From positions 320,001 through 384,000 of the forward strand of contig CAXXVO010000014.1 of assembly GCA_963422645.2 (NCBI GenBank): a stretch of DNA of 64,000 bases. Reading direction: 5' to 3'. A program made the position numbers and the translations under genes. Source of the stretch: Alphaproteobacteria bacterium. GTDB taxonomy: Bacteria; Pseudomonadota; Alphaproteobacteria; UBA828. Positions 1-64,000 of the stretch are shown piece after piece; position 1 is the first letter of the stretch; every line of letters starts with the position of its first letter. Under the pieces are notes generated by a model. It was not told where the DNA came from. It did not search any database and saw only the letters and a list, made by a program, of their open reading frames with translations.

Positions 1-2492
1 CCTCCAACGCGGCGTCGGGGGCGACGGTCGTCATCTCCAATCTCTACGAGCTCGCCGAAGATACGGCGCGCCTGGCGGCCATGCTCGATGCCTTCGACCG
101 GCTGGTCGAGGCGGATCTCTTCTTGCTGGAGCGGATGTTCGAGCTCCGGATGCGTGCCTCCGAGCAGGGGCTGCTGCTGAACCAGCTCGGCCGCGCGCGG
201 GACGCCGGCGAGATCGCGTGGATCGAGGAGCGCTACAGCGGCAACCTCCGCATCCTCGTGCGCCGGGTGGCCCTGATCGACGACCCGATCCGCCGGGAGC
301 AGGGGGAGGGGCTGGTCGCCGCGCTGTCGTCCGACGGGCCGCCCGGCACCTTGGGCCTCTTCGACCAGCGCCGCCGGACGCTGGACCTCGATGCGGCGCT
401 CGCCGCCTTGGCAGACGACAACCGCGCGTTGACCGACCGGATGAACGAGGGAGTCGCCGCGGTCGTCTCCCGCTCTCAGCAGATCGCCGCCGACGCGGCC
501 GAGGCGGCGGACAGCGCGGTTGAGTTCGGCGGTCTCACCGTCCTGCTCCAGATCGTGCTTTTTATTGCCATCGCGGGCGCCATCGCCTGGCTCTACGTGC
601 ATCGCAACCTCGTCCACCGACTCAAGGCGCTGCATCGGGTCATGCAGAGCCTTGCGGCGGGGCGACTGGACGTGGCGGTGCCGACCGGGGGGCGGGACGA
701 GCTCTCCGACATGGCCGATACCCTGCGCGTCTTCCGCGACCAGGGGAACGTCAAGCAGGAGCTCGAGGAGGAGCGCGAACGGACCAATGCCGAGCTGCGG
801 CAGCAAAGGGAGGAGTTGGAGCGCCATAAGGAGGAGCTGGAAAGGCTGGTCGCGGAACGAACCGCGCAGTTGACCGAAGCCAATGCGCGGCTGGTCGAGG
901 AGGTGCAGAACCACGACCGCGCCCGTGCCCACGCCGAGCAGGCGAGCCGCGCCAAGTCGGAGTTCCTCGCCACCATGAGCCACGAGATCCGCACACCGAT
1001 GAACGGGGTTCTCGGCATGCTGCGGCTCATGGCCGACGGCCCTTTGAACGAGCGGCAGCGCCAGCGGGTCATGCGCTCGTCGAGCGAAATCCTGCTCGGC
1101 ATTCTCAACGACATCCTCGACTACTCGCGGGTCGAATCCGGCGAGATCGAGGTCGAGAGCGCGGTCTTCGACCTGCACGAGCTGGTCGAGGACATCGTGG
1201 TGCTGATGCAGGGGCGCGCCAGGGAGAAGAACCTCGCCCTGTACCTGGCGATTGCGAAGGGTGTGCCGGCGGCGGTGACCGGCGATCGCCAGAAGCTGAG
1301 CCAGGTGCTGCTAAACCTGCTCGGCAACGGCATCAAGTTCACGGACCGGGGCGCGGTCACGCTCGAGGTCGCGAAGGGAGCGGAGCCCGATGCGATCCGC
1401 TTGGCCGTCCGGGACACCGGCCCCGGCATCGCCGAGGCCGACCTCGCTCACCTCTTCGAGCCCTTCTATCAGGCGGCCGCATCGCGCCGGCACGGGCAGC
1501 AGACCGGCACCGGGCTCGGCTTGGCCATTTCCAAGCGTCTGAGCACGGCGATGGGGGGGCACATCGCGGTGGAGACGGAGCCGGGGGACGGCAGCTGCTT
1601 CTCCGTGACGCTGCCGCTGCCGCAGGGCGAAGCCGTCGCCCTGCCGCCGGTCGAGGCGATGCCGCACAGGGTGTCGGGGCCGGAGCGGGCGCTGGATGTC
1701 CTCATCGTCGAGGACAACGTGGTGAACGCCATGGTGGTCGAGGCCTTCATCGGCCGGATGGGTCACACGCCGCTCGTCGCGCCCACCGCGGAAGAGGGGC
1801 TCGAGCTCCTGGAGGAGCAGGCCTTCGATCTCGTTCTCATGGACATCAGCCTTCCGGGCATCGACGGCATCGAGGCGACGCAGCGCATCCGGGCCCACGC
1901 CGATGCGGCGATCCGCTCGCTGCCGGTCATCGCCATGTCGGCCCACGTGTTCGACAACGAGGTCGCCCAGCACCTGCAGTCCGGGATGGATGCCTTCATC
2001 GGCAAGCCCATCGCACCCGACGGCCTGGCGCAAACCATCACCAGCGTGCTCGGGCGCACGCCCGGCGAGCGTGCGGCCATTGACGGCGGCCGTGCGGCGA
2101 GCGGAGGGGAGTCGATTATCGACCCCGCCGTTCTCGCGCAGGATCGTGCGGTGCTGGGGGCGGAGCGCGGCACCCTGATGGTCGATACCTTTATCGAGAC
2201 GGCGCCGGCGCAGATCGACGGCATCAGAGAGGCGCTGGCCGACGGGCGGTGCCAGAGGGCGGCGGACCTCGCCCACGCGCTGAGAGGAGCCGCCGGCAGC
2301 CTCGGTCTGCGCCGCCTCGCGGACCGCTGCGGCGTGCTCGAAGCGCGCGCCCGCACCCCGGAGGCGGTGGCAGTTGCCGAGGAGCTGGACCGTTTATTCG
2401 ACGAATCGCGCGAGGCGCTGCTGACGCTCTGGGCGGGCCTCGAAACAGCCGAGCGTGAGGGTCAGGTGGTGACCGCCGGGGTGAACAGGTAA
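1..2492 (+). CDS. torS: TorS/DorS-like hybrid sensor histidine kinase, 5' end outside the window
   Basis: The frame is open from the window start (SNAASGATVVISNLYEL...). It has a TM segment, HAMP, H-box FLATMSHEIRTPMNG, NLLGNGIKFT, GTGLGL, a receiver domain and an HPt motif (AHALRG). It is convergent with a TorR-like gene. Confidence 0.8.
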   Translation, partial: SNAASGATVVISNLYELAEDTARLAAMLDAFDRLVEADLFLLERMFELRMRASEQGLLLNQLGRARDAGEIAWIEERYSGNLRILVRRVALIDDPIRREQGEGLVAALSSDGPPGTLGLFDQRRRTLDLDAALAALADDNRALTDRMNEGVAAVVSRSQQIAADAAEAADSAVEFGGLTVLLQIVLFIAIAGAIAWLYVHRNLVHRLKALHRVMQSLAAGRLDVAVPTGGRDELSDMADTLRVFRDQGNVKQELEEERERTNAELRQQREELERHKEELERLVAERTAQLTEANARLVEEVQNHDRARAHAEQASRAKSEFLATMSHEIRTPMNGVLGMLRLMADGPLNERQRQRVMRSSSEILLGILNDILDYSRVESGEIEVESAVFDLHELVEDIVVLMQGRAREKNLALYLAIAKGVPAAVTGDRQKLSQVLLNLLGNGIKFTDRGAVTLEVAKGAEPDAIRLAVRDTGPGIAEADLAHLFEPFYQAAASRRHGQQTGTGLGLAISKRLSTAMGGHIAVETEPGDGSCFSVTLPLPQGEAVALPPVEAMPHRVSGPERALDVLIVEDNVVNAMVVEAFIGRMGHTPLVAPTAEEGLELLEEQAFDLVLMDISLPGIDGIEATQRIRAHADAAIRSLPVIAMSAHVFDNEVAQHLQSGMDAFIGKPIAPDGLAQTITSVLGRTPGERAAIDGGRAASGGESIIDPAVLAQDRAVLGAERGTLMVDTFIETAPAQIDGIREALADGRCQRAADLAHALRGAAGSLGLRRLADRCGVLEARARTPEAVAVAEELDRLFDESREALLTLWAGLETAEREGQVVTAGVNR

Positions 2493-3166
2493 CCCTCACC
2501 GTGCGCGGTCACGATGATCTCGGGGTTTTTCGGATTCTGCTCGATCTTCCGCCGGAGCCGTCGGATCAGGACGTCGATGGTCCGATCGCCCGGCTCCCAT
2601 GACCGGTGAGTGATCAACCCGAGCAGGCGTTCCCGCGATAGCACCTGGCCCGGATGATCCACCAGGGCCGCGAGCAACTCGTGCTCGGCCCGGGTCAGCT
2701 GCACGGTCTCGCCTTGTGGCGAGACCAGCTTGCGGGCCGCCGTCGAGAACTCCCAGCCGGCGAAGCGCCGCCCCGGGGAGGGCTCCCGCGTGCCTTCCTT
2801 GGCGCGGCGCAGGACGCTCTTGACGCGCGCGAGCAGCTCCCGCGGGTTGAAGGGCTTGGTGATGTAGTCGTCGGCACCGATCTCCAGGCCGAGGATCCGG
2901 TCCACTTCGTCGTCGCGCACCGTGACCAGGATAATCCCGACGTTGCTCTGTGCTCTCAGCTTGCGGGTCAGATCGAGGCCGTCTTCGCGCGGCAGGTTGA
3001 TGTCGAGCAGGATGAGATCGGCGGCATCCTTCTCGAGGATGCGCCACATGCCCTGGCCGTCCTCCGCCTCGCTCACCCGATGGCCTGCCGCTTGGGCATA
3101 GCCGGCGAGCTTGGTGCGGGTCACGGCGTCGTCCTCGACCACGACGATATGAAAGGGGTCGGTCAT
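2462..3166 (-). CDS. torR: TorR/DorR-like OmpR-family response regulator
   Basis: HIVVVEDDAVTRTKL, LLDINLP, GADDYITKPF and winged-helix DRTIDVLIRRLRRKIE. ATG at 3166 follows GGAG. Confidence 0.8.
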   Translation of the reverse strand: MTDPFHIVVVEDDAVTRTKLAGYAQAAGHRVSEAEDGQGMWRILEKDAADLILLDINLPREDGLDLTRKLRAQSNVGIILVTVRDDEVDRILGLEIGADDYITKPFNPRELLARVKSVLRRAKEGTREPSPGRRFAGWEFSTAARKLVSPQGETVQLTRAEHELLAALVDHPGQVLSRERLLGLITHRSWEPGDRTIDVLIRRLRRKIEQNPKNPEIIVTAHGEGYLFTPAVTT

Positions 3167-3197
3167 CTCCGGGCCCCGCGCCTCGATCTCCTCTGCA

Positions 3198-3257
3198 TTT
3201 TCACATCTTTCATGAACTTTTACAGGCTGTTTATCGCAAGGGTGTGTCTTGTTCACA
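3198..3257 (+). promoter_or_regulatory. Putative TorR/DorR-type direct-repeat boxes
   Basis: TT(C/T)A(C/T) pentamers at 3200, 3209, 3219, 3230 and 3252 in the AT-rich tract upstream of torR. Confidence 0.5.
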
Positions 3258-3309
3258 ACGCCCCTCTAGGCTTGCAAGCTCGGAGCGGGATCCCCCGCAC
3301 GATAGCATG

Positions 3310-5232
3310 CCTGACTTCGACGGTTGATTCGCGTAAGTATTTGAAATTGGCCGGTTCTCATTTCCGGCCAGGCACTACATCCGGCGGCGCTGCGAGACCG
3401 GGCCGGGTTTCGTCGGCGGTCAGTCGAGCTGGTACGGGGTGATCGTCAGGGGCAGCCCCATGGTCGCATAGATCTGTTCCGCCGCCGGTGTCGGCTTGGA
3501 GGGGATGACGTAGCGGTTGCCTGATTGGCGGCAGCGCAGGACCGAGCATTGGCGGTGGACGAGGGCGGAGCGGATGACTTCCGGGGACATCCGCCGCTTC
3601 TGGATGGCGACGCGGTAGGCGAGGTGGCGGACGCAGGCGAAGGCCATGAAGGCGATGGCGATGTGGGCGCGGATCCGGTCCGGGTTCCAGTGCCAGATGG
3701 GGCGCACCCGCAGGTCGTGCTTGGTGATCCGGAAGCTCTCCTCGACCTGCCAGAGCCCGTGGTAGTGAGACATCACTTCGGTGACGCTGGCGTCGCGCAG
3801 ATTGGTGATGACGCCGGCGAGCCCGTCCCATCGCTCGGCCTCGGCGATCTTCTCCGGGTTCACCGTGAGCCGGGCTTCGCCCTCGACGGCGATGAAGCGC
3901 TTCGCCCCGTGATTGGAGAGCAGCTCCTTCGGATTGTCGCTGCGGGCCAGCCTGTCGAGCAGGCGCTCCACCTGCTTGCGGCGCTCGTGTGCGTCCGTGC
4001 GCGCGCGCACGGGGCAGAAGACGACGATCAGGCGCCGGCCCTTGTGCTCCCATTCGCCGACCCGGCGCTTCTCCGGGCCCTCCAGCGGGGCATAGGTGCC
4101 CGGGTCGAGAATCTGCTTCCGCAGCGCGAGCGGCAGCTTGCGCAGCCGCGCGCCGACGACGTACTCGCCGCCGATCGTGTCCATGGCGTCGAGGTTGTCG
4201 GCGCTCAGCATGCCCCGGTCGGCCACGCACACCGTGCGCTCCACCTGGTGGCGGCGCTGCATGTCCTGCAAGACCGGGACCAGGCTGTGCCCCTCGTAGG
4301 TGGCGCCGGGAAAGACCTCGTAGCCGATCGGCAGCCCTTCGCGCGTCACCATCAATGCCAGCAGGACCTGCGAGTCCTTGTGCTTGCCGTCCTTGCTGAA
4401 GCCGTGCTGGCGAAGCTCGTCCTCAACCGCGGTCTCGAAGTAGAGCGTGGTGCAATCGAAGAAGAGGAGCGCGACCGGCTCCGGCAGCAGCGATCGGCTC
4501 GCCTCGCCCACCTGCGTGCGCAGACGCTCGATCACGGTCGCGCCGAGTTGGTCCATCATGCGGTAGACCTTCTCAAGGGGAAGGCTCACGCCGAAGTCCT
4601 CCTCGAGCCGGCGCACGCTGCCCCGCTTGCTGTCGGGGTTGGCGATGCGTGCCATCACCACGTGGAACAGCGCGTCGTGCGAGGCCCGGTAGCGCGATCG
4701 CGGCAGCAGCGCATCGAGGCCCAGCAGGCGGTACATCTCGCCGTAGACCTCGTGGACGCCAGTGATCAGGCGCTGCTCCTCTTCGAGTTGCTTGAGATCG
4801 ACCGGGAGTTCCTGCTTGCCGTCGCCCTGGCGTCCGACGCGGATCACCTGGTCTGCGATCTTCTCGGGCGCAAACAGCAAAGGCTGGCGCTGGTCCTCCA
4901 GCTTCGCCTTGACGTACTCGCCGAGCTGCCTCAGGCGCTCGAGCTCGTCCTCGTCCATGGCCACGCCGATGTGGCGAACGATGCGCTGTCGGACCTTGCC
5001 GCCGTCGCGCACGGCCTCGACGAGCTGGACCGAGCGTCGCGGGCTGTTGGGCGTGGTCTTGATGCGAACGAACACGGGGAAAGTGTAGCGCGCGGCGGGG
5101 GTATCGACAACCACATATACCTACTAGGCACTACAAAGCGGCTTGACCGCACCGCAACTTCTAAGTCATTGTCTTTGCAGAAAACTCCAGACGGGAGATC
5201 AGCCAAAATCCGGCCCAACCGTCGAAGTCAGG
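3310..5232 (-). mobile_element. IS1634-family element, copy 1 (1923 bp)
   Basis: 17-bp TIRs CCTGACTTCGACGGTTG/CAACCGTCGAAGTCAGG. Same length and protein as 31869-33791. No flanking direct repeat. Confidence 0.9.
3420..5075 (-). CDS. IS1634-family DDE transposase
   Basis: FFDCTTLYFE, GFSKDGK, VADRGM, LWQVEESFRITK and RIRAHIAIAF. Probable GTG start (MFVRIK). Confidence 0.88.
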   Translation of the reverse strand: MFVRIKTTPNSPRRSVQLVEAVRDGGKVRQRIVRHIGVAMDEDELERLRQLGEYVKAKLEDQRQPLLFAPEKIADQVIRVGRQGDGKQELPVDLKQLEEEQRLITGVHEVYGEMYRLLGLDALLPRSRYRASHDALFHVVMARIANPDSKRGSVRRLEEDFGVSLPLEKVYRMMDQLGATVIERLRTQVGEASRSLLPEPVALLFFDCTTLYFETAVEDELRQHGFSKDGKHKDSQVLLALMVTREGLPIGYEVFPGATYEGHSLVPVLQDMQRRHQVERTVCVADRGMLSADNLDAMDTIGGEYVVGARLRKLPLALRKQILDPGTYAPLEGPEKRRVGEWEHKGRRLIVVFCPVRARTDAHERRKQVERLLDRLARSDNPKELLSNHGAKRFIAVEGEARLTVNPEKIAEAERWDGLAGVITNLRDASVTEVMSHYHGLWQVEESFRITKHDLRVRPIWHWNPDRIRAHIAIAFMAFACVRHLAYRVAIQKRRMSPEVIRSALVHRQCSVLRCRQSGNRYVIPSKPTPAAEQIYATMGLPLTITPYQLD

Positions 5233-5315
5233 GAACTTCCGGCCATTCTGGCCAAGAGCGCGAGATCAACAGAGCGTCGGTTGTCAAGTGCCACATCTAG
5301 ATGCCATCGAATATG

Positions 5316-6036
5316 GTAACTGCCCAGGTCGTCTGATTTGTCATTTTGGGCCAGTGGATTGAGGCGTTTCTCGTTCGGAGTTGGTGGAAAGGGCTTGACG
5401 GGAATTTCGGGAAATGACTCAACAACGACATGAGCAATCCCGAGTCGCCGCGCGGCCCTTCGACGGGAGCAGCGCCCGAAACGCCCGCGCAGAAGATCGC
5501 CCGCCTGGAGGAGGAGAACGCCCGGCTTCGGGAGGAAAATGCCTGGCTTCGGCAGCAGAACGCGCGGCTGGAAGAGCAAGTCGCGCGTCTCGTCGAGCGC
5601 ATCGAGGAGTTGGAGCGCCGTCTCGGCCTCAACAGCGGCAACAGCGGCAAGCCGCCTTCGAGCGATGGGCTGAGGAAGCCGAATTCGAAGCGGCGAACCC
5701 GAAGCCTGCGCGGCAAATCGGGCCGCAAGCCCGGTGGCCAGCCCGGCCACAAGGGCAAGACGCTGCGCCGCGCCGATCACCCGGATCGGGTGAAGGATCA
5801 CGTCCCGGCTTCCTGCAAGGGATGCGGTTCGCCGCTTTCGGACGCGGCCAGGGCGGGAACGCCCGTCGCCCGCCAGGTGTTCGATCTGCCCGAGCCGAGC
5901 CCCCTGGAGGTGACCGAGCACCGGGCGCATGCCAAGTGCTGCGGGCATTGCGGGACGGTGACCCGGGCGGCGTTCCCCGACGGGGTGTCGGCGCCGGTGC
6001 AGTACGGCCCGCGCATTGCCGGGGTGGCGGTCTACC
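5316..6036 (+). mobile_element. IS66-family element type A, left part truncated by IS21
   Basis: Starts GTAACTGCCCAGG. The ORF from 5430 has a leucine zipper, NSGKPPSSD, GGQPGHKG, a Zn ribbon and PVQYGP. Confidence 0.88.
5430..6036 (+). pseudogene. IS66 transposase N-terminal fragment
   Basis: Cut at ...GVAVYL by the IS21 end. The continuation is visible in the fragment at 20471-21200. Confidence 0.85.
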
Positions 6037-6127
6037 TGTCAATCGGCTTTCAATACTGACCCCCGATCGGCGTGCAAAATTGACCCCCCTGAGTGGCAAC
6101 CGGGCCGCAAGGGAGGCCGGCGGCGGG

Positions 6128-6856
6128 TCAGGAGCGGTTCTTGAAGCGCCAGCTCTCGTTGCCGGTCTCGATGATCTCGCAATGATGGGTGAGGCGATCG
6201 AGCAGCGCTGTGGTCATCTTGGGGTCGCCGAAGACGGATGGCCATTCGCCGAAGGCGAGGTTTGTGGTGATGACGATCGAGGTGCGCTCGTAGAGCCGGC
6301 TCATCAGATGGAAGAGCAGCTGCCCACCGGCCTGGGCGAAGGGCAGGTAGCCGAGCTCGTCGAGGATGACGAAGTCGCGGCGGACGAGCTGGTCTGCAGT
6401 GCGGCCCTGGCGTCCGGCGCGAAGCTCGGCCTCGAGGAGGTTGACCAGGTCGACGACGTTGTAGCACCGGCCGCGCGCGCCCTTGCGGATGCAGGACCGC
6501 GCGATGGCGACGGCGAGATGGGTCTTGCCGGTACCGGTGCCGCCGACCAGCACGATGTTGCGTTTGCCCTCGAGGAAGCCGCCGCCGGCGAGCTCCTGGA
6601 TCAGGGGCTCGTTGACCGGCGAGGCGGCGAAGTCGAAGTCGGCCAGCTCCTTGACCGTCGGCAGCTTGGCGGAGGCCATCTGGTACTTGATCGAGCGGGC
6701 CCTCTTGTCGGCGATCTCGACCTGCAGCAGCGTACCGATGATCTGTTGCACCGGATGGCGGCGCTTGAGCCCGTCGGCAAGGATGTCGTCGTAAGCGGCG
6801 CGCATACCTGCGAGCTTCAGCTGGGTCATCATCTCCAGCACATCATGACGCTCCAT
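6128..6856 (-). CDS. istB: IS21 helper ATPase IstB
   Basis: [24 protein letters not shown] and LLDRLTHH. Confidence 0.95.
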
Positions 6857-8357
6857 GACCGGCCTCCCTCAGGCTGTCGTAGCGCTGACAGTCGGCTACC
6901 GGCTTGTGGCGAAGCTGCAGGCCCTCGGGCGTCGGGATGATTGCCGGCGGTGCCGGCTGGCGCTGCCGGGCGAGGATGTTGAGCACCACGTCGGCGCTGC
7001 AGGCACCGCAGTCGAGCGTCTCGGCACAGGCCGCCTCAACCGCCTCCAGTCCGTCCTCCAGCACCGCCGCGAGCACCTTGACGAACTGCCGGTCGCCGTC
7101 GTCGTGGCCCGCGAGCCGGGTTCGCAGGCGGCCGAGCGCGTTGGGCAACTGCCAGTCCTTGAAGGGCGCGCCATTGCGTAGCGCGCCGGGCTTCCGCGTC
7201 AGGATCGGCACGTAATGCCACGGATCGTAGACGAACCGGCCGCGCCCGAAGCTGCGGGGGTGCTCGGCAACGGTCTCGCCGTCCTGGCGGATGACGATCC
7301 GATCGGCATAGGCCCGCACGTCCACCGGCCGGCCGACGGCGCGGGCCGCGACGCTGTACTGGTTGTTGTCGAAGCGCACCAGACAGGTCTTCGAGACCGA
7401 CACCTCGCTGGCATGGAAGCCGTCGAAGGGGCCGCGATACGCCATCAGGAAGGGCTGCTCCTCCTCGAACACCTGCCACACCGTCTTGCCCGGGATTGTC
7501 GGATGCGGATGCTTCTTGGCGTCCTCGATGCACCGATCCATCAGCCACTCGTTGATCTCGGCGTAGGAGCGGCCCCGCGGGATGGGCACGAACAGGCGGC
7601 CGCGAAGGTCACCCACCTGCTTCTCGACCTGCCCCTTCTCCCAGCCAGCCCCTGGCGTGCACGCCACAGGCTCCACCAGATGGTGCGAGCACAGCTCCTG
7701 GAAGCGGCGGTTGTAGTCCCGCTTCTTGCCCACGAAGATCGTGCTCACCGCCGTCTTCATGTTGTCGTAGATGCCCCGCCGGCAGACCCCGCCGAAGAAG
7801 CGGAAGGCACGCTCGTGCGCCTCGAAGACCATCTCCTGGCTCTCGCGGGGAAAGATCTGGACCAGATACATCCGGCTGTGGCACAGCCGCATGTGCGCCG
7901 CCTTCACCCTGGTCGTCGCGCCCGACAGACGCGCGTACTCGTGGCTCCAGTCGAACTGGTAGGCCTCGCCGGGATCGAAGATCAGCGGCACATAGGCCTG
8001 CGCCGGCGACAACAGCCGCCACCGGCGCCGCCAGGCCCTGGCATAGCGGCGAACCGCGTCATAGCCGCCCTTGTAGCCCAGCGACACAAGGTCTTCATGA
8101 ATCCGCAGAAGAGACAGCCGATCCTTGCGTGCCTTCTTCTCGTTGGCCTTCAGCTGGCGCTCAAGCTCCTCCACCCACAGCCCAAGCTTCGGCATCGGCT
8201 GGATCTTGCGCTCGTAGCTGTGCGAGGTCGCATCGCCCCGCACCACCTTGCGTATCGTGTTCTTGGAAACCCTCAAATCCCGGGCGAGCTTCTTGATCGG
8301 AACGCCCTTCACCAGATGATCCCGACGGATCTTCGCGATCGTTTCCACAACCAGCAT
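6843..8357 (-). CDS. istA: IS21 transposase IstA
   Basis: N-terminal [21 protein letters not shown] and WEKGQVE. Confidence 0.95.
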
Positions 8358-8476
8358 CTCCCCCACCACCCCGTCCGTCCAAACGACGAGGTGTGTTCAT
8401 GGACACAAATCCAAGGGGGTCAATTTTGGACGCCGATCACCCCCAATAGGGGGTCACTTTTCCACGCTTAACAACA

Positions 8477-8609
8477 GGTTTCGGGCTCGCAGGCGGCGCC
8501 GGTCGTCTCCAAGGTGCTGGAGACCGCGGCGCTCGCGCAGGAAGACGACGTGATCGCGGGCTTGCGCGCGGTGACCGAGGCCGCGCCCTTACCCGACGCG
8601 GCGGAGTAG
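8477..8609 (+). pseudogene. 3' remnant of an unidentified gene cut by IS21
   Basis: Coding-like frame ...SKVLETAALAQEDDVIAGLRAVTEAAPLPDAAE* begins at the IS21 end. Confidence 0.4.
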
Positions 8610-8678
8610 CGCGTCATTCGCCATTGGCGGGACACCTCTATCGGCGGCCGTGGAGGCCGGGTTTCCCGGCATGATCCC

Positions 8679-8712
8679 TTGTATGGTTATCATATAGTGA
8701 TAACTTGTCGCG
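8679..8712 (+). promoter_or_regulatory. Promoter and palindromic operator of the TA operon
   Basis: TTGTAT-N16-TAACTT ends 6 nt before the ATG. The inverted repeat GTTATCA-N5-TGATAAC spans 8686-8704. Confidence 0.6.
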
Positions 8713-9084
8713 ATGCCATTTGCTGACCGTGATCGGGGTCTTGACACGCTGCTCGATCTTCACGGTCAGACGCTCTTTGTGGACAAGGCTGGACACTGGG
8801 TGAAGTTCGTCGTGGTGCGAACCGAGGTCACTCGAGAACGTCCGCACGGACTGAGTTATTCACTGACGCTGCATGCGCCGGACGGCGCCAGGCTGGTCGG
8901 ATTCGATAACGCGCATGCGGTGAGGCAGCGTCGGGGGCCGGGAACGCAGACACGCGGAGAACGCGATCACCGCCACCGACTGCGCACGATCCAGCCCTAC
9001 GAATACCGAGACGCCGCCACCCTGCTGGAGGATTTCTGGAATGAGGTGGATGGCGTTCTGAAGGAAAGGGGAGTGACCCCGTGA
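8713..9084 (+). CDS. DUF6516/TumE-like putative toxin
   Basis: RPHGLSYSLTLH, RLVGFDNAH and DHRH. Overlaps the next gene (GTGA). Confidence 0.75.
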   Translation: MPFADRDRGLDTLLDLHGQTLFVDKAGHWVKFVVVRTEVTRERPHGLSYSLTLHAPDGARLVGFDNAHAVRQRRGPGTQTRGERDHRHRLRTIQPYEYRDAATLLEDFWNEVDGVLKERGVTP

Positions 9085-9461
9085 AGACGTTGAGGATCGG
9101 CATCGCCAACTATGGCCGGATGAAGGCACGTACCATGGCGATCGCGCGAGGCGAGCGGAAGCCCGCGAGAGGCGAGCCGACGGTCTGGTTCACCTCTGTT
9201 GAGAGCTTTGCGAAGGTGCTCTCGCAACGCAATCGCGAGCTGCTGGCAACGATTGCGCAAGAGAAGCCGGGCTCGTTGACGGAGTTGGCAGCGCTCGCCG
9301 GGCGAAACAAGTCGAACCTGTCGCGCACGCTGAAAACCATGTCGCAATACGGGCTTGTGGAATTGAAGCAGGGGCAGCGCGGTACCCTGATCCCGCGGGT
9401 CCCCTACGATCAGGTGAGCCTGGACGTGTCGTTGACTTCGGCCCCGCGGCACGCTGCGTGA
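9081..9461 (+). CDS. HTH antitoxin/transcriptional regulator (TumA/HVO_A0114-like)
   Basis: WFTSVESFAKVLS..NRELL and the HTH SLTELAALAGRNKSNLSRTLK. Confidence 0.75.
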   Translation: MKTLRIGIANYGRMKARTMAIARGERKPARGEPTVWFTSVESFAKVLSQRNRELLATIAQEKPGSLTELAALAGRNKSNLSRTLKTMSQYGLVELKQGQRGTLIPRVPYDQVSLDVSLTSAPRHAA

Positions 9462-9535
9462 ACCGGCAGGAACGCAGAGGCCGGCAATCCCTGCATTGTC
9501 CCTGCTGCCCCGCTGCGGGCGACGGCGGCCTGGCC

Positions 9536-10093
9536 TCAGCCGTTGAAGGGGACATGGGCGACGCTGTCCTCGACTTCGATGCCGAGCACGGCGCAGAAGC
9601 TGCCGAGCAGCTGGTAGTAGCCAATCATCACCACGAGATCGACGAGCCCGGCGTCGCCGAGCGCCGCGCGTAGTTCCGCAACGAGCGCATCATCCACGTC
9701 CTGCCCGCTTGCCAGCAGGCGGCAGAGGCGGAGCGAAGGCCCGACGGGTGCGGGCTCCGCCTCGATCGCGCGCGTGCCCACGGCCTTGCGAAAGCGCTCG
9801 GGCACCTTGTGGATGTGATGGTCCCATTCGTAGATGTTGCCCACTGCCTGGGCGACGGTACAGATGACCATCTCGCGCAGGTCGTTATCGAGCGCCGAGT
9901 GCCAGCGCACATGCTCGCCCACCGACGCGACAGCCCTGAGCGCCTCCGGGCTTTGTCCCATGACCGCGAACATGTTGGGCATGAAGGCGAGCTTGCGGGT
10001 CTCGACCACGTGGTCCCAGATCGACACCTGCTCGGCTGAGAGGTCGGTTCGCTCCGCCCGCGGCAGGCGCGGGGCTGCGGCATAGCTGGTCAT
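9536..10093 (-). CDS. Carboxymuconolactone decarboxylase/AhpD-like protein
   Basis: LREMVICTVA, YEWDHH and LVDLVVMIGYY. Confidence 0.75.
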   Translation of the reverse strand: MTSYAAAPRLPRAERTDLSAEQVSIWDHVVETRKLAFMPNMFAVMGQSPEALRAVASVGEHVRWHSALDNDLREMVICTVAQAVGNIYEWDHHIHKVPERFRKAVGTRAIEAEPAPVGPSLRLCRLLASGQDVDDALVAELRAALGDAGLVDLVVMIGYYQLLGSFCAVLGIEVEDSVAHVPFNG

Positions 10094-10214
10094 CGGATTC
10101 TCTCTTTCGTGTTTCCTCAGGCGCATCGCGCGCTCATGCGCGCGTTACCGCGCAGTCGCGCGCTACGGACCTGCGGTCCGGTTGTTCATATTTTCCCCGC
10201 CGAGATGACCCCGT

Positions 10215-11252
10215 TCAATCGGCGAACGCCTCGATCATCGCCTCGTGGTTGGCGAGCGATTCCTCGCGGTCGATGAAGGGCATCGGGCAGTAGAGCAGCA
10301 CGGTCTCGAACAACCCCTCGAAGCGGTCGAGCTGGCTGCGCACCTCGTCCGGCGTGCCGGCCAGCACCAGCGCGTCCACCATGTCGTCGGTCACGAGATC
10401 GGTCATGGCGGCAAGATCGGCGTGGGCCCAGGCGTCGCGGATCGCCATCTTCTCGCGCGTGAAGCCGGCGGGGTCGAGCACCTGGTCGAAATAGGGCAGG
10501 CAGGAATAGAACGCGATCGGCCCCCGCGCGCGCCGTCGGGCGCGCTCCCGGTCCCGGTCCACGGAGCAGACCTTCAGCGAGCAGAGCTCGATATCGGCGC
10601 GCGTCCGCCCCGCCTTGGCGAGGCCCTTGTCGATGTTCGGATGCACGATGCCGGTGAAGTAGCGCGGTGTGTTGAGCAGGTTCGCGAGCAGTCCGTCGGC
10701 GATTTCGCCCGTGAGCTGCAGCATCGCCGGCTGCACCGCGGCGAGGTAGACCGGCGGCGGTGCGCAGGGCGGCGCGAGCACCCGGCGGTAATCGCGGATC
10801 GTGATGATCTCGCCCTCGTACTCGATGGGCGCTTCGGGGCTCGCGGTCCACATCAGGCGGATCGCCTCGACGTACTCCCGCATGCGCCGAACCGGCCGGC
10901 GGTAGGGGAGGCCGTGCCAGTTCTCGTTCCACGCCGGCGGCGCGGTGCCGAGACCCAGCACGAAGCGGCCTTCGCTAAGCTCCGCCATGGACATGGCGCT
11001 GATCTCGGTAAGCGCCGGTGGCCGGGCGAAGACGGCGACGCTGGTGCCGAGGCGGGCGCGCTTGCACGTGGCTGCCATGCCGGCGAGCGGCACGAAGGCG
11101 TCGCGGCCGAGCTCGGTGGTCCAGAGGCTTTCTGCGCCCGCATCCTCGGCCTTGGCCGCGAAGTCGATGGTCTCGGCCAGAGTCAGGTTGTCGCCGCTGA
11201 AGAGCACGCCCCATTTCCACTTGCGGGCCATCGGCTTTCTCTCTCCGGTCAA
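10215..11252 (-). CDS. LLM-class flavin/F420-dependent oxidoreductase
   Basis: ARLGTSVA, ELSEGRFVLGLG, PPVYLAA and GEIADG. Confidence 0.85.
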   Translation of the reverse strand: MTGERKPMARKWKWGVLFSGDNLTLAETIDFAAKAEDAGAESLWTTELGRDAFVPLAGMAATCKRARLGTSVAVFARPPALTEISAMSMAELSEGRFVLGLGTAPPAWNENWHGLPYRRPVRRMREYVEAIRLMWTASPEAPIEYEGEIITIRDYRRVLAPPCAPPPVYLAAVQPAMLQLTGEIADGLLANLLNTPRYFTGIVHPNIDKGLAKAGRTRADIELCSLKVCSVDRDRERARRRARGPIAFYSCLPYFDQVLDPAGFTREKMAIRDAWAHADLAAMTDLVTDDMVDALVLAGTPDEVRSQLDRFEGLFETVLLYCPMPFIDREESLANHEAMIEAFAD

Positions 11253-12991
11253 CGCAGCTGGGCGCGGAGCGCCGCGGTGGCGGCCTCGTCGACGCCACCG
11301 TTGGCGGCGATCACCACGCCGTAGTCGCTGCAGGCCCGCTCTGCCGAGATGTAGCCGTCGGCGACATCGGCGGCCACCGAGTCTGCCGGGCGGGTGAGGG
11401 GGTTGCCGAAGCCGCCGCCGCCGCCGGTCACCACGGCGACGCGGTCGCCCTCAGCCAGCGCCTGAAAGGGGATGCGCGCGACCCGTTTGATGCTGCCCTT
11501 GCTCTCGATCCGCATGTAGTTGTTGGAGCCTTTGCCGCCCCCCTCAAGGCCCCAGGGGCGCTCGATGGAGCGGCCGATGCTGCAATAGGTGTGCGCTTCG
11601 TCGCCGGCCACCTCGAACTCGCGGACCACGCCGAAGCCGCCCCGGTGGCGGCCTGCGCCGGTGCCGTCCTCGACATTGAGGGCGTAGCGGCGGATGGCGA
11701 GGGGGAACTTAGCCTCGAAGAGCTCCACCGAGTAGTTGTAGGTGTCGCCGTCGGTGGTCGCGATCAGCGCGCTGGTGCCGTCGCCGGACGCGGTTGCGCC
11801 CCAGCCGCCAATGGCGGGCTCGATGTGGACGTAAACCTCGCCGCTCTCCGGGTCGCGGCCATAGAAATAGGTGCCAGCGAGGCTCATGTAGGAGCCCGCA
11901 CTGAAGCGCTCGGGCGCGACTTCCGCCAGCGCCTTCCAGGCAAGCTCGGAGGCGTGGGCCGAGCCTTCGTAGTACCAGCCGGTGGGCGCCGGCTTCTCGG
12001 CGGTGAACACCGTGCCCGGCGGGCAGATCAGGCTCACCGGGCGAAACCAGCCCTCGTTGGAGGGCGCCTGCGGGTCCACCAGAGACTTGAACACGGTCTT
12101 GACCGCCGAATCGAGGGCACCGAAGGCGCAGTTGATCGGCCCCTTGACCATCGGGCTGGTGCCGGTGAAGTCGAAGGCGATGGTCTCGCCCCGGATGCGC
12201 ACGGTGACCGCGACGTGGAAGCGCTCCTCGGTGATGCCGTCGCCGTCGATCCAGTCCTCGGCCCTGTAGTCGCCGTCCGGCAGTGCTGCGACCGCGGCCC
12301 GGCTCAGGCGCTCGCTGGTCTCCAGGATGTGGCCGAAGGTGGCCTCGATGGCGTGCTCGCCGTAGCGGGCGAGGACCTCGCGCAGCCGCGTCTCGGCGAT
12401 GCGCACGGCGGCGAGGCCGGCGTTGAAGTCACCCAGGGACTGCACCGGCAGGCGCACGTTCTCGCGGATCAGCGCGATCACGTCGTCGATGGTCTCGTCG
12501 TCGCGGCAGACGCGGATGCCGGGGAAGCGCACGCCCTCCTGGTAAATCTCGGTGGCGGTGGGCGAGATGCTGCCCGGCACGGCCCCGCCGACCTCGCTCC
12601 AGTGCGCCACGGAGATGGCGAAGGCAAAGAGGCGGTCGTCGATGAAAATCGGCTTGATCAGCGCGATGTCGCAGCTGTGTGTGCCGCCCTCGAAGGGGTC
12701 GTTGGTCATGAAGACGTCGCCCGGCCGCATGGTCTCGCCGTGGCGGCGCACGATCGAGCGAACCTGGGGCGCGAAGGTGCCGGTGAAGAGGGTGATGCCG
12801 TTGGTCTGCACGACGAGCTCGCCCTCCGCGTCACAGAGGCCGCAAGCGAAGTCGAGCACCTCGTAGATCACGGGGCTCATGGAGGTCTTGGCGATGACGA
12901 TGCCCATCTCGTCGGCAAGCGCGAGCAGCTTGCCGCGGATGATCTCGCGCGTGACCGGATCGGCGCCGGTCTCGTTATCGGGTGCAGTCAT
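11249..12991 (-). CDS. Hydantoinase B/oxoprolinase family protein
   Basis: PGDVFMTNDPFEGGTH, HWSEVGG, GAGRHRGG and TGGGGGFGNP. Confidence 0.9.
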   Translation of the reverse strand: MTAPDNETGADPVTREIIRGKLLALADEMGIVIAKTSMSPVIYEVLDFACGLCDAEGELVVQTNGITLFTGTFAPQVRSIVRRHGETMRPGDVFMTNDPFEGGTHSCDIALIKPIFIDDRLFAFAISVAHWSEVGGAVPGSISPTATEIYQEGVRFPGIRVCRDDETIDDVIALIRENVRLPVQSLGDFNAGLAAVRIAETRLREVLARYGEHAIEATFGHILETSERLSRAAVAALPDGDYRAEDWIDGDGITEERFHVAVTVRIRGETIAFDFTGTSPMVKGPINCAFGALDSAVKTVFKSLVDPQAPSNEGWFRPVSLICPPGTVFTAEKPAPTGWYYEGSAHASELAWKALAEVAPERFSAGSYMSLAGTYFYGRDPESGEVYVHIEPAIGGWGATASGDGTSALIATTDGDTYNYSVELFEAKFPLAIRRYALNVEDGTGAGRHRGGFGVVREFEVAGDEAHTYCSIGRSIERPWGLEGGGKGSNNYMRIESKGSIKRVARIPFQALAEGDRVAVVTGGGGGFGNPLTRPADSVAADVADGYISAERACSDYGVVIAANGGVDEAATAALRAQLR

Positions 12992-13123
12992 GCGTCCTCC
13001 CGCGGCGCGGGATTGTTCCTGAGCCGCTCGCGCCGCGCAAGCGATCCATGGCGCAGCGCGTCGCAGCGACGCTGCTCAAACGCCGGGGGACGAGACGCGA
13101 ATCGCAGACTGGGGTCAGCGCGG

Positions 13124-14023
13124 TCAGGCGGCGAGCAGATCGTCGATCCTGGTGCCGCACCAGCCTGCTTCGCGCTTGCGCCAATAGCTGTTCATCAGGC
13201 GCGAGGTGAGGATGCCGGGGGCGCCGTTGCCGAGCGGTTTGTCGTCGATTGCCGTCACCGGCAGGATGCCGCCCGCAGACGAGGTCACGAACGCCTCGTC
13301 GGCATTGCGCAGCTCGTCCGGGTGAACCGCACGGGTCTCGCAGGGCATCCCTTCCATCTCGCAGAGTTCGATCGCCGACCTGCGCGACATGCCGAGGAGG
13401 CAGTTTTCGTCGGGCGTGGCGCACACCCCGTCATTCACCACCCAGATGTTGTAGCCCGGCCCCTCGGCAAGATTGCCGTCCGGCCCGCACAGGACCGAAT
13501 CGTCCCGGCCCGCTTCGTAGGCTTCGTACTGCGAGTGAATCAGATCGGCCCAATGGAAATTCTTGTAGCGGGCATCGACGGCCTTGCTGGAAATCCTCTC
13601 GGTGTTTGCCAAATGCAGATTGACGCCGGCCTTCGACTTCTCCTCGCCCCACAGCCAGACGTAGGGGACGGCGTAACAGACGAATTGATTGTCGCAGAGC
13701 CGGGGATCGCGTGAATCTTCCGGATAGAGGCCGCGGGTGACGTGCAGGTGGATGTAGCTGGCATCATCCAGCCCCGCACGGCGCACGCATTCCGCCAGCA
13801 GTCGGGCGGTCTCGTCCTTGGAATATGGATTGGTCAGATAGAAGCCGGCGCAGGACGCTGCGAAGCGATCGAGATGCTCGTCCAGCTTGAAGATGTAGCC
13901 CTTCCATGACGTCGTGACGTCGTAGACGACATCGCTATGCAGGAAGCCGGTGTCGAAAATCGACATCTTGGCGTCGTCGAGCTCGACGAATTCGCCGTCT
14001 ATGTGGACACATCCGCCTGCCAT
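13124..14023 (-). CDS. Fold-type IV PLP aminotransferase, (R)-selective amine transaminase-like
   Basis: DTGFLHSDVVYDV, KNFHWADL, EGPGYN and SSAGG. GGAGG precedes the ATG at 14023. Confidence 0.85.
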   Translation of the reverse strand: MAGGCVHIDGEFVELDDAKMSIFDTGFLHSDVVYDVTTSWKGYIFKLDEHLDRFAASCAGFYLTNPYSKDETARLLAECVRRAGLDDASYIHLHVTRGLYPEDSRDPRLCDNQFVCYAVPYVWLWGEEKSKAGVNLHLANTERISSKAVDARYKNFHWADLIHSQYEAYEAGRDDSVLCGPDGNLAEGPGYNIWVVNDGVCATPDENCLLGMSRRSAIELCEMEGMPCETRAVHPDELRNADEAFVTSSAGGILPVTAIDDKPLGNGAPGILTSRLMNSYWRKREAGWCGTRIDDLLAA

Positions 14024-14113
14024 ATCAGCCTCCACTCTCATCGCACGACGTGGTCCCGTCGCGTTCGGCTCGACGGTAGCGAGCGGCGATGGAAGGGACA
14101 AGCGCAGCCGCCG

Positions 14114-14833
14114 TCAGACAGCCGGCGGGACCAGGCGTTCCACTACCTCGTCGGCCGTCATCACGTCGCCGTATGACGCGAGGCAGACGGCGTAGGTCCA
14201 GGCATCCTCTTCCGCCGAGCGGCCGCCGTTCGCGTCCGAGATCAAGATGGTCTTGAAGTCGTAGGCGGCGGCCTCGCGCGCCGTGGTCTCGCAGCAGACG
14301 TTCGTGACCGTGCCGACGATCAGGACCGTGTCGACGCCTAGATCGTGCAGCACGCGCTCCAGGCGCCCCTGGCTGCCGATGAAGCCGCCGAAGCGGTTCT
14401 TGTGAACGACCGGATCGGCGTCGCCCACGTCGAGCGCCGGCCAGATGGCGTGGCCGGCTGCACCCTCGCTGAGGCCGGCGCGAAAGACCGCGGCTGCCTC
14501 TTCACCCAGGATCGTGTCGAGGTTGGCCCAGTTCCTGTCTTCCTCCGGCCCGTAGGTGGAGACCACCCAGACCACGTGGCCGCCGCTCGCCCGGAGCGCG
14601 CCGGCCAGCCGATTGACCGTGGGCACGATCGCCCTGGCGTGCGGGATCTCGGACGGGCTGCCCTCGCGCATGAAGTGGACCTGCAGGTCCACCACCAGGA
14701 GCGCCGTGCGCGCCGCGTCCAGGCTCTCGTAGGCGTGAAGCCGGCCGCGCCGGCGCAGCACGCGATCGATGACGCGCTGGGGGATGTGGGCCGGCTCCAT
14801 GGCGTGCTCCCGTATCCGACTCGCCGCTGACAT
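14114..14833 (-). CDS. Isochorismatase-family cysteine hydrolase
   Basis: TALLVVDLQ, KNRFGGF and GTVTNVCCETTAR. Confidence 0.85.
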   Translation of the reverse strand: MSAASRIREHAMEPAHIPQRVIDRVLRRRGRLHAYESLDAARTALLVVDLQVHFMREGSPSEIPHARAIVPTVNRLAGALRASGGHVVWVVSTYGPEEDRNWANLDTILGEEAAAVFRAGLSEGAAGHAIWPALDVGDADPVVHKNRFGGFIGSQGRLERVLHDLGVDTVLIVGTVTNVCCETTAREAAAYDFKTILISDANGGRSAEEDAWTYAVCLASYGDVMTADEVVERLVPPAV

Positions 14834-14899
14834 TCTGACCCGGTCGGCTCGTCTGCGAAACGAGTGGAGCTTCGGTCGAGGTCGGCGAGTATCCGGCCC

Positions 14900-15727
14900 T
14901 TATTCGCAGACCACCCCGTCACCGTCCCCGTCGCGCATGAAGGGATAGGCCGGATGGTCGCGCGGCACGGGCGCGATGCCGTGGCTTCGCGCCTCCGCGC
15001 ACGTGATGCGGCCGTTGCGATTGTCGTCGTAGAGAGCGAGTACTTCGGACGACGGGGCAGAGCGGGCGGGCTCGGGCGCCGACGGCGTGGTGGGCTCGGG
15101 CGCCTCAAGGTCGGTAAAGACGGTGGGGCCGTCCGTCTCAAGGTTGGTATAGACGATGTCGGTGGTGGTGCAGTCCGAGAGGACGCGCTGCAGTGCGAAG
15201 GCCTCATCACGGTCAACGGTCAGGGAATACTTGAACTTGACGGTGATGACGCGCGAAGCGAACCAGCACTGGTTCACGGCTGGCAGCCAGTCCGCAGCGT
15301 CGTGGGCGCACTTGCCGGCGCCGCTGCAGCGGTTCACCTCGGGCGCGGCCAGGGTCAGGTTGAGCAGGTCGGAGGCGAAGCGGCGCCGAACTGTTTGGTC
15401 GGCGGCGCAAAGCCCGCTGTCATGACCCTCGGAGACGGCAACGATGTGCTCGATGTCGGTTCGGCCCGTGCTCAAGAAGTAGCGCCCCGTGTAGGGCCCG
15501 TAAATTCTGCCTCCCATGGCGGCGACGATCTCGGCCTCGACCGACGACGAATAGGGGTAGTCGTCCCGGTCGTAAGGTGCGCAGCGATGCTCCGGCGCGG
15601 TGACGAGGCCGCCCCAGGTCTCGGCGCCGAGGGCCTGACCGCGATCGGCGATGCCGGCGATTACGATCGCAAGCACGGCAAGCAACATTGCCGCCGAGCG
15701 GCAGGGGACCCCGTATTCTCGTGACAT
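14900..15727 (-). CDS. Secreted HNH-like (DUF1524-type) nuclease domain plus Excalibur Ca-binding domain
   Basis: Signal-peptide-like N-terminus, DIEHIVAVSEGHDSG, FASDLLNL...VN and C-terminal DGDGDGVVCE. Confidence 0.7.
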   Translation of the reverse strand: MSREYGVPCRSAAMLLAVLAIVIAGIADRGQALGAETWGGLVTAPEHRCAPYDRDDYPYSSSVEAEIVAAMGGRIYGPYTGRYFLSTGRTDIEHIVAVSEGHDSGLCAADQTVRRRFASDLLNLTLAAPEVNRCSGAGKCAHDAADWLPAVNQCWFASRVITVKFKYSLTVDRDEAFALQRVLSDCTTTDIVYTNLETDGPTVFTDLEAPEPTTPSAPEPARSAPSSEVLALYDDNRNGRITCAEARSHGIAPVPRDHPAYPFMRDGDGDGVVCE

Positions 15728-16241
15728 GGCGATACCCCGCATGAATTTTAGTAACTGCCCAGGTACCCCCTCTCTCTTATGGAACAAGCCAGTTCCTTTT
15801 GCGTCAACGCCCCCACGCCGCGGGGGTGCCTACTCTCTTGAGCGCGAGAGGATGATGAACGCCGCGTCGCGAACAAGATGAGAGGACAGCGATACTCAGG
15901 ATGAGCCGGAGAAGTTCAGGAGCGCAGTATAGGGATCAGCTGCATCGGTTCCGGGTGCGCCAGGATTTGCAGGATGTTCCAGCCTTGCTTTCGAGCGGTG
16001 ACGATGACGCTGCGCATTCCGGCGAAGTTGCAGGCGCCTTGCAGGGAGCGGAAGCCGCCTGAGATCTTCTCATGCACTTGCCGTGAAACAGATTCTGGCG
16101 AGGGACGCGCGGTGACGCTCCAACCCCGAGGTCACGGCGTTGGCTGAGACCGCCAGGGTCGGCGCGGCGGAGACGAGCGGTGGACTTCCCCGATGTGGTC
16201 CGAAGCGGTCCCGCGTAGCCGGCTGACGAGATGCGGGCCGC

Positions 16242-17492
16242 TCAGGCGGCCTTGAGTTCCGCGCCTACGGGCTCGATGTAGCCGTAGCGGCGGAGCATGC
16301 GGATCCACCGAGGAGCGTTGCGCTTGACCATCAGAGCGTCGTAGTCGGCCGTGCGGTCGTAGTAGGGCCTGCCGGTCTTGAGCACCACATAGATGATGCG
16401 CAGCATCTTGTGAGCGCCGGCGACGATGGCGCGCTTGTAGCCGCGCCGGGCGGCGAGGGCGCGGTGATGAGCCTCGAACTGGCACCCCTTGGTTCGGGCC
16501 GCGCCGTGGGCACACTCGACGAGGCAGGCGCGCAGGGTCTTGGAGCCCATGCGGGTGCGTGCGTTGCGGCGCTTGCCCCCGCTCTCGTTGTTGCCGGGGC
16601 AGAGCCCGGCCCAGGCGGCGAAGTGCTCCTTGGAGGCGAACACGCCGATGTCGGGGCCGATCTCGATGAGGATGGTCGAGGCGGCGGTGCGGTCGATGCC
16701 GGGGATGGTGGTCAGCAGACGGAGCTGCTCCTCCCACGGTGTCATCTGCCCGTCGATCTTCCTGGTGTAGGACGCGATGCGCGCCTCAAGCGCGTCATGC
16801 TCCTCCAGCAGGTCGTTGAGCATGAAGCGGTCGTTGTCGCCCAGGCTCAGGGTGAGCGCCTCGCCGAGCCCCTCCAGCTTGTTCGCAACGTGGCTGGTGA
16901 GCGAGGCGAGGATGACCTCGCGCGCCGTCCCCTGCGCCAGGCCGTCGAGGATCTTCCGGCCGTTGACGCCGAAGACGTCGGAGAGGATGCCGCCGATGCG
17001 CGCACCGGCGCGGTCGATGATCTTCTGCACGCGGTTGCGCACGGCGGAGCGCTGCCTGACCAGGACGCGGCGCTGGCGGCTCAGTGCGCGCAGCTCCCGG
17101 AACGGCTCAGGCGGAACGTGGGAAGGCGTGCAGAGCCCGAACTGGCACACGCAGGCCAGCCACACGCTGTCCGCCACGTCGGTCTTGCGCCCCTTCAACT
17201 GCTTCACCTGACGCGCATGCACCAGGATCGCCTCGAGCCCGGCCGCCTCCAGGGCCGCGAAGGGCGCCTGCCAGTAGACCCCGGTCCCTTCCATCACCGC
17301 AGCCTCGACGCCGTGACCGGTCAGCCACGCGACCATCTCCTCCAGACCGCTCGGCAGCGTGCCGAAGCAGCGCGTCTCCACCACCGGCTCACCCTCGCCC
17401 TCACAGAGGCGAACCGTCGCGGTGATCTCCATCTTGTGCACGTCCAGACCCGCCGCGCGCGGCCGGACGACGTGCAAGCCTTCCGTCTTCAT
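16242..17492 (-). CDS. IS110 DEDD recombinase/transposase
   Basis: GLDVHK, MEGTGVYW, KTDVADS, TIPGI and WAGLCPGNNESGGK. Confidence 0.93.
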   Translation of the reverse strand: MKTEGLHVVRPRAAGLDVHKMEITATVRLCEGEGEPVVETRCFGTLPSGLEEMVAWLTGHGVEAAVMEGTGVYWQAPFAALEAAGLEAILVHARQVKQLKGRKTDVADSVWLACVCQFGLCTPSHVPPEPFRELRALSRQRRVLVRQRSAVRNRVQKIIDRAGARIGGILSDVFGVNGRKILDGLAQGTAREVILASLTSHVANKLEGLGEALTLSLGDNDRFMLNDLLEEHDALEARIASYTRKIDGQMTPWEEQLRLLTTIPGIDRTAASTILIEIGPDIGVFASKEHFAAWAGLCPGNNESGGKRRNARTRMGSKTLRACLVECAHGAARTKGCQFEAHHRALAARRGYKRAIVAGAHKMLRIIYVVLKTGRPYYDRTADYDALMVKRNAPRWIRMLRRYGYIEPVGAELKAA

Positions 17493-17519
17493 CGCCTTCC
17501 TCCTCATTTGCGCTCTCGC

Positions 17520-17760
17520 CACGGCGGCGTACGATCACGCCGTGGCATCGCCACGGTGGAGGCGGGGACAGCGGTCGGAAGAACACGCATCCGACGAGCG
17601 GGTGCGGTGCAATTTGCCGCGCGTCCACGGCCACGGGCCGGGTACAATACGGGGTGCGGAGCCGGCCGCCGGAAGCAGTTTTGTCATCGGGAACTACGTC
17701 ACCGATATAACGACGCTCACACGTCCCCACCTCCGCCAATACCCATCCTGACACGGCAAA
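17520..17760 (-). ncRNA. Candidate IS110 bridge RNA (limits approximate)
   Basis: Lies in ~350 bp of hairpin-rich non-coding left end and has short matches to the target and to the reconstructed donor junction. Confidence 0.5.
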
Positions 17761-17956
17761 TGGGTGCAAGCGCAAGGAAAACGTCAGCCGAACCGCTCCT
17801 GTTTCATGCCACGGGGTGGCTCAGAACCGCGGGGACCATGACTGTTTTGTTCATACGGATGTCACGCTCCGCCTCGTTATTCGTGAACGGCGTGCGCAGG
17901 TCGGTGAGGAAGCGCAGGCAGCCCTCCTTATGCTTTTGAAGGCGGCGCGCGAGGTT

Positions 17957-20470
17957 CAGACTTCCTGACCTCGTGATGCTGGCTGTTCTGGGCAGCGTGC
18001 CGGGAACTCCTTGAATTCTGATACATTTCGGTTGTTTCAGGCGGTTTTTCGCTGGGTGTCGCGCCCGAGGTCTGATATTATAATTTGATACCAATTGCAC
18101 GGTCTCAACCATGCCCAGTACCCTCCCAATGTGCCCTCCAGAGGCGGTCTCGATCGGCAACAGCTGCTTCGCCGTCCTGATCTCGGACGACACCTTCACC
18201 TACTTTTCCAACCTCATTCCCTTTGACAGCCACGCCGCCGATGACCGCACGGCCATGCTCTTGCGGATCGGCCGCCTCGCGGCGATCAGCGCGGTCTCGC
18301 CGCAGGAACTGGCTGACGCTTTCGCTGTCTCGCGCGCGACGGTGCAGCGCGCACGACGGCGCTACCTGGCCGAGGGCGAAGCGGGGTTCATGAAGCCCCG
18401 GCGCGGTCGCGGGCCGTCGGTGTTCACTCCGGAGTTGGCGGAGAAGGCGACGGCGTTGCTGGCATCGGGCCTGAGCGGCTCTGCGGCGGCCCGGGTTCTC
18501 GGCGTGTCAGCGCCATCGGTCAACAAGTGGCGCCGTCAGGGACTGATCGGCAACACGGAGGCGGATGGGGAGCCCGGACGCTCAGCGCTGGCTGCGCCGC
18601 CTGACGCGGGTGCGGCTCCTGAAGGCCGTGTCGATGAAGAGAGTACCGGTGCCCCGGGGCCGGAGACGGCGCCGGGGCTGGAAGCGCAGCCGCAAACGGA
18701 TCGCAGCGCGCGCGATCGGCGGGACCGGCAGGCGCCGATGGGGCGTGCGACTTGCGATGTTCCGGCTCGGGTTCTGGCCAGTTGTGGACAGGCGGGGCCG
18801 GTCGAACCGCAGTTCGCCGCCGCCGCCCGCGGTGTCCGCTTCGGCGGCGTGCTCGCCGCCCTGCCGGCCCTGCTGAAGGAAGGTCTTCTCTCCGAGACCG
18901 GTCTCCTGCCATTGCTGCCGAAGGGCTATTACGGCTTGCCTACGATCCTGCTCTTCCTGGCCTTCATGACCTTGGCGCGGGTGCGCAACCCCGAGAGCCT
19001 GCGCTACCAGGCGCCGGGCGAATGGGGCGCCATTCTCGGCCTCGATCGCTGCCCCGAGGTCAAGACGCTGCGCCGCAAGATCGCTCTCATCGCCGACGAC
19101 GAGGCCGGCGTGCGGGCGTGGCAGCTCGCCCTTGCCAGGCGCTGGCAAGGCGCCGACGAGCCGGAGCTCTGGGCGACGCTGGCCATCGACGGGCACGTCA
19201 AGGTCTACTCCGGCCGCAAGGGGCGCTTGCCCAAGCACTTCGTCTCGCGCGAGAAGCTGTGCCTGCCGGCGAGCGCCAGCTACTGGATCAACGCTCTGGG
19301 CGGCAAGCCGCTGCTCTGTCTGCACAAGCCGCTGGACCCGAAGATGGTCGCGGCCATCGAAGCCGACGTGGTGCCGGCGCTGCAGGAGCTTGGGATCGTT
19401 GGCGCCGGGGCGCCGGACCTGACCGCCGAGCATCCCGGCCAGCCGGCGCTCACCCTGGTCTTCGACCGCGAGGGCTGGAGCCCGGATCTGTTCCGCCGGC
19501 TGGCGAGGCGCGGCGTCGCCTGCCTGACCTGGCACAAGAACTTCAGGGGCGAGGACTGGCCGGCCGAGGACTTCGGCGCGATGACCGTTCCCATTCACGG
19601 ACCGGCGGCGGACGGCAGCGCCACCATGCGGCTGGCTGAGAAGCCGGTGACGTTGCCGAACGGCTTCAGGGTGCGCCAGATCCGCCGCCTGCTCGACAAC
19701 GGCCGTCAGGTGCCGCTGATCACCACCGATCCGCACAAGCCGATGGCTGAGGTTGCGGGCGCCATGTTCTCGCGCTGGTCGCAGGAGAACTTCTTCAAGT
19801 ACATGCGTGACGAGTTCAATCTCGACGCCCTGCCGACCCACGAGCTCGAGCCTCTCGATCCCGCCGCCATGGTCGTCAACCCGCTGCGGCGGGCCTATGA
19901 CAAGGCAATCCATCGCCTCGACCGCCAGCTTGGCCGCCTGCGCAACCGCATCGCCGACACGGCCCGGAAGAAGCAGCCGACGGCGGAACTCAGGAGGGAA
20001 GTCAGGGACCTCCAGGATGTCCGCGACATCGTCAGGGCCAGCCGCAGGGAGACGCCCAAGCACTGCCGGGCCGGCGACCTCGACGAAGCCGAGCAGCTCG
20101 ATGCCTTGCCCGCGCGCGAGCGCCTCCTCCTCGACGTCATCCGGATGATCGCCTACCGCGCCGAAACCCGCATGATGCTTCCCGTCATGCAGGCGCAGGG
20201 CCACAAGCCCCATCCCCGGAAACTGCTTCAAGCGCTGCTCACCGCCGATGCCGACATCCTGCCGGATCCTGGCAATGGCCTCCTGCGGGTCCACATTCTT
20301 GGCCTCGCAAACGACGCCTGCGACCGTTGGATCGATGCGGTTCTGAGCGACCTGAACGCCACCGAAACGGTCTTCCCCGGCACCCGTCTGCGCATAGTCT
20401 ACGACATCGACGGGGCCTCGGAATCCGCGCGGCTCGTGTCACCTAAAATCAGCAGAGGTCAGGAAGTCTG
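17957..20470 (+). mobile_element. Unclassified 2514-bp IS, intact copy
   Basis: Perfect 16-bp TIR CAGACTTCCTGACCTC. A second copy lies at 30990-36175. Confidence 0.9.
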
Positions 20471-20471
20471 A
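18111..20471 (+). CDS. Large putative DDE transposase (786 aa) with N-terminal HTH domains
   Basis: Fills the TIR-bounded element. Motifs LAIDGHVKVY, LVFDREGWS and RWSQENFFKY (DDE-like). Confidence 0.82.
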   Translation: MPSTLPMCPPEAVSIGNSCFAVLISDDTFTYFSNLIPFDSHAADDRTAMLLRIGRLAAISAVSPQELADAFAVSRATVQRARRRYLAEGEAGFMKPRRGRGPSVFTPELAEKATALLASGLSGSAAARVLGVSAPSVNKWRRQGLIGNTEADGEPGRSALAAPPDAGAAPEGRVDEESTGAPGPETAPGLEAQPQTDRSARDRRDRQAPMGRATCDVPARVLASCGQAGPVEPQFAAAARGVRFGGVLAALPALLKEGLLSETGLLPLLPKGYYGLPTILLFLAFMTLARVRNPESLRYQAPGEWGAILGLDRCPEVKTLRRKIALIADDEAGVRAWQLALARRWQGADEPELWATLAIDGHVKVYSGRKGRLPKHFVSREKLCLPASASYWINALGGKPLLCLHKPLDPKMVAAIEADVVPALQELGIVGAGAPDLTAEHPGQPALTLVFDREGWSPDLFRRLARRGVACLTWHKNFRGEDWPAEDFGAMTVPIHGPAADGSATMRLAEKPVTLPNGFRVRQIRRLLDNGRQVPLITTDPHKPMAEVAGAMFSRWSQENFFKYMRDEFNLDALPTHELEPLDPAAMVVNPLRRAYDKAIHRLDRQLGRLRNRIADTARKKQPTAELRREVRDLQDVRDIVRASRRETPKHCRAGDLDEAEQLDALPARERLLLDVIRMIAYRAETRMMLPVMQAQGHKPHPRKLLQALLTADADILPDPGNGLLRVHILGLANDACDRWIDAVLSDLNATETVFPGTRLRIVYDIDGASESARLVSPKISRGQEV

Positions 20472-21200
20472 TCCTTGTCCAGCGCGATGCGGGCGGCGCG
20501 ATTGGCTCGGCGCAGGAGCTGCTGCATCCGCCGGGCCCAAGCCTCCCCTTCGATGTCCACCAGCGCCTGCAACTCCCGCAGGTGATGGGCGTTGCACAGG
20601 CCGTGCTCCACCCCTTCCATCGCGAAGTACGGCTTCCAGTGATCGTGCACGACGATGCCGGAGACACCCGAGAGCAGGGCGCCGCGCTTGCCGCTGACCC
20701 GGTACGCCGCCAGCAGCGGCGTGCAGATCACATGAAGCCACTGCGTCTGACCGCCGATCCGCAAGCCGGTCTCGTCCATGTGTTTCACCCGCGCCGTGCC
20801 CGCCGCCAGGTCCTGTATGTGCAAGGCCGCGTCCCGCAGCCGCTCGGCCGCCCTCTCGCTCATCGTCGCCAACGTCGCAGCCGTCACCGGCGCGCCGAAG
20901 AGCTCGGCCATCACCTGCGACAGCCGATCCTCCGGCAGGAAGTGAGCGTGCTGAAGGTAGACCGCCACCCCGGCAATGCGCGGGCCGTACTGCACCGGCG
21001 CCGACACCCCGTCGGGGAACGCCGCCCGGGTCACCGTCCCGCAATGCCCGCAGCACTTGGCATGCGCCCGGTGCTCGGTCACCTCCAGGGGGCTCGGCTC
21101 GGGCAGATCGAACACCTGGCGGGCGACGGGCGTTCCCGCCCTGGCCGCGTCCGAAAGCGGCGAACCGCATCCCTTGCAGGAAGCCGGGACGTGATCCTTC
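20471..21200 (-). pseudogene. Internal fragment of the IS66 type A transposase
   Basis: Matches ~5791-6036 and continues to HMDETG and CNAHHLREL. Both ends abut other ISs. Confidence 0.88.
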
Positions 21201-21365
21201 GTAACTGCCCAGGTACCCCCTCTCTCTTATGGAACAAGCCAGTTCCTTTTGCGTCAACGCCCCCACGCCGCGGGGGTGCCTACTCTCTTGAGCGCGAGAG
21301 GATGATGAACGCCGCGTCGCGAACAAGATGAGAGGACAGCGATACTCAGGATGAGCCGGAGAAGT

Positions 21366-22904
21366 TCAGGAGCGCAGTATAGGGATCAGCTGCATCGGTT
21401 CCGGGTGCGCCAGGATTTGCAGGATGTTCCAGCCTTGCTTTCGAGCGGTGACGATGACGCTGCGCATTCCGGCGAAGTTGCAGGCGCCTTGCAGGGAGCG
21501 GAAGCCGCCTGAGATCTTCTCATGCACTTTGTTCATACGGATGTCACGCTCCGCCTCGTTATTCGTGAACGGCGTGCGCAGGTCGGTGAGGAAGCGCAGG
21601 CAGCCCTCCTTATGCTTTTGAAGGCGGCGCGCGAGGTTGTGGCCGATGCGGCGTTTCTTTCGCCCTCGCTTTGCGATCTGGAGCGGCGGTTGGGCCTCAT
21701 GGAAGGCGATGGCTTCTTCGAGGATACGGTCCCATGCCCTTGAGATGCGGGCCACCAGGGAGGCGGGGACTTGACGGTCTTTCTCACGGGCGAAGCGGGC
21801 GGCCCTGCGCGCGCGCTGAAGCAGGCGGTGCATGCTCGCCGCCCATTCCTCCTTCTCGATGTCGATCAGGGCCTGGAGTTCGCGCAGGTGATGTGCGTTG
21901 CAGGCGCCGTGGCGGACGCCCTTGATGGTGAAGTAGGGGGCGAAGTCGTCGTGGACGAGGATGCCTTTCAGGTTCTTTTCGACATCGCCGCGTCCCTCGC
22001 CGATGCGCAGGACGGTGAGCAACGGGGTGCACAGCACATGGAGCCAGCGGGTACGGGCGGCGATACGCAGGCCGGTCTCGTCGAGGTGCTTGACCGGCGC
22101 CTGCGTGCGGATCAGATCGGCGACATGGTCGAGGAAGCCCTCGAAGCGCTGCGCTGTGCGCCGGCCCATGGCGGCGATCGTGGCAGTGGAGATGGACACC
22201 GCGAAGATGTCGCTCATGAGTTCGGCCAGACGCTTCTCGGGCACGAACTGGGCGTACAGCAGGTAACTCACCCAAGCGGTGATGCGAGGGCCGTACTGGA
22301 CCGGGGCGGTGACGCCCGGCGGGAAGGCGGCTCGTGTCAGCGTGCCGCATGCGCCGCAGAGGCAGCGATGGGCGCGGTGTTCGGTGACCTCGAGAGGCTG
22401 CGGCTCGGGTACGTCGAAGACCTGCCGACAGGCGGGCGCGCCTTGCCGGTCGGCGTCCGAGAGCTCGACGCCACAGCCGGAACAGGTGGAGGGGTGGTGA
22501 TCGACGACACGGTCCGGGCTGTCGCTCCGCGCGAGGGTGGTTCCCTTGTGGCCGGGCTGGCCGCCACTGGGCCCGCCGGACTTTCCGCGCTGGCTTTGGG
22601 TGCGCCTCTGGGCTCCGCTTTTCTTCTTGAGCCCGTCGCTGGCGGGGGGCTTGCTGCTTGTGGTGCTGTTGAGGGCCGCGCTGCGCTCGAGTTCGGCGAT
22701 GCGCTCGCGCAGGGCCGCGTTCTCCTGCTCGAGTGCGGCATTTTCCCGGGCGAGCGCGGTGGCTGATCGCAGCAGCCCCTGCCCCCATTCCCGGACGGCA
22801 ACGACGACAGTGGTTGCGAGGGATGATGGCTCGAGAAGCTCCTTCAGGCAGCAGAAGGCCTCGTTACGGGCGGCGAGGTCTTCGTGCCAGTGCGACACCG
22901 TCAC
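21366..22904 (-). CDS. IS66-family transposase (single-ORF, TnpC-like)
   Basis: SSKPPASD, GGQPGHKG, HLDETG, CNAHHLREL and FTNNEAERDIR. The GTG start overlaps the MTase stop. Confidence 0.9.
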   Translation of the reverse strand: MTVSHWHEDLAARNEAFCCLKELLEPSSLATTVVVAVREWGQGLLRSATALARENAALEQENAALRERIAELERSAALNSTTSSKPPASDGLKKKSGAQRRTQSQRGKSGGPSGGQPGHKGTTLARSDSPDRVVDHHPSTCSGCGVELSDADRQGAPACRQVFDVPEPQPLEVTEHRAHRCLCGACGTLTRAAFPPGVTAPVQYGPRITAWVSYLLYAQFVPEKRLAELMSDIFAVSISTATIAAMGRRTAQRFEGFLDHVADLIRTQAPVKHLDETGLRIAARTRWLHVLCTPLLTVLRIGEGRGDVEKNLKGILVHDDFAPYFTIKGVRHGACNAHHLRELQALIDIEKEEWAASMHRLLQRARRAARFAREKDRQVPASLVARISRAWDRILEEAIAFHEAQPPLQIAKRGRKKRRIGHNLARRLQKHKEGCLRFLTDLRTPFTNNEAERDIRMNKVHEKISGGFRSLQGACNFAGMRSVIVTARKQGWNILQILAHPEPMQLIPILRS

Positions 22905-23566
22905 GTGTCTTCGGCCTCGACGGCCATCATGGCGGCGAGCACGGCGAGGCGTTCGCCCGGCGGCAAGGCCTGGTAGCGCCGGCCCCAGTTGGCTGCCTTG
23001 CGCTTGATGCGCTGGCGGTCGGTGAAGTTCCGGCCTGCGTGGCTGGCCCAATGCATCCGGTCGGGGGCGTAGTTGAACCAGACGACCTCGGTTCGCACCA
23101 GACCCTGGGTCGTGACCTGCAGCGCCAGCCGGCGCCATCCCGCCAGCACCTCGTCATAGAGCGCCGACGGATGGCCCGAGATCATGACCTGGCAGGGCAG
23201 AGCCTTGAGCAGCGCGAGAAGCGCGACGTGGCCGGCCTCCTCGTACTCGAAGCGGTAGCGCTGCGCCGAGCGGCGGGTCGCGTGCAGATAGGGCGGATCG
23301 CTGTAAACCAGCTCCGGGCCCAGGAACGGGAACGAGGCCAGGAAGTCATGGGCACAGCCGTGAACCAGATCGACCGGGTAGTCGCAGACGAAGGCCTCGA
23401 GCGCCTGCGCATCGCGGTCGATGCCGATCGAACGCACGGCCGGCGGCTTGCGCTTCATCAGCGCCCCGCCCCCAAGGTGGCTTTCGATGTAGACGGAGTG
23501 CGGCGGCATCAGCGCAATCAGCGCTTGGCACAGACCTGCTGTCGCCTTCGAGCCGAAATACCCCAT
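22901..23566 (-). CDS. Short DNA adenine methyltransferase (Dam/D12-like, alpha order)
   Basis: YFGSK motif X, motif I-like YIESHLGGGA, catalytic YSDPPY, MISG and RTEVVW. Confidence 0.85.
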   Translation of the reverse strand: MGYFGSKATAGLCQALIALMPPHSVYIESHLGGGALMKRKPPAVRSIGIDRDAQALEAFVCDYPVDLVHGCAHDFLASFPFLGPELVYSDPPYLHATRRSAQRYRFEYEEAGHVALLALLKALPCQVMISGHPSALYDEVLAGWRRLALQVTTQGLVRTEVVWFNYAPDRMHWASHAGRNFTDRQRIKRKAANWGRRYQALPPGERLAVLAAMMAVEAEDT

Positions 23567-23709
23567 GGACCGCTCCCGTCACGCGAGAGAGCAGTCCATA
23601 GTCCCGCAACTCTATGAGGTCAAGAACCAATCGCGGTGGCAGAACCAGGCCGCGGCCGCCGCCATAATCACCGTCCTCAACTCAGGATTGGGGTACCTGG
23701 GTAGTTACG

Positions 23710-23810
23710 GTGGGACAAGAAATTCAAAATTTTTCGTGGGATTCGCGGGATAAGTGGGATGTAAGTGGGATAAGTGGGATAGCTGGGATAAGTGGGACAA
23801 GTGAGATTCC
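23710..23810. repeat. Array of ~9-bp GTGGGA(T/C)AA repeats
   Basis: Eight tandem degenerate units at 23736-23809 plus one at 23710. Confidence 0.85.
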
Positions 23811-23925
23811 TCGGCGCAGGCGGCGGCCGTGCCGCTCAAGGGTATCGACGACGAGGCGGGCCATGTTGCCTCCGCCCGCTGCGGCCCGCTCGCTCCGGCG
23901 CCGTCGGTTCTCGCCCTTCGTCGCG

Positions 23926-23997
23926 CCGATAGGCGCGCGAGAGCATGAGCCGATAGGCGCGCGCGAGCATGAGCCGATGGCCGCGCGGGAGCATGAT
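23926..23997. repeat. 3 x 24-bp tandem repeat
   Basis: CCGATAGGCGCGCGAGAGCATGAG and two variants. Confidence 0.85.
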
Positions 23998-24070
23998 CGG
24001 CGCATCGCGCGATGCTGACGCCCCCGCCGCGCCCCGTGCACCGGACGATGGTTTGGGGCGGTCTCCAAGT

Positions 24071-24643
24071 TCAGCCAAACTCCACGTATCCATGATTTGC
24101 AACGACTTCCATGTCGATGGGACCGTCTTGTTCGCAGAATACGATCAGGTTTCTGGCGGATTTTTCGCGAGCGCTTGGGACCAGCAAACCATCGGCTCCG
24201 AGGAACGCACAGGCCTCGGCGATTTCCTGGGAACGCGGATACTCGCGCTCGCGCTCCACATAGCTCAACTGGCCGAACGAACCGACGTCGAACCCGATGG
24301 AGGCCAGCGAATCCAGATCGGAGAACTGCACGACCGCACGCAGGGATATTCTCAATTCGAACAGCTCGTATCGAACCTTTGAAGGCGGCAAGGGTTGGCC
24401 TTGATAGAGATGGAAGCGTCTCTCGCTGACGGCCGCGGTTCTCGTCTCCGACGTGTAAAGCACATCGAGCGTTCCGTCGTCCCAACGCCCCCCGGCCCGC
24501 CAACAGGTCAGCGGATCCCGCCCTTCGCGTACCGAACGCCACACCCTGCCCTTGTAGGGAGCCCCTTCGATCAACTCCAGCGCATCGAGCAGTCGCTGGT
24601 CGCGGATGCGGCGAACGCCCTGGCCCATGACCCTTCGGGGCAT
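24071..24643 (-). CDS. RES-domain toxin (NAD+ phosphorylase family)
   Basis: VWR, GGRWD...VLYTS...E and GLLVPSAR...NLIVF. Confidence 0.85.
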   Translation of the reverse strand: MPRRVMGQGVRRIRDQRLLDALELIEGAPYKGRVWRSVREGRDPLTCWRAGGRWDDGTLDVLYTSETRTAAVSERRFHLYQGQPLPPSKVRYELFELRISLRAVVQFSDLDSLASIGFDVGSFGQLSYVEREREYPRSQEIAEACAFLGADGLLVPSAREKSARNLIVFCEQDGPIDMEVVANHGYVEFG

Positions 24644-24645
24644 GC

Positions 24646-24996
24646 TCAGATGTAGGCGTCCGCTTCCAGGCGATCGAGAATTGCGATGACCTCTTCGGTC
24701 CGCTCGTCATGGATCAGGTCGATTGCCCTGCGGCCCTCCAGCTGCGGATGCCGCGCATAGAGCCACGCGCGTACTTCTTCGTGGCCGTAATATTCGCTCA
24801 GTCGCATGACCACGTAGGCGAGATCCGACATGATCAGCTGGGTCTTCGGATGCGGCGATTTTTGGCCGCTTCCCCAGCGCGAGACGGTGGCCTTGGAGAC
24901 GCCAGTGAAATTCGCGATGTCGGTTCCCTTCAAACCGCCATCTTGCTGCAGCCGCGCGATGAATTGCACGACGGGTCTTGCTGCGGCCTGAGTCAT
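24646..24996 (-). CDS. Xre/MbcA/ParS-like antitoxin
   Basis: HTH IANFTGVSKATVSRW and WLYARHPQLEGRRAIDLI. Confidence 0.85.
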   Translation of the reverse strand: MTQAAARPVVQFIARLQQDGGLKGTDIANFTGVSKATVSRWGSGQKSPHPKTQLIMSDLAYVVMRLSEYYGHEEVRAWLYARHPQLEGRRAIDLIHDERTEEVIAILDRLEADAYI

Positions 24997-25086
24997 GCCG
25001 AACTCCGCTGGGTCAGTGCCACGGGGACATGTCGCGTCTTCAAGGGCAGCGGAGACGGCGACCGTCCTCTGCATTTATGTTTCAGA

Positions 25087-25114
25087 AATCTAAGGTATGA
25101 AACCATAATGTCAA
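25087..25114 (-). promoter_or_regulatory. Sigma70-like promoter of xre-res
   Basis: TTGACA-N16-TAGATT on the minus strand. Confidence 0.6.
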
Positions 25115-25194
25115 CTTTCGTCCGACGTAGCCGATCGGGCGCACCCCCAGCCCGACGTGCACCGCACCATGATCCGAGACGCCTGAACGGACGG

Positions 25195-25638
25195 CTACCC
25201 CACGGCCTCAACCACGAACGGGTTTCGGACCGTTACCGTGCCGTAGAGCCGGCCGTGCTGAAAATCCTCGGAAAGCAGCTCCTCGATCCCCTTAACTTCC
25301 GCATAAGCCCAAAGGTGCGCGTCGAACCACGAGAGGCCGTAAGCCGCCGTACCGCGAAGCGCCGTTCGCAGCACAGCCTCGTCGGGATAAAGGATTGGGA
25401 ACTGGGCCATGAGCTCCTCTGCCTCGCGCAGCGCGTCGGCGGGCTCTAGCAGGCGGACTTCGGGATTGCCTCGGGTCGTTGCCGCGACGAACTCGACGAT
25501 TGCTTGATGGGGGATGCGCATGCTCCCGCTGACGATGCCCTCGCGGAGAACATCGGCCGCAATCGACTGCTTGTCTGGAAAGCGCTCGTCGTAGCGATAA
25601 ATCAGAATGTTGGTGTCAATCAGCGCGCGTGCGGCCAC
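25195..25638 (-). CDS. PIN-domain (VapC-like) toxin
   Basis: LIDTNILIY, LSWFDAHLWA and LLSEDF. GTG start lies inside the antitoxin 3' end. Confidence 0.85.
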   Translation of the reverse strand: MAARALIDTNILIYRYDERFPDKQSIAADVLREGIVSGSMRIPHQAIVEFVAATTRGNPEVRLLEPADALREAEELMAQFPILYPDEAVLRTALRGTAAYGLSWFDAHLWAYAEVKGIEELLSEDFQHGRLYGTVTVRNPFVVEAVG

Positions 25639-25912
25639 GCTCGTAAAGCTCCTCTCTGGTCCAGCCGCGCGAGCTTGCCGCGCGTAACGTGCGACCCGTC
25701 TCGCGCGTCCGCTGCCGGGCGGTCGCCGCGTCGAAGAGCCGGAGGCGCGCGTCCGTGTCGAGCCCTTTGGTAGGTCCGCCGGCCGCGGCGGGGACCACGC
25801 GGATGACTTCGCCCGCCTCCTCGAAGCGGATATCGTCGCCAGGGCGAATTCCGTAACGCTGTGCAAGCGCCTTGGGCACCGTGACCTGGAGCTTGCTGGT
25901 GACCTTGCTCAT
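25616..25912 (-). CDS. AbrB/MazE/SpoVT-family antitoxin
   Basis: MSKVTSKLQVTVPK...GIRPGD and WTREELYER. Confidence 0.88.
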   Translation of the reverse strand: MSKVTSKLQVTVPKALAQRYGIRPGDDIRFEEAGEVIRVVPAAAGGPTKGLDTDARLRLFDAATARQRTRETGRTLRAASSRGWTREELYERGRTRAD

Positions 25913-25948
25913 ATCCTTACTCTAGTAAGGACAAAATCCTTGTCAAGG
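25913..25948 (-). promoter_or_regulatory. Leaderless promoter with palindromic operators
   Basis: TTGACA-N16-TAGAGT-N6-ATG. Palindromes TCCTTACTCTAGTAAGGA and CCTTGTCAAGG. Confidence 0.7.
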
Positions 25949-25982
25949 TCGCTTGACAGGAGCTAAACGCCACCCAGCCCCT

Positions 25983-27536
25983 CTAAATCTTCCGCTCGTG
26001 CCCCACCCAGTAGCGCTCGCGGACCTTGCGCTTCAGCACCTTGCCGACGCCGCTGCGGGGCAGCTCGTCCCAGAACTCTACCGTCTTCGGTGCCTTGTAG
26101 GCCGAGAGCTCCCCTTTGCAGAGCGCGATCAGGTCGTCCCCACTCACCCGCTCGCCCTGCTTGAGCTCCACCACGGCCTTCACCGCCTCGCCCCACTTCT
26201 CGTCGGGCACGCCGATCACGGCGCAGTCCTGCACCGCCGGGTGGCTCCAGATCACGCGCTCGATCTCGATCGGGAAGACGTTGAGCCCGCCCGAGATGAT
26301 CATGTCCTTCTTGCGGTCGACGATATAGACGAAGCCGTCCTCGTCCTTGTAGCCAATGTCGCCGGTGTGGTGCCAACCGTGGGCCCGGATTTCCGCCGTG
26401 CCTTGCGCGTCGGCGAAATAGCCGAGGGAGACGAAGGTGCCGCGCACCACGATCTCGCCCCACTCGCCGGTGGGCATCAGGTTGCCCGCGTCGTCCATCA
26501 TCTCGACCTCGACGAAGACGGGCGGGCGGCCGCAGCTGAGCAGCCGGTGGCGCTTGGCGGGGTCGGCAAGGGCCTCCAGGTGGTCCGCCGGCGTCAGGAT
26601 GCCGATGGTGCAGGGGCACTCGGCCTGGCCGTAGATCTGGGTCATGCAGGGGCCGAAGAGGTCGATGGCCTCGGCCACCTTGTCGGCGGACATCGGCGCG
26701 CCGCCGTAGACGAAGTAGTCGAGCGTGGAGAAGTCGAACTCGCGCGCCCTGGCGTGGGCGATCATCATGTAGATCACCGTCGGCGGCATGAAGGTGTGGG
26801 TCACGCCGTGCCGGTCGATCGCCTCCAGCACCGTGAGCGGATCGGGTTTCTGGATGCACACCGTGGTGCCGCCGAAGGCCATGGCGGGCCAGGCGAAGAC
26901 GCCGGCGCCGTGGGCCATCGAGGTCGCCACCAGGTGCACGGGCGGCTTCTTGATCGGCAGGTGCGCGTAAACGTTGGCGCACCAGGCCTCCCAGATCAGG
27001 TTGGACCACATCGCGCCCTTGGGCCGGCCGGTGGTGCCGCCCGAGGTGAAGTGGCTGATAACGGCGTCGCGCTCGTCCGGAAGCTCCGGCGCCTCTTCCG
27101 GCTGGCCCGCGATGAAGTCCTCGAAGGAGGGCGTGTCCGCGCCGGCGCGATCGAGGCAGACCAGGTGGCGGAGCTTCGGGCACTGGGCGCGGATCTGCGC
27201 GATCGCGGGCTCGAAGCTCGAATGGTAGAAGAGCCAGGCGGCCTCGCGCTGGTCGATGACGTAGGCGTTCTCGTCGGCCGACGCGAGCGCGGCGAGGCCG
27301 ACCCAGACGCCCCCGGCGCGGGCGGCGCCGATCCAGGCCTCGAAGGCGCGGCTGCTGTTGGGGCTGAGGATCGCGACCCGGTCGCCCCGCTCGAGCCCGC
27401 CCGCGAGGAGCGCGTTCGCGGTGCGATGGCTGCGCCGGGCGACCTCGCGATAGCTGAGCTCGCCGGTCCCGTCGATGAGGCAGGCGCGGTCCGGATAATA
27501 CCGGTGCCCACGCTCGAAGTAGTCGATCAGCCTCAT
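25983..27536 (-). CDS. Acyl-CoA synthetase (AMP-binding)
   Basis: FTSGGTTGRPKG, YGQAE, HTGDIG, DRKKDMIISGG and GKVLK. Confidence 0.9.
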   Translation of the reverse strand: MRLIDYFERGHRYYPDRACLIDGTGELSYREVARRSHRTANALLAGGLERGDRVAILSPNSSRAFEAWIGAARAGGVWVGLAALASADENAYVIDQREAAWLFYHSSFEPAIAQIRAQCPKLRHLVCLDRAGADTPSFEDFIAGQPEEAPELPDERDAVISHFTSGGTTGRPKGAMWSNLIWEAWCANVYAHLPIKKPPVHLVATSMAHGAGVFAWPAMAFGGTTVCIQKPDPLTVLEAIDRHGVTHTFMPPTVIYMMIAHARAREFDFSTLDYFVYGGAPMSADKVAEAIDLFGPCMTQIYGQAECPCTIGILTPADHLEALADPAKRHRLLSCGRPPVFVEVEMMDDAGNLMPTGEWGEIVVRGTFVSLGYFADAQGTAEIRAHGWHHTGDIGYKDEDGFVYIVDRKKDMIISGGLNVFPIEIERVIWSHPAVQDCAVIGVPDEKWGEAVKAVVELKQGERVSGDDLIALCKGELSAYKAPKTVEFWDELPRSGVGKVLKRKVRERYWVGHERKI

Positions 27537-27679
27537 GCGGCTCCTCCCGGATCGCTTTTCTCGTGCCCGTTTTCCCGCAGCGCGCGACGCCACGCTCTAC
27601 GCGGAATTGACTCGGATTTCAAACAAGTGTTTGCTTGGCAGCGCGCCGCCCGGGCGCCGCAATCGAAGAGAGTGACGCC

Positions 27680-28897
27680 ATGCTTTCGCTGCCCAAGCAG
27701 GAGCTCAAGGGGCACTTCACCATGCTGCCGATGGACGAGGTCCATTTCGGCTCCGGCAGCCTCGACAATCTCTCGGCCGAGCTCGAGAAGCAGGGCGTGA
27801 ACCGGGCCGTCATCATCACCGGCAACACCTTGGCCCAGAAGACGAATCTGGTGGACAAGGTGGCCGCCGCCGCCGGCAACAAGTGCGCCGGCGTCTTCCA
27901 CGAGACCTCGCAGCACGTGCCGCGCCGCACCGTGATCGCCGCCGCCGACTACGCGCGCGAGCGGGGGGCGGACGCGCTCATCAGCTTCGGCGGCGGCACG
28001 CCCAACGATACCACCAAGGCGGCCCTGATCTGCCTCGCCGAGGGGATCACCGAGCCCGCCGGCCTCGATCGGTACATGATCAAGTTCACCTACCCGGACA
28101 AGGTCGAGATCCCGTCGCTCACGAACGATCCGATCCCGATGTTCGCGATCCCGACCACGCTGTCGGCGGGCGAGTTCACCTACTTCGTGGGCGTCACCGA
28201 CGAGGAGCGCAAGGTCAAGGACCTCTACGTCGACCGGCGGATCACGGCGAAGGCGGTCATCCTCGACCCCGAGCTCACCATGGAGACGCCGGAGCGGCTC
28301 TGGCTCGGCACCGGCATGCGCGCGGTCGACCACTGCATCGAGGCGATGTGCTCCACCACCGCGCAGCCCTTCATCGACGCGCTCGCCTACCGCGCGCTCA
28401 ACATGCTGGTGCGCCACCTGCGCGAGACCAGGGCGGATCCCGGCGATGCGGCCGCGCGCGGGCAGTGCATGGTGGCGGCCTGGATGTCGGTCTGCGGCCT
28501 CGCCAACGTGACGCTGGGCTTGAGCCACGGCATCGGCCACCAGTTGGGCGCGCGCTGCAACGTGCCTCACGGCGAGACCTCGGCGGTGATGATGCCGCAC
28601 GTCATGGCCTTCAACCGGGCAGTCACCACGACCCGCCAGGCCTGGGCGGCCGAGGCCATGGGCGTGGACATCGCCGGCATGAGCGAGGAGCAAGCCGCCG
28701 CCGCGGCGGCCGACGAGGTGGCCAAGCTGGTGCGCGAGGACATGGGCCTGCCCTGGCGGCTCCGCGATGTCGGCGTCACCCACGAGGACTTCCCCGGCAT
28801 CGCGGCGGACGCGCTGGAGGACATCATCGTCGCCGGCAACCCGCGCCAGGTGACGTCCGAGGACGAGGTCATCGACCTCTTGCACACGGCCTGGTAG
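27680..28897 (+). CDS. Iron-containing alcohol dehydrogenase family protein
   Basis: GGGTPNDTTK, IPTTLSAGE and HGIGHQLG...HG. Confidence 0.88.
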   Translation: MLSLPKQELKGHFTMLPMDEVHFGSGSLDNLSAELEKQGVNRAVIITGNTLAQKTNLVDKVAAAAGNKCAGVFHETSQHVPRRTVIAAADYARERGADALISFGGGTPNDTTKAALICLAEGITEPAGLDRYMIKFTYPDKVEIPSLTNDPIPMFAIPTTLSAGEFTYFVGVTDEERKVKDLYVDRRITAKAVILDPELTMETPERLWLGTGMRAVDHCIEAMCSTTAQPFIDALAYRALNMLVRHLRETRADPGDAAARGQCMVAAWMSVCGLANVTLGLSHGIGHQLGARCNVPHGETSAVMMPHVMAFNRAVTTTRQAWAAEAMGVDIAGMSEEQAAAAAADEVAKLVREDMGLPWRLRDVGVTHEDFPGIAADALEDIIVAGNPRQVTSEDEVIDLLHTAW

Positions 28898-28930
28898 CGC
28901 AGGCTTGCTTCCGGGCTAGGGGAGACACCC

Positions 28931-31021
28931 ATGGGCTATCGCATTGCCGTCGATACCGGCGGCACGTTCACCGATGTCGTGGTCGCCGACGACGCGGGCC
29001 AGCTCACCGTCGGCAAGGCGCTGACCACGGCCGAGCGCACCTTCGAGGGCTTCAGCGGCGCGCTCGCCAACGCCGGCGACATCGCGGGCGTCCCCTACGA
29101 GCGCCTGCTGGCCGAGACCGAGATGCTGATTTACGGCACCACGCGGTCGACCAACTCGATCATCGAGGGCAAGGTCGCGAAGACCGCGTTGCTCACCACC
29201 GAGGGCTTTCCGGACACGCTGCTCTACCGCCACGGCGGCAAGCGCGAGCCGCTCAACCTCGCGATGGAGTTCCCGCCGCCCTACATCCCGCGCCGGCTCA
29301 CCTTCGAGATCCCGGAGCGGATCAACGCCGAGGGCGGCATCGAGCGCGAACTCGACGAGCCCGCGGCGCGCGCGATCATCGAGGCGCTGCCGCGCAAGCG
29401 GATCGAGGCGGTCGCGGTCGCCCTGCTCTGGTCCATCGTGAATCCCGACCACGAGCTCCGCATCGGCGCGCTGATCGCCGAGATCATGCCCGGCGTGCCC
29501 TACACCCTCTCGCACCAGCTCAACCCGATCATCCGCGAGTTCCCGCGCACCTCGTCCACCGCCATCGACGCCTCGCTGAAGCCCTTGATGCAGAGCCATC
29601 TCGCTTCCTTCGAGAGCGACCTGCGCGCCGCCGGCTGCGAGGGCGAGGTGCTGATCTCGACGTCGTCGGGCGGCGTCATGCACGTGGACGACGTGGTGGC
29701 GAAGCCGATCTACACCGTGAAGTCGGGCCCTGCGATGGGCCCGCTCGCCGGCATCGCCTACGCCGGCGCCGAGGACCAGGGCGACGACGTCATCATCGTC
29801 GATACCGGGGGCACCACCTTCGACGTGAGCCTGGTCCGCAGCGGTCAGGTCAAGTACACGCGCGATACGTGGCTGCTCGGCGAGTGGATCGGCCACAACC
29901 TCGGCCTCTCCTCGGTGGACGTGCGCAGCGTCGGCGCGGGCGGCGGCTCCACCGCCTGGATCGACGCCGGCGGGCTGCTCCGCGTCGGCCCGCAGAGCGC
30001 GGGCGCCCGCCCCGGGCCCGCCTGCTACGGCCAGGGTGGCGAGGCGCCCACCGTCACCGACGCCGCCGTGGTCCTCGGCTACATCGACCCCGACTATTTC
30101 CTCGGCGGGCGCATGAGCCTCGACGTGACCGCCGCGGCCAGCGTGATCGAGAAGGTCGCGGCGCCCCTCAAGCTCTCGGCCGATGAGGCCGCCTCGGCGG
30201 TGCTCACCCTTGCCGGCGAGCAGATGATCAAGGCGATCCAGGAGATCACGGTCCAAGACGGCGTGAACCCCGGCGAGAGCATCATCGTCGCCGGCGGCGG
30301 CGCCGCCGGGCTCAACATCATCCCCATCGCCCAGGCGCTGGGCTGCCGCCGGGTGCTGCTGCCGCGCACGGCGGGCGCGCTCAGCGCCTGCGGCGGGCAG
30401 TTCTCCAACATCGTCTCCGAGTTCAGCGGGAGCCGGTACGCGCATTCCAACACCTTCGACTTCGAGGGCGTGAGCGCGACCCTCTCCGGCATCGCGGCGC
30501 GGATGGACGAGTTCGAGGAGAAGCTGCGCGGCCGCAGCATCGAGCGCTTCGGGCGCGAGTACTTCGTCGAGGCCCGCTATATCAACCAGCAGTGGGAGAT
30601 GGAGATTCCCATGCCCATGGACCGCTTCGAGGGCCAAGCGGACGTGGAGCGGCTGGTGGAAGCCTTCCACGACGTCCATTTCCGCCGCTATGCGGTCAAG
30701 GAAGAAGGCGGCGCCATCGAGTGCATCAACTGGAAGGGCCGGATCACGGCCTTCCTCGACAAGCCGTCGTTCCCGGCCGAGCCGATGAGCGACGCCGCCC
30801 TGCCCAAGCCGCGCCGCACCACACGCGCCTACTTCGGCGAGGCCGGGGCCTTGTTGGACACGCCCTTCCATCTCGGCGATGATCTGCTGCCCGGCATGGT
30901 GCTGAAGGGGCCGGCCATCGTCGAGGAGCCCACCACGACGATCGTCGTCTACCCGGGCTCGTCGGCGACCGTGACCGCCGGACGAAACTCAGACTTCCTG
31001 ACCTCTGCTGATTTTAGGTGA
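28931..31021 (+). CDS. Hydantoinase A/oxoprolinase, interrupted near the 3' end by an IS at 30990
   Basis: DTGGTFTD, DTGGTTFD, GAGGGS and GPAIVEE. The native tail YLLETGAAGA* is at ~36180-36212. Confidence 0.88.
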   Translation: MGYRIAVDTGGTFTDVVVADDAGQLTVGKALTTAERTFEGFSGALANAGDIAGVPYERLLAETEMLIYGTTRSTNSIIEGKVAKTALLTTEGFPDTLLYRHGGKREPLNLAMEFPPPYIPRRLTFEIPERINAEGGIERELDEPAARAIIEALPRKRIEAVAVALLWSIVNPDHELRIGALIAEIMPGVPYTLSHQLNPIIREFPRTSSTAIDASLKPLMQSHLASFESDLRAAGCEGEVLISTSSGGVMHVDDVVAKPIYTVKSGPAMGPLAGIAYAGAEDQGDDVIIVDTGGTTFDVSLVRSGQVKYTRDTWLLGEWIGHNLGLSSVDVRSVGAGGGSTAWIDAGGLLRVGPQSAGARPGPACYGQGGEAPTVTDAAVVLGYIDPDYFLGGRMSLDVTAAASVIEKVAAPLKLSADEAASAVLTLAGEQMIKAIQEITVQDGVNPGESIIVAGGGAAGLNIIPIAQALGCRRVLLPRTAGALSACGGQFSNIVSEFSGSRYAHSNTFDFEGVSATLSGIAARMDEFEEKLRGRSIERFGREYFVEARYINQQWEMEIPMPMDRFEGQADVERLVEAFHDVHFRRYAVKEEGGAIECINWKGRITAFLDKPSFPAEPMSDAALPKPRRTTRAYFGEAGALLDTPFHLGDDLLPGMVLKGPAIVEEPTTTIVVYPGSSATVTAGRNSDFLTSADFR

Positions 31022-31117
31022 CACGAGCCGCGCGGATTCCGAGGCCCCGTCGATGTCGTAGACTATGCGCAGACGGGTGCCGGGGAAGACCGTTTCGGTG
31101 GCGTTCAGGTCGCTCAG

Positions 31118-31868
31118 AACCGCATCGATCCAACGGTCGCAGGCGTCGTTTGCGAGGCCAAGAATGTGGACCCGCAGGAGGCCATTGCCAGGATCCGGCA
31201 GGATGTCGGCATCGGCGGTGAGCAGCGCTTGAAGCAGTTTCCGGGGATGGGGCTTGTGGCCCTGCGCCTGCATGACGGGAAGCATCATGCGGGTTTCGGC
31301 GCGGTAGGCGATCATCCGGATGACGTCGAGGAGGAGGCGCTCGCGCGCGGGCAAGGCATCGAGCTGCTCGGCTTCGTCGAGGTCGCCGGCCCGGCAGTGC
31401 TTGGGCGTCTCCCTGCGGCTGGCCCTGACGATGTCGCGGACATCCTGGAGGTCCCTGACTTCCCTCCTGAGTTCCGCCGTCGGCTGCTTCTTCCGGGCCG
31501 TGTCGGCGATGCGGTTGCGCAGGCGGCCAAGCTGGCGGTCGAGGCGATGGATTGCCTTGTCATAGGCCCGCCGCAGCGGGTTGACGACCATGGCGGCGGG
31601 ATCGAGAGGCTCGAGCTCGTGGGTCGGCAGGGCGTCGAGATTGAACTCGTCACGCATGTACTTGAAGAAGTTCTCCTGCGACCAGCGCGAGAACATGGCG
31701 CCCGCAACCTCAGCCATCGGCTTGTGCGGATCGGTGGTGATCAGCGGCACCTGACGGCCGTTGTCGAGCAGGCGGCGGATCTGGCGCACCCTGAAGCCGT
31801 TCGGCAACGTCACCGGCTTCTCAGCCAGCCGCATGGTGGCGCTGCCGTCCGCCGCCGGTCCGTGAATG
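31118..31868 (+). repeat. 751-bp direct repeat, left copy
   Basis: AACCGCATCG...CCGTGAATG, repeated at 33792-34542. Confidence 0.9.
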
Positions 31869-33791
31869 CCTGACTTCGACGGTTGATTCGCGTAAGTATT
31901 TGAAATTGGCCGGTTCTCATTTCCGGCCAGGCACTACATCCGGCGGCGCTGCGAGACCGGGCCGGGTTTCGTCGGCGGTCAGTCGAGCTGGTACGGGGTG
32001 ATCGTCAGGGGCAGCCCCATGGTCGCATAGATCTGTTCCGCCGCCGGTGTCGGCTTGGAGGGGATGACGTAGCGGTTGCCTGATTGGCGGCAGCGCAGGA
32101 CCGAGCATTGGCGGTGGACGAGGGCGGAGCGGATGACTTCCGGGGACATCCGCCGCTTCTGGATGGCGACGCGGTAGGCGAGGTGGCGGACGCAGGCGAA
32201 GGCCATGAAGGCGATGGCGATGTGGGCGCGGATCCGGTCCGGGTTCCAGTGCCAGATGGGGCGCACCCGCAGGTCGTGCTTGGTGATCCGGAAGCTCTCC
32301 TCGACCTGCCAGAGCCCGTGGTAGTGAGACATCACTTCGGTGACGCTGGCGTCGCGCAGATTGGTGATGACGCCGGCGAGCCCGTCCCATCGCTCGGCCT
32401 CGGCGATCTTCTCCGGGTTCACCGTGAGCCGGGCTTCGCCCTCGACGGCGATGAAGCGCTTCGCCCCGTGATTGGAGAGCAGCTCCTTCGGATTGTCGCT
32501 GCGGGCCAGCCTGTCGAGCAGGCGCTCCACCTGCTTGCGGCGCTCGTGTGCGTCCGTGCGCGCGCGCACGGGGCAGAAGACGACGATCAGGCGCCGGCCC
32601 TTGTGCTCCCATTCGCCGACCCGGCGCTTCTCCGGGCCCTCCAGCGGGGCATAGGTGCCCGGGTCGAGAATCTGCTTCCGCAGCGCGAGCGGCAGCTTGC
32701 GCAGCCGCGCGCCGACGACGTACTCGCCGCCGATCGTGTCCATGGCGTCGAGGTTGTCGGCGCTCAGCATGCCCCGGTCGGCCACGCACACCGTGCGCTC
32801 CACCTGGTGGCGGCGCTGCATGTCCTGCAAGACCGGGACCAGGCTGTGCCCCTCGTAGGTGGCGCCGGGAAAGACCTCGTAGCCGATCGGCAGCCCTTCG
32901 CGCGTCACCATCAATGCCAGCAGGACCTGCGAGTCCTTGTGCTTGCCGTCCTTGCTGAAGCCGTGCTGGCGAAGCTCGTCCTCAACCGCGGTCTCGAAGT
33001 AGAGCGTGGTGCAATCGAAGAAGAGGAGCGCGACCGGCTCCGGCAGCAGCGATCGGCTCGCCTCGCCCACCTGCGTGCGCAGACGCTCGATCACGGTCGC
33101 GCCGAGTTGGTCCATCATGCGGTAGACCTTCTCAAGGGGAAGGCTCACGCCGAAGTCCTCCTCGAGCCGGCGCACGCTGCCCCGCTTGCTGTCGGGGTTG
33201 GCGATGCGTGCCATCACCACGTGGAACAGCGCGTCGTGCGAGGCCCGGTAGCGCGATCGCGGCAGCAGCGCATCGAGGCCCAGCAGGCGGTACATCTCGC
33301 CGTAGACCTCGTGGACGCCAGTGATCAGGCGCTGCTCCTCTTCGAGTTGCTTGAGATCGACCGGGAGTTCCTGCTTGCCGTCGCCCTGGCGTCCGACGCG
33401 GATCACCTGGTCTGCGATCTTCTCGGGCGCAAACAGCAAAGGCTGGCGCTGGTCCTCCAGCTTCGCCTTGACGTACTCGCCGAGCTGCCTCAGGCGCTCG
33501 AGCTCGTCCTCGTCCATGGCCACGCCGATGTGGCGAACGATGCGCTGTCGGACCTTGCCGCCGTCGCGCACGGCCTCGACGAGCTGGACCGAGCGTCGCG
33601 GGCTGTTGGGCGTGGTCTTGATGCGAACGAACACGGGGAAAGTGTAGCGCGCGGCGGGGGTATCGACAACCACATATACCTACTAGGCACTACAAAGCGG
33701 CTTGACCGCACCGCAACTTCTAAGTCATTGTCTTTGCAGAAAACTCCAGACGGGAGATCAGCCAAAATCCGGCCCAACCGTCGAAGTCAGG
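31869..33791 (-). mobile_element. IS1634-family element, copy 2
   Basis: Same TIRs, length and protein as 3310-5232. Confidence 0.9.
31979..33634 (-). CDS. IS1634-family transposase
   Basis: Translation identical to copy 1. Confidence 0.88.
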   Translation of the reverse strand: MFVRIKTTPNSPRRSVQLVEAVRDGGKVRQRIVRHIGVAMDEDELERLRQLGEYVKAKLEDQRQPLLFAPEKIADQVIRVGRQGDGKQELPVDLKQLEEEQRLITGVHEVYGEMYRLLGLDALLPRSRYRASHDALFHVVMARIANPDSKRGSVRRLEEDFGVSLPLEKVYRMMDQLGATVIERLRTQVGEASRSLLPEPVALLFFDCTTLYFETAVEDELRQHGFSKDGKHKDSQVLLALMVTREGLPIGYEVFPGATYEGHSLVPVLQDMQRRHQVERTVCVADRGMLSADNLDAMDTIGGEYVVGARLRKLPLALRKQILDPGTYAPLEGPEKRRVGEWEHKGRRLIVVFCPVRARTDAHERRKQVERLLDRLARSDNPKELLSNHGAKRFIAVEGEARLTVNPEKIAEAERWDGLAGVITNLRDASVTEVMSHYHGLWQVEESFRITKHDLRVRPIWHWNPDRIRAHIAIAFMAFACVRHLAYRVAIQKRRMSPEVIRSALVHRQCSVLRCRQSGNRYVIPSKPTPAAEQIYATMGLPLTITPYQLD

Positions 33792-34542
33792 AACCGCATC
33801 GATCCAACGGTCGCAGGCGTCGTTTGCGAGGCCAAGAATGTGGACCCGCAGGAGGCCATTGCCAGGATCCGGCAGGATGTCGGCATCGGCGGTGAGCAGC
33901 GCTTGAAGCAGTTTCCGGGGATGGGGCTTGTGGCCCTGCGCCTGCATGACGGGAAGCATCATGCGGGTTTCGGCGCGGTAGGCGATCATCCGGATGACGT
34001 CGAGGAGGAGGCGCTCGCGCGCGGGCAAGGCATCGAGCTGCTCGGCTTCGTCGAGGTCGCCGGCCCGGCAGTGCTTGGGCGTCTCCCTGCGGCTGGCCCT
34101 GACGATGTCGCGGACATCCTGGAGGTCCCTGACTTCCCTCCTGAGTTCCGCCGTCGGCTGCTTCTTCCGGGCCGTGTCGGCGATGCGGTTGCGCAGGCGG
34201 CCAAGCTGGCGGTCGAGGCGATGGATTGCCTTGTCATAGGCCCGCCGCAGCGGGTTGACGACCATGGCGGCGGGATCGAGAGGCTCGAGCTCGTGGGTCG
34301 GCAGGGCGTCGAGATTGAACTCGTCACGCATGTACTTGAAGAAGTTCTCCTGCGACCAGCGCGAGAACATGGCGCCCGCAACCTCAGCCATCGGCTTGTG
34401 CGGATCGGTGGTGATCAGCGGCACCTGACGGCCGTTGTCGAGCAGGCGGCGGATCTGGCGCACCCTGAAGCCGTTCGGCAACGTCACCGGCTTCTCAGCC
34501 AGCCGCATGGTGGCGCTGCCGTCCGCCGCCGGTCCGTGAATG
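33792..34542 (+). repeat. 751-bp direct repeat, right copy
   Basis: Begins at the base after the IS1634 TIR. Confidence 0.9.
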
Positions 34543-36021
34543 GGAACGGTCATCGCGCCGAAGTCCTCGGCCGGCCAGTCCTCGCCCCTGAAGTTCTTGT
34601 GCCAGGTCAGGCAGGCGACGCCGCGCCTCGCCAGCCGGCGGAACAGATCCGGGCTCCAGCCCTCGCGGTCGAAGACCAGGGTGAGCGCCGGCTGGCCGGG
34701 ATGCTCGGCGGTCAGGTCCGGCGCCCCGGCGCCAACGATCCCAAGCTCCTGCAGCGCCGGCACCACGTCGGCTTCGATGGCCGCGACCATCTTCGGGTCC
34801 AGCGGCTTGTGCAGACAGAGCAGCGGCTTGCCGCCCAGAGCGTTGATCCAGTAGCTGGCGCTCGCCGGCAGGCACAGCTTCTCGCGCGAGACGAAGTGCT
34901 TGGGCAAGCGCCCCTTGCGGCCGGAGTAGACCTTGACGTGCCCGTCGATGGCCAGCGTCGCCCAGAGCTCCGGCTCGTCGGCCTTGCCAGCGCCTGGCAA
35001 GGGCGAGCTGCCACGCCCGCACGCCGGCCTCGTCGTCGGCGATGAGAGCGATCTTGCGGCGCAGCGTCTTGACCTCGGGGCAGCGATCGAGGCCGAGAAT
35101 GGCGCCCCATTCGCCCGGCGCCTGGTAGCGCAGGCTCTCGGGGTTGCGCACCCGCGCCAAGGTCATGAAGGCCAGGAAGAGCAGGATCGTAGGCAAGCCG
35201 TAATAGCCCTTCGGCAGCAATGGCAGGAGACCGGTCTCGGAGAGAAGACCTTCCTTCAGCAGGGCCGGCAGGGCGGCGAGCACGCCGCCGAAGCGGACAC
35301 CGCGGGCGGCGGCGGCGAACTGCGGTTCGACCGGCCCCGCCTGTCCACAACTGGCCAGAACCCGAGCCGGAACATCGCAAGTCGCACGCCCCATCGGCGC
35401 CTGCCGGTCCCGCCGATCGCGCGCGCTGCGATCCGTTTGCGGCTGCGCTTCCAGCCCCGGCGCCGTCTCCGGCCCCGGGGCACCGGTACTCTCTTCATCG
35501 ACACGGCCTTCAGGAGCCGCACCCGCGTCAGGCGGCGCAGCCAGCGCTGAGCGTCCGGGCTCCCCATCCGCCTCCGTGTTGCCGATCAGTCCCTGACGGC
35601 GCCACTTGTTGACCGATGGCGCTGACACGCCGAGAACCCGGGCCGCCGCAGAGCCGCTCAGGCCCGATGCCAGCAACGCCGTCGCCTTCTCCGCCAACTC
35701 CGGAGTGAACACCGACGGCCCGCGACCGCGCCGGGGCTTCATGAACCCCGCTTCGCCCTCGGCCAGGTAGCGCCGTCGTGCGCGCTGCACCGTCGCGCGC
35801 GAGACAGCGAAAGCGTCAGCCAGTTCCTGCGGCGAGACCGCGCTGATCGCCGCGAGGCGGCCGATCCGCAAGAGCATGGCCGTGCGGTCATCGGCGGCGT
35901 GGCTGTCAAAGGGAATGAGGTTGGAAAAGTAGGTGAAGGTGTCGTCCGAGATCAGGACGGCGAAGCAGCTGTTGCCGATCGAGACCGCCTCTGGAGGGCA
36001 CATTGGGAGGGTACTGGGCAT
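33792..36021 (-). pseudogene. Frameshifted and interrupted copy of the 786-aa transposase
   Basis: CAAGGCCGAC here versus CAAGGCGCCGAC in the intact copy. The C-terminus is displaced to 30989-31868. Confidence 0.88.
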
Positions 36022-36223
36022 GGTTGAGACCGTGCAATTGGTATCAAATTATAATATCAGACCTCGGGCGCGACACCCAGCGAAAAACCGCCTGAAACAA
36101 CCGAAATGTATCAGAATTCAAGGAGTTCCCGGCACGCTGCCCAGAACAGCCAGCATCACGAGGTCAGGAAGTCTGAAACTACCTGCTGGAGACTGGCGCC
36201 GCCGGCGCCTGAGGGAGGAAGCG

Positions 36224-36818
36224 ATGGCACAAGCACTCGCCGAGGCTGGGCGCGAGAACCGCATCAACCCGGTCCTGCTGCCGGTGATGGCAAACCGCAT
36301 GGACGCGGTCTGCCGCGAGATGACCAACACCATGCTGCTGGCGGCGCGCTCTTCCGTCATCGGCATGGCGCGCGACTTCTCATGCGCGGTCATCACGTCC
36401 GACAACCAGGTGCTCGCCGTGGCCGAGGGCTTCCCTATCCACGTCTGGGGCACCAACATCCAGACCAAGTCGATGCAGGACCTGCATCCCGACTATGCCG
36501 AGGGCGATGCCTACCTGCACAACGACCCCTACCTCGGCAACACCCACCCGGCCGACCACACCATCCTGGTGCCGGTGTTCCACGAGGGCGAGCACTTCTT
36601 CACCGTCGCGGTGAAGGCCCATCAGGCCGATGTCGGCAACAGCCTGCCCACCACCTACATGGCGCAAGCCGCGGACGTCTATCAGGAAGGCGCGCTGATC
36701 TTCCCCTGCGTACAGGTGCAACGCGACTTCCAGGACATCGAAGACATCATCCGCATGTGCGAGCGCCGCATCCGCGTGCCCGAGCAGTGGTACGGCGATT
36801 ATCTCGCCGCCGTCGGCG
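36224..36818 (+). pseudogene. Hydantoinase B N-terminal fragment
   Basis: ARDFSCA, NDPYLGNTH, HQADVGN and WYGDYLAAVG, after which similarity ends abruptly. Confidence 0.85.
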
Positions 36819-37692
36819 TGAGCGCGCGCGGTCTTTCAGCGGGGATCGGGGCCTGATCCGCTCGGATTTGTTGAGGTTTTGGGGCGGGTGCCCCTCGGCG
36901 AACTTGCAAGAAGTTCGCCGGGGGGCTTTGTCTCGTGGTGACGGTCACAATCGCCAGAGACGGCCCCAATGTCGCACAACATTTTCCGCCACTCCATGCT
37001 TTGCAACGCCCTGGTCTGGGCCTGGCTGCGCGAGGTCGATGAGGCCGAGGCGGCGCGCTGCCGCGAGGCGGGCTGCCGACACTGCCCCGGCAAGCTGCAC
37101 AGCGCGACGTATCCGCGCAAGCCGTACGGTCTGGCAGCCGAGTTGAGGGAAGAGGGCACGCGGCGGTTCAGCTTCTGCTGCGCGGATTGCCGCCTGCGAG
37201 CGACCCCACCATCGGTACGATTCTTCGGGCGCCGCTTTTATCTGGGCGCCCTGTTCGTTCTGTTGAGTGCACTGGTTCTGAGAGGCGGGGTGCGGTTGCA
37301 GACGATCAAGCGGAAGTGGGGGGTCTCGGTCGCCACACTGCGCCGCTGGCGGAAGTGGTGGCTGGAGGCGTTCCCGGCGACGGAGCCCTGGGGAGCGAAG
37401 CGTGGCGAACTGGTGATGCCACCCGAGGAGGTGCCGCTGCTCTTCGTGCTGCGGCAGATGCGGGGCGGACGCTTCGGTGAGCGTCTGTTCCTGAGCCTGA
37501 TCTGGTTCAAGCCGTGGACGGGCTATTGCGGGCTCGGCGATGGCTCGGCGCCGCCCGCAGAAAGTGTTCCTGTCACGCCCGGATAGGGCGTTCTACATGG
37601 GCATCTCTCCGATGCGGCGAGGGAGGGATGCCGGAATGGACAAGGACGACGCAGGCGCCAGGCGCGAGAAGTGGGCCCGGCTGCGCTTTGCG
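36819..37692 (+). mobile_element. Left part of a transposon-like element (DUF6431-like ORF plus transposase start), truncated by IS21
   Basis: Begins with TG at the hydantoinase B breakpoint. A Cys-rich ORF is followed by MDKDDAGARREKWARLRFA at 37636-37692. Confidence 0.6.
36969..37586 (+). CDS. Zn-ribbon/HTH accessory protein (DUF6431-like)
   Basis: CRHC..LH...YPRKP, RFSFCCADC...TPPSVRF and VSVATLRRWRKWW. Confidence 0.65.
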   Translation: MSHNIFRHSMLCNALVWAWLREVDEAEAARCREAGCRHCPGKLHSATYPRKPYGLAAELREEGTRRFSFCCADCRLRATPPSVRFFGRRFYLGALFVLLSALVLRGGVRLQTIKRKWGVSVATLRRWRKWWLEAFPATEPWGAKRGELVMPPEEVPLLFVLRQMRGGRFGERLFLSLIWFKPWTGYCGLGDGSAPPAESVPVTPG

Positions 37693-37811
37693 TGTTGTTA
37701 AGCGTGGAAAAGTGACCCCCTATTGGGGGTGATCGGCGTCCAAAATTGACCCCCTTGGATTTGTGTCCATGAACACACCTCGTCGTTTGGACGGACGGGG
37801 TGGTGGGGGAG

Positions 37812-39326
37812 ATGCTGGTTGTGGAAACGATCGCGAAGATCCGTCGGGATCATCTGGTGAAGGGCGTTCCGATCAAGAAGCTCGCCCGGGATTTGAGGGT
37901 TTCCAAGAACACGATACGCAAGGTGGTGCGGGGCGATGCGACCTCGCACAGCTACGAGCGCAAGATCCAGCCGATGCCGAAGCTTGGGCTGTGGGTGGAG
38001 GAGCTTGAGCGCCAGCTGAAGGCCAACGAGAAGAAGGCACGCAAGGATCGGCTGTCTCTTCTGCGGATTCATGAAGACCTTGTGTCGCTGGGCTACAAGG
38101 GCGGCTATGACGCGGTTCGCCGCTATGCCAGGGCCTGGCGGCGCCGGTGGCGGCTGTTGTCGCCGGCGCAGGCCTATGTGCCGCTGATCTTCGATCCCGG
38201 CGAGGCCTACCAGTTCGACTGGAGCCACGAGTACGCGCGTCTGTCGGGCGCGACGACCAGGGTGAAGGCGGCGCACATGCGGCTGTGCCACAGCCGGATG
38301 TATCTGGTCCAGATCTTTCCCCGCGAGAGCCAGGAGATGGTCTTCGAGGCGCACGAGCGTGCCTTCCGCTTCTTCGGCGGGGTCTGCCGGCGGGGCATCT
38401 ACGACAACATGAAGACGGCGGTGAGCACGATCTTCGTGGGCAAGAAGCGGGACTACAACCGCCGCTTCCAGGAGCTGTGCTCGCACCATCTGGTGGAGCC
38501 TGTGGCGTGCACGCCAGGGGCTGGCTGGGAGAAGGGGCAGGTCGAGAAGCAGGTGGGTGACCTTCGCGGCCGCCTGTTCGTGCCCATCCCGCGGGGCCGC
38601 TCCTACGCCGAGATCAACGAGTGGCTGATGGATCGGTGCATCGAGGACGCCAAGAAGCATCCGCATCCGACAATCCCGGGCAAGACGGTGTGGCAGGTGT
38701 TCGAGGAGGAGCAGCCCTTCCTGATGGCGTATCGCGGCCCCTTCGACGGCTTCCATGCCAGCGAGGTGTCGGTCTCGAAGACCTGTCTGGTGCGCTTCGA
38801 CAACAACCAGTACAGCGTCGCGGCCCGCGCCGTCGGCCGGCCGGTGGACGTGCGGGCCTATGCCGATCGGATCGTCATCCGCCAGGACGGCGAGACCGTT
38901 GCCGAGCACCCCCGCAGCTTCGGGCGCGGCCGGTTCGTCTACGATCCGTGGCATTACGTGCCGATCCTGACGCGGAAGCCCGGCGCGCTACGCAATGGCG
39001 CGCCCTTCAAGGACTGGCAGTTGCCCAACGCGCTCGGCCGCCTGCGAACCCGGCTCGCGGGCCACGACGACGGCGACCGGCAGTTCGTCAAGGTGCTCGC
39101 GGCGGTGCTGGAGGACGGACTGGAGGCGGTTGAGGCGGCCTGTGCCGAGACGCTCGACTGCGGTGCCTGCAGCGCCGACGTGGTGCTCAACATCCTCGCC
39201 CGGCAGCGCCAGCCGGCACCGCCGGCAATCATCCCGACGCCCGAGGGCCTGCAGCTTCGCCACAAGCCGGTAGCCGACTGTCAGCGCTACGACAGCCTGA
39301 GGGAGGCCGGTCATGGAGCGTCATGA
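37812..39326 (+). CDS. istA: IS21 transposase IstA
   Basis: Translation identical to copy 1. Confidence 0.95.
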
Positions 39327-40041
39327 TGTGCTGGAGATGATGACCCAGCTGAAGCTCGCAGGTATGCGCGCCGCTTACGACGACATCCTTGCCGACGGGC
39401 TCAAGCGCCGCCATCCGGTGCAACAGATCATCGGTACGCTGCTGCAGGTCGAGATCGCCGACAAGAGGGCCCGCTCGATCAAGTACCAGATGGCCTCCGC
39501 CAAGCTGCCGACGGTCAAGGAGCTGGCCGACTTCGACTTCGCCGCCTCGCCGGTCAACGAGCCCCTGATCCAGGAGCTCGCCGGCGGCGGCTTCCTCGAG
39601 GGCAAACGCAACATCGTGCTGGTCGGCGGCACCGGTACCGGCAAGACCCATCTCGCCGTCGCCATCGCGCGGTCCTGCATCCGCAAGGGCGCGCGCGGCC
39701 GGTGCTACAACGTCGTCGACCTGGTCAACCTCCTCGAGGCCGAGCTTCGCGCCGGACGCCAGGGCCGCACTGCAGACCAGCTCGTCCGCCGCGACTTCGT
39801 CATCCTCGACGAGCTCGGCTACCTGCCCTTCGCCCAGGCCGGTGGGCAGCTGCTCTTCCATCTGATGAGCCGGCTCTACGAGCGCACCTCGATCGTCATC
39901 ACCACAAACCTCGCCTTCGGCGAATGGCCATCCGTCTTCGGCGACCCCAAGATGACCACAGCGCTGCTCGATCGCCTCACCCATCATTGCGAGATCATCG
40001 AGACCGGCAACGAGAGCTGGCGCTTCAAGAACCGCTCCTGA
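39313..40041 (+). CDS. istB: IS21 ATPase IstB
   Basis: Translation identical to copy 1. Confidence 0.95.
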
Positions 40042-40243
40042 CCCGCCGCCGGCCTCCCTTGCGGCCCGGTTGCCCCGGTGGGCCAACAGGGACCCCCCAC
40101 GCGGCTTCGCTCCGCGTAGCGCAGGGCGCCACACGAAGCCGCGCGGGTCCCCCCTATTGGCTACCGGGACAACCTCCGCCGTGCCACTCAGGGGGGTCAA
40201 TTTTGCACGCCGATCGGGGGTCAGTATTGAAAGCCGATTGACA

Positions 40244-40840
40244 CTCCATGCGCTGGTGAGGGTTGATGAACCAGGCATCGCCGAGCCGGGCCGCGCGCTC
40301 GACCGCAGCGTCCGCGTTGGCGCCGAGCCAGATCGGCGGGTGCGGCTGCTGCATCGGCTTGAGCGATACGGTCGCGTCGTCGAGGGTGAAGTGGGAGCCC
40401 GCCATGCTGACGCCGTCCTCGGTCCAGAGGCGGACGACGGCCTCCAGGTTCTCCTCCAGACGCATCACCCGCTCGGCCTGGGTGGTGCCGAAGCCCTTGA
40501 ACTCCACCTCGCGGTAGCCGAGGCCCGCGCCGAAGATCATGCGCCCGCCGGACATCACGTCGAGGGTCGCGACCTGCTCGGCGATATCCAAAGGCTTGTG
40601 CAGGGAGAGCAGGATGATCCCCGGCAGCAGGCGGCAGCGCGGCGCCTCGACCATGAGCCGCGCCAGCAGCGGCATCTGTTGATACTGCTGCAGCGGGTAG
40701 GCGGCGTAGTGCATGCCGGTCGCGAGAATGTCGAAGCCGAGCTCATCCGCGAGCCTCGCCCGGGTGCAGAGGTCCGCGAAATGCGCGTTCATGTCCTCGC
40801 CGCGGCGGAACTGGCCGCGGATAAAGAATCCGTACTTCAT
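40244..40840 (-). pseudogene. LLM-class oxidoreductase truncated by IS21
   Basis: AEQVATLDVMSGGR, QQPHPPIWLG and AARLGDAW. About 199 codons remain before the IS end. Confidence 0.85.
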
Positions 40841-40848
40841 GGTGCTCC

Positions 40849-41652
40849 TCAGTCCGACATCGGCTCCTGCGAGAGCGCGCGGAGGCAGTCGTCGTCGAGC
40901 GGCTCGATCGCCGACCAGTCGCGGGTGCAGTGGTGCTCGGCGCGTTCGAACCTGGTGGGCGGGTTATCGGTGGCGGCGACGTTGAGATAGAAGATGCGGC
41001 GCGGCCAGGGCGTGATGTTGCCGGCCGAACCGTGAACCATGTTGGCGTGGCTGATCAGCACCGAGCCGGCGGGACCGGTGACCTGCTCGATGCCGCCCGC
41101 GTCCACGATGTGGGTGAGGTGCTCGTCCGAGATGACGAAGAGCGTGTAGCCGGGCGATTCCTCGTTGTCCGCGGCCTCCGCGATCAGCCCGTAATGGTGC
41201 GAGCCCGGCACCAGCATGAGCGGACCGTTGGCGGCGTTGGCCTCGTCCAGCAGGATCGCGACCATGAAGGCTCTGGGTTCCTTGAGCCCGTCGCGGTCCG
41301 ACCAGGTGGCGTAGTCCTGATGCCAGTCCCACGGGCCGCCGTGGAACGCTGCCTTGGGGTTGAGGCGCGACTGGTGGATGTAGACCGGCCCTCCCATCAG
41401 CTCCTGCACCGGCTCCAGCCAGCGCGGATGGCACGAGAGGCGGTGGAACGCCTCGTTGAAGCGGTGGGCGCCGTAGACCAGCCTGACCGCGTCCGACTCT
41501 GACTCTGTCACCACCTCGGGGCCTTCGCGCGCCGCGACCGACTCGACCTCGGCCCGGACGGCGGCGATCTCGTCCTCCGAGAAGAGGGCGGGGAGGAGCA
41601 GGTACCCCTGGTCGTCGAATTCGCGCCGCTGGGCGTCGGTGAGCGCAGGCAT
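40849..41652 (-). CDS. PhyH-family Fe(II)/2OG dioxygenase (ectoine/proline hydroxylase-like)
   Basis: HQSRLNPK, WDWHQDY, NGPLMLVPGSH and HGSAGN. Confidence 0.85.
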   Translation of the reverse strand: MPALTDAQRREFDDQGYLLLPALFSEDEIAAVRAEVESVAAREGPEVVTESESDAVRLVYGAHRFNEAFHRLSCHPRWLEPVQELMGGPVYIHQSRLNPKAAFHGGPWDWHQDYATWSDRDGLKEPRAFMVAILLDEANAANGPLMLVPGSHHYGLIAEAADNEESPGYTLFVISDEHLTHIVDAGGIEQVTGPAGSVLISHANMVHGSAGNITPWPRRIFYLNVAATDNPPTRFERAEHHCTRDWSAIEPLDDDCLRALSQEPMSD

Positions 41653-41712
41653 GGTCGGGATCCTAGTATCCTGTCCCGAAACGGAGGACGAATGATGCCA
41701 GCGTTCCTCTAA

Positions 41713-41802
41713 CGTCATTGCCGGGTTTGTCCCGGCAATCCACGGGGGCACCCCGGTCTCGCCCGGCGGGACGAGATGCCCGGAACAAGTCCGGGCATGA
41801 CG
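41713..41802. repeat. Alphaproteobacterial-type palindromic REP doublet
   Basis: CGTCATTGCCGGGTTTGTCCCGGCAATC...GATGCCCGGAACAAGTCCGGGCATGACG. Confidence 0.8.
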
Positions 41803-41840
41803 GTAGGAGGATTGAGTAGTGCATGCGTTCGCCCCGGACC

Positions 41841-42545
41841 CTAGCCGCCCATGCCGACGAACTCGGCGACGAGATCGGGATCGGAGAGCTGCGACGGCGA
41901 GACCTCGCTGGTGAACTGGCCGCGCTGGATGATAAGCACGCGCTGGGACAGCTCGGCGATGAAGTCGAGGTTCTGCTCGACCAGGACGACGGTGAGCTTG
42001 CGCCGCGCCTGGAGGGTCTTGAGGATCTCCACGATCTCTTCGACGATCGAGGGCTGGATGCCTTCGGTCGGCTCGTCGAGGAGGATCAGGCGGGGGCGCC
42101 CGCAGAGGCAGCGCGCCAGCGCCAGAATTTGCTGCTCGCCGCCGGAGAGCACACGGCCCGCGCGGTCGAGCAGGGGCTTGAGGCGCGGGAACTCCTCGAG
42201 CACCTCCTCGAGCACCTCCTGCTCGTCCACCTTCTGCACCGCGAAGCCCAGCCTGAGATTGTCGCGCACGCTCACGTTGGGGAAGATCTCGCGCCCCTGC
42301 GGCACGTAGCCGATGCCGCGCCGGCTGCGCTTGTGCGGCGCCTCCCGCGTGATCGCCTCGCCCTCGAAGGTGATCGATCCGTCGGTGGTCTTGACCAGGC
42401 CGATCAGGGTCTTGAGCAAGGTGGTCTTGCCCATCCCGTTGTGGCCCAGGATGCCGACGAACTCGCCCTCCGCCACCTGGAGGTCGATGCCGTGCAGGAT
42501 CGGGATCCTGCCGTAGCTCGCGCGGATGCCTTCGGCGCTCAGCAT
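41841..42545 (-). CDS. ABC ATPase, UrtE/LivF-like
   Basis: GHNGMGKT and LDEPTEGIQPS. Confidence 0.88.
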   Translation of the reverse strand: MLSAEGIRASYGRIPILHGIDLQVAEGEFVGILGHNGMGKTTLLKTLIGLVKTTDGSITFEGEAITREAPHKRSRRGIGYVPQGREIFPNVSVRDNLRLGFAVQKVDEQEVLEEVLEEFPRLKPLLDRAGRVLSGGEQQILALARCLCGRPRLILLDEPTEGIQPSIVEEIVEILKTLQARRKLTVVLVEQNLDFIAELSQRVLIIQRGQFTSEVSPSQLSDPDLVAEFVGMGG

Positions 42546-42548
42546 GGT

Positions 42549-43301
42549 TCAGGCCGCGTGCTGCTTGCCGAGATAGATGTCGCGCACCTGCTGGTTCTTC
42601 TCCAGGTTCGCCATGGTGTCCTCGATCAGGATCGCTCCTTGATGGAACACGGTCACCCGCTTCGCGATCGACTTGATGAACTGCATGTCGTGCTCGACGA
42701 CGATCATCGACGTGGTCTTGTTGATTTCGAGAATCAGGTCGGTGGTCTGATTGACCTCTTCATGGGTCATGCCCGCCGTCGGCTCGTCGAGCAGGATCAG
42801 CTCGGGCTCGCCGGTGAGCACGGTGCCAAGCTCCACCCGTTGGCGCTCGCCGTGGGCGAGCTGGCCGACGACGCGACGCGCGAGTTCGCTGAGGCGCAGC
42901 CGCTCCAGAATCTCGTCGACGATGCGGTTGGCCTCGCGGCGGCTGTGATGACGCCGGGCCGCGACCCAGATGTTCTCGTGGACGCTCAAGCCGTCGAAGA
43001 CGCTCGGCACTTGCGTCTTGATGCCGATACCGCGGCGCGCGATCTGGTAGGTGTGGGAGCCGGTGATGTCGGTGCCCCGGAAGTGGACCCGCCCGGCGGA
43101 CGCCTTGTACTGGTGGGTCAGGCACTTGAAGAAGGTGCTCTTGCCGGCGCCGTTGGGGCCGATCAGGCAGCGGAGCTCACCCTCGGACATGGAGAAATCC
43201 ACGTTGTCGACCGCGACCACACCACCGAAACGCATGGTCAGCCCGTGCGTCTCCAGGATGGGCATTGCGTCGGTCGTCGCTGCCGCCGCTGCGTCGGTCA
43301 C
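42549..43301 (-). CDS. ABC ATPase, UrtD/LivG-like
   Basis: GPNGAGKST, LDEPTAGMT and VEHDM. Confidence 0.88.
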   Translation of the reverse strand: MTDAAAAATTDAMPILETHGLTMRFGGVVAVDNVDFSMSEGELRCLIGPNGAGKSTFFKCLTHQYKASAGRVHFRGTDITGSHTYQIARRGIGIKTQVPSVFDGLSVHENIWVAARRHHSRREANRIVDEILERLRLSELARRVVGQLAHGERQRVELGTVLTGEPELILLDEPTAGMTHEEVNQTTDLILEINKTTSMIVVEHDMQFIKSIAKRVTVFHQGAILIEDTMANLEKNQQVRDIYLGKQHAA

Positions 43302-44353
43302 TGCACCGCCTCCCGCGCTTTCCCACCGCTCCCGTCGCCTCCGCCCATTCCGGGCACGAAACGCTCCAATAGCTGGCGCGCGGTGGGCAGCAGCCCGGCC
43401 GGCACCAAGAGCACGAACACCATAATGATCCCGCCGAAGATCAGATAGGTGTTGGTGATCTGCTGCTGGCCGATCTCGAACTTTAGCATCAGAAGCCCGA
43501 TGCAGCCGATCATCGGCCCGACCAGGGTGCCGAGCCCGCCGATCAGCGTCCACATGATGATCTCGGCCGCGAAGTTGAGGGCGAACACGTCCGGATTGAC
43601 GAAGGAGTTGAAATTGACGCCCAGACACCCGGCGAGCCCGGCCATGCCGCCGCCGATGGTGAAGGTCTGCAGCTTGTGCAGGCGAACGTCGTAGCCGAGC
43701 AGCTCGGCGCGCAGCTCGTTTTCCCGAATCGCGACCGCGACCCGGCCAAAATGCGAGCGATTGAGGAGCTTGAGGCCGAAATAGCACAGAATCAGACACC
43801 CCATCGCGAGATGGTATATCTCGTCAGGGAAGAGCCACGCCTTGCCGTCCCCCGGCCAGTTGATGGGCTGAACCGACGAGATGCCGTTGAAGCCCATCAG
43901 CCGCTGTGCGCCGATGGCGTATTCCTCACCCGCGGTCGAGCGCATGAAGTTGTAGAGGATGAGCGTGACCGCGAGCGTCACCACCGCGAGGTACACATCG
44001 CTCAGGCGGCCGTAGAACATAAAGTAGCCGAGCAGGGCGGCGAAGGCGGCGGGCACGACGATCGCCAGGAAGAAGGGGCCCGTGCTCTCGCCGAAGTTGC
44101 CCACGGCGATCGCGTAGCTGTAGGCGCCGAGGCCATAGAACGCCGACTGCCCGAAACACAGGATTCCGCCGTAGCCCCAGATGAAGCCCATGGAGAGTGC
44201 CAGGATCGCCATGGCGACGAAGAGCGTCACCTTGAAGAGCAGGAAGAGGTCGAAGATGTGCGGGCCTGCGAAGAGCAGCACGAGCATGAAGAGCCCGACC
44301 AGTATGGTGCCGAGAGTCTCCCAACTCCTCAGGTTGACGCCGAGCACCCTCAC
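43298..44353 (-). CDS. ABC permease, UrtC/LivM-like
   Basis: WGYGGILCFGQ, GGLGTLVGP and multiple TM segments. GTG start. Confidence 0.85.
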   Translation of the reverse strand: MRVLGVNLRSWETLGTILVGLFMLVLLFAGPHIFDLFLLFKVTLFVAMAILALSMGFIWGYGGILCFGQSAFYGLGAYSYAIAVGNFGESTGPFFLAIVVPAAFAALLGYFMFYGRLSDVYLAVVTLAVTLILYNFMRSTAGEEYAIGAQRLMGFNGISSVQPINWPGDGKAWLFPDEIYHLAMGCLILCYFGLKLLNRSHFGRVAVAIRENELRAELLGYDVRLHKLQTFTIGGGMAGLAGCLGVNFNSFVNPDVFALNFAAEIIMWTLIGGLGTLVGPMIGCIGLLMLKFEIGQQQITNTYLIFGGIIMVFVLLVPAGLLPTARQLLERFVPGMGGGDGSGGKAREAVQ

Positions 44354-45219
44354 AGCGAGCGCCTGAAGATTTTGCCGGTGATGCCCTGGGGCAGGAGCCG
44401 CAGCATGACCACTGCAACGATCAGCAGGCCGACGCCGCCGAGGACCGGCGTGAACTCGTAGCTGAGCAGCTGGCGCACGGTGCCGAAGACGCCGGAGGCG
44501 ACCAGTGTGCCGGTCACGGCGCCGGTGCCGCCGGTGATGACGGTGATGAAGGTCTGGGCGACGTAGGCCGCGCCCGCCGTCGGGATGACCTGCGAGATCG
44601 GCGCCAACAGGCCGCCCGCGAGCCCGGTCAACCCAGCGCCAACCGCGAAGGTCACCATGTAGACGCGCTGCGTGCTGATCCCAAGCACCGACGCCTGGGC
44701 CGGATTCTGCATGGTGCCGCGCGCGATGAGGCCGAGCTTGGTGCGCGTCAGCACCAGGAAGACGCCAATGAAGAGCAGGATCACGATGCCGATGAGCATC
44801 ATGCGGTATTGGGCGACGTTGTAGATGCCGACCTCGAAGCTGCCCATCGGCGCAGACACGCCTTCGATGATGTTGCCGAAGATCGCGGTGACGATGCCGA
44901 TGAGCAGCAAGCTCAGGCCCCAGGTCGCGATCAGCGTGTCGATCATCCGTCCGTAAAAGAAGCGGATGAAGGTGCGTTCCACGATGATGCCGATGATGCC
45001 GACGACGATCGGCGAGATGATCAGCATCGAGATCCAGATGTTGATACCGAGCGTCTTGGTGCACACCACGGTGGTGTAGGCGCCGAGCATCATGAACTCG
45101 CCGTGGGCGAAATTGATCACCCGCATCATGCCGAAGATGATCGCCAGCCCGGCGCAGGCGAGCGCCAGGCTGGCAATCCCGTTCAGCACTTCGATGATCA
45201 GGAGCGCAGCAGTGTCCAC
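44350..45219 (-). CDS. ABC permease, UrtB/LivH-like
   Basis: GLAIIFGMMRVINFAHGEF. Confidence 0.88.
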   Translation of the reverse strand: MDTAALLIIEVLNGIASLALACAGLAIIFGMMRVINFAHGEFMMLGAYTTVVCTKTLGINIWISMLIISPIVVGIIGIIVERTFIRFFYGRMIDTLIATWGLSLLLIGIVTAIFGNIIEGVSAPMGSFEVGIYNVAQYRMMLIGIVILLFIGVFLVLTRTKLGLIARGTMQNPAQASVLGISTQRVYMVTFAVGAGLTGLAGGLLAPISQVIPTAGAAYVAQTFITVITGGTGAVTGTLVASGVFGTVRQLLSYEFTPVLGGVGLLIVAVVMLRLLPQGITGKIFRRSL

Positions 45220-45276
45220 GGCGCACCCGTCGTGATGCGAACTATCGCTCTCGTTTCGCTACGGCGCCGGAAACCC

Positions 45277-46524
45277 CTACAGGATCGGCTCCAGATGGGC
45301 GTTCATGTCGGGGTCCTTGGTCAGGTCGCAGCGGTCGATCACGTCGCTCGGATAGAGCTGGGAGAAGCTCTCGAAGATGTTCCAGCTCTGGTTCTGGCAC
45401 TCGGCCATGTGCATGTCCTGGACGACGTGGTTGGTGACCGGATCGACCACCATGTGCCCGGCCGGGCCGTCCCACGCGATGTCGCCGCTGCGCAGCGCCT
45501 CGATCACCGCCTCGCGCTCGTGGCTGCCGGCAGCCTTGACGCCGAGCGACCAGAGCATGGTGCCGAGATAGCCGCCGACACCCACCGAGTTGAGATACTG
45601 GGCGTCGTCGCCGAAGCGTTCCTGATAGCGCTTGACGAACTCGACGTTGGCGGGGAGCTGCAGCTCCTGGAAGTAGGGTTGGGCGCTGACGATGCCGTTG
45701 CCCTCCTCCGCGCTGAGCTGCTTGTGCTCGTTGCCGACGCCGAAGGTCGTCGAGACGATCGGAATCTCGTTCAGCATGCCCGCTGCGTACCACTGGCGAT
45801 AGAAGCCGGTGTGCGCGGCGCCCACGAGACAGGTGGAGAGCCAGTCCGGCTTCGCTTCCTGGATCTTGGCGATGGCCGGGCCGAACTCCGCCACGTCGAG
45901 GGGGAAGAAGTCCTTGGTGAGGACCTCGGCGCCGTGATCCTTGGAGAAGACCTCGGTCCACTTGCCGATGATCTGGGGCGCGTTGTAGTCGGCGCCGATG
46001 TAGTAGCAGCGCTTGCCGTGGGTCCTGAAGCCGTAGTCGGCCATGGGCTTCACCCACTGCACGGCGGTCACGCCGCTGACGAAGTTGTTGATGTCGCAGA
46101 CGCCGCCTTCGTAGATCACGCTGTACCAGAGGAGGGTCTGGAAGCGCCGGAGGATCGGGCGGATGACCTCGCGCGAGGCGCTGGTGATGGCGCCGTGGAC
46201 CAGGTCGACACGCTCCTTCAGCGCGGCTTCCTGCGCGTACTGGGCATAGAGCTCCATGTTGGACTGCGGGTCGTACTTGATCAGCCGCACCTTCTTGCCG
46301 AGCAGGCCACCGGCCGCGTTGATCTCCTCGACCGCGAGCTCGCAGGTCTGGGTCATCGGCGTGCCGTAGATGTCGAGACCGCCGGACTGGTCGAAGATGC
46401 TGGCGATGACGATCTCGTCGTCGTCGGCATAGGCCTTGGGCGATGCCGCGAGACCGGCCGCCACCAACGTTGCGGCGGTGCCCGCCGTGCCCTTGAGAAA
46501 ACCTCTCCGAGTGCTGTCGAACAT
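45277..46524 (-). CDS. Urea/short-chain-amide-type substrate-binding protein (UrtA/FmdD-like) with a Tat signal
   Basis: TRRGFLK, SASRE, YEGG and ADYN. Confidence 0.85.
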   Translation of the reverse strand: MFDSTRRGFLKGTAGTAATLVAAGLAASPKAYADDDEIVIASIFDQSGGLDIYGTPMTQTCELAVEEINAAGGLLGKKVRLIKYDPQSNMELYAQYAQEAALKERVDLVHGAITSASREVIRPILRRFQTLLWYSVIYEGGVCDINNFVSGVTAVQWVKPMADYGFRTHGKRCYYIGADYNAPQIIGKWTEVFSKDHGAEVLTKDFFPLDVAEFGPAIAKIQEAKPDWLSTCLVGAAHTGFYRQWYAAGMLNEIPIVSTTFGVGNEHKQLSAEEGNGIVSAQPYFQELQLPANVEFVKRYQERFGDDAQYLNSVGVGGYLGTMLWSLGVKAAGSHEREAVIEALRSGDIAWDGPAGHMVVDPVTNHVVQDMHMAECQNQSWNIFESFSQLYPSDVIDRCDLTKDPDMNAHLEPIL

Positions 46525-46887
46525 GGGTTCTAGCCTCTCCCTAATTTCATTGAATGCGCGCCGCCGCGCTCCGGCGGAAGGTTAAGCGCAGGGCGGCGTT
46601 GGCGCAACGGCTTGCCGTCGACAGAGCTTGTGACGGATCGACGGCGACAATCAATTGCCAAGGGTCATCGAAGGGACCAAATTCAAGGATGGCATTCAGG
46701 CTGATGAAACCGAGACCCGCACCGCTTTCCGGTCAGCCATCATCCAGGATGGGGCATAGCTCTCCCCGGCGAGGATGCGCTGCTAGAGCGTATCCGTTTA
46801 ACACGGAAATGCTCTGCTTCTTTGTCGCTCACGGCAGCCGGCAATTCTATGCTTCCGCGCGCCTGTCGGCGCGACCCGGCGCCTGCG

Positions 46888-49360
46888 CAATGGCATTCAT
46901 TTGGCGCGAAGATTGTTCCGGGGTTTTTTTGGTGGTGTCGTAACGAGTTGATTTCTTGTGTGGATTGTCGGTCTCGGCGTTTCCCGCACGAGGGGGATTG
47001 ACCGGCGGCGTGTGCTTTGGCACACTGTGGCTGTCCCCCTGTCAGTGGAGCCGGCCCATGGACCCCCGCATCACCGCGCTGAAGTCGACGACCTTTTTCG
47101 GCAGACGTCTGACCCGCCGGCAGATTGCCGACATCCAGGAGACGGTGGCGCTGTTTCCGGCGATCAGCCGCAACGAGCTCGGGCACACGATCTGCGAGCA
47201 TTTGAACTGGCGCGCGCCGAGCGGGCGGAACCGTGTCGCGGTCTGCCTGCGGATGCTGGAGGAGTTGGAGCGGCTGGGCATCCTGACCCTGCCGGCGCGG
47301 GACGAGGCGCAGGTGCGGGGGCCGCAGGAGGCGATGGCCCGGAGCGAGCGGACGGCGCCGGCCGCGGCGATCGCGGAGGACCTGGCCGCGCTGATGCCGC
47401 TGCGCCTGTCGATTGCGGCGGGCAAGGAGGAGGGCGGGCTGTGGAACGAGTTCGTCGCGCGCCACCACTATCTCGGGCTGCATCGTCTGGTCGGCGCGCA
47501 TCTGCGCTATTTTCTCCTGGACCGCCACGGGCGGCCTCTGGGCTGCCTTCTGTTTGCCCGGGCGTCGCTGAGCTGCCCTGCCGCGACGAGTGGATCGGGT
47601 GGCCGGCGGAAGGCTTCCGCAAGCACCTCGATCTGGTCGTGGGTCACACGCGTTTCCTGATCTTTCCCTGGGTCCGGGTCGACAACCTGGCGTCGAAAGC
47701 GCTGTCGATGGCGCTGCGCCAGCTGCCCGGCGACTGGGAGGCGCGCTTCGGAGCGCGCCCGGTTCTGGTGGAGACCTTCGTGGACCCCAGCCTCTTCGAC
47801 GGCGCCTGCTACCGCGCGGCCAACTGGCGCTGTCTCGGCGAGACCGGGGGCGGCAAGGGCAAGACCCGCAAAAGCGTCTACGTCTACCCGCTGACGCCGG
47901 ACTTCCGCTCGATCCTGCTCGAAGGCCCGCGGCCGGCGCGGCGCGGGAACAGGACACGGCCGGCAGCGCTGGCGCCGGACGATCCCTTCGTGGCGCTGTG
48001 GCAGGACCTGATCGGCGCACTGGCGGCGGTGGCCGCCGATCACGACCGGGTGTGGCAGAGCCGCCGGCGGGTCCTCGACACCCTTCTCGTCATGCTCTTC
48101 ATCTTCCGGCTGGCGTTCTCGAACGGCCGCGCGGGCTACGCCACGACGCTGGCCGGGCTGTGGGAGCAGTGCCGGGTCCTGGGCGTCGCACTGCCGCAGC
48201 CGGCGCCGGTCTCGGCCTCGGCGATGTGCATGGCGCGGGCCAAGGTCGACGAGGCGGTGTTCAAGACGCTGCACGCCGAGATCCTCAAGCGCGCCGACGG
48301 CCCGGCCTGGAAGGGCCACCGCGTGTTCGCGGTCGACGGCTCCAAGCTCAACCTGCCGCGGCCGCTGCTCAAGGCCGGCTACCGCACGCCCTCCGAGGCG
48401 GCCCACTACCCGCAGGGCCTGCTGAGTTGCCTCTACCGGCTGCACGCGAACATCCCGGTGGACTTCGACCTGGTCGCGCACGGCGACGAAAGAAGGGCCG
48501 CCCTCGCCCACCTCAAGGCGCTCTCGGCCAACGACATCGTGGTCTATGACCGCGGCTACTACTCTTGGGAGATGCTGCACGCCCATGTCGCCCGCGGCCT
48601 GCACCCCGTGTTCCGGATCAAGAAGAAGGCAGGCGCCGCCCTCGACGCCTTCATCGCCGACGGCCGCACGGACGCGCCGATCACCGTCGCTCCCGGAAAG
48701 GACACCCTGAGAAAGCTGCGCCGCAAGACGCCGCACGTCGACGCCACCCCGCTGCGCCTGCGACTGGTCCGCTACCGCATCGGCAGCACGGTCTTCATCC
48801 TCGCCACCACCCTCCTCGACCCCAAGGCCTGGAGCGTCGCGGAACTGGCCGAGCTCTATCACGCGCGCTGGGGAATCGAGGAACTCTACAAGACCTCGAA
48901 ACAGGCCATGGCCGTCGAGGCCTTCCACAGCCAGACCGAGCGCGGCGTCCGCCAGGAGCTCTTCGCCCACTTCAACCTCATCGCCATGACCCGGCTCTTC
49001 ACCAACCGCAGCAACGCAAGCCTCGACGCCGAGCGCCCTGCCGACGGCAAGCCGGCGATGAAAGCCAACTTCAGCAACGGCCTCGCCACCGTCGCGCGCA
49101 ACCTCGAAGCGCTGCTGCTGCGCCATACGGCGATGGTCGCCGAAACCCTCAGCCATGTCCTCTCCTGCATCAACCAGGCGCGTCAGCGCCCGCGCCCCGG
49201 CCGGTCCTGCGAACGCAGGTCGCGCAAACCCCGCGGCAAGTGGGCACGCGCAAAGCGGGCCGTCGCCTGAACACCTGAACGACAGAAACGCACGCAACCG
49301 ACAGCGCAAGAACACGACTCCTTAAGTGAACAGTCGAAAACCGCTAAGTGAATGCCATTG
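46888..49360 (+). mobile_element. IS4-family element (2473 bp)
   Basis: TIR CAATGGCATTCAyTTrGCG and a 10-bp TSD GGCGCCTGCG (46878-46887 and 49361-49370). Confidence 0.92.
47058..49270 (+). pseudogene. DUF4338 (DruA-like)-IS4 transposase fusion with a frameshift near 47565
   Basis: HHYLG...GAHLRY, then in another frame RDEWIGW, RFLIFPWV..NLASK and ETFVD...YRAANW. IS4 motifs AVDGS, YDRGY and YHARWGIEELYK follow. Confidence 0.8.
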
Positions 49361-49413
49361 GGCGCCTGCGCGGGCGCGCCGCATTCGCGGCGGTCCGCGG
49401 TCGCGGCCTGTCG

Positions 49414-49442
49414 CGCGTCCGTCAAAGACGGACGCGCTCTAG
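49414..49442. repeat. Hairpin repeat ending in CGCTCTAG
   Basis: CGCGTCCGTCAAAGACGGACGCGCTCTAG, with a 1-mismatch copy at 61286-61314. Confidence 0.7.
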
Positions 49443-49588
49443 CGAATTTTCCAGCAACTCCTGGACTTCGCCCGCCGCGTCTTTCAAAGGCTAGAGTCCC
49501 TGCGCGACGAAGCGCTCGGCGTTGCAGCCCGCCGCCTGTCACGTCTTCTATTTGAGCGGTCCAAAGAAGGACGCCAGGAACCGGCGCG

Positions 49589-50434
49589 ATGACCAGAACA
49601 AGGTTGAGCTGGGCCGACCGCATCGCACTGGCGGCAGCGCTCCTCTTCGCCCTGTTCCCGGTTTTCTGGCTGCTTTCGACGTCATTCAAGGTGCGGAGCG
49701 AATACGTGAGCGGCGCGGCGGTCTTGAGTGCATGGATCCCGTCGAGCCTTTCTCTCAACAACTACCGAGACGTCTTCTATCCCTACATGAATCTGCTTGG
49801 CATGCCGCAGAGCTCGTCGTGGCGTTCGTTGGTTAGCACGACCGGTGTTGCGCTATCGGCGACCGTGGTTTCGGTGATCTTCGGCCTGATGGCTGCGATT
49901 GCTTTCGCGCGCTACAGGGTCGGCGGCAGCTGGCTGCCGATCTCCGTCCTCTCGTTTCGCATGATCCCTCCAATGGCGATCGCGATACCCCTGGCCATTC
50001 TCCTGGCGCCGCTCGGCGTGACCAACACACCGATGCTGCTGCCCGCGATCTATGCCGCGATCACCGTTCCACTCTCGACCTGGATGCTGAAGAGCTTCAT
50101 CGAGCAGATTCCGCCGCAATACGAGGAGGCGGCGATGCTCGACGGCATGTCTCGCTGGCAGGCGCACTTTCGGATCACCGTGCCCATGATCAAGGGCGGA
50201 CTGGGGGCGACCTTCCTCTACGTCTTCATTCTGAACTGGACCGAAACACCAATCGCGCTTGCGCTCGCCCAAGGTCGGTACGTGACGATTCCCGTTCAGA
50301 TCATCGACAAGGTCGACAGCCCTCACGTGCAGGTTGCGCTCGCCGTGCTCGCCCTGGTGCCGCCTCTGGTGATCGGCATCGTCATCCAGCGCCACCTCGG
50401 GCGCGGCTTCACCTTCGGGGCTATCAAGAACTGA
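49589..50434 (+). CDS. Carbohydrate ABC transporter permease (MalG-like), orphan
   Basis: EEAAMLDG EAA motif and multiple TM segments. Confidence 0.85.
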   Translation: MTRTRLSWADRIALAAALLFALFPVFWLLSTSFKVRSEYVSGAAVLSAWIPSSLSLNNYRDVFYPYMNLLGMPQSSSWRSLVSTTGVALSATVVSVIFGLMAAIAFARYRVGGSWLPISVLSFRMIPPMAIAIPLAILLAPLGVTNTPMLLPAIYAAITVPLSTWMLKSFIEQIPPQYEEAAMLDGMSRWQAHFRITVPMIKGGLGATFLYVFILNWTETPIALALAQGRYVTIPVQIIDKVDSPHVQVALAVLALVPPLVIGIVIQRHLGRGFTFGAIKN

Positions 50435-51596
50435 GGGCGAAGCCGAGGGTGCGCTCGACGAAGGCGCGGAGGATCAGTGCCGCGTCCACCATCTCGGCGA
50501 GCGGTATGAACTCGTTGGCGGCGTGGCTTATGGCGCCGTCGCCGGGGCCGAAATTGACGATCTCGATACCGTCCCGCGCGAAGAAGCGGCCGTCGCTCGC
50601 GGCAAGCGCGTTGAGCACCTCGGGCGGCCTGCTCAGGCGCTCTTCGATGGCCGCTATCAGTGCCGAGACGAAGGGGCCGTCGAGGGGCGCGGAGAAGCCG
50701 TCGGTGCCGACCGGGCGGTGCAGGGTGTAGGAGCCCGCAGGCTCGCCCGCGCCGGCCAGCACGGCCTCCATCTCGGCATGGGCCTCCTCGACCGGCTCGT
50801 CGGGCAGCAGGCGGCGGTCGATGCGGGCCGCGCAGCGATCCGGCACCACATTGGGGTTCTCACCGCCGTGGAGGGTGCCGATGTTCATTGTCGAGACCTT
50901 GCCGCCGCTGCGCCTTGCATCGAGCCTCGGCCCGAGCTCGGACTGCAGCCGGTCGAGCAGGCGCATCATGCGGAGAATGGCGTTGTCACCCGCGGGCGGG
51001 TCGCCGCCGTGGGCGGCGCGGCCGGTGGTCTCGATCTCGAGCCAGAGGATGCCGCGCTCCTCGACGATGAGCTGGTTCTCGGTGGGCGAGCCCAGGACGA
51101 GGGCATCGGGCTGGATCAACCCCTCTTGGCGGAGGTACGCGGTGCCCTCCAGCCCCAGGCGCTCCTCGTCGCCGGCAAGCACGAAGACCACGCTGCCCCG
51201 CGCGGGTCCGCCGCGCCGCGCCACCTCGTCCGCGAGCCACAGATGCACCGCCGCCGAGCCCTTGCAGTTGTTGGCGCCGAGCCCGTAGATGCAGCCCTTC
51301 TCCATGGTTGCGGCGAAGGGGTAGGTGCGCCAGGCCGCGCGGTCGCCGGTGCCCACCGTGTCGATGTGAGAATTGAACACCACGCAGGGTGAGCCCTCGC
51401 CCATCTGCGCGACCAGGTTGGCGATCGGCGGGGTCCGCATCGGCATGGAGACCGCGTAGCCGGCCGCCCTGAAATGCTCGCCGGCGGCTTCGCAAATCGC
51501 CCGCGTGTCGCCCGGAGGCGTGGTGGAGGGTATCGCGATCAGCTCGGCGAGGAGCCCGTGCAGCGAGTCGGCGATGGATTTTTCCGCGTTTGACAT
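50424..51596 (-). CDS. M20 metallopeptidase/deacylase (ArgE/DapE-like)
   Basis: FNSHIDTV, GDEE, GRAAHGG and HAANE. Confidence 0.85.
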   Translation of the reverse strand: MSNAEKSIADSLHGLLAELIAIPSTTPPGDTRAICEAAGEHFRAAGYAVSMPMRTPPIANLVAQMGEGSPCVVFNSHIDTVGTGDRAAWRTYPFAATMEKGCIYGLGANNCKGSAAVHLWLADEVARRGGPARGSVVFVLAGDEERLGLEGTAYLRQEGLIQPDALVLGSPTENQLIVEERGILWLEIETTGRAAHGGDPPAGDNAILRMMRLLDRLQSELGPRLDARRSGGKVSTMNIGTLHGGENPNVVPDRCAARIDRRLLPDEPVEEAHAEMEAVLAGAGEPAGSYTLHRPVGTDGFSAPLDGPFVSALIAAIEERLSRPPEVLNALAASDGRFFARDGIEIVNFGPGDGAISHAANEFIPLAEMVDAALILRAFVERTLGFALSS

Positions 51597-51598
51597 GG

Positions 51599-52492
51599 TC
51601 ATTCGTCTTTGTCGGCTCGGATGATCGAGGTGCCACCGAGCGAGCGCGGGTCGCGAGCCTGCCAGCGGCCGTTCTCGACCTGGGCGAAGAAGTCCGCGCA
51701 AGCCTGGTTGAAGGCTTCCGGTTCCTCGAGATTGATCGTGTGGCCCGACTTCGGGATCACCAGCAGGCCGGCGGTCGCGATCGTGCGCTTGAGATAGAGG
51801 TTGGCGTCGAGGCAGGGCTCGTCCTCGTCGCCGGTGATCAGGAGCGTCGGCACGGTCAACGCAGCGAGGCCCTCTTCGAGATCGTAGAGCGAGGGGCGGC
51901 GGGACTGCACGCCGCGCAGCGTGTTCGCCGCGCCCTTGGCGGAGTGATCGGCCAGCCGGTCGCGGAAGGTGGCCCAGCCGCGCGGGTCCTTGGCCTGGAA
52001 CTGCACGCGGGTGGGGCCCAAGGCATAGTCGGCGCCGACTGGGCCGGCACCCTCGCGCTCCAGGCGGTCCGCCACCGCGTGGGTCTCGCGCTGAAAGCCG
52101 CTGCGGGCGTCCTTCGGCGCGCCGTAGCCGCAGCCGGCGACCACCAGAGACGAAGCGCGCGCCGGGTGCTTGAGGCCGACGTGAATGGTTGCGAAGCCGC
52201 CCATGCTCAAGCCCACGACGTGGGCGCGCTCGATGCCGAGATGATCGAGGAGGGCGACGGCGTCCGCCACCGCGTGGTCCTGGCTGTACGCGTCCGCGTC
52301 CTCCGGCACGTCGGAGGGCGGATAGCCGCGGGCGTTGTAGGCGATGCAGCGGTAGCGCCGCGAGAAATGGCAGAGCTGCGGCTCCCAGCTCAGGTGATCG
52401 CCCGCGAACTCGTGGATGAAGAGCACCGGGTGACCCGCTCCGGCCTCCTCGTAGTAGAGCCTGGTTCCGTCCGGCGACGGCGCGTAGGGCAT
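51599..52492 (-). CDS. Alpha/beta hydrolase
   Basis: HEFAGD, GLSMGG and GHTINLEEP. Confidence 0.88.
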   Translation of the reverse strand: MPYAPSPDGTRLYYEEAGAGHPVLFIHEFAGDHLSWEPQLCHFSRRYRCIAYNARGYPPSDVPEDADAYSQDHAVADAVALLDHLGIERAHVVGLSMGGFATIHVGLKHPARASSLVVAGCGYGAPKDARSGFQRETHAVADRLEREGAGPVGADYALGPTRVQFQAKDPRGWATFRDRLADHSAKGAANTLRGVQSRRPSLYDLEEGLAALTVPTLLITGDEDEPCLDANLYLKRTIATAGLLVIPKSGHTINLEEPEAFNQACADFFAQVENGRWQARDPRSLGGTSIIRADKDE

Positions 52493-52599
52493 GGCTGCTA
52501 TTCCTCCCGCGCGCACCATAGATAGGGGCAGGGCGGCGCGCGAGTCCGGGTTTCGTGGTATAGTGGCCTATCGCAAGACGAATGAGCGGAGCTCTGCGC

Positions 52600-53538
52600 A
52601 TGTGCGGAATAGCGGGCGTGATGTTTAAGCACGGGGGCACGGGACTGGCGACGGGCCAGGCGTTGATCGACATGCTGGACGGCTGCCAGCACCGCGGCCC
52701 GGATTCCACCGGCTTTGCGCTCTACGAGGATGCCAAACCGGGCGAGCTCCGGCTTCGCTTTCTCGTGGAGGAGAACGGCGCCAGCGATGGCGTCGGCCAC
52801 AACAGCGGTGTCGAGGGCGCGATCGCGGACATTCGCAGGACGCTGGAGGACCACGGCGCGGAGATCGTGGACGACGAGCACGTGGGCAACAGCTACCGGG
52901 CGATCGTGCGCTTCTCCGGCGACGTGCAGAAGCTCACCTACGACATGGAGCATGCGGCAACGCTGATCTCGATCGGGGAGAGCCTGGACATCCGCAAGGA
53001 CGTGGGCGGGGCCCACGATGTCGACGATGTCTTTCACGTGCGCGATGTGAAGGGCACCCACGGCTTGGGTCACGTGCGGCTTGCGACCGAGTCCGAGGTG
53101 AAGCCCGAAGCGGCGCATCCCTTCTGGGCGACCGGGTTTACCGACATCGCGATCGTGCACAACGGCCAGATCACGAACTATTGGAAGATGCGGCGCAGGC
53201 TTGAGCGGCGTGGGTTCGAGTTCCATACGGACAACGACAGCGAGCTGATTGCGGTCTATCTGGCGGACAAGCTCGCCAACGATGTGCCGCTGGAAGACGC
53301 CCTGAAGACCTCGATCGACGACCTCGACGGCACGTTCTCGTTCCTGGTCTCGACCAAGGACGAGATCGGCTACGCCAAGGATCATCTCGCGGCAAAGCCG
53401 ATGATCATGTACGAGAACGACGACATGATCGCGATCGCCTCGGAGGAGGTTTCGTTGAACCGCCTCTTCCCGGGCCGCGCGCTCGACACCAGGGAACCGC
53501 CGCCGGGGAGCTACGGTACATGGTCCAGATTGACCTAG
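52600..53538 (+). CDS. Class II glutamine amidotransferase (MgsA/GlxB-like)
   Basis: MCGIAG, HRGPDS, HVRLATES, HNGQITN and DNDSE. Confidence 0.85.
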   Translation: MCGIAGVMFKHGGTGLATGQALIDMLDGCQHRGPDSTGFALYEDAKPGELRLRFLVEENGASDGVGHNSGVEGAIADIRRTLEDHGAEIVDDEHVGNSYRAIVRFSGDVQKLTYDMEHAATLISIGESLDIRKDVGGAHDVDDVFHVRDVKGTHGLGHVRLATESEVKPEAAHPFWATGFTDIAIVHNGQITNYWKMRRRLERRGFEFHTDNDSELIAVYLADKLANDVPLEDALKTSIDDLDGTFSFLVSTKDEIGYAKDHLAAKPMIMYENDDMIAIASEEVSLNRLFPGRALDTREPPPGSYGTWSRLT

Positions 53539-55478
53539 GACAGGTTTCGGTCCGGGACGCCAACGAGAAAATCCGCGAGTGGGGGGCTGAGGGCGAGGAC
53601 ATCGAGGTCCTCAACCCCGACGCGCGCCATCATATCGGCGTCGGCCTGATTCACCCGGTGCGGGTGCATATCCGGGGCTCTGCGGGCTACTTCTGCGCAG
53701 GGCTCGCGGACCAGGCGCGCTTCGAGATCGACAACAACGTCGGCTGGGGCCTCGGCGACAACATGTACGCCGGCACGGTGACGGTGCGCGGCAACGCCGG
53801 CGCGATCGCGGGCGTGGCGATCCGGGGCGCCGAGATCGTGGTGCACGGCAACGTGGGCTCGCGCGCTGGGCAGGTGATGAAGGCGGGGACGCTCTGCTGC
53901 GTCGGCAACGCCAACTTCATGGCCGGCTACATGATGTACGGCGGGCGCATCATCATCTTGGGCGAATCCGGCGAGCGCGTGGGCGAGGACATGGCGGCCG
54001 GCGATATCTATGTCGGCGGCGCGGTGCGCTCGCTCGGCTCCGACGCGCAGCTGACCGATATCGAAGAGGCCGAGGTCGACGACATCCGCGCGTTCCTGGA
54101 CCGCCACGAAATCTCGTACAAGGGCGGCTTCCAGAAGGTCGAGAACGCCGGCAAGCGCCTGCGCTACGCCACCAGCGAACAGCAGGTGCGCAGCATCCCC
54201 TTCTTCACCTTCTCGGGCGCATCGGAATACTGGAACCCGAAGGTGCAGGAGGACGTCTACGTCAAGTCGCAGATCGGCCGTTACCGGGTACGGGGCTATG
54301 GCGGCGCGCGCACGCTGCCGCATCTCTCGGACCTGGCCTTCAAGCGCGACCTCTCGGGCGCCGGCGCGGCAGGCGACCCGGTGGAAGCGGTCGAGATGCG
54401 GACCGAGATCGGCGGCCTGAACGGGGCGAAGGCGCTCAAGCTTTCGATGCCGGTGATGATCGCGCCGATGAGCTACGGCGCGCTCTCGCGCTCCACCAAG
54501 CAGGCGGTGGGCATGGCGTCGAGCATGGCCGGCATCGCCGAGAACACCGGCGAGGGCGGCATGAGCGACGCCCAGCGGGGCGCGGCGGAGCAGCTCGTGT
54601 TCCAGTGCTTGGGCGGCCGGCTCGGCTGGAACATCCACGACATGAACCGGGCCGACGGGCTCGAGATCTACATCAGCCAGGGGGCCAAGCCCGGCTTCGG
54701 CGGCCAGCTGATGGCGAAGAAGGTGACCAAGGAGCTTGCCACCATCCGGGGCATCCCCGAGGGCATCGACCTGCGCTCGCCCTCGCGGCATCCGGACATC
54801 CTCGGCGCCGACGATCTGGTCATCAAGGTTGAGGAGTTCCGCGAGGCCACGGGTTATCGCATCCCTGTGAGCGTGAAGATGGGCGCGGGCCGGGTCAGGG
54901 ACGACATCAAGATCGCCTACAAGGACGGCTTCGACTTCGTCGAGCTCGACGGGATGCAGGGCTCCACGGGCGCGGGCGGCGCCGAGGTGATGGAACACGT
55001 GGGCGTGCCCACCCTCGCCGCGATCACGCAGGCGATCGAGGCGCTGGAGGAAGTCGAGGGCCTCGGCAAGATACAGCTCGTGCTGATGGGCGGCATCCGG
55101 GACGGAATCGACGCGGTGAAGGGCCTCTGCCTCGGCGCCGATGCGGTGGCGATGGGGACGGCGGTGATCATCGCGGGCGGCTGCATCGCCTGCATGCAGT
55201 GCCACGTGGGGCAGTGCGTGACCGGGATTGCGACCCAGGACCCCACGCACGAGCGGCGTTACAACCCGGTGGCGGAGGCCCGCAATATCCACCGCTACCT
55301 GGAAGGCGTGCGCTGGCAGATGGCGGCGCTGACCCAGGCCATGGGGTACGGCAGCACCACCCAATTGAGCCGCGACGATCTGGTCGCGGTCACGCGCGAC
55401 GCGGCGGAGATGACGGGCCTGCCCTATGCGCCGGAGTATCGCGAGCGCGAGCAGGCGCTGCGCAGCAGGATGGGTTGA
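53520..55478 (+). CDS. Fused GXGXG domain and FMN-binding glutamate synthase domain (MgsB+MgsC-like)
   Basis: N-terminal Gly-rich beta-helix, then APMSYGALS, TGEGG, QGAKPG, GGIRDG and CIACMQCHVGQC. Confidence 0.85.
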   Translation: MVQIDLGQVSVRDANEKIREWGAEGEDIEVLNPDARHHIGVGLIHPVRVHIRGSAGYFCAGLADQARFEIDNNVGWGLGDNMYAGTVTVRGNAGAIAGVAIRGAEIVVHGNVGSRAGQVMKAGTLCCVGNANFMAGYMMYGGRIIILGESGERVGEDMAAGDIYVGGAVRSLGSDAQLTDIEEAEVDDIRAFLDRHEISYKGGFQKVENAGKRLRYATSEQQVRSIPFFTFSGASEYWNPKVQEDVYVKSQIGRYRVRGYGGARTLPHLSDLAFKRDLSGAGAAGDPVEAVEMRTEIGGLNGAKALKLSMPVMIAPMSYGALSRSTKQAVGMASSMAGIAENTGEGGMSDAQRGAAEQLVFQCLGGRLGWNIHDMNRADGLEIYISQGAKPGFGGQLMAKKVTKELATIRGIPEGIDLRSPSRHPDILGADDLVIKVEEFREATGYRIPVSVKMGAGRVRDDIKIAYKDGFDFVELDGMQGSTGAGGAEVMEHVGVPTLAAITQAIEALEEVEGLGKIQLVLMGGIRDGIDAVKGLCLGADAVAMGTAVIIAGGCIACMQCHVGQCVTGIATQDPTHERRYNPVAEARNIHRYLEGVRWQMAALTQAMGYGSTTQLSRDDLVAVTRDAAEMTGLPYAPEYREREQALRSRMG

Positions 55479-55481
55479 ACG

Positions 55482-58001
55482 ATGGCGATTCTGGAGGAAA
55501 TGGAGGCGGGCGGGCAGCTGCTTGCGGAGCTGCCCGACGACACGGCCGACGCGCACTTCGTGCCGGCGCCCTGCCAGATCGCCTGCCCGGTGGGGACGGA
55601 TGCGCCCTCCTACATCGCCTATATCTGGGAGCGGAAGTTCGAGGAGGCGTTCGAGGCGATCACGGCGACCAACCCCTTCAGCTCGATCTGCGGGCGGGTG
55701 TGCGACGCGCCCTGCGAGCCGGCCTGCCGGCGCACCGATTCGGACGGCCCGGTGCAGATCCGCAACCTCAAGCGCTTCGTCATGGACGAGGTGGGCCACG
55801 ACTACGACCCGCCGCCCGTGCCGATCCGCCACGAGCAGAGCGTGGCGGTGGTGGGCTCGGGCCCGGCGGGACTGACCGCGGCGCACGAGCTTTCGGTCGC
55901 GGGCTACCGGGTCCACGTCTACGAGATGACGGACCGGCTCGGCGGCATGATGATCTGGGGCATTCCGGCGTTCCGGCTCCCGCCCGGCATCATCCAGGAG
56001 GATATCGACCGCATGATGCGGCGCTGCCCGGGGATGGAGGTCCACCTCAACACTGCGCTCGGCCGTGACGTGATGCTGGACGAGCTCAAGGAGCGGCACG
56101 ATGCCGTGGTCCTCGCCATCGGTGCGTGGTGGGGCAAGGACATGGGCATTCCGGGCGAGGACGACACCCGGGTGATCGACGGCGTGCAGTTCCTGCGCGA
56201 CGTGAACGAGGGCGCGCGGCCCGAGATGCCGGAGACGGTGGTGGTGGTGGGCGGCGGCGATGTCGCCATGGACGCCTGCCGGGTCGCGAAGCGCCTGCCG
56301 GGCTGCAAGCACGTGAAGGTGATCTACCGGCGGGGCCCGGCGGAGATCCCGGCGCGCAAGATCGAGCTCGAAGGCGCGGTCGAGGAGGGGATCGAGTTCG
56401 TCTACCACACCCAGCAGACCGCGATCGTGCCGCAAGGCAACGAGCTCGCGGTGCGCTGCGTGCAGACGACGCTGGGGGACCCGGACGAATCGGGCCGGCG
56501 CGCCCCGGTGAACGTGCCGGGCACGGAGCACGACATCGCCTGCGGCATGGTGGTCGCCTCGGTGGGGCAGGAGGGTCTCTGCGACGACCTCGACCGGCGC
56601 GGACTGATGGACCGGGACCGGGTGCGGACCGAGTGGGACGGCATGCGCACGAGCGATCCCAAGGTGTTCGCGGCCGGCGACGGGGCCTTCGGCGGGTCCA
56701 CCATCGTGATGGCGATGAACCACGGCCAGCGGGTGGCCTACTACGTGAAGGCCTTCCTCGAAGGGCACGGGGACCCGTTGCCCTATCGCACGCCTCACCG
56801 GACGCGCCGCGTGCCCGTGGCGCAGGACCTGGAGTGGGAGCTGCTGCCGGTTCAGCATCCCGACTTCCTCGGGCTGGGAAAGGACCCGGTGTCGTTCCCG
56901 GAGATCGAGACCACGTATGGCTGGGATTCGGCACGCAAGGAGGCAGCGCGGTGCTACCGCTGCGACGCGGAGACCGGCTCGGCCGATTATGCGGTGGGGC
57001 ACCGCGAGGACATCTTCGTGATGGCGCGCACCACGCCTGACGACACGGTGCGCCAGAAGGCGATGCTGGACAAGCGCATCGGCGAGCGGGACGACCCCTT
57101 CCCGGCCGAGCTTCCGGGGGTGCTCGACGATCTCGTGTTCCTGCCTGCCAACCTGTCCAGGCTGGTGATCGACCCCTACCGCGAGGCCTGCCGAATCGGC
57201 ACCAGGGTGGGCGACACCGATCTGGCGCTGCCCTTCATGGTGACCGGCTTCGACGATGCGCCGGAGGAGGTGCGTACTGCGGTCGGCCAAGGAATAGCGG
57301 AGGTGGACTCGAGCTATCTGGGCGTGCGACCCATCGGCGGCGACGCGCGCTGGTTTCAGCTCGTGTTGCCGGGCCAGATCGCGCCGAGCGCGGACGCGGC
57401 GGGGCTGATCTATGCCCTCGGCCACCGCTTCCAACGGGTAGCGGCAACAAGGGCCGCCGAGGGCCAGGTTCTGGGGCTTTCCGTCTCCTCGCCGGCGGTG
57501 TTGGAAGAGGCGATTCCCTATGCCCTCGATGCGGGCTTCGACATGCTGCTGCTGGACGGCAGCGCCGGACTCGGCGCGCCGTGGGCGGAGCTCAGGGGTG
57601 CGCCCGACCTCACGATCCTGCGGGACGCCGTGGCGATCCTGCGCCGCCTCGATCGCGAGGAGGAGATCGACCTGGTCTACTTCGGCGGCGTGCGCTCGGG
57701 CACCGATGCAGCCAAGGTGATCGCGCTCGGCACCGTCGCCGTGGTGCTGGGGGTCACGGCCGGGCTCGCAGCCGGCGGCGCGATCACCGGCAGCCGCGAG
57801 CTCGCGTTCACCGCCGACCGCAGCGACGAGGACCGCGCGGCGGGCACCGCCAACATCGTCAAGGCGTCCGCCTCCGAGGCCTCGATGATGGCGCGCTGCA
57901 CCGGCAAGACCAACCTCCAGAACGTCGAGCCCGAAGACATGCGGGCGCTCACCGTCGCGACCGCAAGCGCAACCGGTATCCCGCTCGCCGGAACGAAGTA
58001 G
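55482..58001 (+). CDS. GltD-like Fe-S/FAD/NAD(P)H oxidoreductase fused to a degenerate glutamate-synthase FMN domain
   Basis: PCQIACP, CGRVCDAPCEPAC, GSGPAG, GGGDVAMD, EAARCYRC and C-terminal GGVRSGTDAAK. Confidence 0.8.
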   Translation: MAILEEMEAGGQLLAELPDDTADAHFVPAPCQIACPVGTDAPSYIAYIWERKFEEAFEAITATNPFSSICGRVCDAPCEPACRRTDSDGPVQIRNLKRFVMDEVGHDYDPPPVPIRHEQSVAVVGSGPAGLTAAHELSVAGYRVHVYEMTDRLGGMMIWGIPAFRLPPGIIQEDIDRMMRRCPGMEVHLNTALGRDVMLDELKERHDAVVLAIGAWWGKDMGIPGEDDTRVIDGVQFLRDVNEGARPEMPETVVVVGGGDVAMDACRVAKRLPGCKHVKVIYRRGPAEIPARKIELEGAVEEGIEFVYHTQQTAIVPQGNELAVRCVQTTLGDPDESGRRAPVNVPGTEHDIACGMVVASVGQEGLCDDLDRRGLMDRDRVRTEWDGMRTSDPKVFAAGDGAFGGSTIVMAMNHGQRVAYYVKAFLEGHGDPLPYRTPHRTRRVPVAQDLEWELLPVQHPDFLGLGKDPVSFPEIETTYGWDSARKEAARCYRCDAETGSADYAVGHREDIFVMARTTPDDTVRQKAMLDKRIGERDDPFPAELPGVLDDLVFLPANLSRLVIDPYREACRIGTRVGDTDLALPFMVTGFDDAPEEVRTAVGQGIAEVDSSYLGVRPIGGDARWFQLVLPGQIAPSADAAGLIYALGHRFQRVAATRAAEGQVLGLSVSSPAVLEEAIPYALDAGFDMLLLDGSAGLGAPWAELRGAPDLTILRDAVAILRRLDREEEIDLVYFGGVRSGTDAAKVIALGTVAVVLGVTAGLAAGGAITGSRELAFTADRSDEDRAAGTANIVKASASEASMMARCTGKTNLQNVEPEDMRALTVATASATGIPLAGTK

Positions 58002-58048
58002 TGGCGGCAAGGGTGCCCTTGCGTCCGGTGATGGCATAGGCTGACCGC

Positions 58049-59335
58049 ATGCGCGTTCACCTGAACTACGGGCGGGGACAGCGGGCGGTGGAGCTGCCCG
58101 ACGGGCTCGACGTTAGGGTGATCGCCAAGCAGGCGATGCCGCTGCTCGCCGATCCGGCAACAGCGATGGACCAGGCGCTTGCGGAGCCCGTGGGCTCTGC
58201 GCCGCTCGCGGCGGAGGCCACGCGTGCGACCCGCGCCTGCATCCTGATCTGCGATTTCACGCGACCGGTGCCCAACGGACTCATCCTGCCGCCGCTCATC
58301 CGCACCTTGCTCGGTGCCGGCATGGCGCCGGAGCAGATCACGGTGCTGGTGGCGACCGGCCTGCACCGGCCCAACGAGGGCGAGGAGCTCGCCGCCCTGG
58401 TCGGCGATCCCTGGGTGCTGGAGACGGTGAACGTCGCGAACCATTTTGCGCGCGAGGACGCCGATCACGTTCTGGTGGGCACGACCGGGCGGGGCACGGT
58501 GGTGCGGCTCGACCGGCGCTTCATAGAGGCCGATCTGCGCATCGCGACCGGCCTGGTGGAGCCCCACTTCATGGCCGGCTGGTCCGGCGGGCGGAAGATG
58601 ATCGCACCCGGCGTGGCCCATGCCGAGACCATCACCACCTTCCACAGCGCGCGCTTCATGGAGCATCCCAACTGCACCAACTGCGTGCTGGAGGGCAACC
58701 CGCTGCACGAGGAGCAGCTTGCGATCATGGCGATGATCGGCGGCGCGCGGGCGGTCAACAGCGTGATCGACGACGAGCGCCGCGTCGCCTTCCTCAACTA
58801 CGGCGAGGTCGTGGCGAGCCACGCGGCGGCGGTCGCCTTCGCGGAGCAGTACTGCACCGTCCCCGTGGCCGAGCGCTTCAAGACCGTGCTGACCAGCTCC
58901 GCCGGCTATCCGCTCGACGCGACCTACTATCAGACCGTCAAGGGCATGGTCGGGCCGCTCGAAATCCTGGCGCCGGGCGGCGACCTCATCGTCGCGTCGG
59001 CGTGCTCGGAGGGCCTGGGCTCGGCGCACTACGCGGACGCGCAGCGCCGGCTGGTGGAGAATGGCCCGGAGCACTTTCTCGACGAGATCAGCGCCAAGAC
59101 CCACGCTGCCATCGACGAGTGGCAGACCGAGATGCAGCTTCGCCCCATGCGAGCCGGCACGGTCCACCTCTATACCGAGGGCCTGGCGCCCGAGGACCGC
59201 GCGCTCACCGGCGTCCGGATGACCGACTCGATCGCGGGTTCGGTAACGGAAAGCGCCGCCCGGCACGGCGATCCGCGCGTGGCCGTGATCCCCGAAGGGC
59301 CCTACGTGGTGCCTGTCCACCGGCCTGTGGCATAA
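58049..59335 (+). CDS. larA: LarA-family nickel-pincer racemase/epimerase
   Basis: DFTRPVP, ATGLHR, EPHFMAGWSGGRK and YQTVKG. Confidence 0.8.
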   Translation: MRVHLNYGRGQRAVELPDGLDVRVIAKQAMPLLADPATAMDQALAEPVGSAPLAAEATRATRACILICDFTRPVPNGLILPPLIRTLLGAGMAPEQITVLVATGLHRPNEGEELAALVGDPWVLETVNVANHFAREDADHVLVGTTGRGTVVRLDRRFIEADLRIATGLVEPHFMAGWSGGRKMIAPGVAHAETITTFHSARFMEHPNCTNCVLEGNPLHEEQLAIMAMIGGARAVNSVIDDERRVAFLNYGEVVASHAAAVAFAEQYCTVPVAERFKTVLTSSAGYPLDATYYQTVKGMVGPLEILAPGGDLIVASACSEGLGSAHYADAQRRLVENGPEHFLDEISAKTHAAIDEWQTEMQLRPMRAGTVHLYTEGLAPEDRALTGVRMTDSIAGSVTESAARHGDPRVAVIPEGPYVVPVHRPVA

Positions 59336-59446
59336 CTCACGCCTTCTCTTCACTAACGCCCGCCGCGCCCTTGGCGAATGGGGAATCCAAGGGTAGGTTT
59401 CGCGCATGCGGCCCGGCTCGGCCGATCGACATCAAGGGGGAATGCT

Positions 59447-61276
59447 ATGTCCCGGCAAGGCAGACTGTTGCGCGTTGACCTCACTGCCGGCACCTGTACC
59501 GAAGAGGCGCTCAACATGGAGTGGGCGCAGGCTTACCTGGGCAGCAGGGGCCTTGCCACCAGGTACCTCGTGGAGGAGATGGACCCGAAGGCGGATCCGC
59601 TCTCGCCCGAAAACGTGCTCATCATCGCGACCGGCCCGCTGACCGGGACTACGGCGCCGACCGCAGGCCGCTACACGGTCGTCACCAAGGGGGCGCTCAC
59701 CAACGCCATCGCCTGTTCGAACTCGGGCGGCTACTTCGGCGCGGAGCTGAAGCTCGCCGGCTGGGACATGGTGATCTGCCAGGGCCGCTCGCCGCGCCCG
59801 GTCTACCTCTACATCAGGGACGACCACGCCGAGCTGATCGACGCCGAAGGCTTCATCTGGGGCAAGTCGGTCTGGGATACCGAGCCTGCGATCAAGTCGC
59901 GTCATCAGGACGGCGCGATCAAGATCGCCTCCATCGGCCGGGCAGGGGAGAACCTGAACCGCTACGCCTGCGTGATGAACGATCTCGACCGGGCGGCCGG
60001 GCGCTCCGGCGTCGGCGCCGTCATGGGATCGAAGAACCTGAAGGCCATCGCGGCGCGCGGCACCCGGGGCGTCACGGTGGACAATGACGACGCTTTTGCC
60101 AGTGCCGTGGAGCAGGCCGCCGGCGCGCTCGCCGCGAGCCAGACCCGCGCGGACCTCGCGCGCACGGGCACGCTCTCCATGATCGACGTGACCCAGGCCT
60201 TCGGCAGCCTGCCGACCCGCAACAACCAGGACGTGCAGTTCGAGGGCACCGGCAACCTAGGCCCCGACGCGATGACGAAGGTGCGGCGCTCCGACGGCTC
60301 GGCCAATCTGGTGGCGAACCGGGCCTGCTTCGCCTGCACCATCGGCTGCCAGCGCGCGTCGAAGATGGAGCCCAACCATTTCGCGATCAAGGACCGGGAC
60401 CGCTACAAGAAGGTGAGCGGCGGGCTCGAGTACGAATCGGCCTACTCCCTCGGCCCCATGGTGGGCGTGGACGATATCGAGGCCGCGACCTTCGCCAACT
60501 TCGTCTGCAACGAGGACGGGATGGACCCGATCTCCTTCGGGGCGACCGTCGCTGCCGCCATGGAGCTCTACGAGGAAGGCGCCATCACGGACGCGGAGAC
60601 GGGCGGCGTCGCCTACACCTTCGGCTCGGCCGAGGCGCTCTGCCGGGCGGCGGAGGACGCCGGCACCGGCACCGGCTTCGGCCAGGACCTGGGGCTCGGC
60701 GCCAAGCGCCTCTGCGAGAAGTACGGCCGGCCCGAGCTCGCCATGGTCGCCAAGGGGCAGGAGTTCCCCGGCTACGACGGCCGCTCGATGCAGGGCATGG
60801 GGCTCGCCTACGCCACCAGCAACCGCGGCGCCTGCCACCTGCGCGCCGACCCCTACGAGGACGATTTTTCGGGCGGCAAGCTGGATGGCAAGGCGAAGAT
60901 CGTGAAGGACAGCCAGGATTCGAACGCGGCCATCGATTCGGTCGGCATCTGCGCCTTCCCGATGATGATCTGGGGGCTCGACGAGGTCGCCAACATGGTC
61001 GACGCCGCCTGCGAGGGCGAGTGGTCCGTGGACCGGCTGAACGAGACCGGCGAGCGCATCTGGAACATGGAGCGCCAGTTCAACCTCGACGCCGGCATGA
61101 CCGCCGCCGACGACACGCTGCCTCAGCGCATCCTCAAGGAGGCGGCGAAGAGCGGCTCGGGCAAGGGCAAGGTCTGCGAGCTCGACACCATGCTGCCGCA
61201 GTATTACGGCCTGCGCGGCTGGACCGCGGACGGCAGGCCGACGGCGGCGACCATGGAACGGCTCGGCCTCGGCTGA
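59447..61276 (+). CDS. aor: Aldehyde:ferredoxin oxidoreductase (tungstopterin AOR family)
   Basis: AGRSGVGAVMGSKNLKAI, CFACTIGC, EYE, GMDPIS, NRGACH and YYGLRGW. Confidence 0.9.
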   Translation: MSRQGRLLRVDLTAGTCTEEALNMEWAQAYLGSRGLATRYLVEEMDPKADPLSPENVLIIATGPLTGTTAPTAGRYTVVTKGALTNAIACSNSGGYFGAELKLAGWDMVICQGRSPRPVYLYIRDDHAELIDAEGFIWGKSVWDTEPAIKSRHQDGAIKIASIGRAGENLNRYACVMNDLDRAAGRSGVGAVMGSKNLKAIAARGTRGVTVDNDDAFASAVEQAAGALAASQTRADLARTGTLSMIDVTQAFGSLPTRNNQDVQFEGTGNLGPDAMTKVRRSDGSANLVANRACFACTIGCQRASKMEPNHFAIKDRDRYKKVSGGLEYESAYSLGPMVGVDDIEAATFANFVCNEDGMDPISFGATVAAAMELYEEGAITDAETGGVAYTFGSAEALCRAAEDAGTGTGFGQDLGLGAKRLCEKYGRPELAMVAKGQEFPGYDGRSMQGMGLAYATSNRGACHLRADPYEDDFSGGKLDGKAKIVKDSQDSNAAIDSVGICAFPMMIWGLDEVANMVDAACEGEWSVDRLNETGERIWNMERQFNLDAGMTAADDTLPQRILKEAAKSGSGKGKVCELDTMLPQYYGLRGWTADGRPTAATMERLGLG

Positions 61277-61310
61277 GAGTTAGCCCGCGTCCGGCAAAGA
61301 CGGACGCGCT

Positions 61311-61547
61311 CTAGCGCGCTATCCGACCAGACGGGACGTATCCGGTTGGCGCAAGGCGCCTCATTTCATACGCGTTGCGGCCGGAAAACCCCCACCTCAC
61401 CCCGGCCCTCTCCGCCCCCAGGGGCGGAGAGGGAGAACGGGTGGCGCATTCTTCGTCCCCCCCTCCGCCCTTGAGGGGGGAGGGGGACAGGGGGAGGTGG
61501 GTGTCGTTCGGGTCAAGGTGATCCGGTGTGGTCGGATAACGCTCTAG
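61311..61547. repeat. CTAG-bounded MITE-like repeat containing a nested REP doublet
   Basis: CTAGCGCGCTATCCGACCA...TGGTCGGATAACGCTCTAG. Inner CCTCACCCCGGCCCTCTCC...GGAGAGGG palindromes at ~61389-61501. Confidence 0.7.
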
Positions 61548-61608
61548 TGTCGTATGCCGGAAGGGTCCCGTAATCGGGGCCGCGGCATCGACGGCAATAG
61601 AGCCGCAA

Positions 61609-61926
61609 TCAGGCTGCGCTGGAGATCGCGCCCAGCTCGTTGTCGACGATCACGGGCGATTCGAAATACTCGATCGAAGGCTCAGCGCCCAGGCGCTCGC
61701 GGATGCCGGCCTTCCAAGCCGCGTCATAGAGGCGCTCCGCATCCTCGCGCGATTCGAATAGATAGACCCCGCCGCCGGTCCGGCCGTCCTCGGACAGAAG
61801 ATAGTACTTCCGAACCAGGCCCTGGACGCCCCGGTAGAGCGGCGCGGACGCCTCGAATGCGGCCTTTGCCGCCTCGCGCGTCTTGTCCTCGGGCAGCGCG
61901 AAGCGAACGATCGCGGTTACCGCCAT
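61609..61926 (-). CDS. YdhR-like putative monooxygenase
   Basis: GLVRKYYL..DGRTGGGVYLFESREDA and FESPVIVDN. Confidence 0.75.
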   Translation of the reverse strand: MAVTAIVRFALPEDKTREAAKAAFEASAPLYRGVQGLVRKYYLLSEDGRTGGGVYLFESREDAERLYDAAWKAGIRERLGAEPSIEYFESPVIVDNELGAISSAA

Positions 61927-62102
61927 GGCTGATTGTAGCCGGCCAGAAGTCTTTGCGAATCGCGGCCAGAAGTCTTTGCGAATGGCCTGGAAAACAGGCT
62001 GATTTTCGGGGCTGATTCGGGCTGGAAAAACGGCCTCTGCATCGGCCATGCACGGGCCGTTCAGGGGCGCGGAATTCGGTGTGCACGGCCCCTGCAAGGG
62101 TT

Positions 62103-62543
62103 CTATTCCGCCTTCTCCTCCGCCTCGGGCGCGGGGGGCTGGGCGGGCCCGGCTTCGGGCGGGCGCCAGTGTCTGTCGTCGGCTGCGTCGAAGCGCTCGA
62201 GCGCGCCCGCGTCCATGGTTTCGATGCGCTTGCGGAGCGCGCGGCAGAGCCGGCGCAGGCGGTCGCGTTCGGCGTCCTGCTCCTCGGTGGCGGCGCCGCG
62301 CAGCCGCCGTCTGGCCTCGTGCTCCCAGCTCCTCGCCCCGTAGGCCTTCCGGATGCGGCGGGTTGCCTCCCGGTCGACCCCTTGCGCCCTTTCTTGCCGG
62401 AGGTCTTCGGCGGCGGCGCGCTCGCCCGCTTCGGCGATCATGGCCCATGCCGGCTTGGGGCTGGCGTCCGGGTCGGGGCCGTAGTCCGGCAGGCCGGGGA
62501 TCGGGTTCCAGCCGTAGGCCTTCCATGTCGCCTCGTCGAACAT
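62103..62543 (-). CDS. Hypothetical protein (start uncertain)
   Basis: Charged helical ORF, co-oriented with the upstream oxygenase. Confidence 0.4.
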   Translation of the reverse strand: MFDEATWKAYGWNPIPGLPDYGPDPDASPKPAWAMIAEAGERAAAEDLRQERAQGVDREATRRIRKAYGARSWEHEARRRLRGAATEEQDAERDRLRRLCRALRKRIETMDAGALERFDAADDRHWRPPEAGPAQPPAPEAEEKAE

Positions 62544-62627
62544 CGTGTCGATGCCGCCGGGGAAGGAGCCCGGCAGGAAGCCGTGGGCATGAGCCGGCGG
62601 ATCGCGTCCTGGATGTCGATCACCGTG

Positions 62628-63251
62628 TCATCCTCCGTCGGGCCGGGCGAGGGACGAGAACCTCTCTCCGTTCGACTGCGCCCACCATCGCACGAGCGAG
62701 CGGCGGATGCCGGCGGTGGCGGGTGCGACCCTGTGCCACCAGTCTGCGGGGAAGAGGACGAGCGATCCCGGCGGCGGGTCGATCCGTACGGGGCGGCGTT
62801 TCCGGCCCGGGTCCTGGAAGACCATGTCGCCGCCGGCTGCGGCGCGTTCGACGATGAGGCTTGCGGAGACGGTCCGGTCGAGGGTGTCGGGAACTCCCCG
62901 CCCTGCGTACTGGTCGACGTGCCAGAGGCAGGCCTGTCCTGCGAAGTAACAGTTGCAGACGGCGGGCGAGGGCGTGTCCGCGCGTGCGTTCAGCACCTCG
63001 CGGGCGTAGTTGCGGGCGAGGGCGTCCAGGGCGTCGGTGCAGTCTGCCGGGAGCATCCCGTCGGGCAGCCATGCCTCGTAGCAGTCGTCCGCGCCGGGGC
63101 CCCGGCGCGCGAGCGCGAGCCCGTTGACGGCTCGCTCGACCTCGGCCATTGCTCGAGGGCCGATGGCTGCGCGGACGACGCGAATGGGGGGGGTGGAACC
63201 CTCTCCGGGCTCGACCGGGGTTGATTCGCGGGGGTCTCTCACGCCGGGCAC
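62628..63251 (-). CDS. 2OG-Fe(II) oxygenase (prolyl-hydroxylase-like)
   Basis: Y..G....WHVD, GGDMVF and GSLVLFP...WHRVAP..AGIRRSLV. Confidence 0.75.
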   Translation of the reverse strand: MPGVRDPRESTPVEPGEGSTPPIRVVRAAIGPRAMAEVERAVNGLALARRGPGADDCYEAWLPDGMLPADCTDALDALARNYAREVLNARADTPSPAVCNCYFAGQACLWHVDQYAGRGVPDTLDRTVSASLIVERAAAGGDMVFQDPGRKRRPVRIDPPPGSLVLFPADWWHRVAPATAGIRRSLVRWWAQSNGERFSSLARPDGG

Positions 63252-63265
63252 CGCCGTCGAATCTC

Positions 63266-63829
<564 letters not shown>

Positions 63830-63830
<1 letters not shown>

Positions 63831-64000
63831 ACCTGCCCTACCAGAGCCGCTGGGTTGCAGACAGGGCACAGCTCAAGATCGTCGAGAAGTCGCGCCGCAT
63901 CGGCTTGTCCTGGGCCGAGGCCTACGACGCCGTGATGCACGCGGCCGAGGGTGGGGGCAACGTCACCTACCAGTCCTACGACAGGGAGATGACCAGAGGC
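63830..64000 (+). CDS. Mu-like phage terminase large subunit N-terminus (partial, not in the ORF track)
   Basis: Manual translation YLPYQSRWVADRAQLKIVEKSRRIGLSWAEAYDAVMHAAEGGGNVTYQSYDREMTRG. No in-frame start is seen just upstream. Confidence 0.75.

Follow-up and report, generated by a model that had tools for sequence, protein, structure and literature searches.

Insertion sequences (ISs) of the IS66 family have ends that begin with GTAA, are associated with 8-bp target duplications and include the ISBst12 group. Other ISs are known in which a small first-gene product, or adenine methylation of the promoter or the element end, limits transposase synthesis: InsA of IS1 is a repressor encoded by the element itself, and IS10 and IS50 are controlled by the Dam methylase of the host. 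ISs that carry methyltransferase passenger genes are an accepted category among the transporter ISs (tIS), for which the available text of one source names IS220 of the IS1380 family (PMC11891212, citing Siguier et al.). Outside ISs, the IncP-1beta plasmid pBP136 encodes Upf31 (upf31.0), a protein with a Dam-like globular domain. According to the accessible part of a preprint (10.1101/2024.02.05.579024), Upf31 represses the upf31 promoter from 4.76 to 0.09 XylE units; the text also describes an inverted-repeat operator candidate and a requirement for the C-terminal domain, through which the protein is predicted to bind KorB. The same text reports that in methylation-free E. coli no methylation was detected by GATC digests or by SMRT sequencing, the latter with protein expressed from the vector pCW-LIC-upf31.

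We analyzed a stretch of 64,000 nucleotides, here called the window, which at positions 21201-23708 contains an intact, recently active IS66-family IS of the single-transposase type. This element (family 1) is 2508 bp long and has its genes on the minus strand. Its terminal inverted repeats (TIRs), GTAACTACCCAGGTACCCC on the gene 1 side (23690-23708, the left end in gene orientation) and GTAACTGCCCAGGTACCCC on the transposase side (21201-21219), both begin with 5'-GTAA and match at 18 of 19 positions when the ends are read directly; an inverted-repeat search returned a 20-nt repeat, 95% complementary, at 21200-21219 and 23690-23709. The 14-nt terminal word occurs four times in the window at up to two mismatches, compared to 0.18 expected occurrences, and none of 100 shuffles reached this count. 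Two minus-strand open reading frames (ORFs) fill the element and share the sequence GTGA (22901-22904, minus strand), which holds the GTG start of the transposase and the TGA stop of the upstream gene 1. The same overlap is found in all five distinct elements of the IS66a lineage that were examined. Since there are only two ORFs, the upstream one being Dam-like, the element has a single-transposase and not the canonical three-gene IS66 organization; neither tnpA nor tnpB is found in its 2508 bp. Moreover, the two ORFs leave no room for a third gene, and a restriction enzyme is therefore absent. The first-pass annotation, which had described 19-bp TIRs around exactly two genes, a GTGA stop/start overlap and no restriction enzyme, is thus correct on all these points. 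We take the organization to be ISBst12-like: the element shares with such ISs the DDE_Tnp_IS66 and zf-IS66 domains, the GTAA ends, the 8-bp duplications and the lack of tnpA and tnpB, but differs from them in that a 666-bp Upf31-like gene, preceded by its own putative promoter, separates the left repeat from the transposase.

The window copy itself lacks a target duplication (GATCCTTC versus GGTGGGAC), a detail missing from the first-pass annotation. On its left it adjoins, again with no target duplication, a minus-strand fragment of an IS66-A-type transposase (20426-21196; residues about 135-390, 56% identical).

Gene 2 (21366-22904, minus strand, GTG start), the second gene of the two-gene unit, encodes a 512-aa IS66-family DDE transposase of the TnpC type. 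It matches PF03050 (DDE_Tnp_IS66, 4.4e-41, residues 202-474), DUF6444 and zf-IS66, and scores 289.7 bits against NF033517 (cut-off 180). The IS66a transposases have a lineage-specific N-terminal stretch of approximately 45-57 residues that cannot be aligned with cassette-less relatives. At the nearest plasmid-borne relatives of the transposase (44-48% identical) no Upf31-like gene was found upstream in any of three loci, where no tblastn match was better than E 8. A sibling element in the window, IS66-A (5316-6040, plus strand), likewise has no gene 1. Its TIR, GTAACTGCCCAGGT, starts at 5316 and the transposase ATG lies 114 nt further at 5430, in frame with a tblastn match at 5547-6038 that shares 65% identity with residues 51-215 of the family 1 transposase. 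The copy is interrupted at approximately 6041 by an IS21-type element, and it shows no methyltransferase-like match. This agrees with the earlier description of IS66-A as an element that shares the 14 terminal bases and runs from TIR to ATG in 114 bp with no methyltransferase. The 5' part of IS66-A is present in about 100 copies in the genome, more than the cassette-bearing families.

The 5.9-Mb genome contains 36 full-length family 1 copies at 99.7% identity or more, of which 22 are flanked by perfect 8-bp target duplications; these are mostly AT-rich (62.5% AT, compared to a genome of 67% GC). Family 2, a 2461-bp element with 14 full copies, 11 of them with a perfect duplication, has the identical layout, and its gene 1 protein and transposase are 86% and 76% identical, respectively, to those of family 1. 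Gene 1 is present in all 36 and all 14 full copies, bounded by repeats and duplications, and is thus a non-transposase gene inside the TIRs, as is characteristic of a tIS. Furthermore, 74 of 75 full-length gene 1 copies in the genome have the start of an IS66 transposase 0 or 6 nt downstream. The dN/dS ratios are 0.11-0.32 for gene 1 (28 of 28 pairs) and 0.24-0.37 for the transposase (six of six pairs).

Gene 1 (22901-23566, minus strand) encodes a 221-aa protein of the Upf31 family. It is 45% identical to Upf31 of pBP136, the nearest relative that has been studied (63% positives, E 8e-68), the alignment of residues 1-218 with 1-222 including the C-terminal domain. An AF2 model (pLDDT 91.6) predicts a Dam-type catalytic domain that lacks the DNA-recognition domain of Dam and is followed by a conserved two-helix C-terminal domain (residues 181-219, helices 181-199 and 203-219). 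The model resembles E. coli Dam (2g1p_B; Z 18.3, rmsd 2.2, 149 residues aligned), T4 Dam (1yf3_B; Z 18.2) and DpnM (2dpm; Z 17.6), with rmsd values of 2.0-2.3, and these matches score approximately 4 Z units above those to generic methyltransferases. With the Dam/D12 class gene 1 shares the catalytic fold, an N-terminal YxGxK-like motif, the glycine loop and DPPY, which occurs at residues 90-93 within the motif YSDPPYL, directly after the predicted strand 85-89. It differs from this class in its extra C-terminal pair of helices and in lacking an equivalent of the approximately 100 residues that form the DNA-recognition domain of Dam; residues 1-167 of the model cover residues 8-270 of Dam, but only about 149 of them can be aligned. 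In 44 sequences of the gene 1 family, down to 40% identity, G5, G32, D90, P91 and P92 are invariant, and K7 and Y93 are each conserved in at least 90%.

Profile searches gave matches to PHROG_56 (2e-17) and PADLOC MTase_II (5.6e-22), whereas the scores for PF02086 (12.1 versus 22 bits) and TIGR00571 (22.1 versus 114.85 bits) are below the curated cut-offs, and there is no PDB sequence match at E ≤10. Homologues number in the thousands (3707 proteins at E ≤0.001 in one search, 5660 cluster representatives in another), and the database names of family members include 'DNA adenine methylase'. The designation of gene 1 as a DNA adenine methyltransferase in the first-pass annotation is therefore not supported in this form: the Dam fold and the DPPY motif agree with it, but the scores below the Pfam and TIGRFAM cut-offs, the missing recognition domain and the absence of methylation reported for Upf31 in the accessible part of the preprint (10.1101/2024.02.05.579024) do not. 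With its conserved SAM-binding and DPPY motifs, gene 1 might also transfer methyl groups.

Upstream of gene 1, a -35-like box TTGACC (23618-23623, minus strand) is followed after 17 nt by a -10-like box TATGGA (23595-23600, minus strand), which reads TATGCT or TATACT in other lineages. A strict sigma-70 consensus scan called no promoter in the window copy, in which TATGGA is a weak -10 box, and we therefore treat the cassette promoter as putative. Between the two boxes, and overlapping the -10-like one, lies an inverted repeat ATAG-N10-CTAT (23598-23615; ATAGAGTTGCGGGACTAT in gene orientation), a putative operator and the only site in the element at up to one mismatch. Of 80 loci outside the genome under study, 76 have the exact motif within 100 nt upstream of gene 1, and in the other four it is one base off; it is present in 26 of 30 distinct upstream sequences. 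Its arms and spacing are constant, while the sequence of the spacer varies freely. In the genome under study, 77 of its 83 occurrences are upstream of gene 1 copies, compared to approximately 13 expected from composition. Finally, a Shine-Dalgarno-like GGGAG (23573-23577, minus strand) precedes the ATG by 6 nt and falls within the 3' arm of a 5'-UTR hairpin with weak support (-8.4 kcal/mol, compensatory change in two of 14 pairs; RNAalifold, 14 sequences).

We surveyed these 80 loci for what lies next to the gene 1 homologue, a count that the first-pass annotation had called for. In 78 of them a transposase follows directly downstream, which is of the IS66a lineage in 62 cases, of a second lineage, IS66b, in nine and of the IS701 family in seven. 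The IS66b partners are only 26-31% identical to gene 2; one such element (L101) is 2253 bp long, with the terminal repeat GTAACTACTCACCC and the duplication ACCAGCAG. The cassette-bearing IS701-family elements are approximately 2.78 kb in size. Homology between copies at different sites extends exactly from repeat to repeat, CTNAG is found on both sides of five out of five copies, and their transposase scores 298 bits against the IS701 profile NF049999 (cut-off 170). Their gene 1 proteins are 82-85% identical to gene 1, but the ends of the elements differ. In a blastn comparison of family 1 with one of these elements (L088) only positions 86-811 align, at 82% identity, a segment that opens with TTGACC and ends 3 nt beyond the gene 1 stop codon. 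As judged from such alignments, gene 1 and its promoter region are a discrete cassette of approximately 730 bp that begins at the -35 box and ends with the stop codon. Two deep IS66 lineages and the IS701 family have it ahead of their transposases, always inside TIRs and target duplications.

In the tree of gene 1 proteins the IS-linked members form one clade (support 100/99), and each transposase partner corresponds to one sub-clade (IS66b 99/92, IS701 99/91, IS66a 88/78). Among the matches listed the cassette occurs in at least eight phylum-level groups. Any match at all was found in seven of 40 relatives, the close type only in four (G004, G011, G014 and G035), a patchy distribution that fits horizontal spread. 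The absence of linkage and full copies devoid of the gene, both of which had been named as outcomes that would speak against a built-in gene, were not seen. Rather, the 36 of 36 full copies, the 74 of 75 gene 1 copies next to a transposase, family 2, the 78 of 80 loci elsewhere and the dN/dS ratios indicate that gene 1 is a built-in part of the element and not a chance neighbor, as the annotation had proposed. The association is not specific to IS66, however, since gene and promoter are also found in IS701-family elements. That the window holds a recently active single-transposase IS66 element, organized as a two-gene unit whose Upf31-family gene 1 is part of a portable cassette of approximately 730 bp, is in our view almost certain.

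What might the cassette do? The reading we prefer, to which we give roughly an even chance and which draws on the analogy with Upf31, is that of an autorepressor cassette that throttles transposase expression through ATAG-N10-CTAT, with feedback from copy number. Within the cassette promoter, the gene 1 protein would bind (C)ATAG-N10-CTAT(G) between the -35 and -10 boxes, probably as a dimer through its C-terminal domain, and occupancy of the operator would repress transcription of gene 1 itself. No separate promoter is visible for the transposase, which is either translationally coupled through GTGA or begins within about 120 nt, and its synthesis would therefore be repressed too. Such a repressor would be diffusible, so that every copy would damp every other and transposition would be subject to copy-number-dependent negative feedback. 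The conserved inverted repeat in the cassette promoter points to repression by binding, and the mechanism is carried over from the 45%-identical Upf31, an autorepressor according to the accessible preprint text (10.1101/2024.02.05.579024). In pBP136, as in the IS cassette, a TTGAC -35 box is directly followed by an inverted-repeat region. The methylation-based roles put forward by the first-pass annotation are not supported as written, because the promoter repeat points at least also to repression by binding, and gene 1 is more likely a transposase repressor than a simple DNA methylase.

There are also differences from Upf31. The operator candidate of pBP136 consists of CAGCATCG repeats instead of ATAG-N10-CTAT, and of six plasmid homologues examined four lack the exact motif, while two (L105 from Xanthomonas and L110 from Shewanella) each have two such sites upstream. 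Upf31 is encoded in a plasmid backbone and not ahead of a transposase inside an IS, its predicted partner KorB has no counterpart in the IS, and the IS-linked proteins form a clade of their own. Other observations also argue against an autorepressor. As CTAT overlaps the -10-like box, part of the conservation of the repeat may be conservation of the promoter. The weak -10 box and the negative sigma-70 scan of the window copy also count against it. The invariant D90-P91-P92, G32 and G5 and the conserved K7, which are hard to reconcile with a pure DNA-binding repressor, suggest that SAM binding or catalysis matters. In L088-type IS701 elements a gap of 67-76 nt separates the gene 1 stop codon from the transposase start, and a separate promoter may lie there. 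Finally, given 36 and 14 full copies, feedback, if any, has not kept copy number low, and IS66-A, which lacks the cassette, is even more numerous with about 100 copies.

Alternatively, gene 1 could be a very site-specific N6-adenine methyltransferase that acts on the element itself, for example on the ATAG/CTAT adenines in its own promoter, and that ties transposase expression to methylation state and hence to replication, as a self-encoded analogue of the action of host Dam on IS10 and IS50. The modeled Dam fold, the invariant DPP and glycine loop, the PHROG_56 and PADLOC MTase_II matches and the adenines in both half-sites of ATAG-N10-CTAT all agree with this. It is nevertheless unlikely, since gene 1 lacks the Dam recognition domain and no adenine-containing motif common to the TIRs of all three lineages was found; GGTACC, present in both family 1 ends, is absent from the end on the transposase side in family 2 and in another element (L027). 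Moreover, Upf31, the only family member tested, gave neither a methylation signal nor GATC methylation, as far as the available preprint text goes (10.1101/2024.02.05.579024). The construct pCW-LIC-upf31 presumably lacks the operator; if it does, SMRT sequencing might have overlooked a rare bipartite target. We also regard as doubtful that gene 1 is cargo, an orphan methyltransferase that methylates host and outgoing DNA broadly or at a common restriction site, protects plasmids or phages carrying the element on entry to new cells or benefits the host, and is linked to the transposase by hitch-hiking. Methyltransferase passengers are an accepted category in the source that names IS220 (PMC11891212, available text), family members are called 'DNA adenine methylase', the distribution is patchy (7 of 40 relatives), and homologues are found on 196 plasmids, 134 of them conjugative, including a Xanthomonas plasmid where the gene lies near transfer and stability genes. 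However, a protective cargo would need neither a promoter with a conserved inverted repeat nor a place ahead of the transposase, in the same orientation and overlapping its start, an arrangement found at 78 of 80 loci and across three IS lineages; gene 1 has no recognizable target-recognition domain, and the accessible part of the preprint reports no detectable methylation by Upf31 (10.1101/2024.02.05.579024).

A role at the element ends, in which the gene 1 protein would act together with the transposase in the place of TnpA and TnpB and not at the promoter, seems more remote still. It would account for the translational coupling upstream of tnpC and for the lineage-specific N-terminal stretch of the IS66a transposases, and it could draw on the KorB binding predicted for the C-terminal domain of Upf31 in the available preprint text (10.1101/2024.02.05.579024). 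Yet proteins 82-85% identical to gene 1 are paired with an unrelated transposase, that of IS701 elements, whose ends differ, the IS66b partner transposases have little identity to gene 2, and cassette-less siblings with the identical 14 terminal bases are more numerous in the same genome. A further idea, speculative and in our opinion improbable, would make the cassette a portable, self-contained epigenetic throttle: a dimeric Dam-derived protein, having lost the general recognition domain, would recognize only its own bipartite ATAG-N10-CTAT, which it would both repress and methylate at the adenines, so that transposase would be made only after replication or on entering a naive cell, and the module would have been captured repeatedly by IS66, IS701 and conjugative plasmids. 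If true, this would explain why Upf31 looks inactive in a genome-wide methylation test.

If the autorepressor reading holds, the cassette joins InsA as a small first-gene product that limits transposase synthesis, but the candidate repressor has a methyltransferase fold, is not transposase-derived and can be exchanged between IS families. It also resembles IS220 and other tIS in having a non-transposase gene inside the TIRs of an otherwise ordinary IS. IS220, as named in the available text (PMC11891212), belongs to another IS family. Gene 1, by comparison, is located upstream of the transposase, co-oriented with and coupled to it, and forms with its putative promoter a single cassette that is found again in a second IS family.

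The usual picture of an IS is that of a transposase flanked by two repeats. In the elements described here another, strongly conserved gene supplies the promoter that would drive the transposase, and this gene and its promoter have been exchanged as one cassette between transposase families that are unrelated. The cassette is a concrete candidate for a trans-acting copy-number regulator in genomes with very heavy IS loads, and it suggests a candidate natural role for plasmid-encoded Upf31. It also calls for caution in annotation: thousands of proteins labeled 'DNA adenine methylase' may be regulators or very narrow enzymes and not orphan methylases. If so, tallies of the methylation and restriction-modification genes encoded in symbiont metagenomes would be distorted.

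Family 1, the 2508-bp IS66-family element at positions 21201-23708 of the window, opens with GTAACTGCCCAGGTACCCC and closes with the reverse complement of GTAACTACCCAGGTACCCC, and carries its genes on the minus strand. A repeat finder run on the window returned a terminal inverted-repeat pair of 20 nt that is 95% complementary, and the window contains four occurrences of the 14-nt terminal word, compared to 0.18 expected. Gene 1 (22901-23566, minus strand) encodes a 221-aa protein containing YSDPPYL. Gene 2 (minus strand, from a GTG start at 22904 to 21366) encodes a 512-aa IS66-family transposase, as indicated by Pfam (PF03050, 4.4e-41, plus DUF6444 and zf-IS66) and by NF033517 (289.7 bits, cut-off 180). 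The GTGA at 22901-22904 is the TGA stop of gene 1 overlapping the GTG start of gene 2, and the two ORFs fill the element; a third gene would not fit. The repeat pair, the ORFs and the family matches thus bear out the first-pass annotation, which had described terminal repeats enclosing two GTGA-coupled genes. Its account of a methyltransferase-free sibling also holds: IS66-A, at 5316, has the identical 14 terminal bases, and an ATG follows after 114 nt. This ATG shares its reading frame with a match to transposase residues 51-215 (65% identity), and no methyltransferase-like match was found at this locus.

The genome of the window (5.9 Mb, 23 contigs, 67% GC) contains 36 full-length copies of family 1 with at least 99.7% identity, 22 of which are flanked by perfect 8-bp target duplications (duplicated octamers 62.5% AT). 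A second family of 2461 bp shares the two-gene layout, its first protein being 86% and its transposase 76% identical to those of family 1; it is present in 14 full copies, 11 with perfect duplications. The transposase starts 0 or 6 nt downstream of gene 1 in 74 of the 75 full-length gene copies of this genome. Gene 1 is under purifying selection, with a dN/dS of 0.11-0.32 (28/28 pairs); the value for the transposase is 0.24-0.37 (6 pairs). Gene 1 thus belongs to an active element as a built-in component kept by selection, as had been proposed from the window alone. The window copy itself lacks a target duplication and abuts an IS66-A transposase fragment; it was probably rearranged after insertion.

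Insertion sequences of at least five types saturate this genome. Cassette-less IS66-A is present in about 100 copies in the genome, and an IS21-type element has split its copy in the window (5316-8471) at about 6041. The ORF of the IS21-type element with rve and Mu-transpos_C_2 Pfam domains lies at 6843-8369 (minus strand); the far part of the 5316-8471 query has about 69 hits in the genome. A broken family 1 copy (15751-17956) has its transposase-side terminal repeat at 15751 and transposase C-terminal fragments at 15919-16080 and 17843-17956, 97-98% identical, with inserted DNA between them. At 18111-20471 (plus strand) a 786-aa protein with N-terminal HTH domains matches PF21804, "Transposase_29" (1.1e-99); the end of this element has about 92 genome hits and in the window abuts the IS66-A fragment that flanks family 1. 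We rejected a repeated composite of IS66-A and the PF21804 element, since the normal IS66-A sequence carries on in 97 of 100 copies, and just 2 hits span the junction. Directly to the right of family 1, at 23733-23814, there are seven overlapping copies of a repeat with a 9-nt period (consensus about GGGATAAGT). Similar sequence of the form AAAATTTT...GGGATTC.CGGGA is found next to further copies of both IS families, and the repeat resembles the terminus of a different repeated element into which these IS insert. A 24-nt unit, GCCGATAGGCGCGCGAGAGCATGA with variants, is repeated three times in tandem at 23925-23996. Finally, the ORFs at 24071-25074 (minus strand), a RES-domain ORF (PF08808, 6.9e-18) preceded by an Xre/MbcA/ParS-type antitoxin ORF (PF09722, 4.4e-06), are by their domain matches a RES-Xre toxin-antitoxin pair beside the IS cluster.

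A Pfam search with the gene 1 protein returned nothing at E ≤0.01, and its scores for PF02086 (12.1 vs 22 bits) and TIGR00571 (22.1 vs 114.85 bits) are below threshold; it does match PHROG_56 (2e-17) and the PADLOC type II methyltransferase model (5.6e-22). Its AlphaFold model, built from 44 sequences, has a pLDDT of 91.6 and a Dam-like fold: residues 1-167 superimpose on E. coli Dam with a Z score of 18.3 and an rmsd of 2.2 over 149 residues, and the Z scores are 18.2 for T4 Dam, 17.6 for DpnM and about 14 for generic methyltransferases. Foldseek concurs. The 149 aligned residues span Dam residues 8-270, so that in the model the Dam DNA-recognition domain is missing; residues 181-219 are predicted to form two extra helices. 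At sequence identities down to 40%, G5, G32, D90, P91 and P92 never vary, and K7 and Y93 are found in at least 90% of the sequences. The family is large, with 3707 proteins at E ≤0.001 in one collection and 5660 cluster representatives in another. Homologues are found on 196 plasmids, 134 of them conjugative; upf31.0 of the IncP-1beta plasmids is among these homologues.

Scanning a single genome for each species yielded 142 confirmed relatives of gene 1, of which the best 80 (69-95% identical) were analyzed. According to the record titles these 80 loci come from Alphaproteobacteria, Gammaproteobacteria, Tectimicrobiota, Dehalococcoidia, Binatia, Planctomycetota, Acidobacteria, Bacillota and Uhrbacteria. 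The first-pass annotation had suggested counting how often such homologues accompany a transposase. A transposase lies directly downstream on the same strand in 78 of these best 80 loci when four transposase queries are used (64/80 under a narrow first criterion, before three of the queries were added). The partners are IS66a, the transposase lineage of family 1, in 62 loci; IS66b, a deep lineage only 26-31% identical to the window's transposase, in 9; and the unrelated DDE_5/IS701 family in 7. The two exceptions, L080 and L083, are from a single genome; downstream of them lie an IS630-type gene or IS110/IS5-like fragments. IS66b elements end in GTAACTACTCACCC, and one of them (L101, 2253 bp) is flanked by the duplication ACCAGCAG. 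The IS701 elements are about 2.78 kb long, and their ends contain CTCGACTTTGTAC. Among copies from different sites homology extends exactly from one end to the other, and CTNAG is found on both sides in all five examined. Cassette-bearing IS701 elements also have a conserved 95-aa ORF between left end and promoter, divergent from the cassette (L087:3479-3766, minus strand, and also L104, L084 and L088), whose sole match is weak (DUF3024, E 0.0031, below cut-off). Among 40 relatives of the window's genome just 7 have a match to gene 1, and the close type is confined to G004, G011 (23 matches), G014 and G035. This patchy presence fits horizontal spread with local bursts.

In a protein tree of 45 rows, in which identical proteins were collapsed and L086, L087 and L091-L093 were left out as their extracted ORFs are shorter than 200 residues, the IS-linked sequences form one clade (100/99) separate from the plasmid homologues. 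It contains one sub-clade per partner type (IS66b 99/92, IS701 99/91, IS66a 88/78), which fits few partner switches; L098 is labelled IS66b in this tree although its terminal repeats differ and its transposase is 26% identical to the window's. In the transposase tree (n=12) a 100/100 branch parts IS66b from IS66a and four cassette-less relatives, and the AU test on the same 12 sequences did not reject the cassette-bearing transposases as one group (p 0.19), so that either a single origin or several may lie behind the cassette-bearing IS66 lineages.

When the window element was aligned with an IS701 element by blastn, only its positions 86-811 matched (82% identity), a stretch that begins with the initial T of a TTGACC box and ends three bases beyond the gene 1 stop. 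Thus promoter and gene 1 together, a module of about 730 bp, are by this comparison what moves between IS families. The promoter was assigned by eye and conservation; a consensus scan of 21150-23760 called no sigma-70 sites. In every lineage the order upstream of gene 1 is TTGACn, 2-3 bases, (C)ATAG, 10 variable bases and CTAT(G), the last overlapping a -10-like TATGnn. An exact ATAG-N10-CTAT is found within 100 nt upstream in 76 of the best 80 loci (26/30 distinct sequences), and the remaining four are one base off. In the window's own genome 77 of the 83 occurrences lie upstream of gene 1 copies, about 13 occurrences being expected from base composition. Two exact sites each precede the Xanthomonas and Shewanella plasmid homologues; the exact motif is absent from the other four plasmids examined. 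With its fixed arms and spacing and its free spacer, the repeat looks like the operator of a dimeric DNA-binding protein. A hairpin masking the Shine-Dalgarno sequence (23555-23603 and 13 related loci), in which CTCT pairs with the GGAG of the ribosome-binding site, is poorly supported, at -8.4 kcal/mol and with compensatory change in 2 of 14 pairs. The 5' UTR of IS66b elements (L101:3945-4000, L102, L096, L097, L099) contains a GATC inverted repeat, TTGATCCAA ... TTGGATC/GGATCAA, 3' of the -10 box and just ahead of the start codon; this repeat could fold into a hairpin in the RNA or serve as a second site for a protein. At 21231-21246 (plus strand), immediately within the transposase-side end, GGAACAAGCCAGTTCC and a TTTTGCG after it make up an inward-facing terminator-like hairpin. 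It could keep transcription that starts outside from reading into the element, and the number of such hairpins in the scan does not exceed that in shuffles.

Small repressors encoded by insertion sequences and the control of IS10 and IS50 by Dam are established. Passenger genes of insertion sequences, including methyltransferases, are known as well, an example being IS220 (PMC11891212). A full-text literature search, confined to sources other than ISfinder, TnPedia, the main IS reviews and supplements, found no IS66 or IS701 element with gene 1, no description of the cassette or its conserved repeat, and no link between Upf31 and transposons; the text of the Upf31 preprint mentions neither transposons nor insertion sequences. 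Upf31 of pBP136 is 45% identical to the gene 1 protein over its full length. In the preprint on this protein, Upf31 is reported to give no GATC methylation and no base-modification signal in SMRT sequencing from a methylation-free host. It is also reported to repress the promoter of its own gene, activity falling from 4.76 to 0.09 reporter units, with an inverted-repeat operator candidate and a need for the C-terminal domain, modelled as a dimerisation domain (10.1101/2024.02.05.579024).

We propose that the gene 1 protein would bind ATAG-N10-CTAT and repress the cassette promoter. GTGA overlaps join the two genes in all five IS66a elements examined and ATGA does so in the IS701 element L104; otherwise the gap is 10-76 nt. 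Given this coupled or close stop and start, the cassette transcript would be the only source of transposase, and repression would act in trans to hold the transposase down at every copy. Taken as a whole, from binding to the trans limit, we consider this autorepression about as likely to be right as wrong. The main doubt stems from the invariance of the catalytic motifs, as it suggests a continuing role for SAM binding or methyl transfer.

The same motifs bear on a switch in which the element methylates itself, which we regard as unlikely. GGTACC, present in both family 1 ends, was tried as the target and is absent from the transposase-side end of family 2 and of L027; the IS66b and IS701 ends differ, and no candidate methylation motif is common to the element ends, so the ends were given up as a target. 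We put a methyltransferase carried as cargo, either protective or acting on the host methylome, at a similarly low probability. A cofactor role in transposition seems more improbable still. As for autorepression, the feedback, if real, did not stop the two families from building up to 36 and 14 full copies in this genome.
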